In this document: positions 1-64,000 of the stretch, piece by piece
How the letters are laid out: each line of letters begins with the position of its first letter
Position numbering within the stretch: the stretch's first letter is position 1
Assembly (NCBI GenBank): GCA_039810425.1
Contig: JBDHWW010000007.1
Coordinates: 21,929-85,928, forward strand
Direction: 5' to 3'
From: Pseudobdellovibrionaceae bacterium
GTDB taxonomy: Bacteria > Bdellovibrionota > Bdellovibrionia > Bdellovibrionales > Bdellovibrionaceae
DNA: 64,000 bases
Notes under the pieces: generated by a model
Seen by the model: only the letters and a program-made list of their open reading frames with translations
Told to the model about the DNA's origin: nothing
The model's database searches: none
Made by a program: the position numbers and the translations under genes

Positions 1-383
1 AAAAACGCAGTGAAGAATTGCGTGATGCAGAACTCTCTGGCGGAGTCAGTTTGGTCGGTCCACACAAGCACGATATTATATTTCTATATGGTCAAAAGGA
101 CTCACGTTTTTACTGTTCGCAGGGGCAGCAAAGAGCTATCATATTATCTTTCAAAATGGCTCAAATTGTGTATCATAGGAAGGCTCACGACGTTTACCCA
201 ATTTTGATGTTGGATGATGTCTTATCTGAACTCGATCAACAGAAGCGGGACTCACTGATTACGTTCTTACACGAGATCAATACCCAGATTTTTGTGACGA
301 CGACGGACCTCACTCTGCCAAAGAGTTTTTCTTTGGATGAAGTGGCTGTTTTAAAAATTAACAACGGGCAAATTCTTCAGTGA
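1..383 (+). CDS. recF: DNA replication/repair protein RecF, 3' part (runs off window start)
   Basis: Frame open from base 3; GPHKHD, SQGQQR and Walker-B-like ILMLDDVLSELD motifs; directly upstream of gyrB. Confidence 0.93.
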   Translation, partial: KRSEELRDAELSGGVSLVGPHKHDIIFLYGQKDSRFYCSQGQQRAIILSFKMAQIVYHRKAHDVYPILMLDDVLSELDQQKRDSLITFLHEINTQIFVTTTDLTLPKSFSLDEVAVLKINNGQILQ

Positions 384-398
384 TTTAATTTTAACTGA

Positions 399-2855
<2,457 letters not shown>

Positions 2856-2876
2856 TTAATTTTGAATTGGTGAGAT

Positions 2877-5339
2877 ATGGATAATAGTAATCAAGAAAAA
2901 GGCGTAACGGTCGTTGATATCAATAAGGAAATGCGCGATGCATATCTTCAATATTCGATGTCCGTTATCGTAGGCCGTGCTCTTCCAGACGTGCGTGACG
3001 GTTTGAAACCGGTTCATCGCCGCATTTTATTTGCCCAGCACGAACTGAGTAACACGCACGATAAACCTTATAAAAAATCTGCCCGCGTAGTCGGAGACGT
3101 GATGGGTAAATACCATCCGCATGGTGACGCTGCCATTTACGAAACAATGGTTCGTATGGCTCAGGACTTCTCTCTTCGCTACCCGTTGACGGATGGTCAG
3201 GGGAACTTCGGCTCTATCGATGGTGATAACGCCGCAGCCTCTCGATATACCGAAGTTCGTATGACGCGTTTGGCGGAAGAACTCCTCGCTGATATTGAAA
3301 AAGAAACAGTTCCGTTTGGTCCGAACTACGACGACTCTTTGGAAATTCCAACAGTTTTGCCAGCAAAGTATCCAAATCTTTTGGTGAATGGTTCTTCCGG
3401 CATTGCGGTTGGTATGGCGACGAATATTCCTCCGCACAATTTGGGCGAAGTGATCGACGGCGTGATCCACGTGATTAATAATCCTGAGTGCACGGTTGAT
3501 GATTTGATGGGCTTTGTAAAAGGCCCGGACTTCCCGACCGCTGGTGTGATTGCTGGGCGCGAAGGTATCATGCAGGCCTACAAAAAAGGCCGTGGCGTTA
3601 TCACTTTGAAAGCAGTTGCGGAAATCGTTCAAGCAAAAGATCGCGAAGAGATCATCATCAGCGAACTTCCTTACCAAGTGAACAAAGCAAAGCTGATTGA
3701 AAGCGTTGCTGACCTTGTTCGTGATAAACAAATCGAAGGCATCTCAGACATCCGCGATGAGTCTTCGCGCGAAGGTATGCGCATCGTAATTATTTTGAAG
3801 CGTGGTGAAAACGCGACCGTGATTTTGAATCGCCTGTACAAGTACACACAAATGCAAGTGAGCTTCGGTATCATCATGTTGGCTCTTGATAAGAGGAACC
3901 AGCCGGTCACTTTCAATTTGAAAAACATGTTGGAAGCATTCGTTGATCACCGCCGCGACGTTGTTACGAAGCGTTGTATTTTCGAACTAAAGAAGGCTCA
4001 AGAACGCGCCCACATTTTAGAAGGCTTGAAAAAAGCTCTCGATCATATCGATGAAGTGATTGCGACAATCAAAGCCTCTAAAGAAGCCAATGCGGCTCGC
4101 GAAGCTTTGATGGCGAAATTTGCATTCAGCGAACGGCAAGCCGTTGCGATCCTTGAAATGCGTTTGCAACGTTTGACCGGTTTAGAGAGAGATAAAATTC
4201 TTAATGAACTTGCGGAACTCATGAAACAAATCGATTGGTTGAAAATGGTTCTTGCGGACGTTCGTGAGATCTACAAAATCATCGTGGGAGAGCTTGAAGA
4301 TATTAGAAAGCGCTACGCAGACGAGCGTCGTACGCAAATCACGGGCGATTTGACCGATATTGAGGACGAAGACTTGATTGCTGATGAATCCATGGTTGTG
4401 ACGATCACGAACACGGGCTACATCAAGCGCATTCCGACTGAAGAATACCGCCTGCAAAAACGTGGCGGTAAAGGTCTTAAAGGCATCGAAACCAAAGAAG
4501 AAGATTACGTTACCAACATCTTTACGGCGAGCACGAAGACCATGCTCTTGGTGTTCACGGATAAAGGTAAGGTCTACTGGTGTAAAGTTCATAGACTCCC
4601 GCTTGGAAACCGCACCTCTAAGGGAAAAGCGATTGCGAATGTGGTTCAATTGGCTTCCGGAGAGAAGGTTCGTTCCATCCTCCCGATTGATCAATTCGAA
4701 GAGAACAAGTACATCGTTATGCTTACGGAAAAAGGGATTATCAAGAAGACCTCTTTGGATTCCTTCTCAAACCCTCGAACGGCCGGCTTGATTGCCCTGA
4801 CGACAGATTTGGACGATGCGATCATTGATTGCAAAATCTCTGATGGCACGAGTGATGTCTTCATAGCCACAAAAGATGGCATGTCGATTCGTTTCAATGA
4901 AAGTGATGTTCGTGGTATGGGCCGCACAGCCCGTGGTGTGAAAGGTATTACCTTGGCGAAAGACGATATCGTTATTGGTATGGAAGTTTTCGAAAAGGGC
5001 AGCAAAGATACCATCTTGATGGTGACCCAGGTCGGCTACGGCAAACGTTCTGAGCTTGAAGAGTACAGAATTCAAAGTCGTGGTGGCGTGGGCGTCATCA
5101 CGCAGAAAACCACGGATAAAGTTGGTATGGTTGTCGGCACGCGCAAAGTAAAAGCGACTCAAGAAGTGATCCTGTCGACTGATAAAGGTCAAAACATCCG
5201 TATGAAGGTTTCTGATATTTCTGTTCTTGGCAGAAATACCCAAGGTGTTCGCCTCATCAATCTTGGCGAAAAAGAGGAAATGGTAACAAGCCTTGCTGTC
5301 GTCGATGACGAAGAGGCAGCGGGCGAGGAAGTTCACTAA
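2877..5339 (+). CDS. gyrA: DNA gyrase subunit A
   Basis: [22 protein letters not shown], catalytic RYTE, GyrA-box QKRGGKG, C-terminal pinwheel repeats. Confidence 0.98.
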
Positions 5340-5340
5340 G

Positions 5341-6141
5341 ATGTTCAAGCGGGTGCTGATCGTTGGCCTTACTCTCGGTCTCAGCGCCTGCTCGCCTCCG
5401 GAAGCGAAAGATTACAAGCAGGCCCAGGAGAATGTTACCCAAGGCCACCACCAGGCGGCCCTATCAAGTCTTGATCGCGTGCTAAAACGGGCCCCCGACA
5501 GTGAGTATGCCGTGAAGGCCGCCCGTGACGGTGCTCGAATCGCTTCTCTAGAACTCAAAGATTATAAAAAAGCCGTCGATTACTATCAATTTTTGGTTTT
5601 GCATTCGCCGGACCCTGAAGAGCGTTTGAGTTCCCAGAAGCAGCTTGCCTCCATCTACTTTGATCAACTTCAAAACTATGACAAAGCTATTCTTGAGCTG
5701 AACAAACTGGTGCGCAGCACGGCGTCTGACATCGAAGTCGCTCGATACAAGCTAGATATTGCACGTGCGAACTATTACCAGAACAACTTCTTTCAAGCCC
5801 ATAGTGAGCTGGATGACTTGCTGAAGTTGAACATCGATGATGAAGAAAGATTCTCTGCATGGGTTTTAAAAAGTAATATCCACATTGCTCTTAAAGAATA
5901 CGCAAAGGCGATTGAGATTCTTAAAAAGATCACGGCGACTTTTCCGCAAAAATCCCTGCAGGAAAACGTGTATCAGACACTCGCCGTCTGTTATGAAGAA
6001 AGTGATAACTTTGCAGAGGCCATAAAAACTTTGGAGTCCGTAAAAGATAAGTATCCGCAGCCAGAGTATATAGAGATTCGGATAAAACGCTTAAAAGATA
6101 GGCAGAAAAACCGCCCAGGGGCACGGGGGCTTCGAAAGTAA
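5341..6141 (+). CDS. TPR-repeat lipoprotein
   Basis: ATG at 5341 gives MFKRVLIVGLTLGLSAC (lipobox), followed by TPR-like helical repeats. Confidence 0.75.
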   Translation: MFKRVLIVGLTLGLSACSPPEAKDYKQAQENVTQGHHQAALSSLDRVLKRAPDSEYAVKAARDGARIASLELKDYKKAVDYYQFLVLHSPDPEERLSSQKQLASIYFDQLQNYDKAILELNKLVRSTASDIEVARYKLDIARANYYQNNFFQAHSELDDLLKLNIDDEERFSAWVLKSNIHIALKEYAKAIEILKKITATFPQKSLQENVYQTLAVCYEESDNFAEAIKTLESVKDKYPQPEYIEIRIKRLKDRQKNRPGARGLRK

Positions 6142-6353
6142 TGAAAAAGTACCTGATTTTTACGTCGATCGGTTTTGAGCTCGTTGGGATTATGGTTGCT
6201 TCGATTTATTTAGGTCAGACAATTGATAAAACCTATCAAACAAAGGGTTTAGCATTAATTGCATTGATGTTCATTGGACTCGCCAGTTGGCTGACCCATG
6301 TGATACTTCTTCTTCGCCGCTTTCAAAAAGACGAACCCGAAGATAAAGAATAA
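6141..6353 (+). CDS. atpZ: AtpZ/AtpI-family F0 accessory protein
   Basis: 70 aa, two TM helices, IGFELV..YLG..ID pattern; first gene of the atp block. Confidence 0.75.
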   Translation: MKKYLIFTSIGFELVGIMVASIYLGQTIDKTYQTKGLALIALMFIGLASWLTHVILLLRRFQKDEPEDKE

Positions 6354-6355
6354 CA

Positions 6356-6718
6356 ATGAGAATAGTTCTTTTATTTCAGCTACTTATAATTTCAATAGGC
6401 TACGGCGTATTGCGTGCTGGCGGGCCGCAGTATTCAGATCTGTCTTTTGGTGTCGGCGGCTTGATTGTTACGGGGAACTTTATTTTTCTCGGATCGGGTT
6501 GGAAATTGGTTTTTCGTAAAAAACTGATTGCCCTGTCCGTTCTTATCATTGTATTTAAGTACGCGATTTTAGGAGTCATTATTTATCATTTCGTGAAGCA
6601 GAGCTGGCTGCAACCTTTTTGGTTCGCAACCGGAGTTGCTACCATGATGGGCGCCTCCTTAATCTATGCGTTAACACAGAGGTTTTTTGAAAAAGAACCC
6701 GAAGAAACAAAAGAGTAA
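6356..6718 (+). CDS. atpI: ATP synthase subunit I-like membrane protein
   Basis: Four hydrophobic helices, 120 aa, directly before atpB. Confidence 0.7.
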   Translation: MRIVLLFQLLIISIGYGVLRAGGPQYSDLSFGVGGLIVTGNFIFLGSGWKLVFRKKLIALSVLIIVFKYAILGVIIYHFVKQSWLQPFWFATGVATMMGASLIYALTQRFFEKEPEETKE

Positions 6719-6721
6719 AGC

Positions 6722-7417
6722 ATGGCTTTTAACTGGACACAGCTAATTCCTCAAGTCGGTCACGATCACGATAAAGTCGCAGTTGCGACTTTTGCTATCA
6801 CAAGCATTGCTCTGGTTTTTGTGGGTCTTCTGGGGCGTGCATCTCTTGGTAAAGGGGATGTTGCGGTTGTTCCTGTGGGCAGGTTCTCTCTTCGCGGAGT
6901 CTTGGAACTCATTACTGAGTTCATTGCAAATCTGGTCGACACTGTTATTGGCCACCATGGCCGTCATTTCACACCAATGTTTACGGCGGTTTTTTTCTTC
7001 GTATTCGTGAACAACATGGTGGGTGTTATTCCTGGCATGACTCCCGCTACTGAAAACATCAATACTACCTTCGGTATGGGTCTTTTCATGTTTCTTGCTT
7101 ACAACACACTTGGCATCAAAGAGAACGGGATCGTGGCCTATCTTAAGCATTTCATGGGCCCGGTGGTTTTTTTGGCGCCTTTGATGTTTGTGATCGAACT
7201 CGTATCTCACTTTGTGCGTCCCTTTAGCTTGGGACTTCGCTTGGCGAATGTCATGATGGGTGATCACACAGTTGTATCTGTGTTCTTGGATTTGATTCCA
7301 ATCGGCGTACCACTTCCATTCTATATCATGGGTTTGTTCGTCGCTTTCGTTCAGGCATTTGTTTTTACGTTATTGTCTATGGTGTACGTCGCGTTCGCAA
7401 CAGCACACGATCACTAA
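6722..7417 (+). CDS. atpB: F0F1 ATP synthase subunit a
   Basis: RPFSLGLRLAN with the essential Arg; VQAFVFTLLS. Confidence 0.97.
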   Translation: MAFNWTQLIPQVGHDHDKVAVATFAITSIALVFVGLLGRASLGKGDVAVVPVGRFSLRGVLELITEFIANLVDTVIGHHGRHFTPMFTAVFFFVFVNNMVGVIPGMTPATENINTTFGMGLFMFLAYNTLGIKENGIVAYLKHFMGPVVFLAPLMFVIELVSHFVRPFSLGLRLANVMMGDHTVVSVFLDLIPIGVPLPFYIMGLFVAFVQAFVFTLLSMVYVAFATAHDH

Positions 7418-7462
7418 TAGTCAGATAAATTTATTAAAATAGAAGTTAAAAGGAGAACACTA

Positions 7463-7774
7463 ATGAAAAACTTCAGCAAAAAAATGATCGTAGCTTTGGC
7501 TTCAACAATGGTAGCTGCACCAGCATTCGCGCAAGAAGCGGCGGCGGCTCCAGCAGAAAAACAAGGCTTGGTTGCAATCGCAGCGGCTTTGGCAATTGGT
7601 TTGGCAGCATTCGGTGGTGCGATGGCCCAGGGCAAAGCAGCTTCTTCTGCTTTGGAAGGTATCTCTCGCAATCCAGCAGCGTCTGGCAAAATCTTGACTC
7701 CAATGATCATCGGCTTGGCTCTTATCGAGTCTCTCGTGATCTACGCTCTTTTGATCGCTTTGCGCCTTTCTTAA
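7463..7774 (+). CDS. atpE: F0F1 ATP synthase subunit c with N-terminal signal-like extension
   Basis: RNP loop, ion-binding IES motif, AGGAG RBS. Confidence 0.96.
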   Translation: MKNFSKKMIVALASTMVAAPAFAQEAAAAPAEKQGLVAIAAALAIGLAAFGGAMAQGKAASSALEGISRNPAASGKILTPMIIGLALIESLVIYALLIALRLS

Positions 7775-7800
7775 TTTTAAGACCGGAACATTCAATCGAA

Positions 7801-7892
7801 TAACAAAAAAGGCTGCCTTTAGCCCTTACTATTACCCACATCTTTTACCGGATGTGGGTAATAGTAAGGGCTAAAGGCAGCCTTTTTTGTTA
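7801..7892. repeat. 42-bp perfect inverted repeat with 8-nt loop; probable bidirectional terminator or MITE-like element
   Basis: 7801-7842 is the exact reverse complement of 7851-7892; A6/T6 tracts near the ends; lies between convergent atpE and pgm. Confidence 0.9.
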
Positions 7893-7963
7893 AAAATCGT
7901 GGAATTCCCGAGGACGTTCGCTTTGAATCAATAGTCAATTCCGAAAAGCGACCTGGTACCTTT

Positions 7964-9328
7964 TTAGAGGTATTTGTTAACGATGGATTCGACTTTGTTG
8001 CGGATTCTGTCGAGACCCGATTGGGTTGTTGCTTCGTAACGTACAACTAAAACGGGCTGAGTGTTAGAAGCGCGGCAAAGCGCCCAGCCGTCTGCAAAGC
8101 TTAGGCGGATTCCATCGATCAAGTTTGCTTTGAAGTCTGGTCCGCCCTTGCCGAAAGCCTCAATCATCTTTTCAACGATCAATACTTTCTTCTCTTCGGT
8201 CGTGTCGATGCGAATTTCTGGGGTGTTGAATGCCGGCGGTAACCCCTCCAAAAGCTGCGGGATGTTTTTGCCGGTCTTGTGCAAGATTTCTACGAGCCTC
8301 AGGGCCGCGTAAGGAGCATCGTCGTAACCGAAGTTTCTATCCGCGAAAAACACGTGCCCGCTCATTTCACCGCCGAAAGGCGCGTGCTCAACTTTGATTT
8401 TTTCTTTTACAAGGCTGTGGCCCGTTTTCCACATGATAGGAGCGCCGCCGTGCTTAGCGATATCATCATAAAGACGATCAGAGCACTTCACGTCGCCAAC
8501 AATTTTAGCACCTTTTTGAGTGGCGAGAATCGACCGAGAGATAACAACCATCAACTCATCACCGTAAATCATACGACCGGTGTGATCGACAACGCCAATA
8601 CGATCCGCATCTCCGTCAAAGCCGATGCCACAAACGGCCCCCTCTTTGAGAACTTGCGCGCGAAGATCTTTTAGGTTCTTTTCCACCGTTGGATCTGGAT
8701 GGTGATTTGGGAAGCGGCCATCTGGTTCTTCAAATAAGATCGTTGGATTCAGGCCAACGGCATTGAAAAGGCCGCGAGCTACAACGCCGCCAGCACCATT
8801 GCCGCAATCCAAAACAACCTTGACGTTGCCGAGGTTGCCGAATTCTTTTTTGTATTTCTCAAAGTACGCAGGGAAAATATTGTGGTTGGAAACAGTTCCT
8901 TTACCAGTCAGGAATTGGCCCTTTTCCATAATTTTGCGAAGCTTTTGAATCTCCTCACCGAAAATTGTAGCCTTACCAACAGAGATTTTAAAGCCATTGT
9001 AATCCGGAGGATTGTGACTGCCAGTCACCTGAATCGCACCGTCAACAGGCAAAGTAAAGGTCGCGAAATAACATACCGGGCTTGTGACAAGACCCAAGTG
9101 AATAACACTGCCGCCGGATTCAGTGATCCCTTTAGTAAGAGCATTGACGATGTTAGGAGAAGACAAGCGTGCGTCGTTACCAAGAGCGACTGTCGGATTT
9201 GAAACGCCCTTGTTTTCTTTCATGTAAACGACATAAGAGCGACCGAGTAACTCAGCAAAAGAGTCGTCGAAATCGCCGTTGTAAACACCGCGGATATCGT
9301 ATTCTCTAAAGATGACTGGTTTAAACAT
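7964..9328 (-). CDS. Phosphomannomutase/phosphoglucomutase
   Basis: IFREYDIRG, phosphoserine loop TGSHNP, metal loop FDGDADR, GEMSGH; ATG at 9328 preferred. Confidence 0.95.
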   Translation of the reverse strand: MFKPVIFREYDIRGVYNGDFDDSFAELLGRSYVVYMKENKGVSNPTVALGNDARLSSPNIVNALTKGITESGGSVIHLGLVTSPVCYFATFTLPVDGAIQVTGSHNPPDYNGFKISVGKATIFGEEIQKLRKIMEKGQFLTGKGTVSNHNIFPAYFEKYKKEFGNLGNVKVVLDCGNGAGGVVARGLFNAVGLNPTILFEEPDGRFPNHHPDPTVEKNLKDLRAQVLKEGAVCGIGFDGDADRIGVVDHTGRMIYGDELMVVISRSILATQKGAKIVGDVKCSDRLYDDIAKHGGAPIMWKTGHSLVKEKIKVEHAPFGGEMSGHVFFADRNFGYDDAPYAALRLVEILHKTGKNIPQLLEGLPPAFNTPEIRIDTTEEKKVLIVEKMIEAFGKGGPDFKANLIDGIRLSFADGWALCRASNTQPVLVVRYEATTQSGLDRIRNKVESIVNKYL

Positions 9329-9360
9329 TTGAAACCTCTTTTGTGAATTAAAACACCAAG

Positions 9361-10341
9361 TTATAGATTTTTTGCCAAGCGGAGACAAGCTTGGACTGCG
9401 TCAATCATCGAGTTCGCAAGAGCCTTGTTCTTGCCGAAGAGATCCTTCGCCGTGCCGTGATCGACACTGGTACGAACAAAGGGAATTCCGAGGGAAATAT
9501 GCACGCCGCTCTTTTGGCCGTGAATAGTTTTAAAAGGAATGAGCCCTTGATCGTGGTACATCGCCAGGTAAACGGAAAATTTTTTCCAATTTTCTTCTAA
9601 AAAAGCGACGTCAGGGACCAAAGGTCCTATGAGAGGAATCTTTGCCTTTTGGGCTTCCGAAATAGCGATCATGATATCGGTCTGTTCTTCGAGACCAATC
9701 AACCCCTCTTCGCCGGCATGAGGATTTAAGCCCAAGACTGCGATAGGTTTCTTTTGTAGCGGCTTTGGCAGCTTCAGGCGAAGACTATTTGCCGCCTCAA
9801 TTCCGGAGAGAAGCTCTCGGACCGTTAGGTGATGTGGCACCTGGGACAAGGGAATGTGGGCTGTATTAAGAACAACGTTGAACTTATCTCCAATAAAACC
9901 CATGTGCACCTTGTGGGCCCCTGAGACGCGTTTGAGGATATCAGTGTGGCCCATATCTTTAAGTCCGGCGCGATGAATTTCGGTTTTAGAAAGAGGGCCC
10001 GTCACCATGCCGTTGATTTGTTTTTGCTGGCACCAGATCGTCGTTTGTTGAACCCATAAAGCCGGAGAATCAGAAGAGACAATCTCTACAAGGTGATTCG
10101 ACGTCATGTCTGCAGATTGTAAGTAACCCAGCGCTTTCATTGGCGAGGTAAAGCTGACGAGCCTAAATTTCTTAGAGAGGCTTTTCAGGCTCCTTGGAAA
10201 GGCGTTCTCGCCCCGCCAAAGGAGAAAGTGTACACCACGTTGAGGGCCGAGCTTGAGCAACGCTTTTTCGGTGATCTCGAGACCGATGCCGTCAATATCC
10301 CCAGTGGTGATCGCAATCTTTAAAGCGGACCCGGCTTTCAT
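9361..10341 (-). CDS. pdxA: 4-hydroxythreonine-4-phosphate dehydrogenase
   Basis: GLNPHAGE, AMYHDQGL, RTSVDHGTA. Confidence 0.93.
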   Translation of the reverse strand: MKAGSALKIAITTGDIDGIGLEITEKALLKLGPQRGVHFLLWRGENAFPRSLKSLSKKFRLVSFTSPMKALGYLQSADMTSNHLVEIVSSDSPALWVQQTTIWCQQKQINGMVTGPLSKTEIHRAGLKDMGHTDILKRVSGAHKVHMGFIGDKFNVVLNTAHIPLSQVPHHLTVRELLSGIEAANSLRLKLPKPLQKKPIAVLGLNPHAGEEGLIGLEEQTDIMIAISEAQKAKIPLIGPLVPDVAFLEENWKKFSVYLAMYHDQGLIPFKTIHGQKSGVHISLGIPFVRTSVDHGTAKDLFGKNKALANSMIDAVQACLRLAKNL

Positions 10342-10343
10342 GG

Positions 10344-11297
10344 CTACTTTTCGTTGATACGAATGAAAGACTCTTCGCGCTTTGACTGAAGCCAGTTTTT
10401 CATTTGGCGCTTAAAGTTCTGTTCAAAAAGAGCAGACTTAATACGCTCTTTTTCGCGTTCAAACTTAGGGTCTGTCGTCAGCTTCTTACCAAGAAGCTTC
10501 GCGATGTGGTAACCCATGCGGGACTTCACGATACCGGTTGTTTGGCCAGGGTTGAGATTCTGAATAGAGGCCTCAACCTCCTTCAAGAACTCGCCGGATT
10601 TAAAAGTTCCCAGCAAGCCACCCGTTGTGAAGTTAGGATCTTCGCTATTTTGCTCGGCGAGAGTCTCAAAGCTTTCGCCTTGGCGAAGCTTTTCAAGCAC
10701 ATTCTGGGCGCGTTTGTAAGCCTCATCGGCACCCCCCTTTTTCGGGTTAAAAAAGATATGAGCAATGGTGAACTCATTAACGCTCGACTTGTTTTCCGGG
10801 TTTTTCTTAAGGTATTCCGCCAACGCATCATCATCAGAAATACGAAGCTTAGAGATGATTTCAGATTCGATTAAAGACTGCTTTTCTATTTTTTCCTTCA
10901 AAAACGCCTGATACTCTGATTGGGAAATACCTTGAGCTTTAAAGGCCGCGAGGATTTCTGGAACAGAGGCGTTATTCTTTTTCGCCATATCTTTGATCTC
11001 TTGATCAACACGCTCCATGGTCACGTTGTGATTCAAACGGTTGATTTCGGATTGCATGATCTTTTCGTTGATCAGGTATTCAAGCTGAACCTTGCGGTCT
11101 TTCTTTAGATCTTCAACCGACTTACCCATCAAGAGGCTGTCGTCGATTAAAGCGGGAGTTTTCAATTTATGCTGAAGATCCTTGAAATCAGACTCAAGAA
11201 CGATTTCGTTGTTTACTATGGCAACGATGCGCTCAACCACCTCGGCTTTTGCACCAAAGGGAATCAGCAATAAGAAAGAGAGAAGTAATTTATTCAT
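10344..11297 (-). CDS. surA: SurA-family periplasmic chaperone/PPIase
   Basis: Signal peptide, VERIVAIVNNEIVL SurA N-domain, parvulin domain; directly upstream of pdxA. Confidence 0.8.
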   Translation of the reverse strand: MNKLLLSFLLLIPFGAKAEVVERIVAIVNNEIVLESDFKDLQHKLKTPALIDDSLLMGKSVEDLKKDRKVQLEYLINEKIMQSEINRLNHNVTMERVDQEIKDMAKKNNASVPEILAAFKAQGISQSEYQAFLKEKIEKQSLIESEIISKLRISDDDALAEYLKKNPENKSSVNEFTIAHIFFNPKKGGADEAYKRAQNVLEKLRQGESFETLAEQNSEDPNFTTGGLLGTFKSGEFLKEVEASIQNLNPGQTTGIVKSRMGYHIAKLLGKKLTTDPKFEREKERIKSALFEQNFKRQMKNWLQSKREESFIRINEK

Positions 11298-12270
11298 TTT
11301 CAGTCCTCGTTTCGACAACGATCGAATTGATCAGATCATTGTCTCTGAGAACCTTACTACTTCTGAGTTGGGCATCCAACCATTTTACGAACTCAGCCTG
11401 CTCACGCTGCGCAGTTAAAGTGCGGGCTATTTGATTACGCACCTCTTCCATCGGCGTAGTGCCGGCGGGAGCCTTTTTTTCTATTTTTACGACGTGATAG
11501 CCAAACGGGCTCTTGAGCTGCGTCACGCTGCCGACGGGGGATTTAAACAAAGGATCAAAGAAATCCACAGTGCCAATCTCGATCCAGCCCACAAGGCCTC
11601 CGGCCTTGGCTTCGGGGGCTGTAGAGTACTTCTTAGCAAGTTCGGAGAAGTCTTTGGTCTTAACCTGGGACCTGAGAAGGTCCGCCTTCCCCTGCTCATC
11701 TGTCACGATTTGGCGAAGGTAAACCCGCTCTTTCTTCTTAAACTGCTCTTTATGTTCATCGTAGTAGCGTTTGACCTCACTGTCCGTTGGCGGCGTTACG
11801 CGCTCATTGAGCTTTTTAAACACGGCACGCTCAATCAGCGTGTAGCGAAGTTCCTCACGCCACTCAGAAAAAGAAAGGTTCTCCTGCGCAAGCAGCCGGC
11901 GGAAAGACAAATCATCTGGGTAGTTCGCGCGGTACTTATCCACCTCTTTATCCAGATCGCCCTCGGTGACAGAGAGGCTGTTGGCGCGGGCCCAATCCAG
12001 AGTCAGAGATTTAACAATGAAGGACCGTAAGAGCTCTTCTTTGGTCCTATGGACAGTGGCGGGGTCTTTTGCAGTTAGAGCATCGAGGTCTTTGAGCTTT
12101 CTTGCGAGCTGATTTGAGAACTCTTTGGCCGTCAATACATGATCATTTACCTTCACCACAGGTTTGGATGAAAGCTTTTGATAATTCGATGTGCAGGCAC
12201 CACCAGCAAACATCAGACCCAAAATAAAAAGCCCCGTTTGTGCGGGGCTCTTAAGAAACTTCATGTGCAA
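11290..12270 (-). CDS. Parvulin-type peptidyl-prolyl isomerase lipoprotein (PrsA/SurA-like)
   Basis: Lipobox-like GGAC, FSELAKKYS..GGLVGW, SPFGYHVVK. Confidence 0.85.
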   Translation of the reverse strand: MHMKFLKSPAQTGLFILGLMFAGGACTSNYQKLSSKPVVKVNDHVLTAKEFSNQLARKLKDLDALTAKDPATVHRTKEELLRSFIVKSLTLDWARANSLSVTEGDLDKEVDKYRANYPDDLSFRRLLAQENLSFSEWREELRYTLIERAVFKKLNERVTPPTDSEVKRYYDEHKEQFKKKERVYLRQIVTDEQGKADLLRSQVKTKDFSELAKKYSTAPEAKAGGLVGWIEIGTVDFFDPLFKSPVGSVTQLKSPFGYHVVKIEKKAPAGTTPMEEVRNQIARTLTAQREQAEFVKWLDAQLRSSKVLRDNDLINSIVVETRTENE

Positions 12271-12277
12271 GATTCCC

Positions 12278-13105
12278 TTATTTCAAAACGCCTGGATTCG
12301 TCTTGATTGAATAGCCCTTTTTCAGCTTATCAAAGTATTCATTGAAAGCTTGTTTTCTTTTCTCGTCGAAAACCGCAGCTCGAATTTGACGTTTATTAGC
12401 GTCTTCAAAAGTTCTTCGACCAGTGATTTTAATGATATGGAATCCGAACGGAGTTTCAACCAAACCTTTAATTTCTCCCACTTTTCCTTTAAGCGCCGCC
12501 TCATAGTACGACGGAACCAAAGTTATACGAGACTGCCAACCCACATCGCCACCCGCCTGTTTGCTGAGTGGATCATCGGAGTACAGCTTTACGAGCTCTT
12601 CAAATGGACGCTTAGACTTTCTAACCTCGTCATAGATCTCAGTCGCGCGCTTTTTCGCTTCAGCGATCTGCTCTGGGGTTGCGTCCGGCTTGAACTCAAT
12701 AAGGATGTGGCTTGTGCGGACTTCTGGATTGTTTTTATACCAAGCCTTCATTTCCGCATCAGAAACCTGGATCTTTTGGACCTTTGGTCCCAAATCTTTT
12801 TCGAGCAATGCTTTGTAAGTCTCTTGCTGGATACGATCAATAACGATCGGATCGTTCTGCATATTGCGCTTTGCGGCCTCCTGCAAGCCGACTTCATAGC
12901 GAACCATATCTTCAAGGAATTGATTTTTTGTTGGAGGGTTCAAAGTCTGAGATTTGATCTCATTGAATTTCTTATTGAATTCGTCGACAGTGATTTTCTT
13001 ATTGCCGACTGTCGCGACAACTTCAGAACCTTTCGATTGAGCAAATGACATCGAAGCCGAAAGAAGAATAACGCTCAAGGCGTACGTAAATGCAGTCAGT
13101 TTCAT
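12278..13105 (-). CDS. Parvulin-type peptidyl-prolyl isomerase, exported
   Basis: Signal peptide, VRTSHILI, GGDVGW, TPFGFHIIK. Confidence 0.9.
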   Translation of the reverse strand: MKLTAFTYALSVILLSASMSFAQSKGSEVVATVGNKKITVDEFNKKFNEIKSQTLNPPTKNQFLEDMVRYEVGLQEAAKRNMQNDPIVIDRIQQETYKALLEKDLGPKVQKIQVSDAEMKAWYKNNPEVRTSHILIEFKPDATPEQIAEAKKRATEIYDEVRKSKRPFEELVKLYSDDPLSKQAGGDVGWQSRITLVPSYYEAALKGKVGEIKGLVETPFGFHIIKITGRRTFEDANKRQIRAAVFDEKRKQAFNEYFDKLKKGYSIKTNPGVLK

Positions 13106-13164
13106 ACCTTAAAAGTCCCTTTAAAAAGTTGACGACATACCACATTAAAACGCTAGCACCGGGT

Positions 13165-13809
13165 TTAGGATTCAGCAATGACTTTAAGGGCTTGTTCTTT
13201 TGCGCTGTGTAGCAAAGTTTCGAGTTGTTCAGCGAGCTTTGGATCACGCGGGTCCTGGTCTTTCGTCGTAGGAGGAAGCGGTCCGTGCCACTGAATAACG
13301 ATTTTCGCGAAGGGTTTTGGAAAGAAGGTTTTATTCCATGCCTTTGGAAAATAAATAGCGCGATCTACACTCACCCCACAGTAGTAAATTGGGCTGTCCG
13401 AAAGTCTAGAGAGCTCAAACACACCAGGCTTTACTTTGTAGATGGGTCCCTTCGGTCCATCTACGGCAAAACTGCAGCTATGCCCATCGCGCATGAGGCG
13501 AATCAAACCTTTAAGTCCACCGACACCACCACGAGTAGAAGAACCCGCCGTGGTTTTTGCGCCGAGAAGTCTGAGAATGACAGACATCATCTGCCCGTCT
13601 TTGGATTGCGAAGACATGGTTGCGATATGGTAGCGGCGGCAAAGTTGAATGAGGGCAATCTCATCACCATGCCAGTGAGCCATCAAGAAAGGTTTTCGAT
13701 CACGGATTGCTTGTTTGAGTGGTTCGGGTTCAATAAGGCGCACCCTCCACGTCAGCGAAAGGGCGCGATAGATAAACCAAACTAAGAAACCTAAAAGATA
13801 CTTTCTCAA
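13165..13809 (-). CDS. DUF374 / lysophospholipid acyltransferase-family protein
   Basis: WH motif, SxSKDG, GSSTRGG, DGPKGP. Confidence 0.85.
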   Translation of the reverse strand: MRKYLLGFLVWFIYRALSLTWRVRLIEPEPLKQAIRDRKPFLMAHWHGDEIALIQLCRRYHIATMSSQSKDGQMMSVILRLLGAKTTAGSSTRGGVGGLKGLIRLMRDGHSCSFAVDGPKGPIYKVKPGVFELSRLSDSPIYYCGVSVDRAIYFPKAWNKTFFPKPFAKIVIQWHGPLPPTTKDQDPRDPKLAEQLETLLHSAKEQALKVIAES

Positions 13810-13812
13810 GGC

Positions 13813-14787
13813 CTAGTGCTTAAGAACTTTTTTGAATTCTTCTGTGAGCTTAGGAACAACGTCGAAAAGATCACCGACAATGCCGTAAGTCGCTTTTTGG
13901 AAGATCGGAGCATTTGGATCGTTATTGATTGCAACAACCACTTTGCTGCCGCTCATGCCCGCCAAATGTTGAATAGCGCCAGAGACACCAACCGCGATGT
14001 ACAAAGTGGGTGCTACAGTTTTACCCGTTTGACCCACTTGCATACCGTGACCAACCCAGCCCGCATCAACAACGGCGCGAGATGCACCAACAGTTGCGCC
14101 CAAAACATCCGCCAAATCATTCAAAAGTTTAAAGTTGCCGGCTTCTTTTAGACCACGGCCACCAGAAACGATGATGTTTGCCTCAGTCAAATCGAGCTTC
14201 TCAGAAGTGCCCTTAACGATTTCTTTAACCAAAGTTTTCAAATCTGGTTTTGCAAGCGCGTGCTCGACGATTGTTGCCGTTTTTGCGCTGTCGGCAGCCG
14301 CCACGGGCAATTGATTTGCACGCATTAAAACGATTTTGAGCGGACTGTTTTCAAAAGCTACGTTTGCGAAAACCTTGCCGGAGTACATAGGCTTTTTTGC
14401 AGCCACATTGTCACCAGAAATGCTGAGCTCCGTGCAATCAGAGGCAATGCCCGTCTTCAAACGAGCAGCAATTCTCGGGAAAAGGTCGCGGCCCGTGCTT
14501 GTCGCGGAGGCGAGCAAGATTTGAGGTTGAGTTTTTTCAAGAACAGAACCAACCGCTGCTGCGTAAAGTTCCGAGTTGTAAGCATCGAGGCTTGCGTCCT
14601 TGATGACGTGAACTTCAGTTGCTCCGTGGTGGCCCATTTCTACCGCAGCTTTGTCAGCGCCAGTTCCAACGGCCAGGCCAACGACAGTGTTGCCGGACTT
14701 TGCAGCGGCCTGTAAAAGCTCCATTGCACCACGCTTTAAAGCACCATTTTTGTGTTCCGCAAATACGAATACCTTAGACATCGCCAA
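13813..14787 (-). CDS. etfA: Electron transfer flavoprotein alpha subunit
   Basis: VSGGRG, GASRAVVD, QVGQTGK, SGAIQHLAG. Confidence 0.96.
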   Translation of the reverse strand: MAMSKVFVFAEHKNGALKRGAMELLQAAAKSGNTVVGLAVGTGADKAAVEMGHHGATEVHVIKDASLDAYNSELYAAAVGSVLEKTQPQILLASATSTGRDLFPRIAARLKTGIASDCTELSISGDNVAAKKPMYSGKVFANVAFENSPLKIVLMRANQLPVAAADSAKTATIVEHALAKPDLKTLVKEIVKGTSEKLDLTEANIIVSGGRGLKEAGNFKLLNDLADVLGATVGASRAVVDAGWVGHGMQVGQTGKTVAPTLYIAVGVSGAIQHLAGMSGSKVVVAINNDPNAPIFQKATYGIVGDLFDVVPKLTEEFKKVLKH

Positions 14788-14790
14788 CCC

Positions 14791-15567
14791 CTACAATACT
14801 TTCGCTTCATCACGAAGCAGTTTTACAAGTTCAGCAACTTGAGCTGAAGAATCGCCAGTGATTATTTTCACGGCAGGCTTTTCCGCAGGAAGGCTGAGTT
14901 GAGTGTATTTAACTTTTGTGTCCGTTGTTGGAATGTTCAAAGAAGCGAACTCGACCTCTTTCAAAACCTTTTTTTTCGCCTTCATAATACCAGGCAAGCT
15001 TGCGTAGCGAGGGGTGTTGAGGCCTTTGTTGGCGCCAACAACCGCGGGGGCTTTCAAACTCAAAACTTCTTTTGCGCCACCCTCAATGTCGCGCTCTACC
15101 GTCACACCCTCTGGAGACAGAGAGAACTTAGAAACCACCGTTGCGTGCGGCATGCCCAAGAACTCAGCGACCATTTGGCCTACTGAAGAGGCATTGTCGT
15201 CGATGGCGAGTTTGCCAGTGAAGATCAAATCAGCGCCGCCCTCTGCCTTGATGACTTCTGCCAAAGCGCGGGCTGTTGAATAAGAGTCGATGTTTTCAGG
15301 AGCGTTCACCACGATACCTTCATCGGCACCCATGGCGAGAGCCGTGCGCAATGATTCAGAGACGCGCTTGCTGGGGCCCACACTTAGAGCAAATACCTGA
15401 GTGCCCGCATTGGTCTCACGGTATTTAACCGCCTCTTCGATCGCGTACTCGTCGTAAGGATTGATGACCCATTTGATGCCATTTGTGTCGACAGAAGAGG
15501 CATCGGGGCCAATTTTAATCTTTGTTTCCGTGTCCGGAACTTGCTTAATACAAACAAAAATTTTCAT
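14791..15567 (-). CDS. etfB: Electron transfer flavoprotein beta subunit
   Basis: MKIFVCIKQVPD, INPYDEYA, PRYASLPGIM. Confidence 0.96.
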   Translation of the reverse strand: MKIFVCIKQVPDTETKIKIGPDASSVDTNGIKWVINPYDEYAIEEAVKYRETNAGTQVFALSVGPSKRVSESLRTALAMGADEGIVVNAPENIDSYSTARALAEVIKAEGGADLIFTGKLAIDDNASSVGQMVAEFLGMPHATVVSKFSLSPEGVTVERDIEGGAKEVLSLKAPAVVGANKGLNTPRYASLPGIMKAKKKVLKEVEFASLNIPTTDTKVKYTQLSLPAEKPAVKIITGDSSAQVAELVKLLRDEAKVL

Positions 15568-15735
15568 GTTGAACCTCGTTGGGTGGTTCTATCCCAAAGA
15601 CCCCCTTTGGCAAACCTAAAAATCCCAAACTAACATGACGCGAAAACGGCGAGAAGTGCCGTGGACAAGCGGACTTAGCGGGAGTAAAAGATAGTGAAAC
15701 TCAATTGAAAATACTGCAGAAAAAAGAGGTTTATT

Positions 15736-16416
15736 GTGGCTCTTTCATCGTCTCATGGTTTTTTGAGATCTACGATCGGCAAAAAATATCTCATGGGGTT
15801 GGCAGGTCTGATTTGGGCGGGGTTTGTTTTCACCCATATGGCCGGCAACCTTCTCATCTTTGTGGGCGCCGACGCCTACAACCTGTACAGCTACACGCTG
15901 ACGAGTAACAAGCTTTTGATCGTTGCTGAGGTGATTTTGGTTTTAGCACTGGTAGCCCATGTGTGCTTGGCGATCAGCCTGACGAAGCAAAATCGTGTGG
16001 CCGGCGGAGCAGGCCGATATGCAGTGAAGGCGAAGGGTGAAAAAAGAGCCCGGTTTGCCTCAACTACAATGGGCGTTCAGGGCTCTATTGTTCTCGTGTT
16101 TGTGATTCTTCACTTGGCGACTTTCAAATTTGGCACTCATTACGAAACGACCGTGAATGGCGTCGTCATGAGAGATCTCTTTAAACTCATGATCGAAGTT
16201 TTCCAAAGCCCAGGCTATGTGGTTTGGTACTTGGTGGCTCTGGTACTTTTAGCATTCCACCTGAGTCACGGCGTTGGCTCTGTGTTCCAGTCCTTCGGTT
16301 GGATGAATGGCCGCCATCAACCGATGCTTCGCAAGCTGGGCGTTGTCTATGCCGTCGTTGTGGCAGCCGGGTTTATCGCGCAACCTCTTTACATTTTTCT
16401 TTTCATGAAGGGCTAG
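15736..16416 (+). CDS. sdhC: Succinate dehydrogenase/fumarate reductase cytochrome b subunit
   Basis: Five TM helices, His ligands (HMAGN, AH, LHL, FHLSHG), STIGKKYLM start; precedes the flavoprotein. Confidence 0.9.
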
Positions 16417-16426
16417 GGAGAACGCA

Positions 16427-18343
16427 ATGTCTAAAACTCTAGATAGTAAAATTCCTGAGGGAACAATTGATAAAAAATGGACTGACCACAAGTTCAAAAT
16501 GAAACTTGTGAACCCAGCCAACAAACGTAAACACACAGTGATTGTTGTTGGTACCGGTCTTGCGGGCGCGAGTGCCGCAGCTTCTTTGGGCGAGCTGGGC
16601 TATAAAGTAAAGGCCTTCTGCGTGCATGAGTCCCCCCGCCGCGCCCATTCGGTGGCGGCTCAGGGTGGTATCAATGCGGCGAAAAATTATCAGAACGACG
16701 GCGATTCTATCTACCGTCTTTTCTATGATACGGTGAAGGGCGGGGACTTCCGCTCCCGCGAAGCGAACGTTCATCGTTTGGCTGAAGTTTCCGTGAACAT
16801 CATCGACCAAGCGGTTGCCGCAGGTGTTCCTTTGGCGCGTGATTATGGTGGTCTTTTGGACAATCGCTCATTCGGCGGAGCGCAGGTTTCCCGGACATTC
16901 TATGCTCGCGGCCAAACGGGGCAGCAGCTTTTATTGGGCGCATACTCGTCAATGATGAGACAAGTGGACATCGGCACGGTGGAGTTGAAATATCGTCGGG
17001 AAATGCTTGATCTTGTGGTGGTGAATGGCCAAGCCCGCGGCATCATCGTTAGAAACTTGCTCACGGGTGAAATTGAATCACACGAAGCTGATGCGGTCGT
17101 CCTCTGCACGGGCGGCTACTCAAACGTATTCTATCTTTCGACAAACGCGATGGCGTGCGCCGTAACGGCGGCATGGAAGGCCCACAAGCGTGGCGCTTAC
17201 TTCGCAAACCCGTGCTTCACACAGATCCACCCCACTTGCATTCCGGTTCACGGTGAAAACCAATCGAAACTGACTTTGATGTCAGAATCGTTACGGAACG
17301 ACGGCCGCGTGTGGGTTCCAAAAGCAAAAGGTGACAAGCGCCATCCTAATGACATCCCCGAGGATGAACGCGACTACTATCTTGAGCGTGTTTACCCCAG
17401 TTTCGGCAACCTGGCCCCTCGTGACGTGGCTTCTCGCCAGGCAAAATACCGTTGTGATGAAGGCCGTGGAGTGGGCGACTCTGGTAAAGCTGTCTACTTG
17501 GACTTCCGCGACGCGATCAACCGTTTGGGGGAACACAAAATCGCGGAACGTTATGGCAACTTGTTTCAGATGTACGACAAAATTACGGGTGAAAATCCAT
17601 ACAAGCAGCCTATGAGGATCTATCCGGCACCGCACTACACGATGGGCGGCCTGTGGGTGGATTACAACTTGGAATCAACAATTCCAGGCCTCTTCGTTGC
17701 GGGTGAAGCGAACTTTTCAGACCACGGCGCGAATCGCTTAGGCGCCTCGGCATTGATGCAGGGCTTGGCGGATGGTTACTTCGTCGTTCCGTACACCCTT
17801 GGCAATTATCTTGCGAGCAACAAGTTTGAAAAAGTCACAACAGATCATGCATCCTTCAAAGAGGCGTCTAAAGCTGTGACTGACGAAATCGCGAAGCTGA
17901 TGAGCATCAAAGGAAACCGCACAGTAGAAAGCTTCCATAAAGAACTGGGCCACATTATGTGGGAATACTGCGGTATGGGCCGCAACGAAACAGGCTTGAA
18001 GAAAGCTCTCGAGTTGATTCCAAAACTTCGCGAGGAGTTCTGGAAAAACGTGCGTGTTCCGGGTGAAGCAAACTACTTGAATCCTGAACTTGAAAAGGCG
18101 GGACGCGTAGCGGACTTCCTGGAGCTTGGCGAGCTGATGTGTCGCGATGCTCTGGAGCGCCGCGAGTCTTGTGGCGGTCACTTCCGTGACGAATATCAGG
18201 AGGATGGCGAGGCAAAACGTGATGACGCGAACTTCAGTCACGTTGCTGCCTGGGAGTGGAACGGCACAAACAAGCCACAAACGCGTCACCAAGAAGAGCT
18301 GAAATTCGACAACGTGAAACTTGCAACGCGTAGTTATAAATAA
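16427..18343 (+). CDS. sdhA: Succinate dehydrogenase/fumarate reductase flavoprotein subunit
   Basis: GTGLAG, FAD-His [35 protein letters not shown]. Confidence 0.96.
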
Positions 18344-18352
18344 GGGTGTGAT

Positions 18353-19147
18353 ATGAGTGAATCATCTAAAAAAATCAACTTGACCCTCAAAGTGTGGAGA
18401 CAAAAAGGCCCGAAGGACTCCGGTGGCTTTAAAGAGTATGCCGCGAAAGGTGTTTCAACAGACGCATCTTTCCTGGAAATGCTCGATGCCGTGAACGAGG
18501 GGCTGATCTCTAGAGGTGACGATCCCATCGCATTTGATCACGACTGTCGCGAAGGGATCTGTGGCAGTTGTGGCTTCATGATTGATGGTCAGGCCCACGG
18601 CCCGCAAAAATCAACAACAGTGTGCCAATTGCATATGCGCGCATTTAACGACGGCGAAGTTTTGACCTTGGAGCCCTGGAGAGCATCGGCCTTTCCTGTG
18701 ATCAAAGATTTAATGACCGATAGAACAGCTCTTGACCGCATTATTAAATCTGGTGGTTATATTTCTGCCAATACAGGTAGTGCCCGTGACGCGAACAGCA
18801 TTTTGATTTCAAAAGTAGCGGCCGATCAAGCAATGAGCTCAGCGGAGTGTATCGGTTGCGGGGCCTGTGTGGCTTCTTGCAAGAACGCGTCTGCAATGCT
18901 CTTTACCTCTGCGAAGATTTCACACATGGCTCATTTGCCACAAGGCCAAGTTGAACGAAAAAAACGTGCTGAACGTATGGTCGGTCAAATGGACAGTGAG
19001 GGTTTCGGCGGTTGCACAAGCACCGGCTCTTGCTCGGCCGCCTGCCCGAAAGATATTAGCCTTGTGAATATTGCTTTAATGAACCGTGAATTCTTCAAGG
19101 CGAGCCTTTTAAAAGATGATGAAGTAGAAGTTGGCGGCGGCCTCTAA
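18353..19147 (+). CDS. sdhB: Succinate dehydrogenase/fumarate reductase iron-sulfur subunit
   Basis: [26 protein letters not shown] cluster motifs. Confidence 0.96.
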
Positions 19148-19180
19148 GTTATCTGGACCAAAATCGAGATTGAGGGGGAG

Positions 19181-19216
19181 GGGCACTGGATATTAGTCCA
19201 GTGCCTTTTTCTTTTT
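19181..19216 (+). terminator. Intrinsic terminator of sdhCAB
   Basis: GGCACTGGA/TCCAGTGCC stem followed by a T-tract. Confidence 0.8.
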
Positions 19217-19262
19217 TAGAGCAGACAACGCCGCCAAGCTGCGGCTAACCCACCCTTGGTCC

Positions 19263-19290
19263 TAAAGAATCCTAGCAATAAGTCCGAAGA
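19263..19290 (+). promoter_or_regulatory. Putative sigma28 (FliA)-type promoter
   Basis: TAAAG-N15-TCCGAAGA just upstream of ATG 19307. Confidence 0.5.
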
Positions 19291-19306
19291 AGGATTCGAG
19301 GGACGA

Positions 19307-19579
19307 ATGAAAAAAATTAACGAGCTAATGGACGAATTGGGTTTTGATCCAGAAGGATCTCCGGGCGTCAAAGAAGCATTTATTAAGTATCTTATTAAGG
19401 CGAGCGAAGGAGTGAACGTACTTACTCCGACGGAGAAAGCCCTGATAAAAGCAGATCCAAACAAGATCAAAGTCCTGTCCACCATGCAACGCCCCGCCCA
19501 GAATGCCGAGCAATTGAGTTTTGACTTCCACGCTGAAACGCGACCAAGGTCTAACTTTTCACGCAAAACACATAAATAA
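19307..19579 (+). CDS. Small hypothetical protein
   Basis: GAGGGA RBS before ATG 19307; fills the gap between sdhB and the protease gene. Confidence 0.65.
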   Translation: MKKINELMDELGFDPEGSPGVKEAFIKYLIKASEGVNVLTPTEKALIKADPNKIKVLSTMQRPAQNAEQLSFDFHAETRPRSNFSRKTHK

Positions 19580-19685
19580 ATAACGTAACTATTCGACCTT
19601 GGTACCATTTTGGAACTAGGTCGATGAATGAGATTCTCTCCCTAAAATTTCATCTCTGATCGAACCATCAATCCAAGGAGGGATT

Positions 19686-21323
19686 ATGAAAAGGCTTGTG
19701 AAAAAAGCCCGTCTCGCGTCAGTTGTTGGTGCACTCTTCGCTTCAGCGTTCGCAACAGCAGCTCAGCCAGAAGCAGTTCCAGGTGAGTATGTCGTTAAGT
19801 TGAGAGAGCCTCTTTCTACTTACAAAAATCAAATGAATGTCTTGAGCCAAGAGCTTGGGTCTTACATTAAGTCTTCAATTCCTGGGCAAAACATTGTTGT
19901 AATCAAGCGCCCGGTTTTTGAAACGCAGGCATCGGTTGTCAAGACGATGACTCAAAATCCTAACATCGAAGTGATCGAACCCAACTACATTTATCATGCA
20001 AGTAAAACTCCGAACGATCCAATGCTTGGCCAGCTTTGGGGTTTGCTCAATGTCGGCCAAACGGATGCTGACAAACAATCAGGCATTGCCGGAACTGACA
20101 TCGGCGCAACGAGTGCTTGGGATATCGAAACAGGTTCAACAAATGTAGTCATTGCCGTCATCGACACGGGTGTTGATTATACAAATCCCGACTTGGCTCC
20201 AAACATGTGGACGAATACGGATGAATTGAACGGTAAAAAAGGCGTTGATGATGACAGCAACGGCGTTGTCGACGACATCTATGGTTACAACACGATCAAT
20301 AACAGTGGCGATCCTAAAGACGACCACGGTCATGGCTCGCACTGCTCGGGCACTATTGGCGCCAAAGGAGACGATGGCAAAGGGATCGTAGGTGTTAACT
20401 GGAATACTCGCATCATGGCGGTTAAGTTTCTCGACGCTAACGGTTCGGGCACCCTGGAAAATGCGATCAAAGGTATCGACTATGCTTCTAAAATGGGCGC
20501 GAAGATCATGTCGAACTCATGGGGTGGCGGCGGTGAATCTCAAACCTTGAAAGAAGCTATCGAAAGGTCTAACAAAGCAGGCGCGCTTTTCGTAGCCGCG
20601 GCGGGTAACGAATCCAATAACAACGACGCGAACCCTTCTTACCCGGCTTCTTACCAAGTGCCAAACATACTTTCAGTAGCGGCAGTGGATAACAGAGGTC
20701 AAATAGCATCTTTCTCTAACTACGGTAAGAACTCAGTTCATGTGGGCGCACCGGGTGTAAACATCGTAAGTACAACCACGAATGGCTATGAGGCGTGGTC
20801 TGGTACTTCAATGGCGACTCCGCACGTATCAGGTGTTGCCGGCCTGATTGCTTCTCACGAACCAGGCTTAAGCGCGATTGAAATTAAAAACCGTATTATT
20901 ACGACAGCCCGTCCGATTGCGGACCTCCGTGGAAAAGTTCGCGGCGCTGGTTTCGTCGACGCCTATGCCGCATTGACAAACACCGCGCCACAGCCGGATG
21001 CCAACGATCCAGCAAACTGGCAAGCTATGTCTGTGTCCGCAGCGACGGCCCATCCATACGCTGATAAATCGAATGAAACTTACGAAGTATCTGTTCCGGG
21101 CGCGAAAGAGTTTTCCCTTTACTTCTCGAAGTTCGAAACCGAAAAAGGCTATGACACGGTTCAGTTCTTCGATGCTAAAGGCAACCTCGCAGGAGAAATG
21201 TCAGGCAATAACGATGACAGTTTCTCTCCTGTGATTACGGGTGATTATGTGAAAATTGTCTTTAAGTCCGATGACTCTGTAAGCCTGTACGGCTTTGAAG
21301 TAACAAAGGCAGCGTGGAGATAA
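19686..21323 (+). CDS. Secreted S8 (subtilisin-like) serine protease with C-terminal CUB-like domain
   Basis: Signal peptide, propeptide, triad VIDTG / HGSHCSG / GTSMATP; C-terminal FETEKGYD..FKSDDSV..GF pattern. Confidence 0.93.
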   Translation: MKRLVKKARLASVVGALFASAFATAAQPEAVPGEYVVKLREPLSTYKNQMNVLSQELGSYIKSSIPGQNIVVIKRPVFETQASVVKTMTQNPNIEVIEPNYIYHASKTPNDPMLGQLWGLLNVGQTDADKQSGIAGTDIGATSAWDIETGSTNVVIAVIDTGVDYTNPDLAPNMWTNTDELNGKKGVDDDSNGVVDDIYGYNTINNSGDPKDDHGHGSHCSGTIGAKGDDGKGIVGVNWNTRIMAVKFLDANGSGTLENAIKGIDYASKMGAKIMSNSWGGGGESQTLKEAIERSNKAGALFVAAAGNESNNNDANPSYPASYQVPNILSVAAVDNRGQIASFSNYGKNSVHVGAPGVNIVSTTTNGYEAWSGTSMATPHVSGVAGLIASHEPGLSAIEIKNRIITTARPIADLRGKVRGAGFVDAYAALTNTAPQPDANDPANWQAMSVSAATAHPYADKSNETYEVSVPGAKEFSLYFSKFETEKGYDTVQFFDAKGNLAGEMSGNNDDSFSPVITGDYVKIVFKSDDSVSLYGFEVTKAAWR

Positions 21324-21375
21324 GTTAGCGGTACCGCCAATTGGTTAAGCCACCGTGATGAGCGGTGGCTTGGGC

Positions 21376-22251
21376 CTAAAACCCATGTTTTTTTAGAAAG
21401 GCCTCCATCTTCATATTGATGTAGTCCGGAAAATCAAGTTGAGTGCAGTGCGAGCCATAAGGAACAATCACGAACTCGCTGTCGGCAATCTTATGATGAA
21501 ACTCTTGCTGAAACCTCTGGGGAGTCACATTGTCGCGCTCCCCCGAGATAATCAGCGTCGGTACGTTCACCGTTGGAAGAATGAACTCACCATCAAACTT
21601 CATGAGCTCTTCGAATAAAACCAGGAATGTGCGGAGATCCATGTGTGCAACCCCGCGGGCATAGACCTCGATATCTTTGAAATGAGTGAGCTTCAAATTG
21701 AAGCCGCCTGCGGCGCCCGCGAGTAGCATTGAGAACGGATTATCTACCGCCATTCTCCACAACGTTGTCCACAAGTCCGGAAACTTTTCATACTGGGCTT
21801 TCACGAAATAGTAAAAAGGTGCAACCACATCGAGACCAAACATTCCCTCAATTGGGTTTTTAGAAAAGCCATTGATATATGTCATGGAGCCAATACGATC
21901 AGGAGCCACATGGAAAAGCTCCAATAACAAAGGCGCGCCAAAGCTGTGGCCGGCAAAATGCGCTTTTGAAATCTGCAGATGATCCATGAGGCCTACAATA
22001 TCGTCAACAAGGTCAGAGATTTTTAGATTTTGAGGATTTCCAAGAGGCTGGCTCTTGTGATGACCGCGGATATCGAAGGTAATCACTTTGTAGTGCTTTG
22101 AAAAATGCTCCATCTGGAAGTGCCAATGATTCATGAGGCAGGCAATTCCATAGACCAGAATCAACGGCTCCCCTTCACCGCGGACTTCGTAATAAATCGG
22201 CGTCTTATCGAAACTTTCAAAGACACCACTTTCTTTTTCAATTATTGTCAT
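21376..22251 (-). CDS. Alpha/beta hydrolase
   Basis: GHSFG nucleophile elbow, GERD acid, C-terminal His (GSH). Confidence 0.9.
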   Translation of the reverse strand: MTIIEKESGVFESFDKTPIYYEVRGEGEPLILVYGIACLMNHWHFQMEHFSKHYKVITFDIRGHHKSQPLGNPQNLKISDLVDDIVGLMDHLQISKAHFAGHSFGAPLLLELFHVAPDRIGSMTYINGFSKNPIEGMFGLDVVAPFYYFVKAQYEKFPDLWTTLWRMAVDNPFSMLLAGAAGGFNLKLTHFKDIEVYARGVAHMDLRTFLVLFEELMKFDGEFILPTVNVPTLIISGERDNVTPQRFQQEFHHKIADSEFVIVPYGSHCTQLDFPDYINMKMEAFLKKHGF

Positions 22252-22263
22252 GGGAAGCAGTCC

Positions 22264-22953
22264 TTAAATGTACGTGACCTTGATCACGGTTCCGCCAATG
22301 CGAATAAGATCCCCATCCTGCAGAGTTTTGGTTTCGACGGGCTGATTGTTGAGACTTAACTTATTTCGGCAGAGGTTTCTAATTTTGGCCAGACCATCTC
22401 CGGGAATGATTTCAAAAGCAAGGTCTGGGGCTTCGGGATCTTGCAAGTCTATGTCTAACGAGTTCGCGCCGGCAATCCGAGGTCCGTAGCCTAAGTGCAA
22501 AGCTTCATCAGCCTGAATGCCCTGAACAAAGCGAAGTTTCAACGTGGGAGAAAAAGGCAGCCCCTTTCCTTCGGCCATCTTGTTCTGAATCCAGTCAATT
22601 GGAAGCTTTTCCACGAGGTTCTCCCGCCAAGAAAGGACCCGGGCAAACTCTTCAGCCGTTGGAGCTTCCACCGTGAGAACTTTGAAGTTGGTGCGGCCAA
22701 GGCGGAATGTGACGCCCGGCAGCATAGAAACCCGCCGGACCCGCCGATTTGAGAGTATGATGCCATTCGAGGAGTCTAAATCAATTAAAACGTATTGGCC
22801 CTTGTTGTCGACCTCAAAGCGGGCGTGCTCGCTGGAGATTTTTTCGTCATTGATGACGATCTCACCACGGCTGCGGCCGATTTTGTGGCCGTCTTCTATC
22901 TTGTATCGCGAACCCTGATGGGGCCCGTCGAGGGCCTCTATGAATAGTATCAT
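22264..22953 (-). CDS. Tandem FHA-domain protein
   Basis: IGRS, ISSEHA, DLDSSNG in the first domain; second degenerate copy ending LQDGDLIRIG. Confidence 0.82.
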   Translation of the reverse strand: MILFIEALDGPHQGSRYKIEDGHKIGRSRGEIVINDEKISSEHARFEVDNKGQYVLIDLDSSNGIILSNRRVRRVSMLPGVTFRLGRTNFKVLTVEAPTAEEFARVLSWRENLVEKLPIDWIQNKMAEGKGLPFSPTLKLRFVQGIQADEALHLGYGPRIAGANSLDIDLQDPEAPDLAFEIIPGDGLAKIRNLCRNKLSLNNQPVETKTLQDGDLIRIGGTVIKVTYI

Positions 22954-23048
22954 GTATTTATTGTAAGGAGCTTTTCGAAAAGCTACAACACTCACCGCTT
23001 GTGCTTATCCTTTGGGCGTGCTAAACCATCGAGCTCAGTTAAAAAGTC

Positions 23049-23093
23049 ATCCTTGCTCCTGACGTTGGGTCAGGGGCTATAAACCGAAAGGAT
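23049..23093 (+). promoter_or_regulatory. S6:S18 ribosomal protein leader (cis-regulatory RNA)
   Basis: ATCCTT pairs with the SD-containing AAGGAT; inner hairpin GCTCCTGAC/GTCAGGGGC; unpaired CCG at 23084-23086, as in described rpsF leaders. Confidence 0.72.
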
Positions 23094-23097
23094 CGAA

Positions 23098-23622
23098 ATG
23101 GAACTATCTAAAGAGACTGTAAAACGTCCTTATGAAGTAATCGTTGTCGTTCACCCAGACGCGACCGTTGACGAACAAAAAGAGCTTTTCAGAAAAAACA
23201 AAGCCACTATCGAGGGCTTCAAAGGCTCTGTGTTCTCATTGGAAACTTGGGGTAAACGCACGCTTGCTAACCCGATTGGTAAGTTGAAGAAAGCTATTTT
23301 CTTCCATTCTTACTTCGAAGCAGACACTCAAGCGATCAACGAACTTGAGCGTACTATGCGCATCAACGAAAAAGTACTTCGCTTCATGCACACTCGTCTT
23401 GACGAGCGTACAGCGTTGGTGAAGCACGCAGAAACCTTTAAAAAAGGTTTGGCTGAATCAGCAGCACGTGAAAAAGAGCGCGAAGCAAAAATCGCTGCTC
23501 GCAAAGCAGCTTTTGCAGCAGCCAACTCTGAACGTGGTGACCGCGGGGATCGCGGCGACCGTCCAGAGCGTGGCGAACGCGGTGAGCGTGGTGATCGCGG
23601 CGATCGTTTTGAGAGGAAGTAG
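23098..23622 (+). CDS. rpsF: 30S ribosomal protein S6 with RGD/RGE-repeat tail
   Basis: RPYE..HPD, WGKRTLA.PI, ELERTMRINEKVLR. Confidence 0.95.
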   Translation: MELSKETVKRPYEVIVVVHPDATVDEQKELFRKNKATIEGFKGSVFSLETWGKRTLANPIGKLKKAIFFHSYFEADTQAINELERTMRINEKVLRFMHTRLDERTALVKHAETFKKGLAESAAREKEREAKIAARKAAFAAANSERGDRGDRGDRPERGERGERGDRGDRFERK

Positions 23623-23650
23623 TCTCTGACGAAGCTCGAGGGTCTTTAAG

Positions 23651-24544
23651 ATGAGAGTTAAACACTCGCCCCGAAAATTTCTGGCCATTTTTTCGATTTC
23701 AGTTTTGCTATCATTACTGACGGTGATTTTTGGGGCTCCTCTCATGCGCGTATTAAGAGTTACTTACGGCGCGCTTACTTATTGGCTCTTGGGTGTCGCG
23801 GTGGCGGCGTTCTTCTGGTTTATCGAGGCACCAGCTCTCGCACTCTTTGTAGGCTCTATTTGGATGACTTTAGGGGTTTACATGGAACTGGAGAGAAAAG
23901 GCCTTCGATGGACAACCTCCGCCCTCATTGGGATTGTTTCAGGCTGCTTGTTCTTTGCTGGCGCGGCCCTGATCAACCTCGATAAAGCAGGGGTGCATGA
24001 TCTTGCTGCGGCTAAGACCCTTGTAGAACAGTTCATCAACGACAAGATCGTAGCGATGAATCCTGGTTTGCAAATAGATGCCGGTCTTTTGGTCCAGCTC
24101 ATCCCATCAGCGATCGTCACTATTTTGGTAGTGGCCCTAGGTGTTGGGTTGATGTTTGAGAAAAGAGTTTTTTCCTGGTTGGATTTGCCAAGGGAAAGAG
24201 TGGCTTCTCAACTCAAATTGTTGGAATTTCGCCTTCCAGATTTTGTGATCTGGGTTGCGATGAGTGCCTTCCTTCTGACAATGGAGAACTTCAACGTGAA
24301 GGCGTTAGAGATTCTTGGATTAAATATCGTCAACGTTTGCACGGTGCTTTATTTCTTCCAAGGCTTGGCAATAATAGAGGTAAGCCTCAGATCTTTCAAG
24401 GCCGGTGCTTTGCTAAGAGCTGTGACTTATTTATTACTAGTCGGCCAATTGTTCCCAGCAGTGTGTGCAATTGGTCTGATTGATTACTGGGTTGATTTCA
24501 GAAAGCGCCTCAAAAAAATGAGGCTGGCGTCTGGGAAAAACTAG
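23651..24544 (+). CDS. DUF2232 (YybS-like) membrane protein
   Basis: Multi-TM, YFFQGLA and [12 protein letters not shown] motifs; usual position before rplI. Confidence 0.8.
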
Positions 24545-24560
24545 AAATAGTGAGGATCAA

Positions 24561-25004
24561 ATGAAAGTTATTCTTTCAAAAGACGTAAAAGATGTGGGTA
24601 AAGTTGGCGATCTCGTTAACGTATCTGAAGGTTTCGCGCGCAACTTCTTGTTCCCAAGAAAGCTGGCTTCTGAAGCTACGGAAAAACGCGTAAAAGAGTG
24701 GGAACACTTGAAGCGCGTTGCTGATGCGAAGAAGAAAAAAGCGATCGCAGAAAGACAAGCGGTTTTGGCGAAAATCAGCGGTACAACTGTAAGCTTCAAA
24801 GTGGCTGCCGGCGAGAACGACAAACTCTTCGGTACAGTTACCACCACTGATATCTCTAAAGAGTTGGATAAAGCAGGTCACTCCGTAGACCGCCGCGATA
24901 TCCACTTGGAAGAGCCGATCAAAGTTCTTGGCCAACACAAAGCGGTTATCCGTATGGGTGAAGGCTTGGAAGCTAAGATCATGATCAACGTTGAGCGCGC
25001 GTAG
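24561..25004 (+). CDS. rplI: 50S ribosomal protein L9
   Basis: [29 protein letters not shown]. Confidence 0.97.
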
Positions 25005-25033
25005 TTCTGCCGTTGAACTAAGTTCATATTATG

Positions 25034-25066
25034 AAAGGGATCCTGGAAACAGGGTCCCTTTTTTTT
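25034..25066 (+). terminator. Intrinsic terminator after rplI
   Basis: AAAGGGATCCTG-GAAA-CAGGGTCCC stem plus T8. Confidence 0.85.
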
Positions 25067-25178
25067 GGACGTTCCGCCCTTGGTCACCGCGCTTGAAGAG
25101 AGTTCATTCCCACCGTATTTCTGGTGGAACTTGCGTGGTGATTTGCTATAACGAGGACGTTTTAACGGGAGAAAGCCA

Positions 25179-25583
25179 ATGAAAAAGCAAGTTATAGCAA
25201 CAGCGTTGATGGTCTTAACGGCTCCGAGTGCCTTTGCCGAGAGCTCACTTCGCCTGGGTGCTTATACAGGCCAAACAGGCGATGGCCGCCAGTGCGGTGT
25301 TCGCATCGGCCCGTCGGAGTTTCATGAAGGCAATACGCGTGTTGATTTTTCTTGGCGCAAAGACGGTGGCGGCTATGAGGCCGGCTATGTTGAGGTGAAA
25401 TCTGAAGACCAAAGAATCGTCGGAGATACCTTTATCGGCAAGTCGTCGTACGATATCGCTGTGGCGAAGCTGAAGCTAACGCTCGCTAGTGATGGCTCTC
25501 CAGTTGAGGCCAAGATGGGCCTCGGGATGTTCATAAAGTTTGGCTACGATGAAATCTGCTATGAGCTGATTCGGAACCTGTAG
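25179..25583 (+). CDS. Secreted hypothetical protein
   Basis: GGAGA RBS, signal peptide ending AFA, two Cys. Confidence 0.75.
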   Translation: MKKQVIATALMVLTAPSAFAESSLRLGAYTGQTGDGRQCGVRIGPSEFHEGNTRVDFSWRKDGGGYEAGYVEVKSEDQRIVGDTFIGKSSYDIAVAKLKLTLASDGSPVEAKMGLGMFIKFGYDEICYELIRNL

Positions 25584-25613
25584 TTCTTTAAATTTCAAGC
25601 ATCTTTGCTAGAA

Positions 25614-25805
25614 CTAAGAAAGCCGCTCTTTAGCGGCCAAAAGAACGTCTTGCAGGTACTCGGCCATGATCTCGCGCAAGTCTTCAGTAGTGAGCGTTTC
25701 TGCTGTTTTACCGTGTTGCTGCATGAGTGTCTGAAGCTCGCGGCGAATCTCCCCTTCTGGAAGTCCGGTCGCAAGAATGACCATCTCAAGAAGTGCATTA
25801 CCCAT
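25614..25805 (-). CDS. Small helical hypothetical protein
   Basis: GGAGG RBS (25811-25815, minus) before ATG 25805; 63 aa; downstream of dnaB. Confidence 0.7.
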   Translation of the reverse strand: MGNALLEMVILATGLPEGEIRRELQTLMQQHGKTAETLTTEDLREIMAEYLQDVLLAAKERLS

Positions 25806-25958
25806 GTTAGCCTCCATGCTTTGTGGGTTTGTCTTCATGACAAAATCATTGCACCAATCGGTTAGTCGGAACTCAACCAAATGGTGGCGCCTTCATCGGA
25901 TTTAGTCCTAGGTCTTGTCCCAATTCGTCCCCATGGGGGAAGTGCGGAACCGTGCTAG

Positions 25959-27374
25959 CTATGTGCCGGCACCAGGGGCGAAATTACGCGGTTTGCCTGA
26001 CATTGGCGGCGGCGCCTGCGGAGGCGGTGCCATGGTCATGGGACCCACGGCCTCTGGCTCTGGATCACGGAAGCGTGAGAACTTCGCATCGAAACGGAGC
26101 TTTACTGTGCCCGTCGCACCGTTACGTTGTTTCCCGATGATGACTTCGGCATGACCTTGCTTATCTGGATCATCTTTGTCGTAGTAGTCGTCACGATAAA
26201 GCATCATGATAACGTCGGCATCTTGCTCGATGGATCCGGACTCACGAAGATCCGAAAGCATTGGACGGCGGTCAGAACGGCCTTCCACGCCACGATTCAA
26301 TTGCGCAAGTGCAATGACCGGAATCTGCAACTCTTTCGCAAGAACCTTTAAGGCCTTTGAAATTTCGGAGACCGCGCGCTCGCGGCTTTCAACTTTTTGT
26401 TTCAAATCCATCAATTGTAAATAGTCGATCATTACGAGGTCTAGACCGTGTTGCGCCTTCAAACGGCGGCAACGTGCGCGGATCTCGAATGGGCTCACGC
26501 CCGGAGTATCGTCGATGAAAAGACTTGCTTCGCTTAAAGTCCCAGCGGCGCTGATGAGCTTCGGCCAAGAAGAATCTTGGATACGACCGGTGCGGATTTC
26601 ACCCATACTGACTTTTGCTTCCGCAGAAAGAAGACGCATCATCATCGATTCTTTGCCCATCTCGAGCGAGAAGTAAGCCACGGTCTTCTTCATGCGAAGA
26701 GCGGCGTGCTGGGCGATGTTCAAGCTGAATGCGGTTTTACCCATGGAGGGGCGGGCGGCGATAATCGTCAACTCACCTGGATGAAGACCCGCAGTTAGGT
26801 CATCCATACCTTTAAACCCTGTTGCCAGGCCCGTAATGTCTGCTTTGCGCTTAAAGAGCTCTTCGATTCTTTCGATGGAAGATTTTACGATCTCCATTGA
26901 GCCGACAAGACCCTGTTTGGCCTTGTTTTCGCCGACCTTCAAAACCTCGGCCTCGGCTTGGTCGATCAAGCTTTCAATATCAGCGTAGTCCTGATTGTAG
27001 GCACGCTCGATCAAACCATTGCTGGTTGCGATCAGGCGGCGAAGCAAAGACTTTTCCCGCACGATCCCGGCATGAGTTTGAATGTTGGCTGCTGAAATTG
27101 TTTTATCTAAAAGACTAACGAGATACTCTGGGCCACCGGATACCTCAAGTTCATCGCGTGATTGAAGCAAGTTAGTGACAGTGATGATATCGATCGGCTG
27201 GCTTTTTCCGTGGAGATCTTTAATCGCCTGATAAATCTTTTGATTTGCGGGCTTGTAGAAGTCGTCTGTATCAATCAAGTCTGCAACTTGGTCGAAGGCT
27301 TCTTGATCTAACATCAAGCCGCCGATAATCGACTGTTCAGCCTCCAGATGCTGAGGCGGGATACGTGCGCTCAT
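25959..27374 (-). CDS. dnaB: Replicative DNA helicase
   Basis: PPQHLEAEQS, AARPSMGKT, DYLQL, LRESGSIEQDAD, KQRNG; Pro-rich tail. Confidence 0.98.
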   Translation of the reverse strand: MSARIPPQHLEAEQSIIGGLMLDQEAFDQVADLIDTDDFYKPANQKIYQAIKDLHGKSQPIDIITVTNLLQSRDELEVSGGPEYLVSLLDKTISAANIQTHAGIVREKSLLRRLIATSNGLIERAYNQDYADIESLIDQAEAEVLKVGENKAKQGLVGSMEIVKSSIERIEELFKRKADITGLATGFKGMDDLTAGLHPGELTIIAARPSMGKTAFSLNIAQHAALRMKKTVAYFSLEMGKESMMMRLLSAEAKVSMGEIRTGRIQDSSWPKLISAAGTLSEASLFIDDTPGVSPFEIRARCRRLKAQHGLDLVMIDYLQLMDLKQKVESRERAVSEISKALKVLAKELQIPVIALAQLNRGVEGRSDRRPMLSDLRESGSIEQDADVIMMLYRDDYYDKDDPDKQGHAEVIIGKQRNGATGTVKLRFDAKFSRFRDPEPEAVGPMTMAPPPQAPPPMSGKPRNFAPGAGT

Positions 27375-27480
27375 AACCCCTCCTGAGACACGGTACTACC
27401 AAAAACTCTAGAACGACAATGCGGGACACTCATCGTAGTTAACCAAGGATGGCCCGCTGATGAAAAGTCAGGACGTTCTC

Positions 27481-27780
27481 TTAGTTATTTTTCTTAACAC
27501 GAATTTTGTAATTGTCGATTTTCTTTTTCAAAGTGTTGCGATTGATGCCTAGCATTTGCGCGGTTTTAACTTGGTTACCGTTGTAGGCGCGGAGTGCTAG
27601 CTCGAGCAGAGGTTTTTCAACCTGTTCAATAACGACGTTGTAAAGACCGTTCAGCTCTACTTGGGCTTCTTTTTGCTGCGCAAATAGAACTTCGAGCTTG
27701 CTTTTTACAAGCTTTTCGAGGCTTACAGATTGAAGATTAGCAACGAAAAGATTGTCTGAACTGTTCAGGTTCGGCGTCAT
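27481..27780 (-). CDS. fis: Stand-alone Fis-family HTH protein
   Basis: LY..VI.QVEKPLL..AL...NGNQVKTAQMLGINRNTLKKK. Confidence 0.8.
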   Translation of the reverse strand: MTPNLNSSDNLFVANLQSVSLEKLVKSKLEVLFAQQKEAQVELNGLYNVVIEQVEKPLLELALRAYNGNQVKTAQMLGINRNTLKKKIDNYKIRVKKNN

Positions 27781-27848
27781 GGAACTCCCACTTATTCAAA
27801 ATGTAATTTGCTGAAATCACAAGCCAGGAAACTTAAGCCGGCTTTTGA

Positions 27849-28502
27849 CTATACTCCGCGTTTTTCAGGAGACCAAATATACTTATGCAGTTGCAATTGC
27901 AACCTCGCAGATGAATTTTTTTGCAAAATAGTTTCTGCCAACCAGCGTTCAGCAATTTGACCGTATGATGGGCTGTATAAAACCACATATTTTTCAAATA
28001 AATCATGTTGACGACAGAATTCTTCTGACCACTCGAGATCCCCTTCAGAACAAATCACAAACTTGAATTCCGTGCTGGGAGCTGCGAAGCGGAGATTGTC
28101 TATCAGGAAAGAATCTGCAGCACCGCTATCTGGAGTTTTCACGTCGAGAATGACCTTCACCCGTGAATCCACATGCGCTATGCTCTTCGAGCCGCTGGTT
28201 TCTAACGAAACAATGTGGTTGTCATCGCACAAGGCCTTCATCAAGGCGTGTACGGGGCTTTGCAACAGCGGCTCACCACCCGTAATGCAAACATATTTTG
28301 TTTTGTGCGATTTAATTTCTTTGATGATGCCATCAAGAGACTGGTTTTCGCCTTCGTAGTAAGAATATTTGGTGTCGCAATAAGTACAGCGGAGATTGCA
28401 CGCGGTGGTTCTGACAAAAACCGTTGGGTTGCCCATATAGGTCGTTTCGCCCTGAATGCTGTAGAAGATTTCATTTATTTTTAATGTCAGGCTTTTTAGC
28501 AT
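27849..28502 (-). CDS. queE: 7-carboxy-7-deazaguanine synthase (radical SAM)
   Basis: EIFYSIQGE, CNLRCTYCDT, TGGEP, LQLHK. Confidence 0.9.
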   Translation of the reverse strand: MLKSLTLKINEIFYSIQGETTYMGNPTVFVRTTACNLRCTYCDTKYSYYEGENQSLDGIIKEIKSHKTKYVCITGGEPLLQSPVHALMKALCDDNHIVSLETSGSKSIAHVDSRVKVILDVKTPDSGAADSFLIDNLRFAAPSTEFKFVICSEGDLEWSEEFCRQHDLFEKYVVLYSPSYGQIAERWLAETILQKNSSARLQLQLHKYIWSPEKRGV

Positions 28503-28606
28503 GTTCCAGACCCTTGTCGTGACTCTATGTACCCAGACCATATCCTTAGGTCAAGGCCGGCTCCCCAAAGCTTTCCCTATTGTAATATGTCCTGTAAATT
28601 TTTGTA

Positions 28607-30991
28607 ATGAACCTCATTTTAAAAAAATTCCGTCATGACATTCTCGCCATCTCATTTCTTGGACTTGCGTGCTTCTTGGGTTTGGCGCTTGCGGGTTTTA
28701 ACCCGATGGATCCTTCCCTCAACTCGCTGGGGCAAGGGTTAAGAGCGGCGAATTACTGCGGAATAGTGGGGAGCTTTCTTGCCGATCTTCTTTATCAATT
28801 TTTCGGTCTGACTTCGTGGCTTTTGGTGGCGGGTTTTTTGAAGCTCGCAGTGGCGGGCTTCCGTCGCGAGGACGTGGATCTGAAGAACATTCGTTTCATC
28901 TTGGGCCTGTTGCTTATCATCAACCTATCGAGCCTGCTGTCGCTATACATGCCCGAGAAGAAGATCTTTGCGAATCAGATTTATCTTGGGGGGCTCTTGG
29001 GTTTGGGCGTTTCTCAGGCCCTATTGCGTGCGTTTAACTACGTAGGTGTTCAGGTGGTTCTTTGGAGCCTTTCTGCGGTTCTGGTGGTGTTCTACTCGGA
29101 AAAAACCGTGAAAGAGCTTGTTCGCCTGCCCGTTGAGGCTTGGAACGCCGTTTCTGGGTGGGGTGTTATAGCCCGCATCCAAAAAATGTTTATCTCTTCT
29201 GTGCCTAAGAAAAAAGGCAAAAAAGCTGCGGAACCGGCCTCCAGTAAGGGTTTTTTCAGCATGAAGAATGAAGAGTTTGTGGAAAAGTCTGAGGATAAGT
29301 CGTCACCTGCCCAAGACTTGTCTGCGGCGAAGCAGCTTCGTCTCGAGGACGGCGACGAGGAAGTCGATGGCAGCGATGAGACCTATGAAGACACTGAGAT
29401 TCCGGTGTCAAAAATACCCGCTAAGCGTAAAGTCGTTCTGAAGGCGCGCGTTCCCCAAAAAGTCGCTAATTGGCAGATGCCAAAGCTTTCTTTGCTCGAA
29501 GATCCTCCGGCAACCCGTATTAAAGTCGACGAGAAAGAGATCCGCAGAAAAGCGGATTTGCTAGTGGATAAGTTGAAGCAGTTCAATGTCGAAGGCCAAA
29601 TCGTTGCCGTAAAACCTGGGCCCGCAGTCACGATGTTCGAATTCAAACCCAACGCAGACGTGAAGCTCAGTAAGATCACGGAGCTTGCCGACGACTTGTC
29701 GTTGGCGCTGAGCAGCGAGTCCTTGCGTATTATCGCGCCAATTCCGGGCCGTGACGTCGTTGGTATCGAGACTTCGAATGCGCAACGTGAAACTGTTTAT
29801 CTGAAAGACATGCTGGCGGAAGATACGTTCTGGTCTGAAGATTTGAAGCTGCCCATCGCGCTCGGTAAGCAGGCCAACGGTGACCCGAAGATCGTCGATC
29901 TTCGTAAGATGCCGCACTTGCTCGTCGCAGGGACGACGGGCTCCGGTAAGTCAGTTTTCACCGTGTCTTCTATCACGGGAATGTTATTCAAGCACTCCCC
30001 TAAAACTTTGCGCTTAATTTTGGTTGACCCGAAGCAAGTGGACTTGGCGGCGTTCTCGCAAGTGCCTCATTTGATCATGCCGCCGGTGACAGATCCCAAG
30101 AAGGCCGTGTCGGCCCTTCGCTGGGCCGTGAAAGAGATGGAAAAGCGCAACAAATCGATGTCGAAGTTCGGCGCGCGTAAGCTCGAAGAGTTCAATGAAA
30201 TGGTTGCGAACATGCCGGCGGATAAAATTGCCGAGCATCAGAAGTTTAATGAAGAACTCGAAAATCAAGGCATCGCAAAGCTGGAACAGTACTACTACAC
30301 GCCACAACCTTACATCGTGATCGTGGTGGAGGAGTTTGCGGATTTGATGGCGGTGGATAAAGTGAATGTCGAACAAACGATCATCCGCTTGGCGCAGATG
30401 GCCCGTGCATGTGGCATTCACCTGATGCTCGCGATGCAGTCGCCACGCAAAGAAGTTGTAACGGGTTTGATTAAGACGAATATTCCTGGCCGCATTAGTT
30501 TCAAAGTTGCCGGCAAAATGGATTCGCGGATTATTTTGGATGAGATGGGTGCGGAGCGCTTACTTGCAAATGGGGACATGCTCTTCTTAGCTCCGGGCGT
30601 TTCAAAACCAATGCGTCACCACGGTCCCTTCTTGAAAGACCAGGAAATTAATGGCGTTGCCAAATTCTGGTCAGATCAAGCAGAGCCAGAGTTCGATCCA
30701 CTGGCGATGAAAGCACTTGATGGCTTCGCGGGTGGCGGCGGGGCCGATGGCGACTTCGCCGGGGCAAGTGGGGAGGGTTTTGATGACCAAGAGTACGACG
30801 AGCGTTATGACGAAATTCTTTCTTGGGCCGCGGACCAAAAAGAAGTGAGCGCGTCGCTCATACAAAGGAAGTTCCGCCTTGGCTATCCACGGGCCGCGAG
30901 AATTATTGAAATTTTCGAGAAAGAAGGCGTTGTGGGACCAGCCAACGGCAGCAAGCCGCGTCAAGTTCTTGTGAATAGTTTGAGAGAATAG
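28607..30991 (+). CDS. ftsK: DNA translocase FtsK
   Basis: N-terminal TM domain, MPHLLVAGTTGSGKS, gamma domain SASLIQRKFRLGYPRAAR. Confidence 0.97.
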   Translation: MNLILKKFRHDILAISFLGLACFLGLALAGFNPMDPSLNSLGQGLRAANYCGIVGSFLADLLYQFFGLTSWLLVAGFLKLAVAGFRREDVDLKNIRFILGLLLIINLSSLLSLYMPEKKIFANQIYLGGLLGLGVSQALLRAFNYVGVQVVLWSLSAVLVVFYSEKTVKELVRLPVEAWNAVSGWGVIARIQKMFISSVPKKKGKKAAEPASSKGFFSMKNEEFVEKSEDKSSPAQDLSAAKQLRLEDGDEEVDGSDETYEDTEIPVSKIPAKRKVVLKARVPQKVANWQMPKLSLLEDPPATRIKVDEKEIRRKADLLVDKLKQFNVEGQIVAVKPGPAVTMFEFKPNADVKLSKITELADDLSLALSSESLRIIAPIPGRDVVGIETSNAQRETVYLKDMLAEDTFWSEDLKLPIALGKQANGDPKIVDLRKMPHLLVAGTTGSGKSVFTVSSITGMLFKHSPKTLRLILVDPKQVDLAAFSQVPHLIMPPVTDPKKAVSALRWAVKEMEKRNKSMSKFGARKLEEFNEMVANMPADKIAEHQKFNEELENQGIAKLEQYYYTPQPYIVIVVEEFADLMAVDKVNVEQTIIRLAQMARACGIHLMLAMQSPRKEVVTGLIKTNIPGRISFKVAGKMDSRIILDEMGAERLLANGDMLFLAPGVSKPMRHHGPFLKDQEINGVAKFWSDQAEPEFDPLAMKALDGFAGGGGADGDFAGASGEGFDDQEYDERYDEILSWAADQKEVSASLIQRKFRLGYPRAARIIEIFEKEGVVGPANGSKPRQVLVNSLRE

Positions 30992-31065
30992 TCTCTCAAA
31001 CTTGACTCCGTTTCCGGACATGATCTGATTGTAATCCTTAAACAACAAGTTCAAGGAGGACATCA

Positions 31066-31638
31066 ATGTTTAAAGCAATCATCGCGGCTCTTGGTTTGGC
31101 AGTTACTGTTCAAGCTCATGCGGCCCCATCGGTTTTCGACGTCGTAAGAAATATTCAACAAGCGGCCATCATGGACCAAGCTCACACTCAAGGTTTGGAT
31201 TGGAAAGTTGGCGATTCAAATTCATACACTTTGGACATGGGTTTCATCAAAGGTTCAATGGTTATGACCATGAGACAAATCGCTGCTGACGGTTACTGGT
31301 TGGATCAAGATATGGATTTAGGCTTTGCTGGAAAACAAAAAGCTCAAATGCTTTTGGATCCAAACACGGGCGAAATCAAAAGAATGGTTGTTAACGGTCA
31401 AGACCAACAAATTCCAAAACAAAACATAGAAGTTGTTGAAGTTGTTGAAGACCACATCACTGTACCTGCGGGTTCTTTCGATTGCATTCATGCCCGCATC
31501 AAAGACAAAGACACTAACCAAGAAACAAATGCTTGGATCAACCCACAACTCATCCCACTTTCTGGCATGTTGAAAACAATCCAGCCGAGCCAATTTGGTC
31601 AAGTGACAATCGAGCTGAAGTCTTTCGTTAAAAACTAA
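31066..31638 (+). CDS. Secreted beta-rich hypothetical protein
   Basis: AAGGAGG RBS, signal peptide (AHA), ITVPAGSFDC motif. Confidence 0.8.
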   Translation: MFKAIIAALGLAVTVQAHAAPSVFDVVRNIQQAAIMDQAHTQGLDWKVGDSNSYTLDMGFIKGSMVMTMRQIAADGYWLDQDMDLGFAGKQKAQMLLDPNTGEIKRMVVNGQDQQIPKQNIEVVEVVEDHITVPAGSFDCIHARIKDKDTNQETNAWINPQLIPLSGMLKTIQPSQFGQVTIELKSFVKN

Positions 31639-32513
31639 TGAATTTGATATCGGTAAGAAGAGCTGCGCTACTTTGTGCGGCTCTTTTCTTTTTTCAGGGC
31701 TCCATTGCGGTTTCCGCCGAGAACAAATCTAAAAAAGCGGAGACCTCCAAAGATATTATCGAAAAAGCCTATAACCTGAGCTTGCAGAAAGACCGCTCCC
31801 AAGCGATCAATATTCTCGTTAATGCGATCAAGCAGGAAAATGCCGGCAAGGTAGATACGACGGAGTTAAGAAAGGCTCTGCAGCAGGTTTCTTACTTGTT
31901 CTATTCCGATCGCGCACAACAGGCCTATGAATTGGCGCTTTCTCTGCGCCGGACCGACCCGGGCCAAGCGCTTCAGAAAATGAACGAGGCGGTCAGAATC
32001 GAAAGTGACAATCTAACGCTGTTTAATGAAATGCAAAGAATGATTTTGATCAAAGGCGACTGTTCGGGGGTCTTGGAGAATGTCTCCAAAGAGCGTCTGC
32101 AGGATCCTTTTGATGAAAACCTGATTCTTTTGCAAGGCCAGGCCCAAGGGTGCCTCAATCAGTGGGATGAATATAAAAAAACCCGGGATCTTTTCGATAC
32201 AAAGAAATCCACTTTGGCTAAGTTTTGGCAATCGCTCGAAATAGACCTCGCGTTTTTTGAAAAGAGCTCGGGTCGCGCTAAAGATATGATTGCGGCCCTG
32301 CAAAAGATCGACGAGAAGTACCCTGAACTTCACTATTGGCAATGGCGCGTTGCAAGTAGCGTAGACAAGCCGCCTTTGGCGCAACGTTACCTCAAAGAAT
32401 GTAAAAACATGTCGGCAACTCTTTACAGACAGTATATGACAGACGTGAATCTCTGTCGTAGAGTAGCCGAAGTTGAGGCCGCTGCAAAAAGCACAAATGG
32501 AACCAATGAATAA
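31638..32513 (+). CDS. Exported TPR-like helical protein
   Basis: Signal peptide, helical repeats, start overlaps upstream stop. Confidence 0.65.
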   Translation: MNLISVRRAALLCAALFFFQGSIAVSAENKSKKAETSKDIIEKAYNLSLQKDRSQAINILVNAIKQENAGKVDTTELRKALQQVSYLFYSDRAQQAYELALSLRRTDPGQALQKMNEAVRIESDNLTLFNEMQRMILIKGDCSGVLENVSKERLQDPFDENLILLQGQAQGCLNQWDEYKKTRDLFDTKKSTLAKFWQSLEIDLAFFEKSSGRAKDMIAALQKIDEKYPELHYWQWRVASSVDKPPLAQRYLKECKNMSATLYRQYMTDVNLCRRVAEVEAAAKSTNGTNE

Positions 32514-32661
32514 AGCACTTTTAGCTACAATCATTGTTTTTGGAATTACCGCCTGCGGGGTGAAGGGGAAACCTTTGCCACCACTAGAACCGCCGTCCAT
32601 CGGGATTGGCGATCCTGTCCCCAACAAAAAAGACGAAAAGAAAAATTATCAGAAAAGGTGA
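32506..32661 (+). CDS. Small lipoprotein, LptM/YifL-like
   Basis: Lipobox ITAC then GVKGKPLPP (C-G-x-K-G-x-L pattern); immediately upstream of dapF, as known for this family. Confidence 0.7.
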   Translation: MNKALLATIIVFGITACGVKGKPLPPLEPPSIGIGDPVPNKKDEKKNYQKR

Positions 32662-32666
32662 TGTGA

Positions 32667-33518
32667 ATGGCTTTCTTGCCAATTCCCCTTGTGAAAATGT
32701 CCGGCGCCGGAAACACGTTTGTTTTAGTGGATGCCACCAGCAGATCCACTTGGCTCGATATCGAAAAACAATTGCGTATTAAGCGCATTCCATTTGTAAA
32801 AATGATTTGTGACAGAACGCTCGGCGTAAGTGCCGATGGTGTTTTGTTTCTGCAAGAAGGCGTTGATGGCAATGATTACGTTTGGGACTTCTACAATGCC
32901 GACGGGTCCACGGCTGATATGTGTGGAAATGCCGCGCGTTGTTCCGCTTTGTATGTGAATGAATATTTGAGTACGGCGGTGACCGGCACATACAAGTTTA
33001 AAACGGGGGCTGGCCAAGTGGTTGCACAAGTTCTGGGTGACGAGCGTGTTCGGGTTTTGATGCCACCGGTAAAAAGTTATCAAGAATTCAAAACCCTCGA
33101 GATCGACGGGCATCCGCACACGTTTTCTTATGTGAACTCAGGTGTTCCGCATTTAGTAATGCAGCTTGCGAACTACAAACATGCCGCCGACTTAAAAGAG
33201 ATGGCCCGCAAGGCCCGTCATCATAGCGATCTTGGAGCAGAAGGTGCGAACGTCACGTTCTACGTGCGCGAGAAAGAGAGCTTGATCAAAGCCGTGACCT
33301 TTGAGCGCGGAGTTGAGGACTATACCCAAGCTTGTGGCACAGGGGCGGTCGCGGCTGCCTATGTTGAGTTTATGAAATCAAAAGTTCGCAATATTGACGT
33401 CCACATGCCGGGCGGAATTTTATTTGTACAATTCCCCGAAGAGGGAAACCATCCCCTGATGACTGGAGAAGCGGTCTTTGTGATGGAGTTTCAATATTTC
33501 TATGAGGTGGTCGGATGA
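32667..33518 (+). CDS. dapF: Diaminopimelate epimerase
   Basis: KMSGAGN, NADGS.ADMCGN, ERGVE..TQACGTG. Confidence 0.95.
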   Translation: MAFLPIPLVKMSGAGNTFVLVDATSRSTWLDIEKQLRIKRIPFVKMICDRTLGVSADGVLFLQEGVDGNDYVWDFYNADGSTADMCGNAARCSALYVNEYLSTAVTGTYKFKTGAGQVVAQVLGDERVRVLMPPVKSYQEFKTLEIDGHPHTFSYVNSGVPHLVMQLANYKHAADLKEMARKARHHSDLGAEGANVTFYVREKESLIKAVTFERGVEDYTQACGTGAVAAAYVEFMKSKVRNIDVHMPGGILFVQFPEEGNHPLMTGEAVFVMEFQYFYEVVG

Positions 33519-34396
33519 AAAATTTCAAAACTACTATTACAGCCCTCATTACGCCCTTTAGTAGCGGCGCTGTGGACTTTGTCTCGTTAGAGAAACTGAT
33601 TCGTCATCAAATTCAAAATGGCGTTGAGGGCTTTGTTATCAACGGCACAACGGCTGAAAGTCCGACTTTGACGGACAAAGAGGTCGAAGAGATTTTTAAG
33701 GCTGCGCGCGCCACTGTGGGACCGCAGTTTCCACTTATTATGGGTACGGGTTCTAACAGCACGGCGAAAACAGAGGAAGCTTCTGAAAAAGCGGAAGCTT
33801 TGGGTGCTGATGCGGTTTTGATTGTTGTGCCCTACTACAACAAGCCACCTCAGCGTGGATTGGTTCAGCACTTCTCAGAAGTGGCGAAATCTGTGAGCAT
33901 CCCGGTGATTCTTTATAATGTTCCAGGTCGTACGATAACAGCGCTGTCCGCCGACAGTATTCGCGAGCTGAGCCAGGTGCAAAATATTGTCGGCATTAAA
34001 GAAGCTTCAGGCAATATTGAGTTTGCATCTGAGATCATCAACAAAACAAGTCCGGAGTTTGTGATGTTGTCTGGTGATGACGGCACCTATGTCGACTTCT
34101 TGCGGGCCGGTGGGCACGGCGTGATTTCGGTCGCAAGTCATGTGATTCCACGTGAAATGCTTAACTGGAAAAAGCTTGTCAAGACAGGAAAATATGCCGA
34201 AGCCGACGCGGATTTGAAAAAGCACAGGGCTTTGATCGACCACCTCTTCGTTGAGGCAAATCCCATTCCGGTGAAGATGGCATTGTACTACATGGGCCTG
34301 ATTAAGTCTCCGGAATTGCGCTTGCCACTCGTATCGATGTCCGAGGACTTGGCGCAGAAAATGAAGCAAGAAATGAAATCCCTGGGGGTTATCTAG
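33515..34396 (+). CDS. dapA: 4-hydroxy-tetrahydrodipicolinate synthase
   Basis: GTTAES, PYYNKP, LYNVPGRT, GIKEAS, ANPIPVK. Confidence 0.96.
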   Translation: MKNFKTTITALITPFSSGAVDFVSLEKLIRHQIQNGVEGFVINGTTAESPTLTDKEVEEIFKAARATVGPQFPLIMGTGSNSTAKTEEASEKAEALGADAVLIVVPYYNKPPQRGLVQHFSEVAKSVSIPVILYNVPGRTITALSADSIRELSQVQNIVGIKEASGNIEFASEIINKTSPEFVMLSGDDGTYVDFLRAGGHGVISVASHVIPREMLNWKKLVKTGKYAEADADLKKHRALIDHLFVEANPIPVKMALYYMGLIKSPELRLPLVSMSEDLAQKMKQEMKSLGVI

Positions 34397-34397
34397 A

Positions 34398-35114
34398 ATG
34401 AAACAGAAGTTGAAAGTGGGATTGGTCGGCGCGAGCGGCCGCATGGGACAAGAGATCACGGAGATTTTGAAAACAAAATCAGGTCTCGAACTTCATCTCG
34501 CGGTTTGCCGATCCGCCTCGTTGGCCGAGTTTGCCTACACCCGCGCGACGCCGAATTGCCCTGAAGCAAAAGACGTCGACATCTGGATTGATTTCTCGAG
34601 TCCGGAGCTTTTAAAAAAACTGTTATCAGTCGCCTCAAAGAATAAAAAACCGGTGGTCTCTGGAACTACGGGGCTTGCTCCAATGGATCAGGCGGCCTTG
34701 AAGCGGGCGGCGAAGAATATTCCCGTGCTTTGGGCATCGAATATGAGTTTAGGCATTGCGGTTGTCACAGAGGCATTGAAAGTTTTCTCTCGCATCAGCA
34801 AATTTGATTTTCAAATCGAAGAGTTCCATCACAACCGAAAAAAAGATGCGCCAAGTGGTACGGCAAAAAGTTTGCAAGAAGGCCTTGAAAAAGCAGTTGG
34901 CCGAAAACTGCCTGCGCCCCTATCTATTCGCGGTGGCGGAATTTTTGGAATCCACAAGATTCACGCAATGGCCGAAGAAGAGCATATTGTGTTTGAACAT
35001 ATGGCCTTAAATCGAGCTGTTTTCGCTCGTGGCGCGGTGGAAGCAGCCCAATGGTTGTGTTCAAAGAAAAAAGGCTTCTACAGCATGCGTGATGTTCTTT
35101 ACAATAATGGCTGA
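34398..35114 (+). CDS. dapB: 4-hydroxy-tetrahydrodipicolinate reductase
   Basis: GASGRMG, GTTG, EFHHNRKKDAPSGTA. Confidence 0.96.
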   Translation: MKQKLKVGLVGASGRMGQEITEILKTKSGLELHLAVCRSASLAEFAYTRATPNCPEAKDVDIWIDFSSPELLKKLLSVASKNKKPVVSGTTGLAPMDQAALKRAAKNIPVLWASNMSLGIAVVTEALKVFSRISKFDFQIEEFHHNRKKDAPSGTAKSLQEGLEKAVGRKLPAPLSIRGGGIFGIHKIHAMAEEEHIVFEHMALNRAVFARGAVEAAQWLCSKKKGFYSMRDVLYNNG

Positions 35115-35599
35115 TGAAAGTTTTGAATCACCAAACGCTAGTTCACATTGTTACTGATCTTGTCGGTGGTACGCCCGTCGCGCAAAGCCTTGTTGCTGAA
35201 ATGGCTAAGGTAGGCGAAATCACCGCCGTCTCGTCTGTCTATAAACGCTATCTCAGTAATAGCCGTGTGGACCTGAATGCAAATATTGAAGCCGTCGCGC
35301 GCTTAGGGACGGATTGCGAAGTGGATGAGTTGCTGTGGTATTTCAAACAGTACGTGAAAGATAAACAAGCTGCCTTGAACCTGCTATCCTACGATGATTT
35401 GGTGGTTTTATCGCCACAACTCACCTTGCCACACCCGGCTCTCCATACGGATTTTCTTATCGTTCGCTGTGCTTCCGAAGCCTGGAGACAGTTTGAGCAT
35501 CCGATTATGCAAAAAACGCTGGGTGAAATTACCTCTTTGACCTTCCCCGCTACAGATGCTGAGTTTTTCATGCAAGGCAAAAGCCTGATTGCTTTTTAG
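35114..35599 (+). CDS. Degenerate FolK (HPPK)-like protein
   Basis: VSSVY, LL.YDD....P.LTLPHP..H and HP..QKTL match HPPK, but GSN and RxxRWGPRxLDLD are absent. Confidence 0.6.
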
Positions 35600-35637
35600 C
35601 ATCAGCAGACGTACAAAAAAGGGAACTGGAGGAGACT

Positions 35638-36282
35638 ATGAAGTTCTTTATCGACACGGCTGAAATCGAAGAAATCAGACAAGCCAACTTGCGTGGCTGG
35701 GTAGACGGTGTCACAACAAATCCCTCTTTGATTGCTAAATCTGGAAAAGATTTCTTCGCGGTCATTAAAGAAATCTGCAAAGAAGTTTCCGGCCCCGTTT
35801 CCGCGGAAGTTATCAGCCTGAAGGCGGATGAAATGGTTCGCGAAGGTTTAGAGCTTGCAAAGCTTGCAAGCAATGTCGTGGTTAAAATTCCTATGTGCGA
35901 AGACGGCATGATCGCTGTAAAAAAACTGAAAGCTGAAGGTATCAAGACCAATGTCACGTTGGTGTTCTCACCGATGCAGGCGTTGTTGGCGGCCAAAGCT
36001 GGCGCGACAATGGTTTCTCCATTCGTAGGTCGGCTGGATGATATTGGGGTGGAGGGTATGCAAATGGTTAGTCAGGTTATCCAAATGTATCAAAACTACG
36101 ACTTTGATACTGAAGTCCTCGTTGCAAGTGTGCGGAGCCCGATGCATATCCAAATTGCCGCCGAGATGGGCGCGGATATCGCAACTATTCCGTTCAAAGT
36201 AATGCAGCAAATGACTCATCATCCGCTGACAGACAAAGGTATTAAAATGTTTATGGATGATTGGGCGAAGGCTAAGAAGTAA
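35638..36282 (+). CDS. tal: Transaldolase / fructose-6-phosphate aldolase family
   Basis: [31 protein letters not shown]. Confidence 0.92.
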
Positions 36283-36285
36283 CCC

Positions 36286-36723
36286 ATGAAAAAGGTCTGG
36301 GTATCGCCGTTGTTATCGCTTTTGCTCTTCGCTGGTTGTCAAACCAGCGGAGTCTTTTTGCGTGAGACGCCATTAAACGTGAGCGATACCCGTAAAGCCG
36401 TTGTTTCCGTCATTGGCCAGCCGCGTTTGACGAGTGAAAATGGTCGTGAACTCCTTTCTAAGTACTATGATCGTAGGGGAAACTTCGAAGATCAGGTGAA
36501 AAATGCTCGTGAGCGCCTCACAACACATATAACAATTCTCGGTGACCGCCGCCCGTATGATATCCAGATCGAGGTCGTGGTCGAGATCCGCGACAAGGAG
36601 GGCGTTTATCAGATTGTCGAGCACGATGACGCCCGGGCCGAAAAGATCGCGAGGGATATCCAAAAAGCTCTTGTCCAAGGTCGCGACAACCGCAACATCA
36701 TTGACGATTTCAAGCCTTATTAA
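36286..36723 (+). CDS. Hypothetical lipoprotein
   Basis: Lipobox FAGC. Confidence 0.7.
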   Translation: MKKVWVSPLLSLLLFAGCQTSGVFLRETPLNVSDTRKAVVSVIGQPRLTSENGRELLSKYYDRRGNFEDQVKNARERLTTHITILGDRRPYDIQIEVVVEIRDKEGVYQIVEHDDARAEKIARDIQKALVQGRDNRNIIDDFKPY

Positions 36724-36754
36724 ATATCATTAAAGAGTAGTCAAATATGGATGT

Positions 36755-38683
36755 TTGACAGGGGTATATAGTTTGATTGGCAAAGCGTTGTCTTTACGTA
36801 TTCTTATGTTCGCTCTCGTTTCGATTCTTCCTATCACGGCAGGAAAATTGAAATTTGTTCCTATTTATAAAATTCTAGCGATCAAAGCGAACAAAAAACT
36901 TCCTCCCCACATTGCCTACACCGACAGTCATTTCGAATCTCAAAACAATGAGTGGAGTGATCTAGAGAAAAGAGCCAAGCAGTCGATCGGCGTTGGTTTA
37001 AATGATGTCGGTATACAAGGCCCTTACGTGCTGACGCAAAAACGCGAGCTCGAAGGATTTACAATTCGCAAAAGCGTTGAGACTGTTGCGCCCAACACGT
37101 TAGGTGTTTACAAAACGAGCGCGCAAGCTGCTCAGGAAAATGAAGGACCGCAATGGTTGAAAAACATTGTGCGGGAGCCGGCTGCATTAGGTAGAGCTCC
37201 ATCCGCCCCGGAAGAGCGCCCACAAAACATGATGGCCGCAAAACGCGTGACGGGCCCGATCGAGCTGACTCAAGGACTGGCTGTTACAAATGAACATCAT
37301 ATTGAAATTCGCCGCAGTGATGAAGGGGTCTTTCGTGAGATGGGTCACGTTGACCTGATGAAAGGCTCCTACAGTATCGATATTGATGATGCCACGGGCG
37401 CCATCGTGGCTAGATTGCTAAATAAGGCCGGCATTGTTCTTGGCGAGGGCAGCATTCGCCTGAGCAAGCTTCAAGTGGGTGAAGGACGCTTGATCTATGG
37501 ACCGCGCCTTGAAATCTCTCCGAGCCCGACTTGGACCGGAAAAGTTTCCTATCACTATCCGAACCCTAAGAAGGCAGCGGAACTCCCCCAGGTCACAACA
37601 TTTGGTGGTCAAAACCCAGTGGTTGTGAATCAAAAAGGCGAAATCAGTTTAGAGAATGTTTCTAAAAACTCAACGACCGTTGTGCGCGCGGAAGCCAAAG
37701 ATTTTATGCCTGCGAGTAAAATCATGGTTGCTGGCGAAAAGTCTTTCGGCATTTCGATGTTTCCGAACTCGATGATGGAGGCTTTAAAAACCATCGTTGC
37801 AGATCAAAAGAATATCGTTCATAGCCGTCTTAAAGACAGCTCTATCGTTTGGGGAACGGCCACCCTCGATGGGAAGCCGTTATCAGGTGTTACGGTTATT
37901 TCCGAGACCGATCCGGAAGCTAAAGCGATTTACTTTAACGAGTTCCTCATTCCGGACTCGAAATTAACCTCAACAAGCTCTAGTGGGCTGTATGCGTTTG
38001 TCGACCTTGGCGATGGCTTCCATGCCCTGCTCGCACAAAGAGGAGACGCTTATCTCGGTCATCAAAACGTCGAAGTGGAAGCTGGCAGTGTTGCGATAGG
38101 CGATATTCAAAGCACTTTACATACTGAGCCCGTTCGTGTCCGCGCGTTTGATGCCTTTAGTGGGGAACCTATTTCTCTGGTGGCCAATCTGCAAAGTTTG
38201 TCCGAGCCATTACAGATTAATGAGGGCTCTGCATCGATCGTATTGCCGCAGGTTTCCCGTATGAGCATGATCTATACAGAAGCCCCAGCAACCTACGTGA
38301 GCGCAAACTATTTCTATAACGATCAGGATTCTTTTATACACTTGCCAATGATTAGCTCTGACTGGCTCGCGGAACTTAAAACAATTGCCAAGGTGAACGA
38401 GACTCCACAGGCGGGAACTATCATAGGCTTCTTTGGTGAAGAAAGATTTGAGGCCTATCTAGCAGGCCAAGATAAGGATTCTCCGGCGACAATCATTTAC
38501 TTTGATGCTGCAGGAAGAGTGGTTGATGGCCGCCAGGGTGTTGCTGGTGGTGGTTTCGTGATCTTCAATGTTCCTTACGGCACACAAGAGACCGTGATTG
38601 TTGGAGTCTCTGAGAAAGTTTTCTCTAAGGTCGTCCCGGTCGACACGGATACGGTTTCAGTTTTGACCTTTACTTCTTACTAG
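36755..38683 (+). CDS. Large exported/membrane-anchored hypothetical protein with beta-sandwich (carboxypeptidase-regulatory-like) segments; start uncertain
   Basis: 642-codon ORF; N-terminal hydrophobic stretch; G.PLSGVTV...TSSSGLYAF.DL pattern. Confidence 0.65.
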   Translation: MTGVYSLIGKALSLRILMFALVSILPITAGKLKFVPIYKILAIKANKKLPPHIAYTDSHFESQNNEWSDLEKRAKQSIGVGLNDVGIQGPYVLTQKRELEGFTIRKSVETVAPNTLGVYKTSAQAAQENEGPQWLKNIVREPAALGRAPSAPEERPQNMMAAKRVTGPIELTQGLAVTNEHHIEIRRSDEGVFREMGHVDLMKGSYSIDIDDATGAIVARLLNKAGIVLGEGSIRLSKLQVGEGRLIYGPRLEISPSPTWTGKVSYHYPNPKKAAELPQVTTFGGQNPVVVNQKGEISLENVSKNSTTVVRAEAKDFMPASKIMVAGEKSFGISMFPNSMMEALKTIVADQKNIVHSRLKDSSIVWGTATLDGKPLSGVTVISETDPEAKAIYFNEFLIPDSKLTSTSSSGLYAFVDLGDGFHALLAQRGDAYLGHQNVEVEAGSVAIGDIQSTLHTEPVRVRAFDAFSGEPISLVANLQSLSEPLQINEGSASIVLPQVSRMSMIYTEAPATYVSANYFYNDQDSFIHLPMISSDWLAELKTIAKVNETPQAGTIIGFFGEERFEAYLAGQDKDSPATIIYFDAAGRVVDGRQGVAGGGFVIFNVPYGTQETVIVGVSEKVFSKVVPVDTDTVSVLTFTSY

Positions 38684-39959
38684 CATAAAAGCCCCTTACC
38701 TTTTCCTTAAAAACACGGCCGCGGTCTTCGAAGCTTTTGAACTCGTCCAGGCTTGTTCCGCCCGGACTTAGTAAAACGATGTCGTTGCTTTGCACATGAG
38801 AAAAAATATCATTCAAAGCGTCGCCGAGTGTTGCGAACTGAGAACCAGGCAGACCAGATTTATCTTGCGCAATGGCGCGCGCCTCTCCGAAAAAAGAGAA
38901 ATGTGTTCTTGGCAAGACTCCGATTTCAGAAATCTCTTCCCAAGGCAGATTTTTATCGCGCCCGCCAAGCAAAAGATGCAAACGCCCACCCGGAGGCAGA
39001 TACTCGTGGGCGACTTCGGCGGCAGTGATGACACTGTCAAGAGCAGTTGCTTTGCTATCGTTAATATAGCGAACGCCGTCAAAGACGCCGACGTTTTCAA
39101 GTCGATGCTCCAGTCCTTCAAAATTTTTCATTGCTTGAATTGCGGAAATCGGCCAGTGACAATCCAAAGCGATCCGTGCAGCCAATGCTAAGTTATCTTG
39201 ATTGTGAGATCCCAGCAGCACACTTTGAGAAAGCGCATGAGGTCTCAAGTTCTTGTCCTGGCGGGAAACAATCACACAACGTGAGAACTCCGGCTGCTTT
39301 TCGGCGAAGCTGACCAGATCCCCGCCGTTTATATTCAAGAATAAAGACCCGGATGTGTGATCAATCATGCGCCACTTGGTGAGATAGTAGTCCTTAAGGG
39401 AGCTATATCTTTCCATGTGATTCGCGGATAAAAAGGTGATCGCGGCGTGATCCAGCTTGAGGTTTTTACAGTTTTCTAGTTGATAACTGGAAAGCTCAAG
39501 TACAATCCACTGAGCGCGTGGTCTTTGACCGTTGAGGATCCCCAATGCGTAATCGCAAAAGGGAGTTCCAAGGTTGCCGCCGACAAAACAATTCTTATCA
39601 AAGGCGGCCAGACCGGCTCCTAAAAGAGAAACGGTCGTGCTTTTGCCAAGGGAGCCCGTGACGCCAATAACTTTTTCACCTGCGAGCATCCCACAGGCGA
39701 GGTTGATTTCGCTTGTGATTGCCACCCCCGACTTTTGGGCTTCGATAATCCAAGAAGACTTTAGCGGGACCCCCGGCGAGACGACGAGTGTTTTGGGCTT
39801 TCCTTGGGACATCAAAAGTTGAGGGTCTTGAAACTGAGCGGGAGCTTTTTGATCAAAGGTCAGAATGTCTTCCCGTTTTAGGCCACGGGCCAATAAAAAA
39901 CGTTCGGCGCTCTCCCCGCTTCTAGCCATCCCTACGATTGCAACCGGTGTTTGAATCAT
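38670..39959 (-). CDS. murD: UDP-N-acetylmuramoyl-L-alanine--D-glutamate ligase
   Basis: VVSPGVP, GVTGSLGKSTT, LELSSYQL, GLEHRLE, NDSKAT, LLSP..S.D.F..FEDRG; ATG 39959. Confidence 0.93.
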   Translation of the reverse strand: MIQTPVAIVGMARSGESAERFLLARGLKREDILTFDQKAPAQFQDPQLLMSQGKPKTLVVSPGVPLKSSWIIEAQKSGVAITSEINLACGMLAGEKVIGVTGSLGKSTTVSLLGAGLAAFDKNCFVGGNLGTPFCDYALGILNGQRPRAQWIVLELSSYQLENCKNLKLDHAAITFLSANHMERYSSLKDYYLTKWRMIDHTSGSLFLNINGGDLVSFAEKQPEFSRCVIVSRQDKNLRPHALSQSVLLGSHNQDNLALAARIALDCHWPISAIQAMKNFEGLEHRLENVGVFDGVRYINDSKATALDSVITAAEVAHEYLPPGGRLHLLLGGRDKNLPWEEISEIGVLPRTHFSFFGEARAIAQDKSGLPGSQFATLGDALNDIFSHVQSNDIVLLSPGGTSLDEFKSFEDRGRVFKEKVRGFYASKK

Positions 39960-40036
39960 GAACTCCCCCGCCCTCGCGAAATAATGACTTAAATTTGGCC
40001 CTTTGCAAAGGAATGATTCTAGGTCAAAATTAAATA

Positions 40037-41488
40037 ATGAACGGCGAAACTTTTCCAAGCTTCAAAAGCGCAAAATTCACAGCCATTATCAGCGACCTGC
40101 ATCTTTGTGAGGCCGAGCCGGTTAATCTAAAGTTTCCGCTCTGGAAGAAGTTTAAAACCAAGCAGTTTTTTTTCGACGATATCTTCACAGGTTTTTTGCA
40201 AGAAATTGAAAATAAAGCCAAGGGTGAGACCGTTGAGCTGGTTTTGAACGGAGACATTTTTGACTTTGATAGCGTGCTCCGTTTGCCTGAGGAGCCGATT
40301 TTTAGGGTGAGCCGGCTTGAAAAAAGGCGCGGTTTGTATCCGCGGGCGGAACGCTCGAGTTTTAAAATCAAAGTGATTCTTGAGGATCATGCTGTTTTTA
40401 TGCGGGCGTTGCGTGAATTCATCCGTCGTGGCAATCGTGTTGTTTTTGTAATTGGCAATCACGATCTTGAGCTTCACTTTCCGGAAGTGCAGCAAGAAGT
40501 TCGTCATGCATTAGATTTGACGGAAGAACAGCAATATCAAGTTCGTTTTGTGGAGTGGTTTTATATTTCCAACGAAGACACTTTGATCGAGCACGGGAAC
40601 CAGTACGACCCTTATTGTATGTGCGAGGATCCGATCAACCCCTATGTGCAAGGTTACAACTTTGTTTCGCTGAGATTGCCGTTTGGAAACCTGGCTTGCC
40701 GGTATATCATGAATGGCTTAGGCTTCTTTAATCCACACGTCGATTCAAACTACATCATGGGTATTACTGATTATGTGATGGTCTTTTTGCGATACATGGC
40801 CCGCGCCCAACCGTTCATGGTTCTAACTTGGTTCTTCGGTTCGATCATGACATTGATTCAGTCTTTTAAAGACCGCTTGGCGGCACCCATCCGAAATCCC
40901 CTCAAGATTGAAGATCGTATTGAGGCGATTGCCCGCAACTCAAATGCGGAACCAAGAATGGTGCGCGAAATGAAAGAGCTTTTTGTGGCTCCGGCGGCCA
41001 GCAATCCGTTCTTACTGGCCCGCGAATTGTGGCTGGATCGCGCCTTCTTGATTTGTGTCGCGTTCTTTTTGATCTTTGAATTGATGATCTTTGTTCGTCA
41101 GGTTTATGATTTGTCTTTCTTCTGGGCATTCATTCCGATGTTCATCTTGCTGCCGTTCTTTCTTTTCTATAGCAAGTCCATTACGTCGCTGGTTTCCAGT
41201 TATAAGGAGCCAAACGAAAGAATCCTGGCGATGACGAGTACGATTGCCAAAGTAAAACGTGTCATCTATGGGCACACCCACCACGTTCGTCATGAAATGA
41301 TTGGCGCGGTAGAACATCTAAATTCAGGCTGCTGGTCTCCGGCATTTTTAGATATTGAGTGTACAAAACCGTTGGATCAAAAAACTTACGTGTGGCTTTC
41401 TCCTCTGGAAACGGGAGAAAGACAGGCAGAACTTTACAAATTTATTGATGGACAGTCGCAACTCTTTATGTCGGCGGGCAGCCGCTAG
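40037..41488 (+). CDS. Calcineurin-like metallophosphoesterase with TM segments
   Basis: SDLH, NGDIFD, GNHD, EHG, GHTH; hydrophobic helices before the last motif. Confidence 0.85.
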   Translation: MNGETFPSFKSAKFTAIISDLHLCEAEPVNLKFPLWKKFKTKQFFFDDIFTGFLQEIENKAKGETVELVLNGDIFDFDSVLRLPEEPIFRVSRLEKRRGLYPRAERSSFKIKVILEDHAVFMRALREFIRRGNRVVFVIGNHDLELHFPEVQQEVRHALDLTEEQQYQVRFVEWFYISNEDTLIEHGNQYDPYCMCEDPINPYVQGYNFVSLRLPFGNLACRYIMNGLGFFNPHVDSNYIMGITDYVMVFLRYMARAQPFMVLTWFFGSIMTLIQSFKDRLAAPIRNPLKIEDRIEAIARNSNAEPRMVREMKELFVAPAASNPFLLARELWLDRAFLICVAFFLIFELMIFVRQVYDLSFFWAFIPMFILLPFFLFYSKSITSLVSSYKEPNERILAMTSTIAKVKRVIYGHTHHVRHEMIGAVEHLNSGCWSPAFLDIECTKPLDQKTYVWLSPLETGERQAELYKFIDGQSQLFMSAGSR

Positions 41489-41596
41489 TAAAAAAAAGCC
41501 CCCGTTATGCGGCGCGCGACAAATAAAATTTGTCAATGACCAAGCGCTATGCAAACCTCTTAATGTTTTTAAAAGCGAAAACGGAGGCTAAGGACT

Positions 41597-41791
41597 ATGT
41601 CAGAAGTACTAGTTGTAACTAGCAAAGTAAAAAAATTGATCAAGGAAAAAGGCGGAATGAATACTTCTGCTGAAACGATCGACGTTTTGAGCAAAGCGAT
41701 TGAGCAACTCTGCCTTAAAGGCATTGATAGCGCGAAAGCTGACGGTCGCAAGACTGTTATGGCTCGCGATATCGTTATTGATCATTTGTAG
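41597..41791 (+). CDS. Bacterial histone (singlet histone fold; Bd0055/HBb-like)
   Basis: 64 aa; three-helix pattern with L2/alpha3 signature AKADGRKTVMARDI (cf. archaeal HMf RKTIKAEDI, H4 RKTVTAMDV); near-identical to my recollection of B. bacteriovorus Bd0055; AAGGA RBS. Confidence 0.92.
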   Translation: MSEVLVVTSKVKKLIKEKGGMNTSAETIDVLSKAIEQLCLKGIDSAKADGRKTVMARDIVIDHL

Positions 41792-41830
41792 AAGTTAGCC
41801 TTACATCACCAGGCTTTTTATCCCGAACTT

Positions 41831-41866
41831 AAAAAAGAAGCTCGCAAGGGCCTCTTTTTTATTTTT
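41831..41866 (+). terminator. Probable terminator after the histone gene
   Basis: A-tract, imperfect stem with GCAA loop, T-tract. Confidence 0.6.
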
Positions 41867-41888
41867 GCACTATGATTTAGATAAAGCT

Positions 41889-42449
41889 ATGGAAAAAACA
41901 TTCCCTCCGTCGAAAATTCCACTCACGCACGCCCAGTTGAAACGAAGAAATATCAAAGACGTTTATTCCGCTTTCGAATGTGTCGATAGTGACCGCGCTC
42001 GCTTGAGGGAGTTTCTTCCGTGGGTGGATAAGTCGAAATCCGTCGAAGACCAGGTTTGGTATGTCGGCGAATGTCTTAAAGACTGGGAGGCTGGTCAGCT
42101 CTTCGACTATGCAATCTTTAGCGCCGAGGACCAATTTATCGGCGCTATGGGCGTTCATAATATTCTTTGGGAGCACAACTGTTGTGAAATCGGCTATTGG
42201 ATTCATCAAAAGTACGAGAGCCAAGGACTTATCACATCTGCTTTGAAAGCATTAGAAAAAGAACTTTTTAGGATGGGCTTTCACCGCATTGAGATCCGCT
42301 GTGATCCCCACAATCAGAAATCGGCGGCGGTTCCAATTCGAAATGGTTACACGTTTGAAGGCGTTCTCCGGCAAAATACTCTATGCACCGACACTTACCG
42401 TGATACAGCAGTTTATGCGAAGCTTAGGACCGACCCAGTAAAAACATAG
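41889..42449 (+). CDS. RimJ/RimL-family GNAT N-acetyltransferase
   Basis: LREFLPW, EIGYWI....SQG, N.KS..VP.R.G..FEG.LR. Confidence 0.88.
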   Translation: MEKTFPPSKIPLTHAQLKRRNIKDVYSAFECVDSDRARLREFLPWVDKSKSVEDQVWYVGECLKDWEAGQLFDYAIFSAEDQFIGAMGVHNILWEHNCCEIGYWIHQKYESQGLITSALKALEKELFRMGFHRIEIRCDPHNQKSAAVPIRNGYTFEGVLRQNTLCTDTYRDTAVYAKLRTDPVKT

Positions 42450-42864
42450 CGCCACCAATCACGATGGAACTCATCAAGCCAATAAAAAGAATCCAGGCCA
42501 CCATGCGGCGTTTGAACTTTATCTTGTCTGCCTTTGCGCGGACAAAGACGTCTTCATTTGCATCTGTTTCAAGCTCTTTCGGAAACTCCGGGAGGCCTGT
42601 TGGAAAACCAAAGCGTTCTAATGTTGAGGAAATCTTTGATAAGTCTTTCGTTGCCAGAGTGATGTAGAAAATCTGACCGAGATATTGCTCTGTACGATAT
42701 TCGGCTTGATTTACAATATTTGAAAAGTTACTGGCACTAAACCTTTTTTCAGCATCGTCGTCCTTTTGAATTTCAAAAGGAATGTTTTTAATTTGCAGCT
42801 CACGGACAAAGCTATCGAGCTCTTGCGGCGTTAAAGGGCCGTATTGGACTGTTTTGCCGGTCAT
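42424..42864 (-). CDS. Hypothetical protein with C-terminal TM helix
   Basis: ATG 2 nt after the ligA stop; C-terminal hydrophobic helix. Confidence 0.7.
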   Translation of the reverse strand: MTGKTVQYGPLTPQELDSFVRELQIKNIPFEIQKDDDAEKRFSASNFSNIVNQAEYRTEQYLGQIFYITLATKDLSKISSTLERFGFPTGLPEFPKELETDANEDVFVRAKADKIKFKRRMVAWILFIGLMSSIVIGGAMFLLGRS

Positions 42865-42866
42865 GT

Positions 42867-44864
42867 TCACACCATTGCCTGAAGTTCTTCCCAAGAGATC
42901 ACTTTGACTCCGAGGGTTTGAGCCTTCTCTAATTTAGAGCCGGGGTCATCGCCGACCACCAGGTAATTTAACTTTGAAGAAACGGAGCCAAGAATTTTTC
43001 CACCATTATGCTCTATGAAATCTTTCGCATCGTCACGTTTGACCGGCAAGGTTCCGGTAATTAAGAAGCTGCTGCCAGACAGCCTTCCTGTGGTGGAGCG
43101 TTTTGGTGCTTCGAACTGCACACCTAGAGCCATCATTTCTTTAATATCTTTAACGAGCTTGGGATTGCTCAGCCATTCAAGAATAGCCTTTGCGACTTTC
43201 GGGCCGATCTCAGGCACTCGTAAGAGATCCTCTTCTTTTGCGCCCATGAAGTTTTCAACGGTGACAAAGTGATCGGCCACGTGCTTGGCCGTCTGCTCAC
43301 CGACAAAACGAATTCCGAGCGCAAAAATAAATCGAGCAAGCGTCGTGTGCTTACTGTTCTCCACGCTCTTAAGAATGTTTTCCACGGACTTTTCCCCTTG
43401 GCGCTCAAGGTCCAAAAGCTGTTCTTTCTTGAGACGGAAGAGATCGCTGAACTTCGTGACAAGCTGGGCATTAACCAGAGTCTCAATCAGCCGGTCGCCC
43501 ACCTTATCCATGTTCATCGCGCGACGGGCGACAAAGTGTTTCAGGGATTCTTTGACGATGGCGATGCAAAGCGGATTCGTACAGCGCGTGACAACTTCAC
43601 CTTCGAGCTTATGAACGCGGCTTCCGCAAGCAGGACACTTATTTGGGATCAAAAAAGGTTCAGAGCCCTTCGGGCGTTTGGACAAAACGACTTCAACAAC
43701 TTCTGGGATCACGTCACCGGCACGCTGAATGACCACGGTATCGCCGACGCGCACATCCTTGCGGTCGATTTCCTCTTGGTTGTGCAAAGTCGCATTTGTG
43801 ACCGTAACACCACCCACACGAACCGGAAGCATGATCGCGACAGGTGTCAGTGCGCCGGTTCTTCCGACCTGGACGTTGATGCTTTCAACAATCGTTTCGG
43901 CCTGTTCGGGCTTGAATTTCGCGGCGGTTGCCCAGCGCGGGCTTCTGGCAACGAGACCCAAGTCGTCTTGCAGACGGATGGAGTTGGCTTTAATCACGAT
44001 CCCATCAATATCAAAGGCCAGCTTTGGGCGGCCCTTTTCTATAAAGTGATAGTATTCAACAACAGCTTCCGCGCTTTCGCAAACGCGGATGAGTCCAGGA
44101 TTCAGAGTCTGTGCAGTTGGAATTCCAACTTTTGCGAAGTACTCGCCGATATCTGATTGGTTTTTGAACTCAACCCCATCGACCTCACCAAGCGCATAAG
44201 CGAAAAAACGCAAAGGGCGAGAGGCCGCTATCTTTGAATCGAGCTGACGAACCGTCCCGGCGGCGGCATTGCGGGGATTTGCAAAAGTCTGCTGACCGTT
44301 CTCTTGCTGTTGCTCGTTGAGTTTCGCGAAGTCGGCTTTAAACATTAAAACTTCGCCACGCACCTCCAGTAGGCGTGGCGGTTTTGCCATTTTAAGCTTC
44401 AGTGGAATGCTTTTGATTGTGCGGATGTTTTGGGTAACATCTTCACCAGTAGTGCCATCTCCGCGTGTAATTGCGCGGACCATATTACCGCTCTCATACA
44501 CGAGTTCCATTGACAAGCCATCAAACTTGGGTTCAACAAAGTACTCAATTTTCTGATCGCTTTTCAAAAATTTACGGAGACGCTGGTCGAAATCGACGAC
44601 ATCTTCGGGAGAGTAGCTATTTGCCAAGGAGAGCATGGGGCGGCGATGCGCCACCTTTTCGAAAACTGTAAGGGGCACGCCACCCACACGCTGCGAGGGA
44701 GAGTCGCTGAGGTCTAGTCCAGGTTCTTTCTCCTCAAGCTTAAGAAGTTCTGAGTAGAGCTGATCGTAGTCGTAGTCAGAAATAACCGGCTTGTCGAGAA
44801 CGTGATAGTTGTAGTCGTGTCCGGCAAGGATCTTCTTAAGCTCTTCGTGACGTTTCTTTGACAT
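42867..44864 (-). CDS. ligA: NAD-dependent DNA ligase
   Basis: EPKFDG adenylation motif, Zn finger, HhH, BRCT. Confidence 0.98.
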   Translation of the reverse strand: MSKKRHEELKKILAGHDYNYHVLDKPVISDYDYDQLYSELLKLEEKEPGLDLSDSPSQRVGGVPLTVFEKVAHRRPMLSLANSYSPEDVVDFDQRLRKFLKSDQKIEYFVEPKFDGLSMELVYESGNMVRAITRGDGTTGEDVTQNIRTIKSIPLKLKMAKPPRLLEVRGEVLMFKADFAKLNEQQQENGQQTFANPRNAAAGTVRQLDSKIAASRPLRFFAYALGEVDGVEFKNQSDIGEYFAKVGIPTAQTLNPGLIRVCESAEAVVEYYHFIEKGRPKLAFDIDGIVIKANSIRLQDDLGLVARSPRWATAAKFKPEQAETIVESINVQVGRTGALTPVAIMLPVRVGGVTVTNATLHNQEEIDRKDVRVGDTVVIQRAGDVIPEVVEVVLSKRPKGSEPFLIPNKCPACGSRVHKLEGEVVTRCTNPLCIAIVKESLKHFVARRAMNMDKVGDRLIETLVNAQLVTKFSDLFRLKKEQLLDLERQGEKSVENILKSVENSKHTTLARFIFALGIRFVGEQTAKHVADHFVTVENFMGAKEEDLLRVPEIGPKVAKAILEWLSNPKLVKDIKEMMALGVQFEAPKRSTTGRLSGSSFLITGTLPVKRDDAKDFIEHNGGKILGSVSSKLNYLVVGDDPGSKLEKAQTLGVKVISWEELQAMV

Positions 44865-44953
44865 GAGTTGATTTGTATCATGAGGTGGTTTGACTGTGAA
44901 AGGGATTTTGACTAGTTTAATATACTTGCACCTGCCTTAAGGAGCACCCCAAC

Positions 44954-45235
44954 ATGATCGATAAAAAGACCATAGAATACATCGCAAAATTGGCACGGCT
45001 TGAAATCACCGAGTCTGAGGCTAATGAGTACAGCCAGCAGCTCGGCAAAGCCCTCAGCCACTTTGATCAGATTTCGAAAATCGACACAAAAGGCATTGAG
45101 ACGCTTGTGACGCCAACAGAGATCGAAGAGTACTGGCGTGAAGATGTTGTAAAGCAAGAGTATTCCCCGGAAGAAATGACGGCAAATGCGCCAGCTAAAG
45201 CCGGCAACCTGTTTAAGGTTCCACCCGTAGTCTAA
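44954..45235 (+). CDS. gatC: Asp/Glu-tRNA amidotransferase subunit C
   Basis: IAKLARLEI, REDVV, NAP....FKVP. Confidence 0.93.
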   Translation: MIDKKTIEYIAKLARLEITESEANEYSQQLGKALSHFDQISKIDTKGIETLVTPTEIEEYWREDVVKQEYSPEEMTANAPAKAGNLFKVPPVV

Positions 45236-45243
45236 GGAATAAA

Positions 45244-46713
45244 ATGGATTTGATTAATGCCTCCATCACAGAAATTGCAAACGCGGTTCAGACAAAGAAA
45301 GCCAGCGCCAAAGAGGTAATGACTCAGTTCATGAAGCGCGCGGAGCGCCTCAACCCCAAATTGAATGCTTACACAAGTTTGAATAGCCATGCGATCAAAG
45401 AGGCCGAAGCCATTGATGTGCGTATAGCGAAGAATGAAGACGTCGGCAGGATGGCGGGCGTCCCATTCGGCATCAAAGAAATGTTCTGCACGAAAGGTCT
45501 CGTTACGAACGCGGGCTCAAAGATTTTGCAAAATTTTATTCCGCCCTACGATGCGACGGTTGTTGCGCGCTTGAAGAAAGCCGGAATCGTGATCACTGGC
45601 AAATTGAATCAGGATGAATTTGCGATGGGTTCATCTGGTGAAACCTCTTTTTATGGCGTGACTAAGAACCCATGGAATCTTGAACATGTTCCCGGCGGAT
45701 CCTCCAGCGGCTCAGCGGCCGCGCAAGCCGCGCGCATGTGTGCCGGAGCCCTGGGCACGGACACTGGCGGCTCGATTCGCCAGCCGGCAAGTTTCTGTGG
45801 AATTGTGGGTGTGAAACCAACTTATGGCCGTGTCAGCCGTTACGGCATTGTCGCTTATGCATCCTCATTGGATCAGGCGGGGCCGATGGTCAGCTCTGTC
45901 CAAGATGCGGCGCTGACCCTTGAAGTTATCAGTGGACATGACGAGATGGATTCAACAACAGCACAAAGAAAAGTGCCGGCGTACAGTAAAGAGCTTTCGG
46001 CAAATATGAAAGGCATGAAGGTTGGGCTGATTAAAGAATACACGCAAAGTGGTTTGCATTCGGACGTGCAAAGAACCTTGGATCAGGCGATTGCGGCGCT
46101 AAAATCGCAAGGCGCGGAGTTTGTTGAGATATCCATCCCAATGACAGAGTTTGCAGTTCCTGTTTACTATCTCGTGGCAGCCAGCGAAGCTTCAAGCAAT
46201 CTTGCCCGCTATGATGGTGTGAAGTACGGCTATCGCGCCGAGTTCCCGAATCTTTCTGCGGTGGATCTTCAAGAGTTCTATGGCAAAACCCGCGGCGAGG
46301 GATTTGGCAAAGAGGCGAAGCGTAGAATTATGCTTGGGACGTACTGTCTATCCAGTGGTTACTACGATGCTTACTATAATAAAGCCGGCCAAGTTCGTCG
46401 TATGATTATGAACCAATATCGTGACGCTTTTCAAAAATGTGATGTGATTTTGAGTCCCGTGACAGCATCACCCGCCTTTAAAATTGGCGAAAGGATTTCT
46501 GATCCACTCACGATGTATTTAAATGATATTTTCACCACCTCCACGAACTTAGCAGGCCTTCCAGGCATGAGCGTTCCGTTTGGAATGTCGGCAAAGGGTT
46601 TACCTATCGGTGTGCAATTGACCGGTGCCCACTTCGACGAGCAAAAAATACTAAATGTCGGATACGCCTTGGAAGGCGCTTCCACCGTGAAAGGTCATGC
46701 GCCAAATGTATAG
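45244..46713 (+). CDS. gatA: Asp/Glu-tRNA amidotransferase subunit A
   Basis: Amidase signature GGSSSGS, DTGGSIRQPA, SNLARYDG. Confidence 0.97.
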   Translation: MDLINASITEIANAVQTKKASAKEVMTQFMKRAERLNPKLNAYTSLNSHAIKEAEAIDVRIAKNEDVGRMAGVPFGIKEMFCTKGLVTNAGSKILQNFIPPYDATVVARLKKAGIVITGKLNQDEFAMGSSGETSFYGVTKNPWNLEHVPGGSSSGSAAAQAARMCAGALGTDTGGSIRQPASFCGIVGVKPTYGRVSRYGIVAYASSLDQAGPMVSSVQDAALTLEVISGHDEMDSTTAQRKVPAYSKELSANMKGMKVGLIKEYTQSGLHSDVQRTLDQAIAALKSQGAEFVEISIPMTEFAVPVYYLVAASEASSNLARYDGVKYGYRAEFPNLSAVDLQEFYGKTRGEGFGKEAKRRIMLGTYCLSSGYYDAYYNKAGQVRRMIMNQYRDAFQKCDVILSPVTASPAFKIGERISDPLTMYLNDIFTTSTNLAGLPGMSVPFGMSAKGLPIGVQLTGAHFDEQKILNVGYALEGASTVKGHAPNV

Positions 46714-48136
46714 AGGGTACGAGGCCGTTATTGGCATTGAAATTCACATTCAACTAAACACCGCCAGCAAAATCTTTTGCGCGGATGCCACGCAATTTAT
46801 GGCAGGCGATAATGAAAATACATCGCCCGTCAGCGTGGGAATGCCAGGCACTTTGCCGGTGATGAATCGTCGTGCTGTGGAGTTTGCAATTAAAACGGGA
46901 TTAGCGCTTGGTTGCAATATCCGTAAAAAATCCATTTTTGCGCGTAAAAATTACTTCTATCCTGATTTGCCAAAAGGCTACCAGATTTCTCAGTATGATC
47001 AGCCGATTTGTGAAAACGGAACGATCACTTTTAAAGTCGGCGATCAAAGTAAAACGGTCCACATTGCGCGCGCCCATTTAGAAGAAGATGCGGGGAAATC
47101 GAGTCACTTAGGAGATTTCACGATGATTAACTACAATCGTGCGGGCATTCCCCTTCTTGAGGTTGTGACGGGCCCGGATTTGCGTACGCCACAAGAAGCC
47201 GCCGAGTATGGTCGCACCATTCGCCAGATTGTCCGTTACCTCGGCGTATGTGATGGAAACTTGGAAGAAGGGTCGATGCGCTGCGATTGCAACGTGAGCG
47301 TGCGTAAAATCGGTGATCCAAAATTGGGAACGCGAACGGAGCTTAAAAATATCAACTCATTCCGTTTCGTTGAAAAAGCCATCGAGTATGAAATTGAAAG
47401 GCAAATCGACGTGGTTGAGCGTGGTGAAAAGGTTATTCAGGAAACCCGTTTGTGGGATCCCGACAAAAACAAAACATTCACCATGCGAAGCAAAGAAGAA
47501 GCCCAAGACTATCGCTACTTCCCGGACCCGGATCTTTTGCCGTTGGTCGTGAGCGATGAGCTTATCAGTAAAATGAAAGCTGCTCTGCCGGAGCTGCCGA
47601 TTGCCAGAAAGAACCGGTTCGTTTCAGCTCACGGTTTACCGGAGCACGATTCGGAGGTCCTTACTTCAGAAAAAGACTTGGCTGATTTCTATGAAGAAAC
47701 CGCTAAAGTCAGCAAGAACTATAAAAGCAGTGCGAACTGGATCATGACAGAAGTGATTCGCGAATTAAACGATACTAAACTTGAAATCAAGGATTCGCCG
47801 GTCAAACCGACCCAGTTGGGACAGTTGATCGCCCTGATTGACAAGGGTACCATTTCGGGAAAAATCGCCAAAACAGTTTTCTCTGAGATGTGGAGGACTG
47901 GCAAAGAGCCTGAGGTTATCATCAAAGAAAAAGGTTTTGTGCAAGTTTCAGATCCGGCGGCGATCGAAAAGATCGTCGACGAGATCCTTGCGGCGAACAC
48001 TCAGCAAGTCGAGGGTTATAAATCTGGTAAAGCGAATTTGTTTGGATTTTTCGTGGGCGCCGTTATGAAGGCTTCAAAGGGTCAAGCAAATCCCGACGTG
48101 GTTAACCAAATTTTACAAAAGAAACTGAACGGATAG
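46706..48136 (+). CDS. gatB: Asp/Glu-tRNA amidotransferase subunit B
   Basis: IGIEIH, RKNYFYPDLPKGYQISQ, DYRYFP. Confidence 0.97.
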   Translation: MYRGYEAVIGIEIHIQLNTASKIFCADATQFMAGDNENTSPVSVGMPGTLPVMNRRAVEFAIKTGLALGCNIRKKSIFARKNYFYPDLPKGYQISQYDQPICENGTITFKVGDQSKTVHIARAHLEEDAGKSSHLGDFTMINYNRAGIPLLEVVTGPDLRTPQEAAEYGRTIRQIVRYLGVCDGNLEEGSMRCDCNVSVRKIGDPKLGTRTELKNINSFRFVEKAIEYEIERQIDVVERGEKVIQETRLWDPDKNKTFTMRSKEEAQDYRYFPDPDLLPLVVSDELISKMKAALPELPIARKNRFVSAHGLPEHDSEVLTSEKDLADFYEETAKVSKNYKSSANWIMTEVIRELNDTKLEIKDSPVKPTQLGQLIALIDKGTISGKIAKTVFSEMWRTGKEPEVIIKEKGFVQVSDPAAIEKIVDEILAANTQQVEGYKSGKANLFGFFVGAVMKASKGQANPDVVNQILQKKLNG

Positions 48137-48138
48137 CT

Positions 48139-49053
48139 ATGAAAGTCGCCGCTCTTGATCTTGGAACAAACACTTTTCTTTGCCTTATTGTCGAGGGGGA
48201 CAAATCCGGGATCCAGAGAATCCTATCCGATCAGGCAAAAGTCGTGCGCTTAGGCCAGGGGGTTGATAAGACCGGCGCTTTTAACCCAGATGCGCTTGTT
48301 CGTGCAAGAACGTGCCTTGCGGAGTTTAAAAAGGAAATCGACCGACAGGGCGTCGACCGCATTCTTGCGATGGCAACCTCTGCGGCCCGCGATGCTTCAA
48401 ATGGCAAAGAACTTTTTAAAATTGGCGAAGACCTGGGCGTTCCCATTGAAATTATCCCCGGTGCTGACGAAGCTCGCATGACGTTTGCGGGCGCAACAGA
48501 AGGGAGTATTCGGGGCAAAGACAACTGCATTGTGATTGATGTGGGTGGCGGCTCGACGGAGTTTATTGTCGGTAACTCAGAGAAGCTTCATTTTGCAAAA
48601 AGCCTCAATATCGGTTGCGTACGAATGACTGAGAAATATATTACAGCGCAGCCGCTTTCGCAGAAGGAACGAATCTTTGTCGAAGAGGTTGTCGATAAGC
48701 AGCTACGCACGATTGCAGATGAAATCAACAAGTATCCGGCCGAAGAAGTTCTCGCGGTTGCTGGAACCCCATCGGCGATTGCTGTTGCTGAACTGGGCGG
48801 AAGGTTTGATCCGGACAAAGTTCACGGGTTCACTCTCGATCAGGAGAAACTCCAAAAATGGTGTGATACCCTTGCCAACACCACTGTCCAGGAAAAGATT
48901 GATAGGTACAAAATTGAAGCTGGGCGGGCGGACGTTTTATTTGTTGGCGCGACGATTCTTCATCAGTTTTTATTGCAGTTAAATAAACCCTCCATGAAAG
49001 TATCTATTAAAGGAGTGCGCTATGGGGTCGCCTTGGAAGCTCTTCGCCGCTAG
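48139..49053 (+). CDS. ppx: Ppx/GppA-family exopolyphosphatase (short form)
   Basis: DLGTN, ATSAARDA.N, DVGGGSTE, GVRYG. Confidence 0.9.
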   Translation: MKVAALDLGTNTFLCLIVEGDKSGIQRILSDQAKVVRLGQGVDKTGAFNPDALVRARTCLAEFKKEIDRQGVDRILAMATSAARDASNGKELFKIGEDLGVPIEIIPGADEARMTFAGATEGSIRGKDNCIVIDVGGGSTEFIVGNSEKLHFAKSLNIGCVRMTEKYITAQPLSQKERIFVEEVVDKQLRTIADEINKYPAEEVLAVAGTPSAIAVAELGGRFDPDKVHGFTLDQEKLQKWCDTLANTTVQEKIDRYKIEAGRADVLFVGATILHQFLLQLNKPSMKVSIKGVRYGVALEALRR

Positions 49054-49495
49054 TTTAGTTATTTGGTCTGCTGCCCAGGCACAAAAGGTCCCTGCGGCTA
49101 GGCAGAGCGTGACTTTTAAAAAAGAAAAAATCACCTTGGCGGGGAAAACAATCCCCGTCGAAGTCGCGGAAACTGGTGAGCAACACGAACACGGTTTGAT
49201 GTACAGAAGCAGCCTGCCTGAGAATGAGGGAATGATTTTTATTTTTGGTGAAGAAGGCATTCGTCATTTTTGGATGAAGAACACCTATATAGACTTAAGT
49301 ATTGGTTACTTCGATAAAGATAAGGCGCTGGTCGATATTCAAGAGATGAAGGCGACCAGCATGATGGAAACTAGACCTCCGTCGTACCCTAGTGCCAAGC
49401 CCGCAATGTATGCGCTCGAGATGAATAAGGGTTGGTTTGCAAAAAATAAAGTAAAACTCGGCCAGAAGTTTCAATTTTCCACGCGCCGACAATAG
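49022..49495 (+). CDS. DUF192-family protein
   Basis: VEVA....E.GLMYR...GMIF...FWMKNT..ALEMN.G. Confidence 0.88.
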   Translation: MGSPWKLFAASLVIWSAAQAQKVPAARQSVTFKKEKITLAGKTIPVEVAETGEQHEHGLMYRSSLPENEGMIFIFGEEGIRHFWMKNTYIDLSIGYFDKDKALVDIQEMKATSMMETRPPSYPSAKPAMYALEMNKGWFAKNKVKLGQKFQFSTRRQ

Positions 49496-49622
49496 TCTAG
49501 ATGCCTTCGCCCTTCAACTAGGTCCGGCCATAAATTATTTGCAAGGCACCATTCTTATGTTTAAATCAAGATAGATTATTTTTGAAACAGAACGTTTCAG
49601 CGCATTAATCAAGGATGAATAT

Positions 49623-50939
49623 ATGTTGAAAAAGTTTGTTGTAATTCTGGCCTGCCTAGGAGTTCTCCAACTCACTAGCTGCACGTCGAAAGACTCAAAG
49701 GAAGACGGCGGCGAAGAAATGGCCATTGATGCAGCGGCCGCAGACTCTGCAGAAGTTGAAAAAGTTGAGGGCGAACAAAGCCTTGATATCGCAGCGGATG
49801 ACTCCTCAGCCTCACTTTCCAACGAAGCCCTTCCAGAAGATGCACTTGGCGACGCTCCACCTCCAGACACAGCGGCGGCCCCTAATATCGAAGACAATCC
49901 ATTGACTGAGTCTACTCCAGCGGAACCCCCTCCGGTTGTAGATACTCTTCCTCCAGATACGTTGGGTGATTCTGTCGCTGATAGTGCTCCGCCAGTCATG
50001 GAGACAAATGAACCTGTTCATGAAACAAAAAGTGTAAGCAGCAGCGCTTCTGTTGAGGCCCCTTCAGAGGAAGCTCCGAAGCCACTACCGTCTTACCGCA
50101 AAGTGGAACACACTCCTTGGAAAGAAGGCGGCAAGATCTTGAACACGGTGTACGTTGCGCGTGATGGTGACTCATGGGCCAGTGTCAGCTCGATGATCTA
50201 CGGAGTTGAAAAGCCCGGCGATTTGAAAAAGATGAATCCCGCGATTAAAGGGCGTAAGTTGAAAGTGGGCGATAAGGTGTATTACAACTCCCCACACCGT
50301 CCTGACGATGAGACACAAGTCCTTACTTATTACGCTGACAGTGGTATTGCTCCGGAAGTGTATATCGCGAAAAGCGGAGATAATTTGAAAAGAGTTGCAA
50401 AAGAACTTTTCGGTTCTGAACAGGGCTGGAAAGAGCTTTATGCTACGAATGATTTTGAATCTAAAAGCGCATTGGATGAAGGTACACAGATTAAGTACTG
50501 GAGAACGGTAGCTGCAACACCGAAGACTGAAGTTGCGGTGGCACCTCCTCCAGCTCCACCGGTGGACATGCCACCGCCGCCCCCGTCGGCGGATATGCCA
50601 CCACCAGACATGCCACCACCACCACCACCGGCGGATATGGGCGTGCACGACATGGCTCCGCCACCACCACCACCGGCGGATATAGGTGCGCACGAAATGG
50701 CTCCCCCACCACCACCACCACCGCCGGTTGAAGTAGCGGCTCCGCCACCACCGCCACCTCCCATGGCAAAACAACACAAAGCAGATGAAGCTGCTGGTGC
50801 AAGTCCTCTCGAGGACGATCAGATGACAACATTGGCCGGCGGCGCAGTCCTTGCCGTAGCCCTGGCTCTCTTTATGATTATGAGAAGACGTCGGAAGAAA
50901 GAGTTAGAACAAGCCATCCAAGATACCCAAGTTGGCTAA
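49623..50939 (+). CDS. Lipoprotein with two LysM-like domains, polyproline linker and C-terminal TM anchor
   Basis: Lipobox LTSC; YVARDGDSW..VS and YIAKSGDNL..VA LysM-like starts; Pro runs; C-terminal hydrophobic helix + RRRRKK. Confidence 0.75.
   Translation: MLKKFVVILACLGVLQLTSCTSKDSKEDGGEEMAIDAAAADSAEVEKVEGEQSLDIAADDSSASLSNEALPEDALGDAPPPDTAAAPNIEDNPLTESTPAEPPPVVDTLPPDTLGDSVADSAPPVMETNEPVHETKSVSSSASVEAPSEEAPKPLPSYRKVEHTPWKEGGKILNTVYVARDGDSWASVSSMIYGVEKPGDLKKMNPAIKGRKLKVGDKVYYNSPHRPDDETQVLTYYADSGIAPEVYIAKSGDNLKRVAKELFGSEQGWKELYATNDFESKSALDEGTQIKYWRTVAATPKTEVAVAPPPAPPVDMPPPPPSADMPPPDMPPPPPPADMGVHDMAPPPPPPADIGAHEMAPPPPPPPPVEVAAPPPPPPPMAKQHKADEAAGASPLEDDQMTTLAGGAVLAVALALFMIMRRRRKKELEQAIQDTQVG
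50540..50763 (+). repeat. Coding low-complexity CCN repeat (xM-A-Pn units)
   Basis: Repeated CCACCACCACCGGCGGATAT units encoding polyproline. Confidence 0.85.
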
Positions 50940-50941
50940 AG

Positions 50942-51014
50942 AAAAAGGGTCCCACGGGACCTTTTTTTCTATTTGGCATAAGAAAAAAGAAAAGGGCCAT
51001 TGATGGCCCTTTTT
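50942..51014. terminator. Two back-to-back terminator hairpins between convergent genes
   Basis: GGTCCC-AC-GGGACC + T7 (50942-50968) and AAAAGGGCCAT/ATGGCCCTTTT (50990-51014). Confidence 0.8.
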
Positions 51015-51038
51015 AAATCCAAAGGTGAAGCCGAAATC

Positions 51039-51404
51039 TTAAGATACTTTCTTAAAGATCTTATCAAGAACATCGCGACGACCATCGCGGTTATTTTCAA
51101 CGAAATAGATTAAGTCATCAACAATTTGAACATCGCGATTGTTCGTAGGTATAAACTTGATCCCGCAACCAAGTGAGTTGCACCAGACAACGGCTGCTGC
51201 AATTTTTCTTTCACGACCGCTCACTACGAATCGTAAATGGAGCTTTTCATTCGCACGGAAGGACTCTCCGCGGAACTCAAGGAAGGCTCCAGAAAGGCTA
51301 ATGTTCTTCAACGTGCCTCTCACTTCCTCACGGGCGTAATTTCTCTTAAAACCAACCTCTAAATATAGAGGCGTCCGTGGAGCCGGTTGTTTAATTGTGT
51401 CCAC
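51039..51404 (-). CDS. Single-domain PilZ protein
   Basis: QPAPR and NISLSG motifs, V.W.N..G.GI.F; GTG start with AAGGAG RBS. Confidence 0.85.
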   Translation of the reverse strand: MDTIKQPAPRTPLYLEVGFKRNYAREEVRGTLKNISLSGAFLEFRGESFRANEKLHLRFVVSGRERKIAAAVVWCNSLGCGIKFIPTNNRDVQIVDDLIYFVENNRDGRRDVLDKIFKKVS

Positions 51405-51447
51405 ATTTATCTCCTTTGGTAGTTCCTAGGCTAAGTGTGTGTATTTA

Positions 51448-51475
51448 GTATCGGATTTTGTCCGCAAAAACTGTA
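51448..51475 (-). promoter_or_regulatory. Putative sigma28 (FliA)-type promoter for the PilZ gene
   Basis: Minus strand TACAG-N15-TCCGATAC; same spacing as the site at 19263. Confidence 0.5.
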
Positions 51476-51811
51476 GGTCCAGCCGAGTACGGGCTTTTTT
51501 GCAGAAGCGGGCGTCTCATTTTGAGCGTCTCATAAGTGATCTATCTACGTGAAAAGACATGAAAAAACCTAAACAAAAAAGGCCTTTAGAATAGATTTTA
51601 GATATTTGCAGACAGAAATGATAGCTGGATTTTCCGTTGACAAAACTAGACCCCTTCGTCAAATTGAAAGGGAACTCAAATAATATCAAAGCTCGAACCT
51701 TGAGCCCAATTCTGTATCTCTAACGAGACCTAAACCATAAATTCATTCATAAATTTAAAATTTATCTAAATTTCAAAATATATCTGAAAATCGAATACTA
51801 AGGAGTAAAGT

Positions 51812-53554
51812 TTGTCAGACCCAAAAGATTCGCAAAACGTTGAGCTTGTTAAAAAGCGTCCTACCCGTGCCAAGGCAAAAGCCGAGACCGAAGCGGCCGC
51901 TCCAGAAGCAGCACCCGTTGAAACGCCCCCTGCCGCAGAAGCTCCAGTCCAAGCAGCGGCCTCGCCGGAAACCACCGCTTCAGAAAATGTCCCGCAACAA
52001 AGAGATCATCGCGAACACCGTGATCATCGAGACAACCGCGGTGGCGGTGACCGTGGAGAGCGAAACAATAATCAACACCGCAGATTTGATAATAAAAATA
52101 GAGACAACCGCGGTGGTGGCGGACACAGACACCAGCAAAATGGCGGCGGCCAGCGTCGTGATAACTTCCAGAAATATGATAACCGCGATCGCGGGCCTCG
52201 CCACGACGATCTTGGACCTCAAGACGAGCAATCAGCCAGTCAAAACAATATCGAAGTCGATCTCGCAGATATCAATCTGAGCGACGAGGAGAAAAGCTGG
52301 CTCAACTCCAAAGACCTTAAATCGAAAAACATCCAGCAGCTCACGGACCTTGCCTTGAAGTTGAAAATTGAAAATGCGGCCGGCATGCGCCGTCAGGATA
52401 TGATTTTCGAAATCCTGAAGCGTGCGGCGAAGCTCGGTCAGGACATTTACGGCTCTGGCGTTCTTGAAATCTTGCCGGATGGCTATGGTTTCTTACGTTC
52501 GCCAGACTACAACTATCTTCCAGGTCCAGATGATATCTATGTAAGCCCATCACAAATCCGCCGATTCGGTCTTCGCACCGGTGATACCGTGACTGGGACG
52601 GTTCGCCCGCCAAAAGACGGCGAAAGATACTTTGCACTTTTGAAAGTAGATTCTCTCAATTTCGAGACGACTGAAAAAGGTAAAGACAAAATCCTTTTCG
52701 ATAACTTGACGCCGCTTTATCCGAATGAGCGTTTGAGACTTGAACACAACCCAGCCGATAATACGACTCGCGTTGTGGATTTGATGGCTCCGCTGGGCAA
52801 GGGCCAGCGCGCCTTGATCGTTGCTCCGCCAAGAACGGGCAAAACAGTTCTCATGCAACACATCGCCAATGCAATCACGACAAATCACCCGGAAGTGAAG
52901 CTCATCGTTCTTCTGATCGATGAACGTCCTGAAGAGGTGACTGACATGCAACGGACAGTTAAAGGCGAAGTGATTTCGTCTACATTTGACGAGCCACCAA
53001 CTCGTCACGTTCAGGTTGCGGAAATGGTTATCGAAAAAGCAAAGCGTCTCGTAGAACACAAACACGACGTGGTGATTCTTCTCGACTCTATCACGCGCTT
53101 GGCTCGTGCTTACAATACGGTGGTTCCGCCATCTGGTAAGATCTTGTCGGGTGGTGTTGACTCCAATGCTTTACACAAACCAAAACGCTTCTTCGGCGCG
53201 GCCCGCAATATCGAAGAAGGAGGCTCTTTGACAATCATCGCAACAGCGCTCGTGGATACAGGTTCTCGTATGGACGAGGTTATTTTCGAGGAGTTTAAAG
53301 GTACGGGTAATGCTGAAATCCATTTGGATCGCAAGCTGATGGAAAAACGCATCTTCCCTTGCATGGACATCAACAAATCCGGCACTCGTAAAGAAGATTT
53401 GCTGATCGACAAGGGCGACTTGAATCGCCTGTGGATCCTGAGAAAAGTTTTGGCACCAATGAATCCTATCGACGCGATGGAATTCTTGATCGACAAAGTT
53501 CAGGCCACAAAAACAAACGGCGACTTCCTAAAAGCCATGTCAGGCAACGGTTAA
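51812..53554 (+). CDS. rho: Transcription termination factor Rho with long low-complexity N-terminal extension
   Basis: [38 protein letters not shown] start with AAGGAG RBS. Confidence 0.97.
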
Positions 53555-53585
53555 AGGTACGCCGTACCTTTTTCGGATGCACCGC

Positions 53586-53616
53586 AAAAAGCCGCTCCTC
53601 CGTGAGCGGCTTTTTT
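53586..53616 (+). terminator. Intrinsic terminator after rho
   Basis: AAAAAGCCGCTC/GAGCGGCTTTTTT. Confidence 0.85.
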
Positions 53617-53831
53617 ATCTGGCCAAACATTGCAGTCGTAGTTCGAATCCACGCGGGCATCGAATCTCTTGCGGCGGATATTGTGGCGCGACAGACCTCA
53701 CCCGCTTGGAACCAAAAGCAGAATCCAGTTTTGCACTGTTTTGATTGCGATGAAAAAAGCCAAACCTCCGTAAATGCCAGTACTTTTTTACAGTAAAGAT
53801 ATTCTTAAACACCCCATTTAAGGAGATTTCT

Positions 53832-54236
53832 ATGGAAGTTGAAAAAGAACCCCAACGAGCTCCGCAAGCTATCGAAGTTTCGAATGTCGAAATTAGAAGC
53901 TTCTCAAAACCTAAAGAAATACGAAATTTTCCACACGGACACATTGAACTGATCGAAGTCGCGGGTCGTATGATCGGTCGTGCGACTTTAGCACCCGGAT
54001 GGAAGTGGTCCGAAGATGTTCAGCCCATCGCTAAAACGAAAAGCTGTGAGGCGGCCCATATTCAGTATCATATTTCAGGAGTGTTGATGGTGCGCATGGA
54101 TTCGGGTGAAACCTATCAGTGCCGCGCGGGTGATATTTCGGTTCTCCCTCCAGGGCACGATGCTTGGGTGGTAGGTGATGAGCCCGTTGTCCTTGTGGAT
54201 TTTCAGGGCATGGTGAACTACGCTAAAAATCCATAA
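53832..54236 (+). CDS. Cupin-domain protein
   Basis: PGWKWS..V.P....SC...H..Y..SG, PPGHDAWVVGDEP. Confidence 0.88.
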   Translation: MEVEKEPQRAPQAIEVSNVEIRSFSKPKEIRNFPHGHIELIEVAGRMIGRATLAPGWKWSEDVQPIAKTKSCEAAHIQYHISGVLMVRMDSGETYQCRAGDISVLPPGHDAWVVGDEPVVLVDFQGMVNYAKNP

Positions 54237-54376
54237 GCTATTGAATATAAATGCCTTTTCCTTCGGCGGCCCCAGCCTAAAAAATTAGCGATTTCTGATA
54301 GACATCGCTTGGCCCCCTATGTTACAAAACTGAGCCTTACGGCCAATAATATTCAATATTTAGAAGGAATTAGGTC

Positions 54377-54622
54377 ATGAAAAAAGATCTTCATCCAAAA
54401 GTTAATACAGTTGTTTTCAAAGACATTTCTTGTGATTTCAGCTTCTTGGGCACTTCCACTTTGCACTCTGCAGAGACAGTAAAATGGGAAGACGGTAAAG
54501 AATATCCTTTGATCAAGGTTGAGATCTCTTCTGAATCTCACCCATTCTACACGGGTAAGCAACGTGTGATGGATACAGAAGGTCGTATCGATCGTTTCAA
54601 AAAGAAATACGGCAAGAAGTAA
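54377..54622 (+). CDS. rpmE2: 50S ribosomal protein L31, type B (no Zn-ribbon cysteines)
   Basis: MKKDLHP, VVFKD, YPLI.VEISS.SHPFYTG. Confidence 0.93.
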
Positions 54623-54664
54623 ATACGCAAACCTCCGCAATCTGCTGGAGGGCTCCTGCATAGC

Positions 54665-54698
54665 AATGCGGCCCATGTTGAGGCCGCATTTGTTTTTT
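54665..54698 (+). terminator. Terminator-like hairpin after rpmE2
   Basis: AATGCGGCC/GGCCGCATT + T-rich run. Confidence 0.7.
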
Positions 54699-54754
54699 CT
54701 GAGCATCGTTTTTCCGGTTTGATCATAGGCTCCTTCAATCTCGAGGCATGAAAG

Positions 54755-55831
54755 ATGTTTTCAAAACTTGCTGAAGTCGAATCCCGTTATGAGCAGGTCA
54801 ATCTCCAACTGCAAAGGCCTGATATTGCCTCTGATCAGAAGCAATACCGCGCATATATGAAAGAGTTGGCGGACCTTGAGAAGATCGTGGTTGTCTATCG
54901 TGACTACAAAACGAAGACAGCGAACCTCAAGGCTAGCAAAGAGTTGATGACGGCTGAGACTGACAACGAAATGCGCGAGCTGATCCGTGAAGAGATCAAA
55001 GAACTTGAAGCAGCTGTTCCTGATCTGGAACAACAGCTTAAGATTTTGCTCATTCCGAAAGATCCTAACGACGATAAGAATATCATTCTCGAGATTCGTG
55101 CGGGAGCTGGTGGTGATGAGGCCTCCTTGTTCGCCGACGAGCTTTTCCGGGCCTATGCACACTATGCTTCTACTCAGGGTTGGAAGGTCGAAATGATGTC
55201 CTTCTCTGAAGGTAACGTTGGAGGAGCAAAAGAGGTTATTGCCTCTGTTTCAGGCACGGCTGTCTTTAGCAAATTGAAGTTCGAATCCGGTGTTCACCGC
55301 GTTCAGCGCGTTCCTAAAACGGAAGCTGCGGGTCGTATTCATACTTCAACAGTGACTGTTGCGGTCATTCCTGAAGTTGAAATCAGCGATATTAAAGTGA
55401 ATATGAACGACCTTCAGTTCGAAACAATGCGTTCACAAGGCTCTGGTGGCCAGTCGGTCAACAGAACTGAATCCGCGGTCCGCGTTGTGCACATTCCAAC
55501 CGGTCTTGACGTGAAATGCCAAGAGGGTAAGTCGCAATCTTCCAACCGTGAGCGTGCGATCCAGATCCTTTACGCAAAATTACAGCAAATCGAAGATGAA
55601 AAGAACCGTAAGGAAGCTTCCGACGCTCGTCTTGAGCAGATCGGAACCGGAGACCGTTCTGAGCGCATCCGCACATACAACTTCCCGCAGACTCGTATTA
55701 CAGACCATCGCATCGGCTTGACGATTCACCAACTGGATTCCGTCATGGGCGGCGCATTTGAGTTGCTGATTGATCCACTCGTTGCTAACTTTCAAGCAGA
55801 GGCATTAAAACAACAAACCTCTGCTGGGTAA
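54755..55831 (+). CDS. prfA: Peptide chain release factor 1
   Basis: PKT (PxT) specificity motif, [13 protein letters not shown]. Confidence 0.97.
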
Positions 55832-56712
55832 TGAAGCTAAAAGAGATCCTGGATAAAACCACTCAATTCTTTAAAGAAAAAGGTATCGATTCTCCACGTC
55901 TCGATGCTGAGCTTCTATTGGCGCATGGGCTGAAGCTTGAGCGTATGCAACTCTATCTTAAGTTTGATCAGCCAATGGGCGAAGCTGAACTCGCCACTTG
56001 TCGCGAACTGGTTCGTCGCCGCGTTCAGGGTGAGCCGGTCGCTTACATCCTGGGGTCAAAATATTTCTTCGGCTACAACTTTATCGTTTCCTCTGCTGTG
56101 CTCATTCCGCGTCCTGAGACGGAGCACATTGTTGAGTCCGCAATCGCGTGGGCTCAAGATAAAGATGCCAGCTATAGCATTGTAGATTTGGGCACCGGCT
56201 CCGGGGCCATCGGGCTGACACTTCTTAAAAAACTTTCGAATGCAAGGCTTGTGGCGGTTGATGCTTCCGCGCAAGCCCTTGAGGTGGCGAAGGCCAACGC
56301 AGAAGCGTTGGGGGTTGCTGATCGCGTGCGGTTCATTCATAGCGACGCTGCGAACGTAGATCAGGTTTTGGCTGCGGTGCGGGAGTTCACGGGAGCAGCG
56401 GAAATTCACATTTTGGTTTCAAATCCACCGTATATTGCAACAGACGACAAAGATGTTGAAGAAAATGTGAAAAAATTCGAACCAGAAATCGCTCTCTTCG
56501 CTCCTGAAAATGGGTTAAAGTTTCTCCGCGATTGGTCGCAAAAGTATGTTTCATTTCTTTCAGATAAAGCGATTGTCTTGATGGAAATGGGAATGTCCCA
56601 AGGACCCGCGTTGAAAACGCACTTCGAGAGTCTAGGTGTTTTCAACAAAGTGGATGTCATAAAAGACCTTGCGAGTCTGGACCGGGTCATCAGAGGGGTA
56701 AAAAATGGATAA
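55831..56712 (+). CDS. prmC: Release factor glutamine methyltransferase
   Basis: LIPRPETE, DLGTGSG, SNPPY. Confidence 0.96.
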   Translation: MKLKEILDKTTQFFKEKGIDSPRLDAELLLAHGLKLERMQLYLKFDQPMGEAELATCRELVRRRVQGEPVAYILGSKYFFGYNFIVSSAVLIPRPETEHIVESAIAWAQDKDASYSIVDLGTGSGAIGLTLLKKLSNARLVAVDASAQALEVAKANAEALGVADRVRFIHSDAANVDQVLAAVREFTGAAEIHILVSNPPYIATDDKDVEENVKKFEPEIALFAPENGLKFLRDWSQKYVSFLSDKAIVLMEMGMSQGPALKTHFESLGVFNKVDVIKDLASLDRVIRGVKNG

Positions 56713-57958
56713 GATGTTAGTAACCGGCGGAACAAGCCTGCGCGGGACAGTTCACACCAGTGGTGCCAAGAATGCGGCCTTGCCCATCCTCTTCTCGACG
56801 CTTTTAGCTGAGGGTGAGCACGTATTCACGAATGTTCCTGATTTGAAAGACATTGAATCCACAGCGGCCTTGCTTGAGAGTCTCGGCTGCGAGACTCGTC
56901 GCGATGGCGGCACTTTTCGTGTAAAAGTAAAAAGGCTTCAATCTATCGAAGCACACTATGATCTCGTTCGTAAAATGAGAGCCAGCATTCTCTGTCTGGG
57001 TCCGATCCTGACCAAATATGGTGAGGCTGTTGTATCCATGCCCGGCGGTTGCGCGATTGGAACTCGGCCAATCGATTTGCATCTAGAAGGTATGAAAGCG
57101 CTGGGCGCTGAAATCACCTTGAAGGAAGGTTACGTTCACGCTGCTGCGAAGCGTTTGCAAGGCGGAACGATCCTTTTTGAAACCACCACCGTGGGCGGCA
57201 CTGAAAATGTCATGATGGCGGCCACTCTTGCAAAAGGTAAAACCATTCTTGAAAACGCGGCGAAAGAACCAGAGATCGTTGATTTGGCTGAATATCTCAT
57301 TAAGATGGGCGCCAAAATCACCGGTCACGGTACAAGCATCATCACGATTGAAGGTGTGGATCAGCTAAAGCCTGCAGAACACTCCATCATGCCAGATCGT
57401 ATTGAAGCCGGGACTTTGTTGATCGCCGGGGCCATTACAAAAGGTGAAGTGACTGTTGAGAGGTGTGTTCCTACCCACTTGGAAGCATTGGTTTTGAAAA
57501 TGCGTGAGGCCGGATTTAAAATTGAACAAGGTAAAACTTCACTCACCGTGATGACGGCAAACTCTTGGGAGGCCGTGGATATTACAACGGCCCCCCACCC
57601 CCTTTTCCCGACAGACTTACAGGCCCAGTTCATGGCCTTGATGGCGGTTGCCAACGGCACAAGTGTTATTAGTGAAACGATCTTTGAAAACCGCTTCATG
57701 CATGTTCAAGAGCTGATTCGTTTGGGCGCAGACATCACGCCAAAAACTCGCGTTGCCGTTGTTCGCGGTAAACCAGAAGGTTTGACGGCCGCGCCGGTGA
57801 TGGCGACAGATTTACGCGCGAGTGCTTCGTTGGTTCTTGCGGGCCTCGTTGCTAAAGGTGACACGACAGTCGGTCGTATCTATCACTTGGATCGCGGTTA
57901 TGAAAACCTAGAGTCGAAACTGCAAAGCTTGGGAGCAAAGATTCGGCGCATCGAGTAA
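56705..57958 (+). CDS. murA: UDP-N-acetylglucosamine 1-carboxyvinyltransferase
   Basis: SGAKNA, PGGCAIG, PDRIEAGT, TDLRA, HLDRGYE. Confidence 0.98.
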   Translation: MDKMLVTGGTSLRGTVHTSGAKNAALPILFSTLLAEGEHVFTNVPDLKDIESTAALLESLGCETRRDGGTFRVKVKRLQSIEAHYDLVRKMRASILCLGPILTKYGEAVVSMPGGCAIGTRPIDLHLEGMKALGAEITLKEGYVHAAAKRLQGGTILFETTTVGGTENVMMAATLAKGKTILENAAKEPEIVDLAEYLIKMGAKITGHGTSIITIEGVDQLKPAEHSIMPDRIEAGTLLIAGAITKGEVTVERCVPTHLEALVLKMREAGFKIEQGKTSLTVMTANSWEAVDITTAPHPLFPTDLQAQFMALMAVANGTSVISETIFENRFMHVQELIRLGADITPKTRVAVVRGKPEGLTAAPVMATDLRASASLVLAGLVAKGDTTVGRIYHLDRGYENLESKLQSLGAKIRRIE

Positions 57959-57999
57959 AGGTTTCGCCCGCCCCGTTAGGCCGGAATGAAAGGCATCAA

Positions 58000-58085
58000 A
58001 AAAGCCTCGTTGGGAGGGGGTCCTTTCGAGGCTTTTGAAGGGATTAAAAAAAATGTCCCAGTCCGGAGGGGGTGGACTGAGACAT
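58000..58085. terminator. Two hairpins between convergent murA and small ORF, each with a GGAGGGGGT loop
   Basis: Stems 58000-58009/58027-58036 and 58053-58064/58074-58085; both followed by T-tracts on the minus strand. Confidence 0.7.
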
Positions 58086-58103
58086 CCAATGGTATCGAAG
58101 TTA

Positions 58104-58313
58104 TTATCTAACTTCTCTAGTACCGAAACTTAGCTTCGCCTTGCAAGGCCCGTTGTTGCCAAAACCAGGGAGGGGGTCCACGGTGATTGGCTTAATAACG
58201 GGTCCCGCAGGACGTTTAGGCTCAAAAACAATAACTGGGGATTCAGCGCGCGACACAGCAGAGATTGCCAGAACTGCCAAGATGTAGAGTGCTATGAGTG
58301 CGTTGCGAATCAT
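58104..58313 (-). CDS. Small secreted peptide (69 aa)
   Basis: Signal peptide ending SRA, GGGGAAG RBS, tandem TAA TAA, upstream sigma54 motif and downstream terminator. Confidence 0.65.
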   Translation of the reverse strand: MIRNALIALYILAVLAISAVSRAESPVIVFEPKRPAGPVIKPITVDPLPGFGNNGPCKAKLSFGTREVR

Positions 58314-58343
58314 TTGAGTTCTTCCCCAGTTCCAGACTTCTAA

Positions 58344-58359
58344 AGCAACTCGCGTGCCA
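58344..58359 (-). promoter_or_regulatory. sigma54 (RpoN) -24/-12 promoter
   Basis: Minus strand TGGCACGCGAGTTGCT = TGGCAC-N5-TTGC consensus. Confidence 0.8.
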
Positions 58360-58554
58360 AAGGTTTTGACAGCTCAAAGTTCATTAAATTCAATTTCAGA
58401 GGGAAAACCCCTTACTAAACTCACGAAAAGTAATTCCAGAATGGGTTTGGTGATTCCAATTTGGGACTTAGGTCTAAAGACCTTTGTAGGGACCTTTTGA
58501 GGAACTCAGCAGATACTAGGCCGCGGCTAAAAAGAGAAATATAATCAACTATCT

Positions 58555-61422
58555 ATGACGCGCGTTCAAATTCACTGGATCGTAAAAACCACCGCGGGCC
58601 AAACCAAAGGGCCTTATACCACTGAAGCACTTATGAAGCTGATTGGTGAAGGAACTTTTTCTGGTTCTGAAATGGTGGCGCGCTATCCTGGTGGTTCATG
58701 GACATTGCTGTCCCAGGAAACACAGTTCTATGACAAATTACTCGAGGCCCTCGAGAGCTCTATAGAACAGGTTCCGAGCAACGACAACAACGAGAACGCT
58801 GAAACCATTGTCGGATCGGTGCCGGAGCATTTGAAAAACCCGCAAGGTTCGCGGCCCCTTTTGGAAAAAGTAAATGTGGCAGGTGGCAGCGCAGCTCCCC
58901 AGTATTCGAACACCGTGAAGGGCCCCACAATGTCGACGAGGTCTTCTTCGAAATTGGCCGAGCCTGCGGTGATCGAGCTTAAGAACATTGCTCAAGTGGC
59001 AAAGAATGAGCTCGCAAAGAGTGCGAAACTGCCTCTGATTTTGGTGGCCGTAGCTTTGCTTTTGGTAGTGTACGTGCTTTTGCCGGATGGCGCTGATAGC
59101 GGAGAAAAGATCAGTCTGATCGCGCCGAAAAAAGGTTCTGCTGCCATGAGTGATCAGCAAGCGAAAGAAAAATTCGCGGCGGCGGTCGCAGCGATTGAGG
59201 CAGACACGATAGAGTCCTACCTCGTGGCGCAGAATCACCTTGTGTCGGTGGTTGAAGGAGCGCCATCGAATCTTGAAGTTCGTGGTCTTCTCTGTTTGGT
59301 TTACAAAGAGCTTTGGCCATTTGCAAAGCAAGACGCCAATGATATTCGCACGATCTCGAGCGTGACTCAGTCGACACGTGCATTGAATGCGGTCGGTCTT
59401 TATGGAAATATCTGTGAGGTCGTGAATCTTGAAACCTCAGGTCACTACAAAGAAGCTCGTGGCGTTGTCGAATCTGCGCTGGAAAACGCGGATCACTTTT
59501 CGCTCCTCCCGGTGCTGTATGAATTTAAGGCCGAGTTGCTTGAGGCGGACAAAGATTATTTGAATGCAAGTCCTTACTATGAAAAGGCCGCACAGCTTTG
59601 GGAAAGATGGCTTCGCCCGCAAGTGAAGGCCGGCGTGGTGGCGGCGATTCGGACTCAGGGGCCGAAGGCTTCGCAATACTTCCGCGGAGTGCTTGCGAAA
59701 AATCCAAATCATCGTGAGGCGAAGATTCGCCAAGGGATTTTGGAGTTCCGGGCGTTTAAGCAAGAGGAAAACGCGTTTAAGTACTTAAAATCAGCAATGA
59801 GCTCCCAGGCTCGTGTGCAACGAGATCTTGAGGCCGAGGGATATTTTGCGTTGGCCGAACTTTATTTGAATAAAAACGAAAAGTCCGCAGCGCTCGATGC
59901 CGCTCAACAAGCGTATCGGTTAAGTCCGAATACGACTCAGTACAAACAACTCGTGGTTCGTCTCGGAGGTTCTGACCGCATCAAAGAAAAATCTTCAAAT
60001 AGCGAGATGATGTTTGTCGGCGACCAGTATGCTCGTACGGGTGACTGCTTAGCGGCGCAAGCGGAATACAAAGCAGCGTTTGAGATGGAGCCAAAGAACG
60101 GTATGGCGGCCGTGAAGGCTGCGAAGTGTTTGTGGCAGCTGAATCAAAGTTTTGAAGCCGTGGAGTGGCTGACGAAAGCGATTAAAGCGGAGCCGAACTT
60201 GATTACCGCGTACGTGTTACAGGCGGATTATATGTCCCAGCGTTATAACTTTGCCGGCGCGGTGAATGCGCTGACAGCGGCGGCGAGAATTTCCCCGAAC
60301 AATTATGAAGTTCTTCGGGGAATGGCTTTGATGGAGTTTCGCCGGGGTAACATGCAGAGCTCGATTAATTTCGCTCAGCGGGCGCTGCGAGCCTATGATG
60401 CTGATATTGAGACTTACACCCTCCTCGCGAAATCGAATGCCGCGCTATACTCCTCAACGATAGCGGCGACAAAAAAAGATATTGATGCGCGAGAATCTTA
60501 TCAGCGTGATGCTCTTCGTTATGCCACGAAAGCCGTGGAGATCGATAACACGAATAGCGAAGCGCAAGTGACTTACGCGAAAGTGATGGCGGAGATTAAC
60601 GGTGTGGACTCGGGTGTGACCTATGTGAAAGAGTTGATCAAGAAGTATTCTTACTCGACGGAATACCGAATCGCGCTGGCTGAGATCTATCGTGGCGATG
60701 AACAGTACTCGCAGGCTCAGGAATTTTATGAGCAAGTGACCGAGGCAGACCCACGCAACAAGAAAGCCTTTATTGGTTTAGGAGAATGTTACAAAGCATC
60801 GGGTTTGGATAGGCAGGCTTTGAAGTCGTTTTTGTCGGCGGCGGTTTTAGATCCGTCGGACGGCGAGGCGCTGTTCCAGGCGGCGAAACTTCAGCTTGAA
60901 ACCAACGAGTACGAGAAAGCAATTGCGCAGTTTAAGCGAGTTCAGGTGATCAACCCCAACTTCCCGCGCACGTATTACTATATCGGCAAAGCCGCGGTGC
61001 TTGCCGGTAACTACAACATGGCGCTGGAAGCGATTAAACGAGAGAAGCAGGACAACCCGAACTTAGCGGATAGCTATTTGCTTGCAGGGGAAATCTATGC
61101 GTTCAAGAAGCAATATTCGGAATGCGCGGCGGAGTATTCTCAGTCGATGAAGCTCCGATCGCAGGGGGCGGATACTTATGTGAAAGCCGCTCAGTGTTAT
61201 CGGTTGTCCGGGTCTGTCGATATTGCCCAAGATTTGCTATCTATGGCATCAAGTCGCGAGTCGGGTTACGCTGACATATACAAAGAACAAGGTGCGATTT
61301 ATGAGGTTCGCGGTGACCTTCGGGCAGCCGTTCAATCATACAATAAGTACTTAGCGCTCTCGCCAAATGCTCTGGATCGTGCTGAAATTGAAAATCGCAT
61401 CAACCGAATCGGTGGCGGTTGA
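58555..61422 (+). CDS. Membrane protein with N-terminal GYF_2-like domain and many TPRs
   Basis: W....GQTKGPY...L..LI..G...W; single TM (LILVAVALLLVVYVLL); long TPR array. Confidence 0.8.
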   Translation: MTRVQIHWIVKTTAGQTKGPYTTEALMKLIGEGTFSGSEMVARYPGGSWTLLSQETQFYDKLLEALESSIEQVPSNDNNENAETIVGSVPEHLKNPQGSRPLLEKVNVAGGSAAPQYSNTVKGPTMSTRSSSKLAEPAVIELKNIAQVAKNELAKSAKLPLILVAVALLLVVYVLLPDGADSGEKISLIAPKKGSAAMSDQQAKEKFAAAVAAIEADTIESYLVAQNHLVSVVEGAPSNLEVRGLLCLVYKELWPFAKQDANDIRTISSVTQSTRALNAVGLYGNICEVVNLETSGHYKEARGVVESALENADHFSLLPVLYEFKAELLEADKDYLNASPYYEKAAQLWERWLRPQVKAGVVAAIRTQGPKASQYFRGVLAKNPNHREAKIRQGILEFRAFKQEENAFKYLKSAMSSQARVQRDLEAEGYFALAELYLNKNEKSAALDAAQQAYRLSPNTTQYKQLVVRLGGSDRIKEKSSNSEMMFVGDQYARTGDCLAAQAEYKAAFEMEPKNGMAAVKAAKCLWQLNQSFEAVEWLTKAIKAEPNLITAYVLQADYMSQRYNFAGAVNALTAAARISPNNYEVLRGMALMEFRRGNMQSSINFAQRALRAYDADIETYTLLAKSNAALYSSTIAATKKDIDARESYQRDALRYATKAVEIDNTNSEAQVTYAKVMAEINGVDSGVTYVKELIKKYSYSTEYRIALAEIYRGDEQYSQAQEFYEQVTEADPRNKKAFIGLGECYKASGLDRQALKSFLSAAVLDPSDGEALFQAAKLQLETNEYEKAIAQFKRVQVINPNFPRTYYYIGKAAVLAGNYNMALEAIKREKQDNPNLADSYLLAGEIYAFKKQYSECAAEYSQSMKLRSQGADTYVKAAQCYRLSGSVDIAQDLLSMASSRESGYADIYKEQGAIYEVRGDLRAAVQSYNKYLALSPNALDRAEIENRINRIGGG

Positions 61423-61432
61423 AGGGGAAAAC

Positions 61433-61741
61433 ATGGGGATGTCAGATAAAATGCAGAGTTTTTCGACCAATGTTCAAGATGGAGTGAAAACCTCGTCGGT
61501 GTCCTTTATTTGTCTCACCCTCCGTGTGTTGACGGGGTTTATGCTGGGGCTGACGCTCGCGTTGATTGGCCAAGAGCTGATTGGCTATGGAACCCTGGCG
61601 CTGGTTTTCATGATGGTGGTCGTGATGGGCTTGGTGGTTAAGACGACATCAGGATGGAATATCGGCAAAGTCCTCATTTTAGATCTAATCCTCGTCCTTG
61701 TGGCTATGCTCCTCAGGATGTATATTCTCGTCGCTCCGTAA
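61433..61741 (+). CDS. Small three-TM membrane protein
   Basis: AGGGG RBS before ATG 61433; hydrophobic helices. Confidence 0.75.
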   Translation: MGMSDKMQSFSTNVQDGVKTSSVSFICLTLRVLTGFMLGLTLALIGQELIGYGTLALVFMMVVVMGLVVKTTSGWNIGKVLILDLILVLVAMLLRMYILVAP

Positions 61742-61759
61742 TTTAGAAAGGACCGCAAT

Positions 61760-63055
61760 ATGATCGATATTAAACTTCTCGAGAAAAAAGCCGAGAACGG
61801 CCCGAGCTATTTTGATGAATACAAGCAATCTCTTTTGAATCGTGGTGCTTCGACGGAAGTGCTTGAGCAAATTGTTGAGCTCAATAAAAAACGCCGTGAG
61901 ATGATCACAATGGCTGAAACTGAAAAAGCCAAACAAAACAAACTCAGTGGTGAAATCGGTAAATTGAAGCGCGAAGGCGGCGATGTTTCCACGATTATGG
62001 CTGAAGTTGAAAAACTCAAAGGCACGGTGAAAGATCTCGAGGCGAAAGCGGCGGAGATCGACTTGCAGGTGACGAATATTGCTTTGACGATGCCGAACAA
62101 GCCCAGCCGCTCTGTGCCTGTGGGTGCTTCTGAAAAAGAAAATAAAGTTTTGAAAACTTGGGGGAATCCCGCGGCTTTTGGGTTCAAAGTGAAGGAGCAT
62201 TGGGAACTCGGTGAAGCTCTCGATATCATCGATTTTGAACGCGCTGGTAAAACGACGGGGACTCGTTTTGCTTTCTTGAAGGGGGCGGCGGCTCAGATGG
62301 AGCGTGCGCTGATCCAATTCATGATGGATATGCACTCTATGAAGCATGGCTATACTGAAATGATTCCGCCGTTTATGGTGAATAGCAACAGCTTGCTTGG
62401 TACTGGTCAGTTTCCGAAGTTTAAAGAAGACGTTTTTAATCTGACGGGGACCGATTTATATCTGATTCCGACGGCGGAAGTGCCGGTTACCAACTACTAT
62501 AATAATGAAATCTTGAACGAAGCAGATCTTCCTAAGAGTTTCTGTGCATACTCTCCGTGCTTTCGTTCTGAGGCCGGCAGTGCGGGTCGCGACACGAAGG
62601 GATTGATCCGTCAGCATCAGTTCGACAAGGTGGAGCTGATGACGTTTGCCCACCCGGATAAGTCTTATGAGCACCATGAAGCGCTCACCAGCCATGCCGA
62701 GCAAGTTTTGATTGATCTGGAGCTTCCATTCCGTCGTGTGCTACTTTGTACTGGGGACATGGGCTTTGGATCTGCGAAGACCCATGACTTGGAAGTGTGG
62801 CTGCCGGGCCAGAATACTTACCGTGAGATCAGCTCTTGCTCCAATTTTGAGGACTTTCAGGCTCGTCGTGCAAACATTCGTTTCCGCTCAGCGGGTGGCA
62901 AACCTCAGTTTGTGCACACTCTGAATGGTTCTGGTTTGGCTGTTGGCCGTACGCTTGTTGCGATTCTTGAGAACTATCAGCGCGAGGACGGAAGCGTGGC
63001 TATTCCGAAGGCACTTCAGAACTATATGGGCGGTCGCAAAGAGATTCGAAAATAA
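61760..63055 (+). CDS. serS: Serine--tRNA ligase
   Basis: Coiled-coil arm, [36 protein letters not shown]. Confidence 0.98.
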
Positions 63056-63115
63056 ACGCTGCGTTAGCATAACAACTACTTGAATACGCTCTTCAAAACC
63101 AATAGAACGGTCGAC

Positions 63116-63205
63116 GGAGAGCTGGTAGAGCGGTTGAATACACCAGTCTTGAAAACTGGCAGCCCTTCGCGGGGCTCGAGGGTTCGAATCCCTCGCTCTC
63201 CGCCA
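63116..63205 (+). tRNA. tRNA-Ser(TGA)
   Basis: Acceptor GGAGAGC/GCTCTCC, anticodon arm CCAGT-CTTGAAA-ACTGG, long variable arm, GGTTCGAATCC, encoded CCA. Confidence 0.97.
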
Positions 63206-63435
63206 ACTAAGTCTCTAGTGACGACACAAAAATTCCCTAAGTAGGGAAAATCACAAATCAAAGGTTTCAACGAGTTAGCAAGATCAGAAAACGGTAGCGA
63301 TCACGGACCATCACAGAAAATCACGGTCGTGATCTTACTAAAATCTTACTGAAGTCTTAGTCAGACGCAGCCTTCGCGGGCGCTCCATCTCCACTTTTCC
63401 TTATCGAAAGAGCCTCACACTTAACGGAGGTTCTT

Positions 63436-63606
63436 ATGAATCTAATGGCTCGAATTGTTTTAGGGCTCCTGCAATTTGCATTAGTAGTCGGTCTTACTGG
63501 AGGGCTAATCGACCTCACCCGAACCATGAGGGACGAAGCAGCGAAAGCCCATAAGCAAGGACTCGTTAGCCTTAAGCGACTCAATCAGGTTCTCGTCGGC
63601 CCATAG
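63436..63606 (+). CDS. 56-aa hypothetical protein with N-terminal hydrophobic helix (not in ORF track)
   Basis: GGAGG RBS; MNLMARIVLGLLQFALVVGLTGGLIDLTRTMRDEAAKAHKQGLVSLKRLNQVLVGP*. Confidence 0.6.
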   Translation: MNLMARIVLGLLQFALVVGLTGGLIDLTRTMRDEAAKAHKQGLVSLKRLNQVLVGP

Positions 63607-63671
63607 AAAAACATCGGCTCTTTTGGGGCGAAGACAAACTTCGTCCCCGTCTTATCAAGAAGGGCCAAACT

Positions 63672-63968
63672 ATGAATGAAAATCAAGTGCTGCTCGGCCA
63701 AGAGCAACCCAAAGTGTTTTTGTATCTTCGCGTATCCACGAGCGACCAAAATATCGAAAGCCAGAAATTCGCACTCCTCGACTACTGTTCAAGGCAAGGA
63801 CTTCAAAATTACGAAATGTTTGTGGATCACGGGATTTCAGGAGCCAAGGAAAGTCGGCCAGCACTCAACGAAATGATGGCACGAGTAGAGAGGCAAGAAT
63901 GCTCTCAGGTGATTGTGTTCTCGCCCGGATCCGTGGAATCTCCGCAGCAATCCTCTCCGATCCGTTAA
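63672..63968 (+). pseudogene. Truncated serine recombinase (resolvase/invertase family)
   Basis: YLRVST..Q, D.GISG...RPAL intact; similarity stops after VIVFS, before the expected xRxxR motif, and a stop follows. Confidence 0.8.
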
Positions 63969-64000
63969 ATTTTATTTTTTGAATTTTCCGATGCCGTGAA

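Follow-up and report, generated by a model that had tools for sequence, protein, structure and literature searches.

A very probable ortholog of the Bdellovibrio histone HBb (Bd0055) encoded near dnaA in a Pseudobdellovibrionaceae genome

RESULTS

The 64-codon gene and its flanking signals

We analyzed a 64,000-nt stretch of DNA (the window) from a Pseudobdellovibrionaceae genome, in which a sequence-only reading had recognized a small stand-alone histone gene. The open reading frame (ORF) lies exactly where that reading had placed it on the forward strand, starting with ATG and ending with TAG (Table 1), and an in-frame stop codon is found 8 codons upstream of the ATG, giving an open frame of 72 aa. 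The 64-aa product contains 9 Lys, 2 Arg, 9 acidic residues (Asp plus Glu), and a single Cys, and has a pI of 8.85; with Lys at 14%, the description "Lys-rich" holds only in a moderate sense. Exactly this protein is recorded on 38 public contigs, and its 90% identity cluster contains 3 members publicly named "histone H3/H4".

Inspection of the upstream region confirmed that the gene has a ribosome-binding site of its own, a GGAGG Shine-Dalgarno motif (Table 1). The stretch ACGGAGGCTAA in this region was invariant in 7 genomes of the genus; the listed orthologs likewise carry GGAG-type motifs ahead of their start codons. The spacer between the stop codon of the upstream metallophosphoesterase gene and the histone gene measures 108 nt, and comparison across 7 congeneric genomes (alignment A2) revealed a conserved non-coding block there, with a mean column identity of 85%. 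Invariant in this alignment were AATTTGTCA at positions 41527 to 41535, with a −35-like TTGTCA, and GCTATGCAAACCT at positions 41546 to 41558. An inverted repeat, GACAAAT-AAA-ATTTGTC (positions 41520 to 41536), overlaps the −35-like TTGTCA, and since only the right arm of the repeat is invariant in the genus, it is doubtful that it serves as an operator. A sigma-70 consensus promoter scan of positions 41300 to 42100 found 0 promoters (1.0 expected), an Rfam search of positions 41300 to 42000 returned only a chance match to a miRNA family (E = 0.53), and the upstream intergenic RNA did not show any significant fold (z = −1.37). The conservation of the upstream block fits a promoter or control region belonging to the histone gene, for which the block is a candidate.

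For the downstream region, in which a terminator had been claimed, the terminator consensus scan called none downstream of the histone gene, but folding yielded two hairpins followed by U-runs (Table 1). The first, with a 5-bp stem (AGCCU/AGGCU), a 9-nt loop, and a trailing UUUUUAU, was missed by the scan because its loop exceeds the limit of 8 nt; the second consists of an A-tract, a GC-rich stem with one A/C mismatch, a GCAA loop, and a U-tract. The fold of positions 41789 to 41875, which holds both hairpins, had a dG of −20.2 kcal/mol and a z score of −2.07, and 7 of 200 shuffles were as good. By reading of alignment A3, a hairpin and a T-run were found at this place in 7/7 genomes of the genus despite differing sequences: genomes G050 and G020 form the second hairpin with a perfect GAAGC/GCTTC stem and G079 with an altered, still pairing one, and G071 and G087 carry unrelated hairpins with T-runs at the downstream position. 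This comparison within the genus is stronger support for a terminator than the fold of the single sequence, and the second hairpin is likely an intrinsic terminator, possibly a two-way one. The claimed terminator was thus confirmed in part. The gene likely constitutes a stand-alone transcription unit, which would extend from the conserved non-coding block through to the hairpins. Four sequencing runs gave 7 short contig pieces (151 to 260 nt, 6 of them without differences), which were scattered over 2.4 kb and were uninformative on transcription.

TABLE 1 Coordinates of the features described in this work (window positions unless a contig or locus is named)
Feature	Position	Strand	Basis or remark
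642-aa ORF	36755..38683	+	No Pfam match
Metallophosphoesterase gene, 483 aa	40037..41488	+
Conserved non-coding block, candidate promoter/regulatory region	41505..41578	+	Alignment A2, 7 genus genomes
Shine-Dalgarno GGAGG	41583..41587	+	9 nt before ATG, read from sequence
CDS of the HBb/Bd0055 ortholog (very probable), 64 aa plus TAG	41597..41791	+	ORF list, PDB identity, Foldseek, mostly synonymous codon differences
First hairpin with U-run	41797..41822 (hairpin 41797-41815)	+	Minimum-free-energy fold
Second hairpin with A- and U-tracts, likely intrinsic terminator	41830..41866 (hairpin 41830-41861)	+	Fold
GNAT acetyltransferase gene	41889..42449	+	Acetyltransf_3 (E = 6e-20)
156-aa ORF	42424..42894	−	No Pfam family
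Free-standing ZZ-type zinc finger, 75 aa	Source genome G000, contig C76:4639-4866 (= L053:1001-1228)	+	ZZ-histone query
ZZ-histone match with flagged stop	G102:C1:2949812-2950306
ZZ-histone match with flagged stop	G086:C1:2954874-2955365
ZZ-histone match with flagged stop	G070:C1:851853-852341
ZZ-histone match with flagged stop	G007:C51:1945-2406
ZZ-histone match with flagged stop	G118:C21:2369-2812

Gene neighborhood and chromosomal position

The neighbors of the histone gene in the window are murD, the metallophosphoesterase gene, a GNAT gene, ligA, gatC, and gatA, in agreement with the housekeeping surroundings described for it. The metallophosphoesterase, which we take to be membrane-bound because of its hydrophobic stretches, is a near-constant upstream neighbor, encoded on the same strand at a spacing of about 100 to 150 nt. 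To follow this arrangement across the family, 10 kb around the gene was compared in 20 of the 120 other genomes, one per genus, with matches lying away from contig ends. The metallophosphoesterase gene was directly upstream on the same strand in 18/20 of these loci, and a convergent ligA was present within 1.6 kb downstream in 17/20, the three misses being one locus at a contig edge and two that were rearranged or had 4 kb inserted. The metallophosphoesterase-histone-ligA group is flanked by murD and gatCA in the other-genus loci. Among 19 closer loci, inspected with 1.5-kb flanks, the metallophosphoesterase gene was found in 19 and ligA in 18. The 642-aa ORF of the window stands beside murD in 18 of the 20 other-genus loci, at 25 to 43% identity, and so is syntenic despite evolving fast.

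Between the histone gene and ligA, the window carries a RimJ/RimL-like GNAT acetyltransferase gene and the 156-aa ORF. Only G050 and G020 among 39 related loci possess this pair, and the 156-aa ORF alone also occurs in G079; the two genes make up an insertion that varies among the loci. The GNAT protein was considered as a histone acetyltransferase partner and rejected, as its gene was at this place in 0/20 other-genus loci and in 2/19 closer loci (G050 and G020).

The gene had also been described as lying near the origin. The AAA+ domain of dnaA is encoded at C7:18828-19316 and the histone gene starts at C7:63525, about 44 kb downstream on the same contig and strand, which bears this out. In all 6 genomes measured, the histone gene was 42 to 51 kb downstream of dnaA and on the dnaA strand (42.5 to 51.3 kb in the five other genomes). 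Most of the window shows positive GC skew, so that the histone gene runs with replication.

Relationship to B. bacteriovorus HBb

A phmmer search of all PDB chains matched residues 1 to 64 of the protein to 8fvx_A/8cmp_A, the histone Bd0055/HBb of B. bacteriovorus, with 60/64 identical residues (94%) and an E value of 2e-33; the four differences from the crystallized chain are S2/A, G20/Q, I43/V, and D44/E. Weaker matches comprised HTkC (9f2c, E = 1.9e-5), HmvA, HLp (9qt0, E = 4e-3), Asgard HHoB, HMk, HPhA, and HMfA/B. The nucleosomal archaeal histones scored weakly (E = 0.04 to 0.47), and the HMfA/HMfB alignments paired 51 query with 55 target residues. With profile A1, an alignment of 25 orthologs, the HBb chains were again retrieved first (E = 1e-42), followed by HTkC, HmvA, HMk, HLp, and Asgard histones. 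In the curated collections, the best Pfam match, CBFD_NFYB_HMF, scored 21.4 bits, exactly at its cutoff of 21.4, and NCBIfam archaea_histone scored 29.7 bits, below its cutoff of 50. Since these family models are borderline, the assignment rests instead on the identity to HBb and on the fold.

The chromosomal place pointed in the same direction. HBb-bearing genomes, in which the protein equals the crystallized chain by reading of the printed sequence, were part of the locus comparisons, and they share with the window both the gene order and the distance to dnaA, which indicates positional orthology with bd0055. The Bd0055/HBb homology proposed earlier is thus upheld by full-length identity, by a model that superimposes on the HBb crystal structure (see below), and by the shared chromosomal place. 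We conclude with high confidence that the product is the ortholog of B. bacteriovorus HBb (Bd0055) and belongs with the "bacterial dimer" histones in the α3-truncated class.

Predicted fold and functional residues

An AlphaFold2 monomer model, template-free and built on alignment A1, had a mean pLDDT of 81.6, with helices at residues 2 to 19, 25 to 48, and 56 to 58 and loops at 20 to 24 (GMNTS) and 49 to 55; the succession of a short α1, an MNTS loop, α2, and L2/α3 was therefore as drawn from the sequence. In a Foldseek comparison of this monomer with the PDB, the top five matches were HBb chains (E = 2e-7 to 1e-6, TM scores of 0.80 to 0.87, rmsd of 1.6 to 2.1 Å), and HTkC, HLp, archaeal histones, and eukaryotic H2B/H4 chains ranked after them, which agrees with the histone fold that had been predicted. 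In the model, α3 consists of 3 residues (56 to 58) and α2 of 24, which places the protein within the definition of the α3-truncated class; in the account of Schwab 2024 (PMC11390915), a class set by sequence clustering, α3 has 3 to 4 residues and α2 is shorter than in nucleosomal histones.

The RKTxxxD motif is present as R51 K52 T53 V54 M55 A56 R57 D58. Hu 2024 (PMC11317129) names V11, L31, I35, L38, and I59 as dimer residues of HBb, R51-D58 with D49 as its clamp, K12, T23, S24, A25, K52, T53, and R57 as its first DNA interface, and T8, S9, and K10 as its second, and Hocher 2023 (PMC10627809) reports that Bd0055 becomes a DNA-wrapping protein when S45, A48, and I61 are mutated. All the dimer, clamp, DNA-contact, and tetramer-block residues named in the available text of these two papers are present in the 64-aa protein, and the substitutions at S2, G20, I43, and D44 do not fall on any of them. 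T8, S9, K10, K12, T23, S24, L31, L38, R51, K52, T53, R57, D58, and I59 were invariant in the 25 orthologs. S45, A48, and I61 are kept, and thus the tetramerization interface is absent.

Distribution and conservation

A six-frame search detected HBb in 121/121 sampled genomes of the family, the source genome included (41/41 genera; 93/93 high-quality genomes), at 64 to 100% identity. Across the phylum, profile A1 matched at E ≤ 1e-5 in 253/301 sampled genomes (225/258 of high quality), counts that include longer, fused forms, and in each of two families of the phylum 0/9 genomes gave a match to this profile. Hocher 2023 (PMC10627809) gives 67% as the share of Bdellovibrionota genomes with Bd0055 homologs.

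Over the 20 other-genus loci, the histone had a median identity of 86% (range, 78 to 95%), compared with 47% for murD, 56% for gatC, 64% for ligA, 65% for the metallophosphoesterase, and 68% for gatA, and it was the best-conserved gene of its neighborhood. Synonymous codon differences outnumbered nonsynonymous ones against each of 28 orthologous coding sequences, for example, by 25 to 1 within the genus and by 28 to 4 against the genomes with the crystallized chain. These results indicated that the histone gene is under strong purifying selection. Its family-wide presence, its fixed place near dnaA, and its top conservation strengthen the case, already made in print, for HBb as a core chromosomal protein of Bdellovibrionota.

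ZZ histones and a free-standing ZZ finger

In many relatives, a frame of 150 to 230 codons held a second match, at about 50% identity, which corresponds to the ZZ histones, an N-terminal zinc finger joined to a histone fold. We take these to be the class of Bd3044. Their C-terminal domain is 47 to 55% identical to the window protein and has the same GRKTVM-RD motif, but they carry an N-terminal ZZ finger (C4 plus C2H2) and a linker, for a total of 150 to 177 aa, neither of which is found in the window ORF. The class is described in Schwab 2024 (PMC11390915). Full-length ZZ histones are encoded near 2.95 and 3.14 Mb in two genomes of genus g10. In five relatives, the ZZ-histone match contains one flagged stop codon, which is either the gene's own terminal stop or a break (Table 1).

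Searches of the source genome with the 64-aa protein, PF00808, profile A1, a ZZ-histone query, and PF09123 did not reveal any second histone fold, two sub-threshold PF00808 matches of 13 bits being disregarded; by these searches, the genome has no histone fold besides HBb. In its histone half, the ZZ-histone query matched HBb only, while its first 68 to 70 residues matched contig C76, where a 75-codon ORF for a free-standing ZZ-type finger ends in a stop codon and is followed by a convergent 281-codon ORF. The 75-aa finger occurs in 3/6 other genomes of the genus (4/7 overall), at 83 to 97% identity and with shared flanking genes, and was not found in the other 3, whose completeness is 99, 93, and 80%; a 71-aa version exists in another genus. 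Eight zinc ligands (C12, C15, C28, C33, C43, C47, H51, and H57) were invariant in 24 aligned fingers, and the only name in the 14-member 90% cluster of the 75-aa finger is "hypothetical protein". To judge from these sequences, the free finger is a maintained gene and not debris.

In this genome, the ZZ histone of the relatives thus survives as the finger alone; the two halves would have come apart in the genus, the histone fold of the paralog being lost and HBb left as the sole histone. Eukaryotic ZZ domains read the N terminus of histone H3. By analogy, one might imagine that the finger can do without a covalently attached histone and acts in trans, reading HBb chromatin or serving as an adaptor for HBb or HBb-coated DNA; we consider this scenario quite improbable. 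Complex prediction for two HBb chains and the free finger, made without controls, gave scores of 0.00 and 0.20, the mark being 0.32. An in situ deletion of the histone half of a ZZ gene gained no support as the origin of the finger: its genus-shared flanking genes were not seen near 30 full-length ZZ-histone loci (1.5 kb inspected). Neither "stand-alone" nor "standalone" occurs in Schwab 2024 (PMC11390915), the paper to which this literature check was confined. The free-standing finger bears on the role of the ZZ domain in bacterial histones and is offered as a lead only.

DISCUSSION

The protein family examined here is already known from crystal structures, genetics, a phylum-wide catalog, and a class name, "bacterial dimer histones", and the finding itself is not new. 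It adds one more ortholog, 94% identical, to a histone crystallized free and on DNA, and its value lies in correct annotation: this genome encodes HBb, like every searched genome of its family.

The properties of the protein in its own cell can be projected from those of HBb. In the text available to us, abundance, sequence-independent binding, and a growth requirement are known only for B. bacteriovorus HD100 (PMC10627809, PMC11317129): HBb is a major constituent of the nucleoid (Hocher 2023, PMC10627809) and binds throughout the genome with no sequence preference (Hu 2024, PMC11317129). The background given in the sequence-only reading, namely, an abundant histone with a shortened α2, no nucleosome-like wrapping, and a disputed binding mode, matches these papers, in which HBb is nucleoid-associated and its α2 is one turn shorter. 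The stated essentiality does so in part, since HBb is called "indispensable" in Hu 2024 (PMC11317129), but Bd0055 is only "probably" essential in Hocher 2023 (PMC10627809), where no deletions were recovered, 133 and 150 reversions were counted, and the result was termed "not an ironclad demonstration". Dimer formation, DNA binding, abundance, and essentiality would be expected in the present organism as well; its 94% identity to crystallographic dimers suggests that the protein forms a handshake homodimer, and orthology points to histone-based chromatin. The genome also has 4 HU/IHF-family genes, so the histone would be one chromatin protein among several.

The following steps are transferred from crystallized HBb. 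Two 64-residue chains would pair through their antiparallel α2 helices (V11, L31, I35, L38, and I59), and the R51-D58 clamp, reinforced by D49, would fix loop L2. The handshake dimer would then bind the DNA backbone nonspecifically through the paired L1-L2 loops, with K12, T23, S24, and A25 of one chain and K52, T53, and R57 of the other, and would make a second contact at the start of α1 (T8, S9, and K10). With S45, A48, and I61 kept, no four-helix-bundle tetramer, and hence no nucleosome or hypernucleosome, would be expected. The main cellular mode would be HU-like bending and compaction of DNA by single dimers, a preference that rests on the papers, and at high protein:DNA ratios, straight DNA may become densely coated end-on.

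How HBb binds DNA is itself disputed, Hocher 2023 (PMC10627809) arguing for an end-on filament and Hu 2024 (PMC11317129) for bending. It is possible, though in our judgment rather unlikely, that the same protein chiefly forms an end-on sheath of dimers round straight DNA, a nucleohistone filament with one dimer per ∼2.5 bp that protects the DNA and does not bend it. In its favor are a co-crystal with 35-bp DNA, the lack of FRET between DNA ends, and the >60 dimers per 147 bp counted by ultracentrifugation (Hocher 2023, PMC10627809), and the 64-aa protein keeps the L1-L2 interface residues and the N-terminal EVL tail. However, tail residue 2 varies among the orthologs (A, S, or P), and tail-deleted Bd0055 still bound DNA (Hocher 2023, PMC10627809). 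Furthermore, Hu 2024 (PMC11317129) describes a second DNA interface (T8, S9, and K10) and crystal packings that differ, and reports bending both in solution and by simulation, and Schwab 2024 (PMC11390915) sides with bending.

Beyond the choice between bending and coating, the histone fold could belong to a specific regulator or a partner of another protein, in the style of NF-Y or TAF and with no general role in chromatin. The best Pfam match is indeed the CBF/NF-Y/archaeal histone family, and not all prokaryotic histone-fold proteins need organize genomes (Schwab 2024, PMC11390915). We nevertheless regard this as highly improbable for a protein 94% identical to a genome-wide, nonspecific DNA binder (Hu 2024, PMC11317129) and major nucleoid constituent (Hocher 2023, PMC10627809), and a second histone-fold partner was not found in this genome. 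That the frame is a chance ORF and no gene, as its mere 64 codons and the 60-aa and 58-aa ORFs overlapping it on the other strand might suggest, is so improbable that it can be dismissed, given the end-to-end match to a crystallized protein, the presence in 121/121 family genomes and on 38 public contigs, and the overwhelmingly synonymous codon differences between orthologs. The locus thus holds a real, ordinary, and expected gene whose product, by the reading we prefer, would bend and compact DNA as single HBb-type dimers.

Comparison with known histones and HU

The closest known system is HBb/Bd0055 of B. bacteriovorus HD100, represented by PDB entries 8FVX, 8FW7, 8CMP, 9EZZ, and 9F0E. The window protein resembles it in its length of 64 aa, its fold, the named residues, the neighboring genes, and the distance to dnaA. 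It differs in that the organism belongs to another GTDB-level genus (g1 versus g10), that the GNAT gene and the 156-aa ORF are situated between the histone gene and ligA, and that no ZZ-histone paralog was found in the genome.

The next-best structural matches were HTkC of Thermococcus (9F2C) and HLp of Leptospira (9QT0), with TMq values of 0.71 to 0.72 and 34 to 40% identity by Foldseek. Both belong to the face-to-face and tetrameric α3 histones and have a short α2 and a truncated α3 like the window protein, but according to PDB titles and a literature listing, they form tetramers that wrap or hypercompact DNA, whereas bacterial dimers are described as lacking the dimer-dimer residues (Schwab 2024, PMC11390915). 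With archaeal HMfB (1A7W), HMfA, and HPhA and the eukaryotic core histones, the window protein shares the histone fold, the (here predicted) handshake dimer, the RD clamp, and the K-T loop motif. In contrast to these nucleosomal histones, its α2 is one turn shorter, its α3 is a single turn, and it has no tetramerization residues, so that no wrapping is expected; a place among nucleosomal archaeal histones of the HMfB type is likewise at odds with its sub-cutoff NCBIfam score, its short α2 and α3, and its absent tetramer residues.

HU and IHF offer a functional analogy, being small, abundant, dimeric, nonspecific benders of DNA, and the parallel is drawn by both Hu 2024 (PMC11317129) and Schwab 2024 (PMC11390915). 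Their fold is unrelated to that of histones, and in the genome studied here, four HU/IHF-family genes coexist with HBb.
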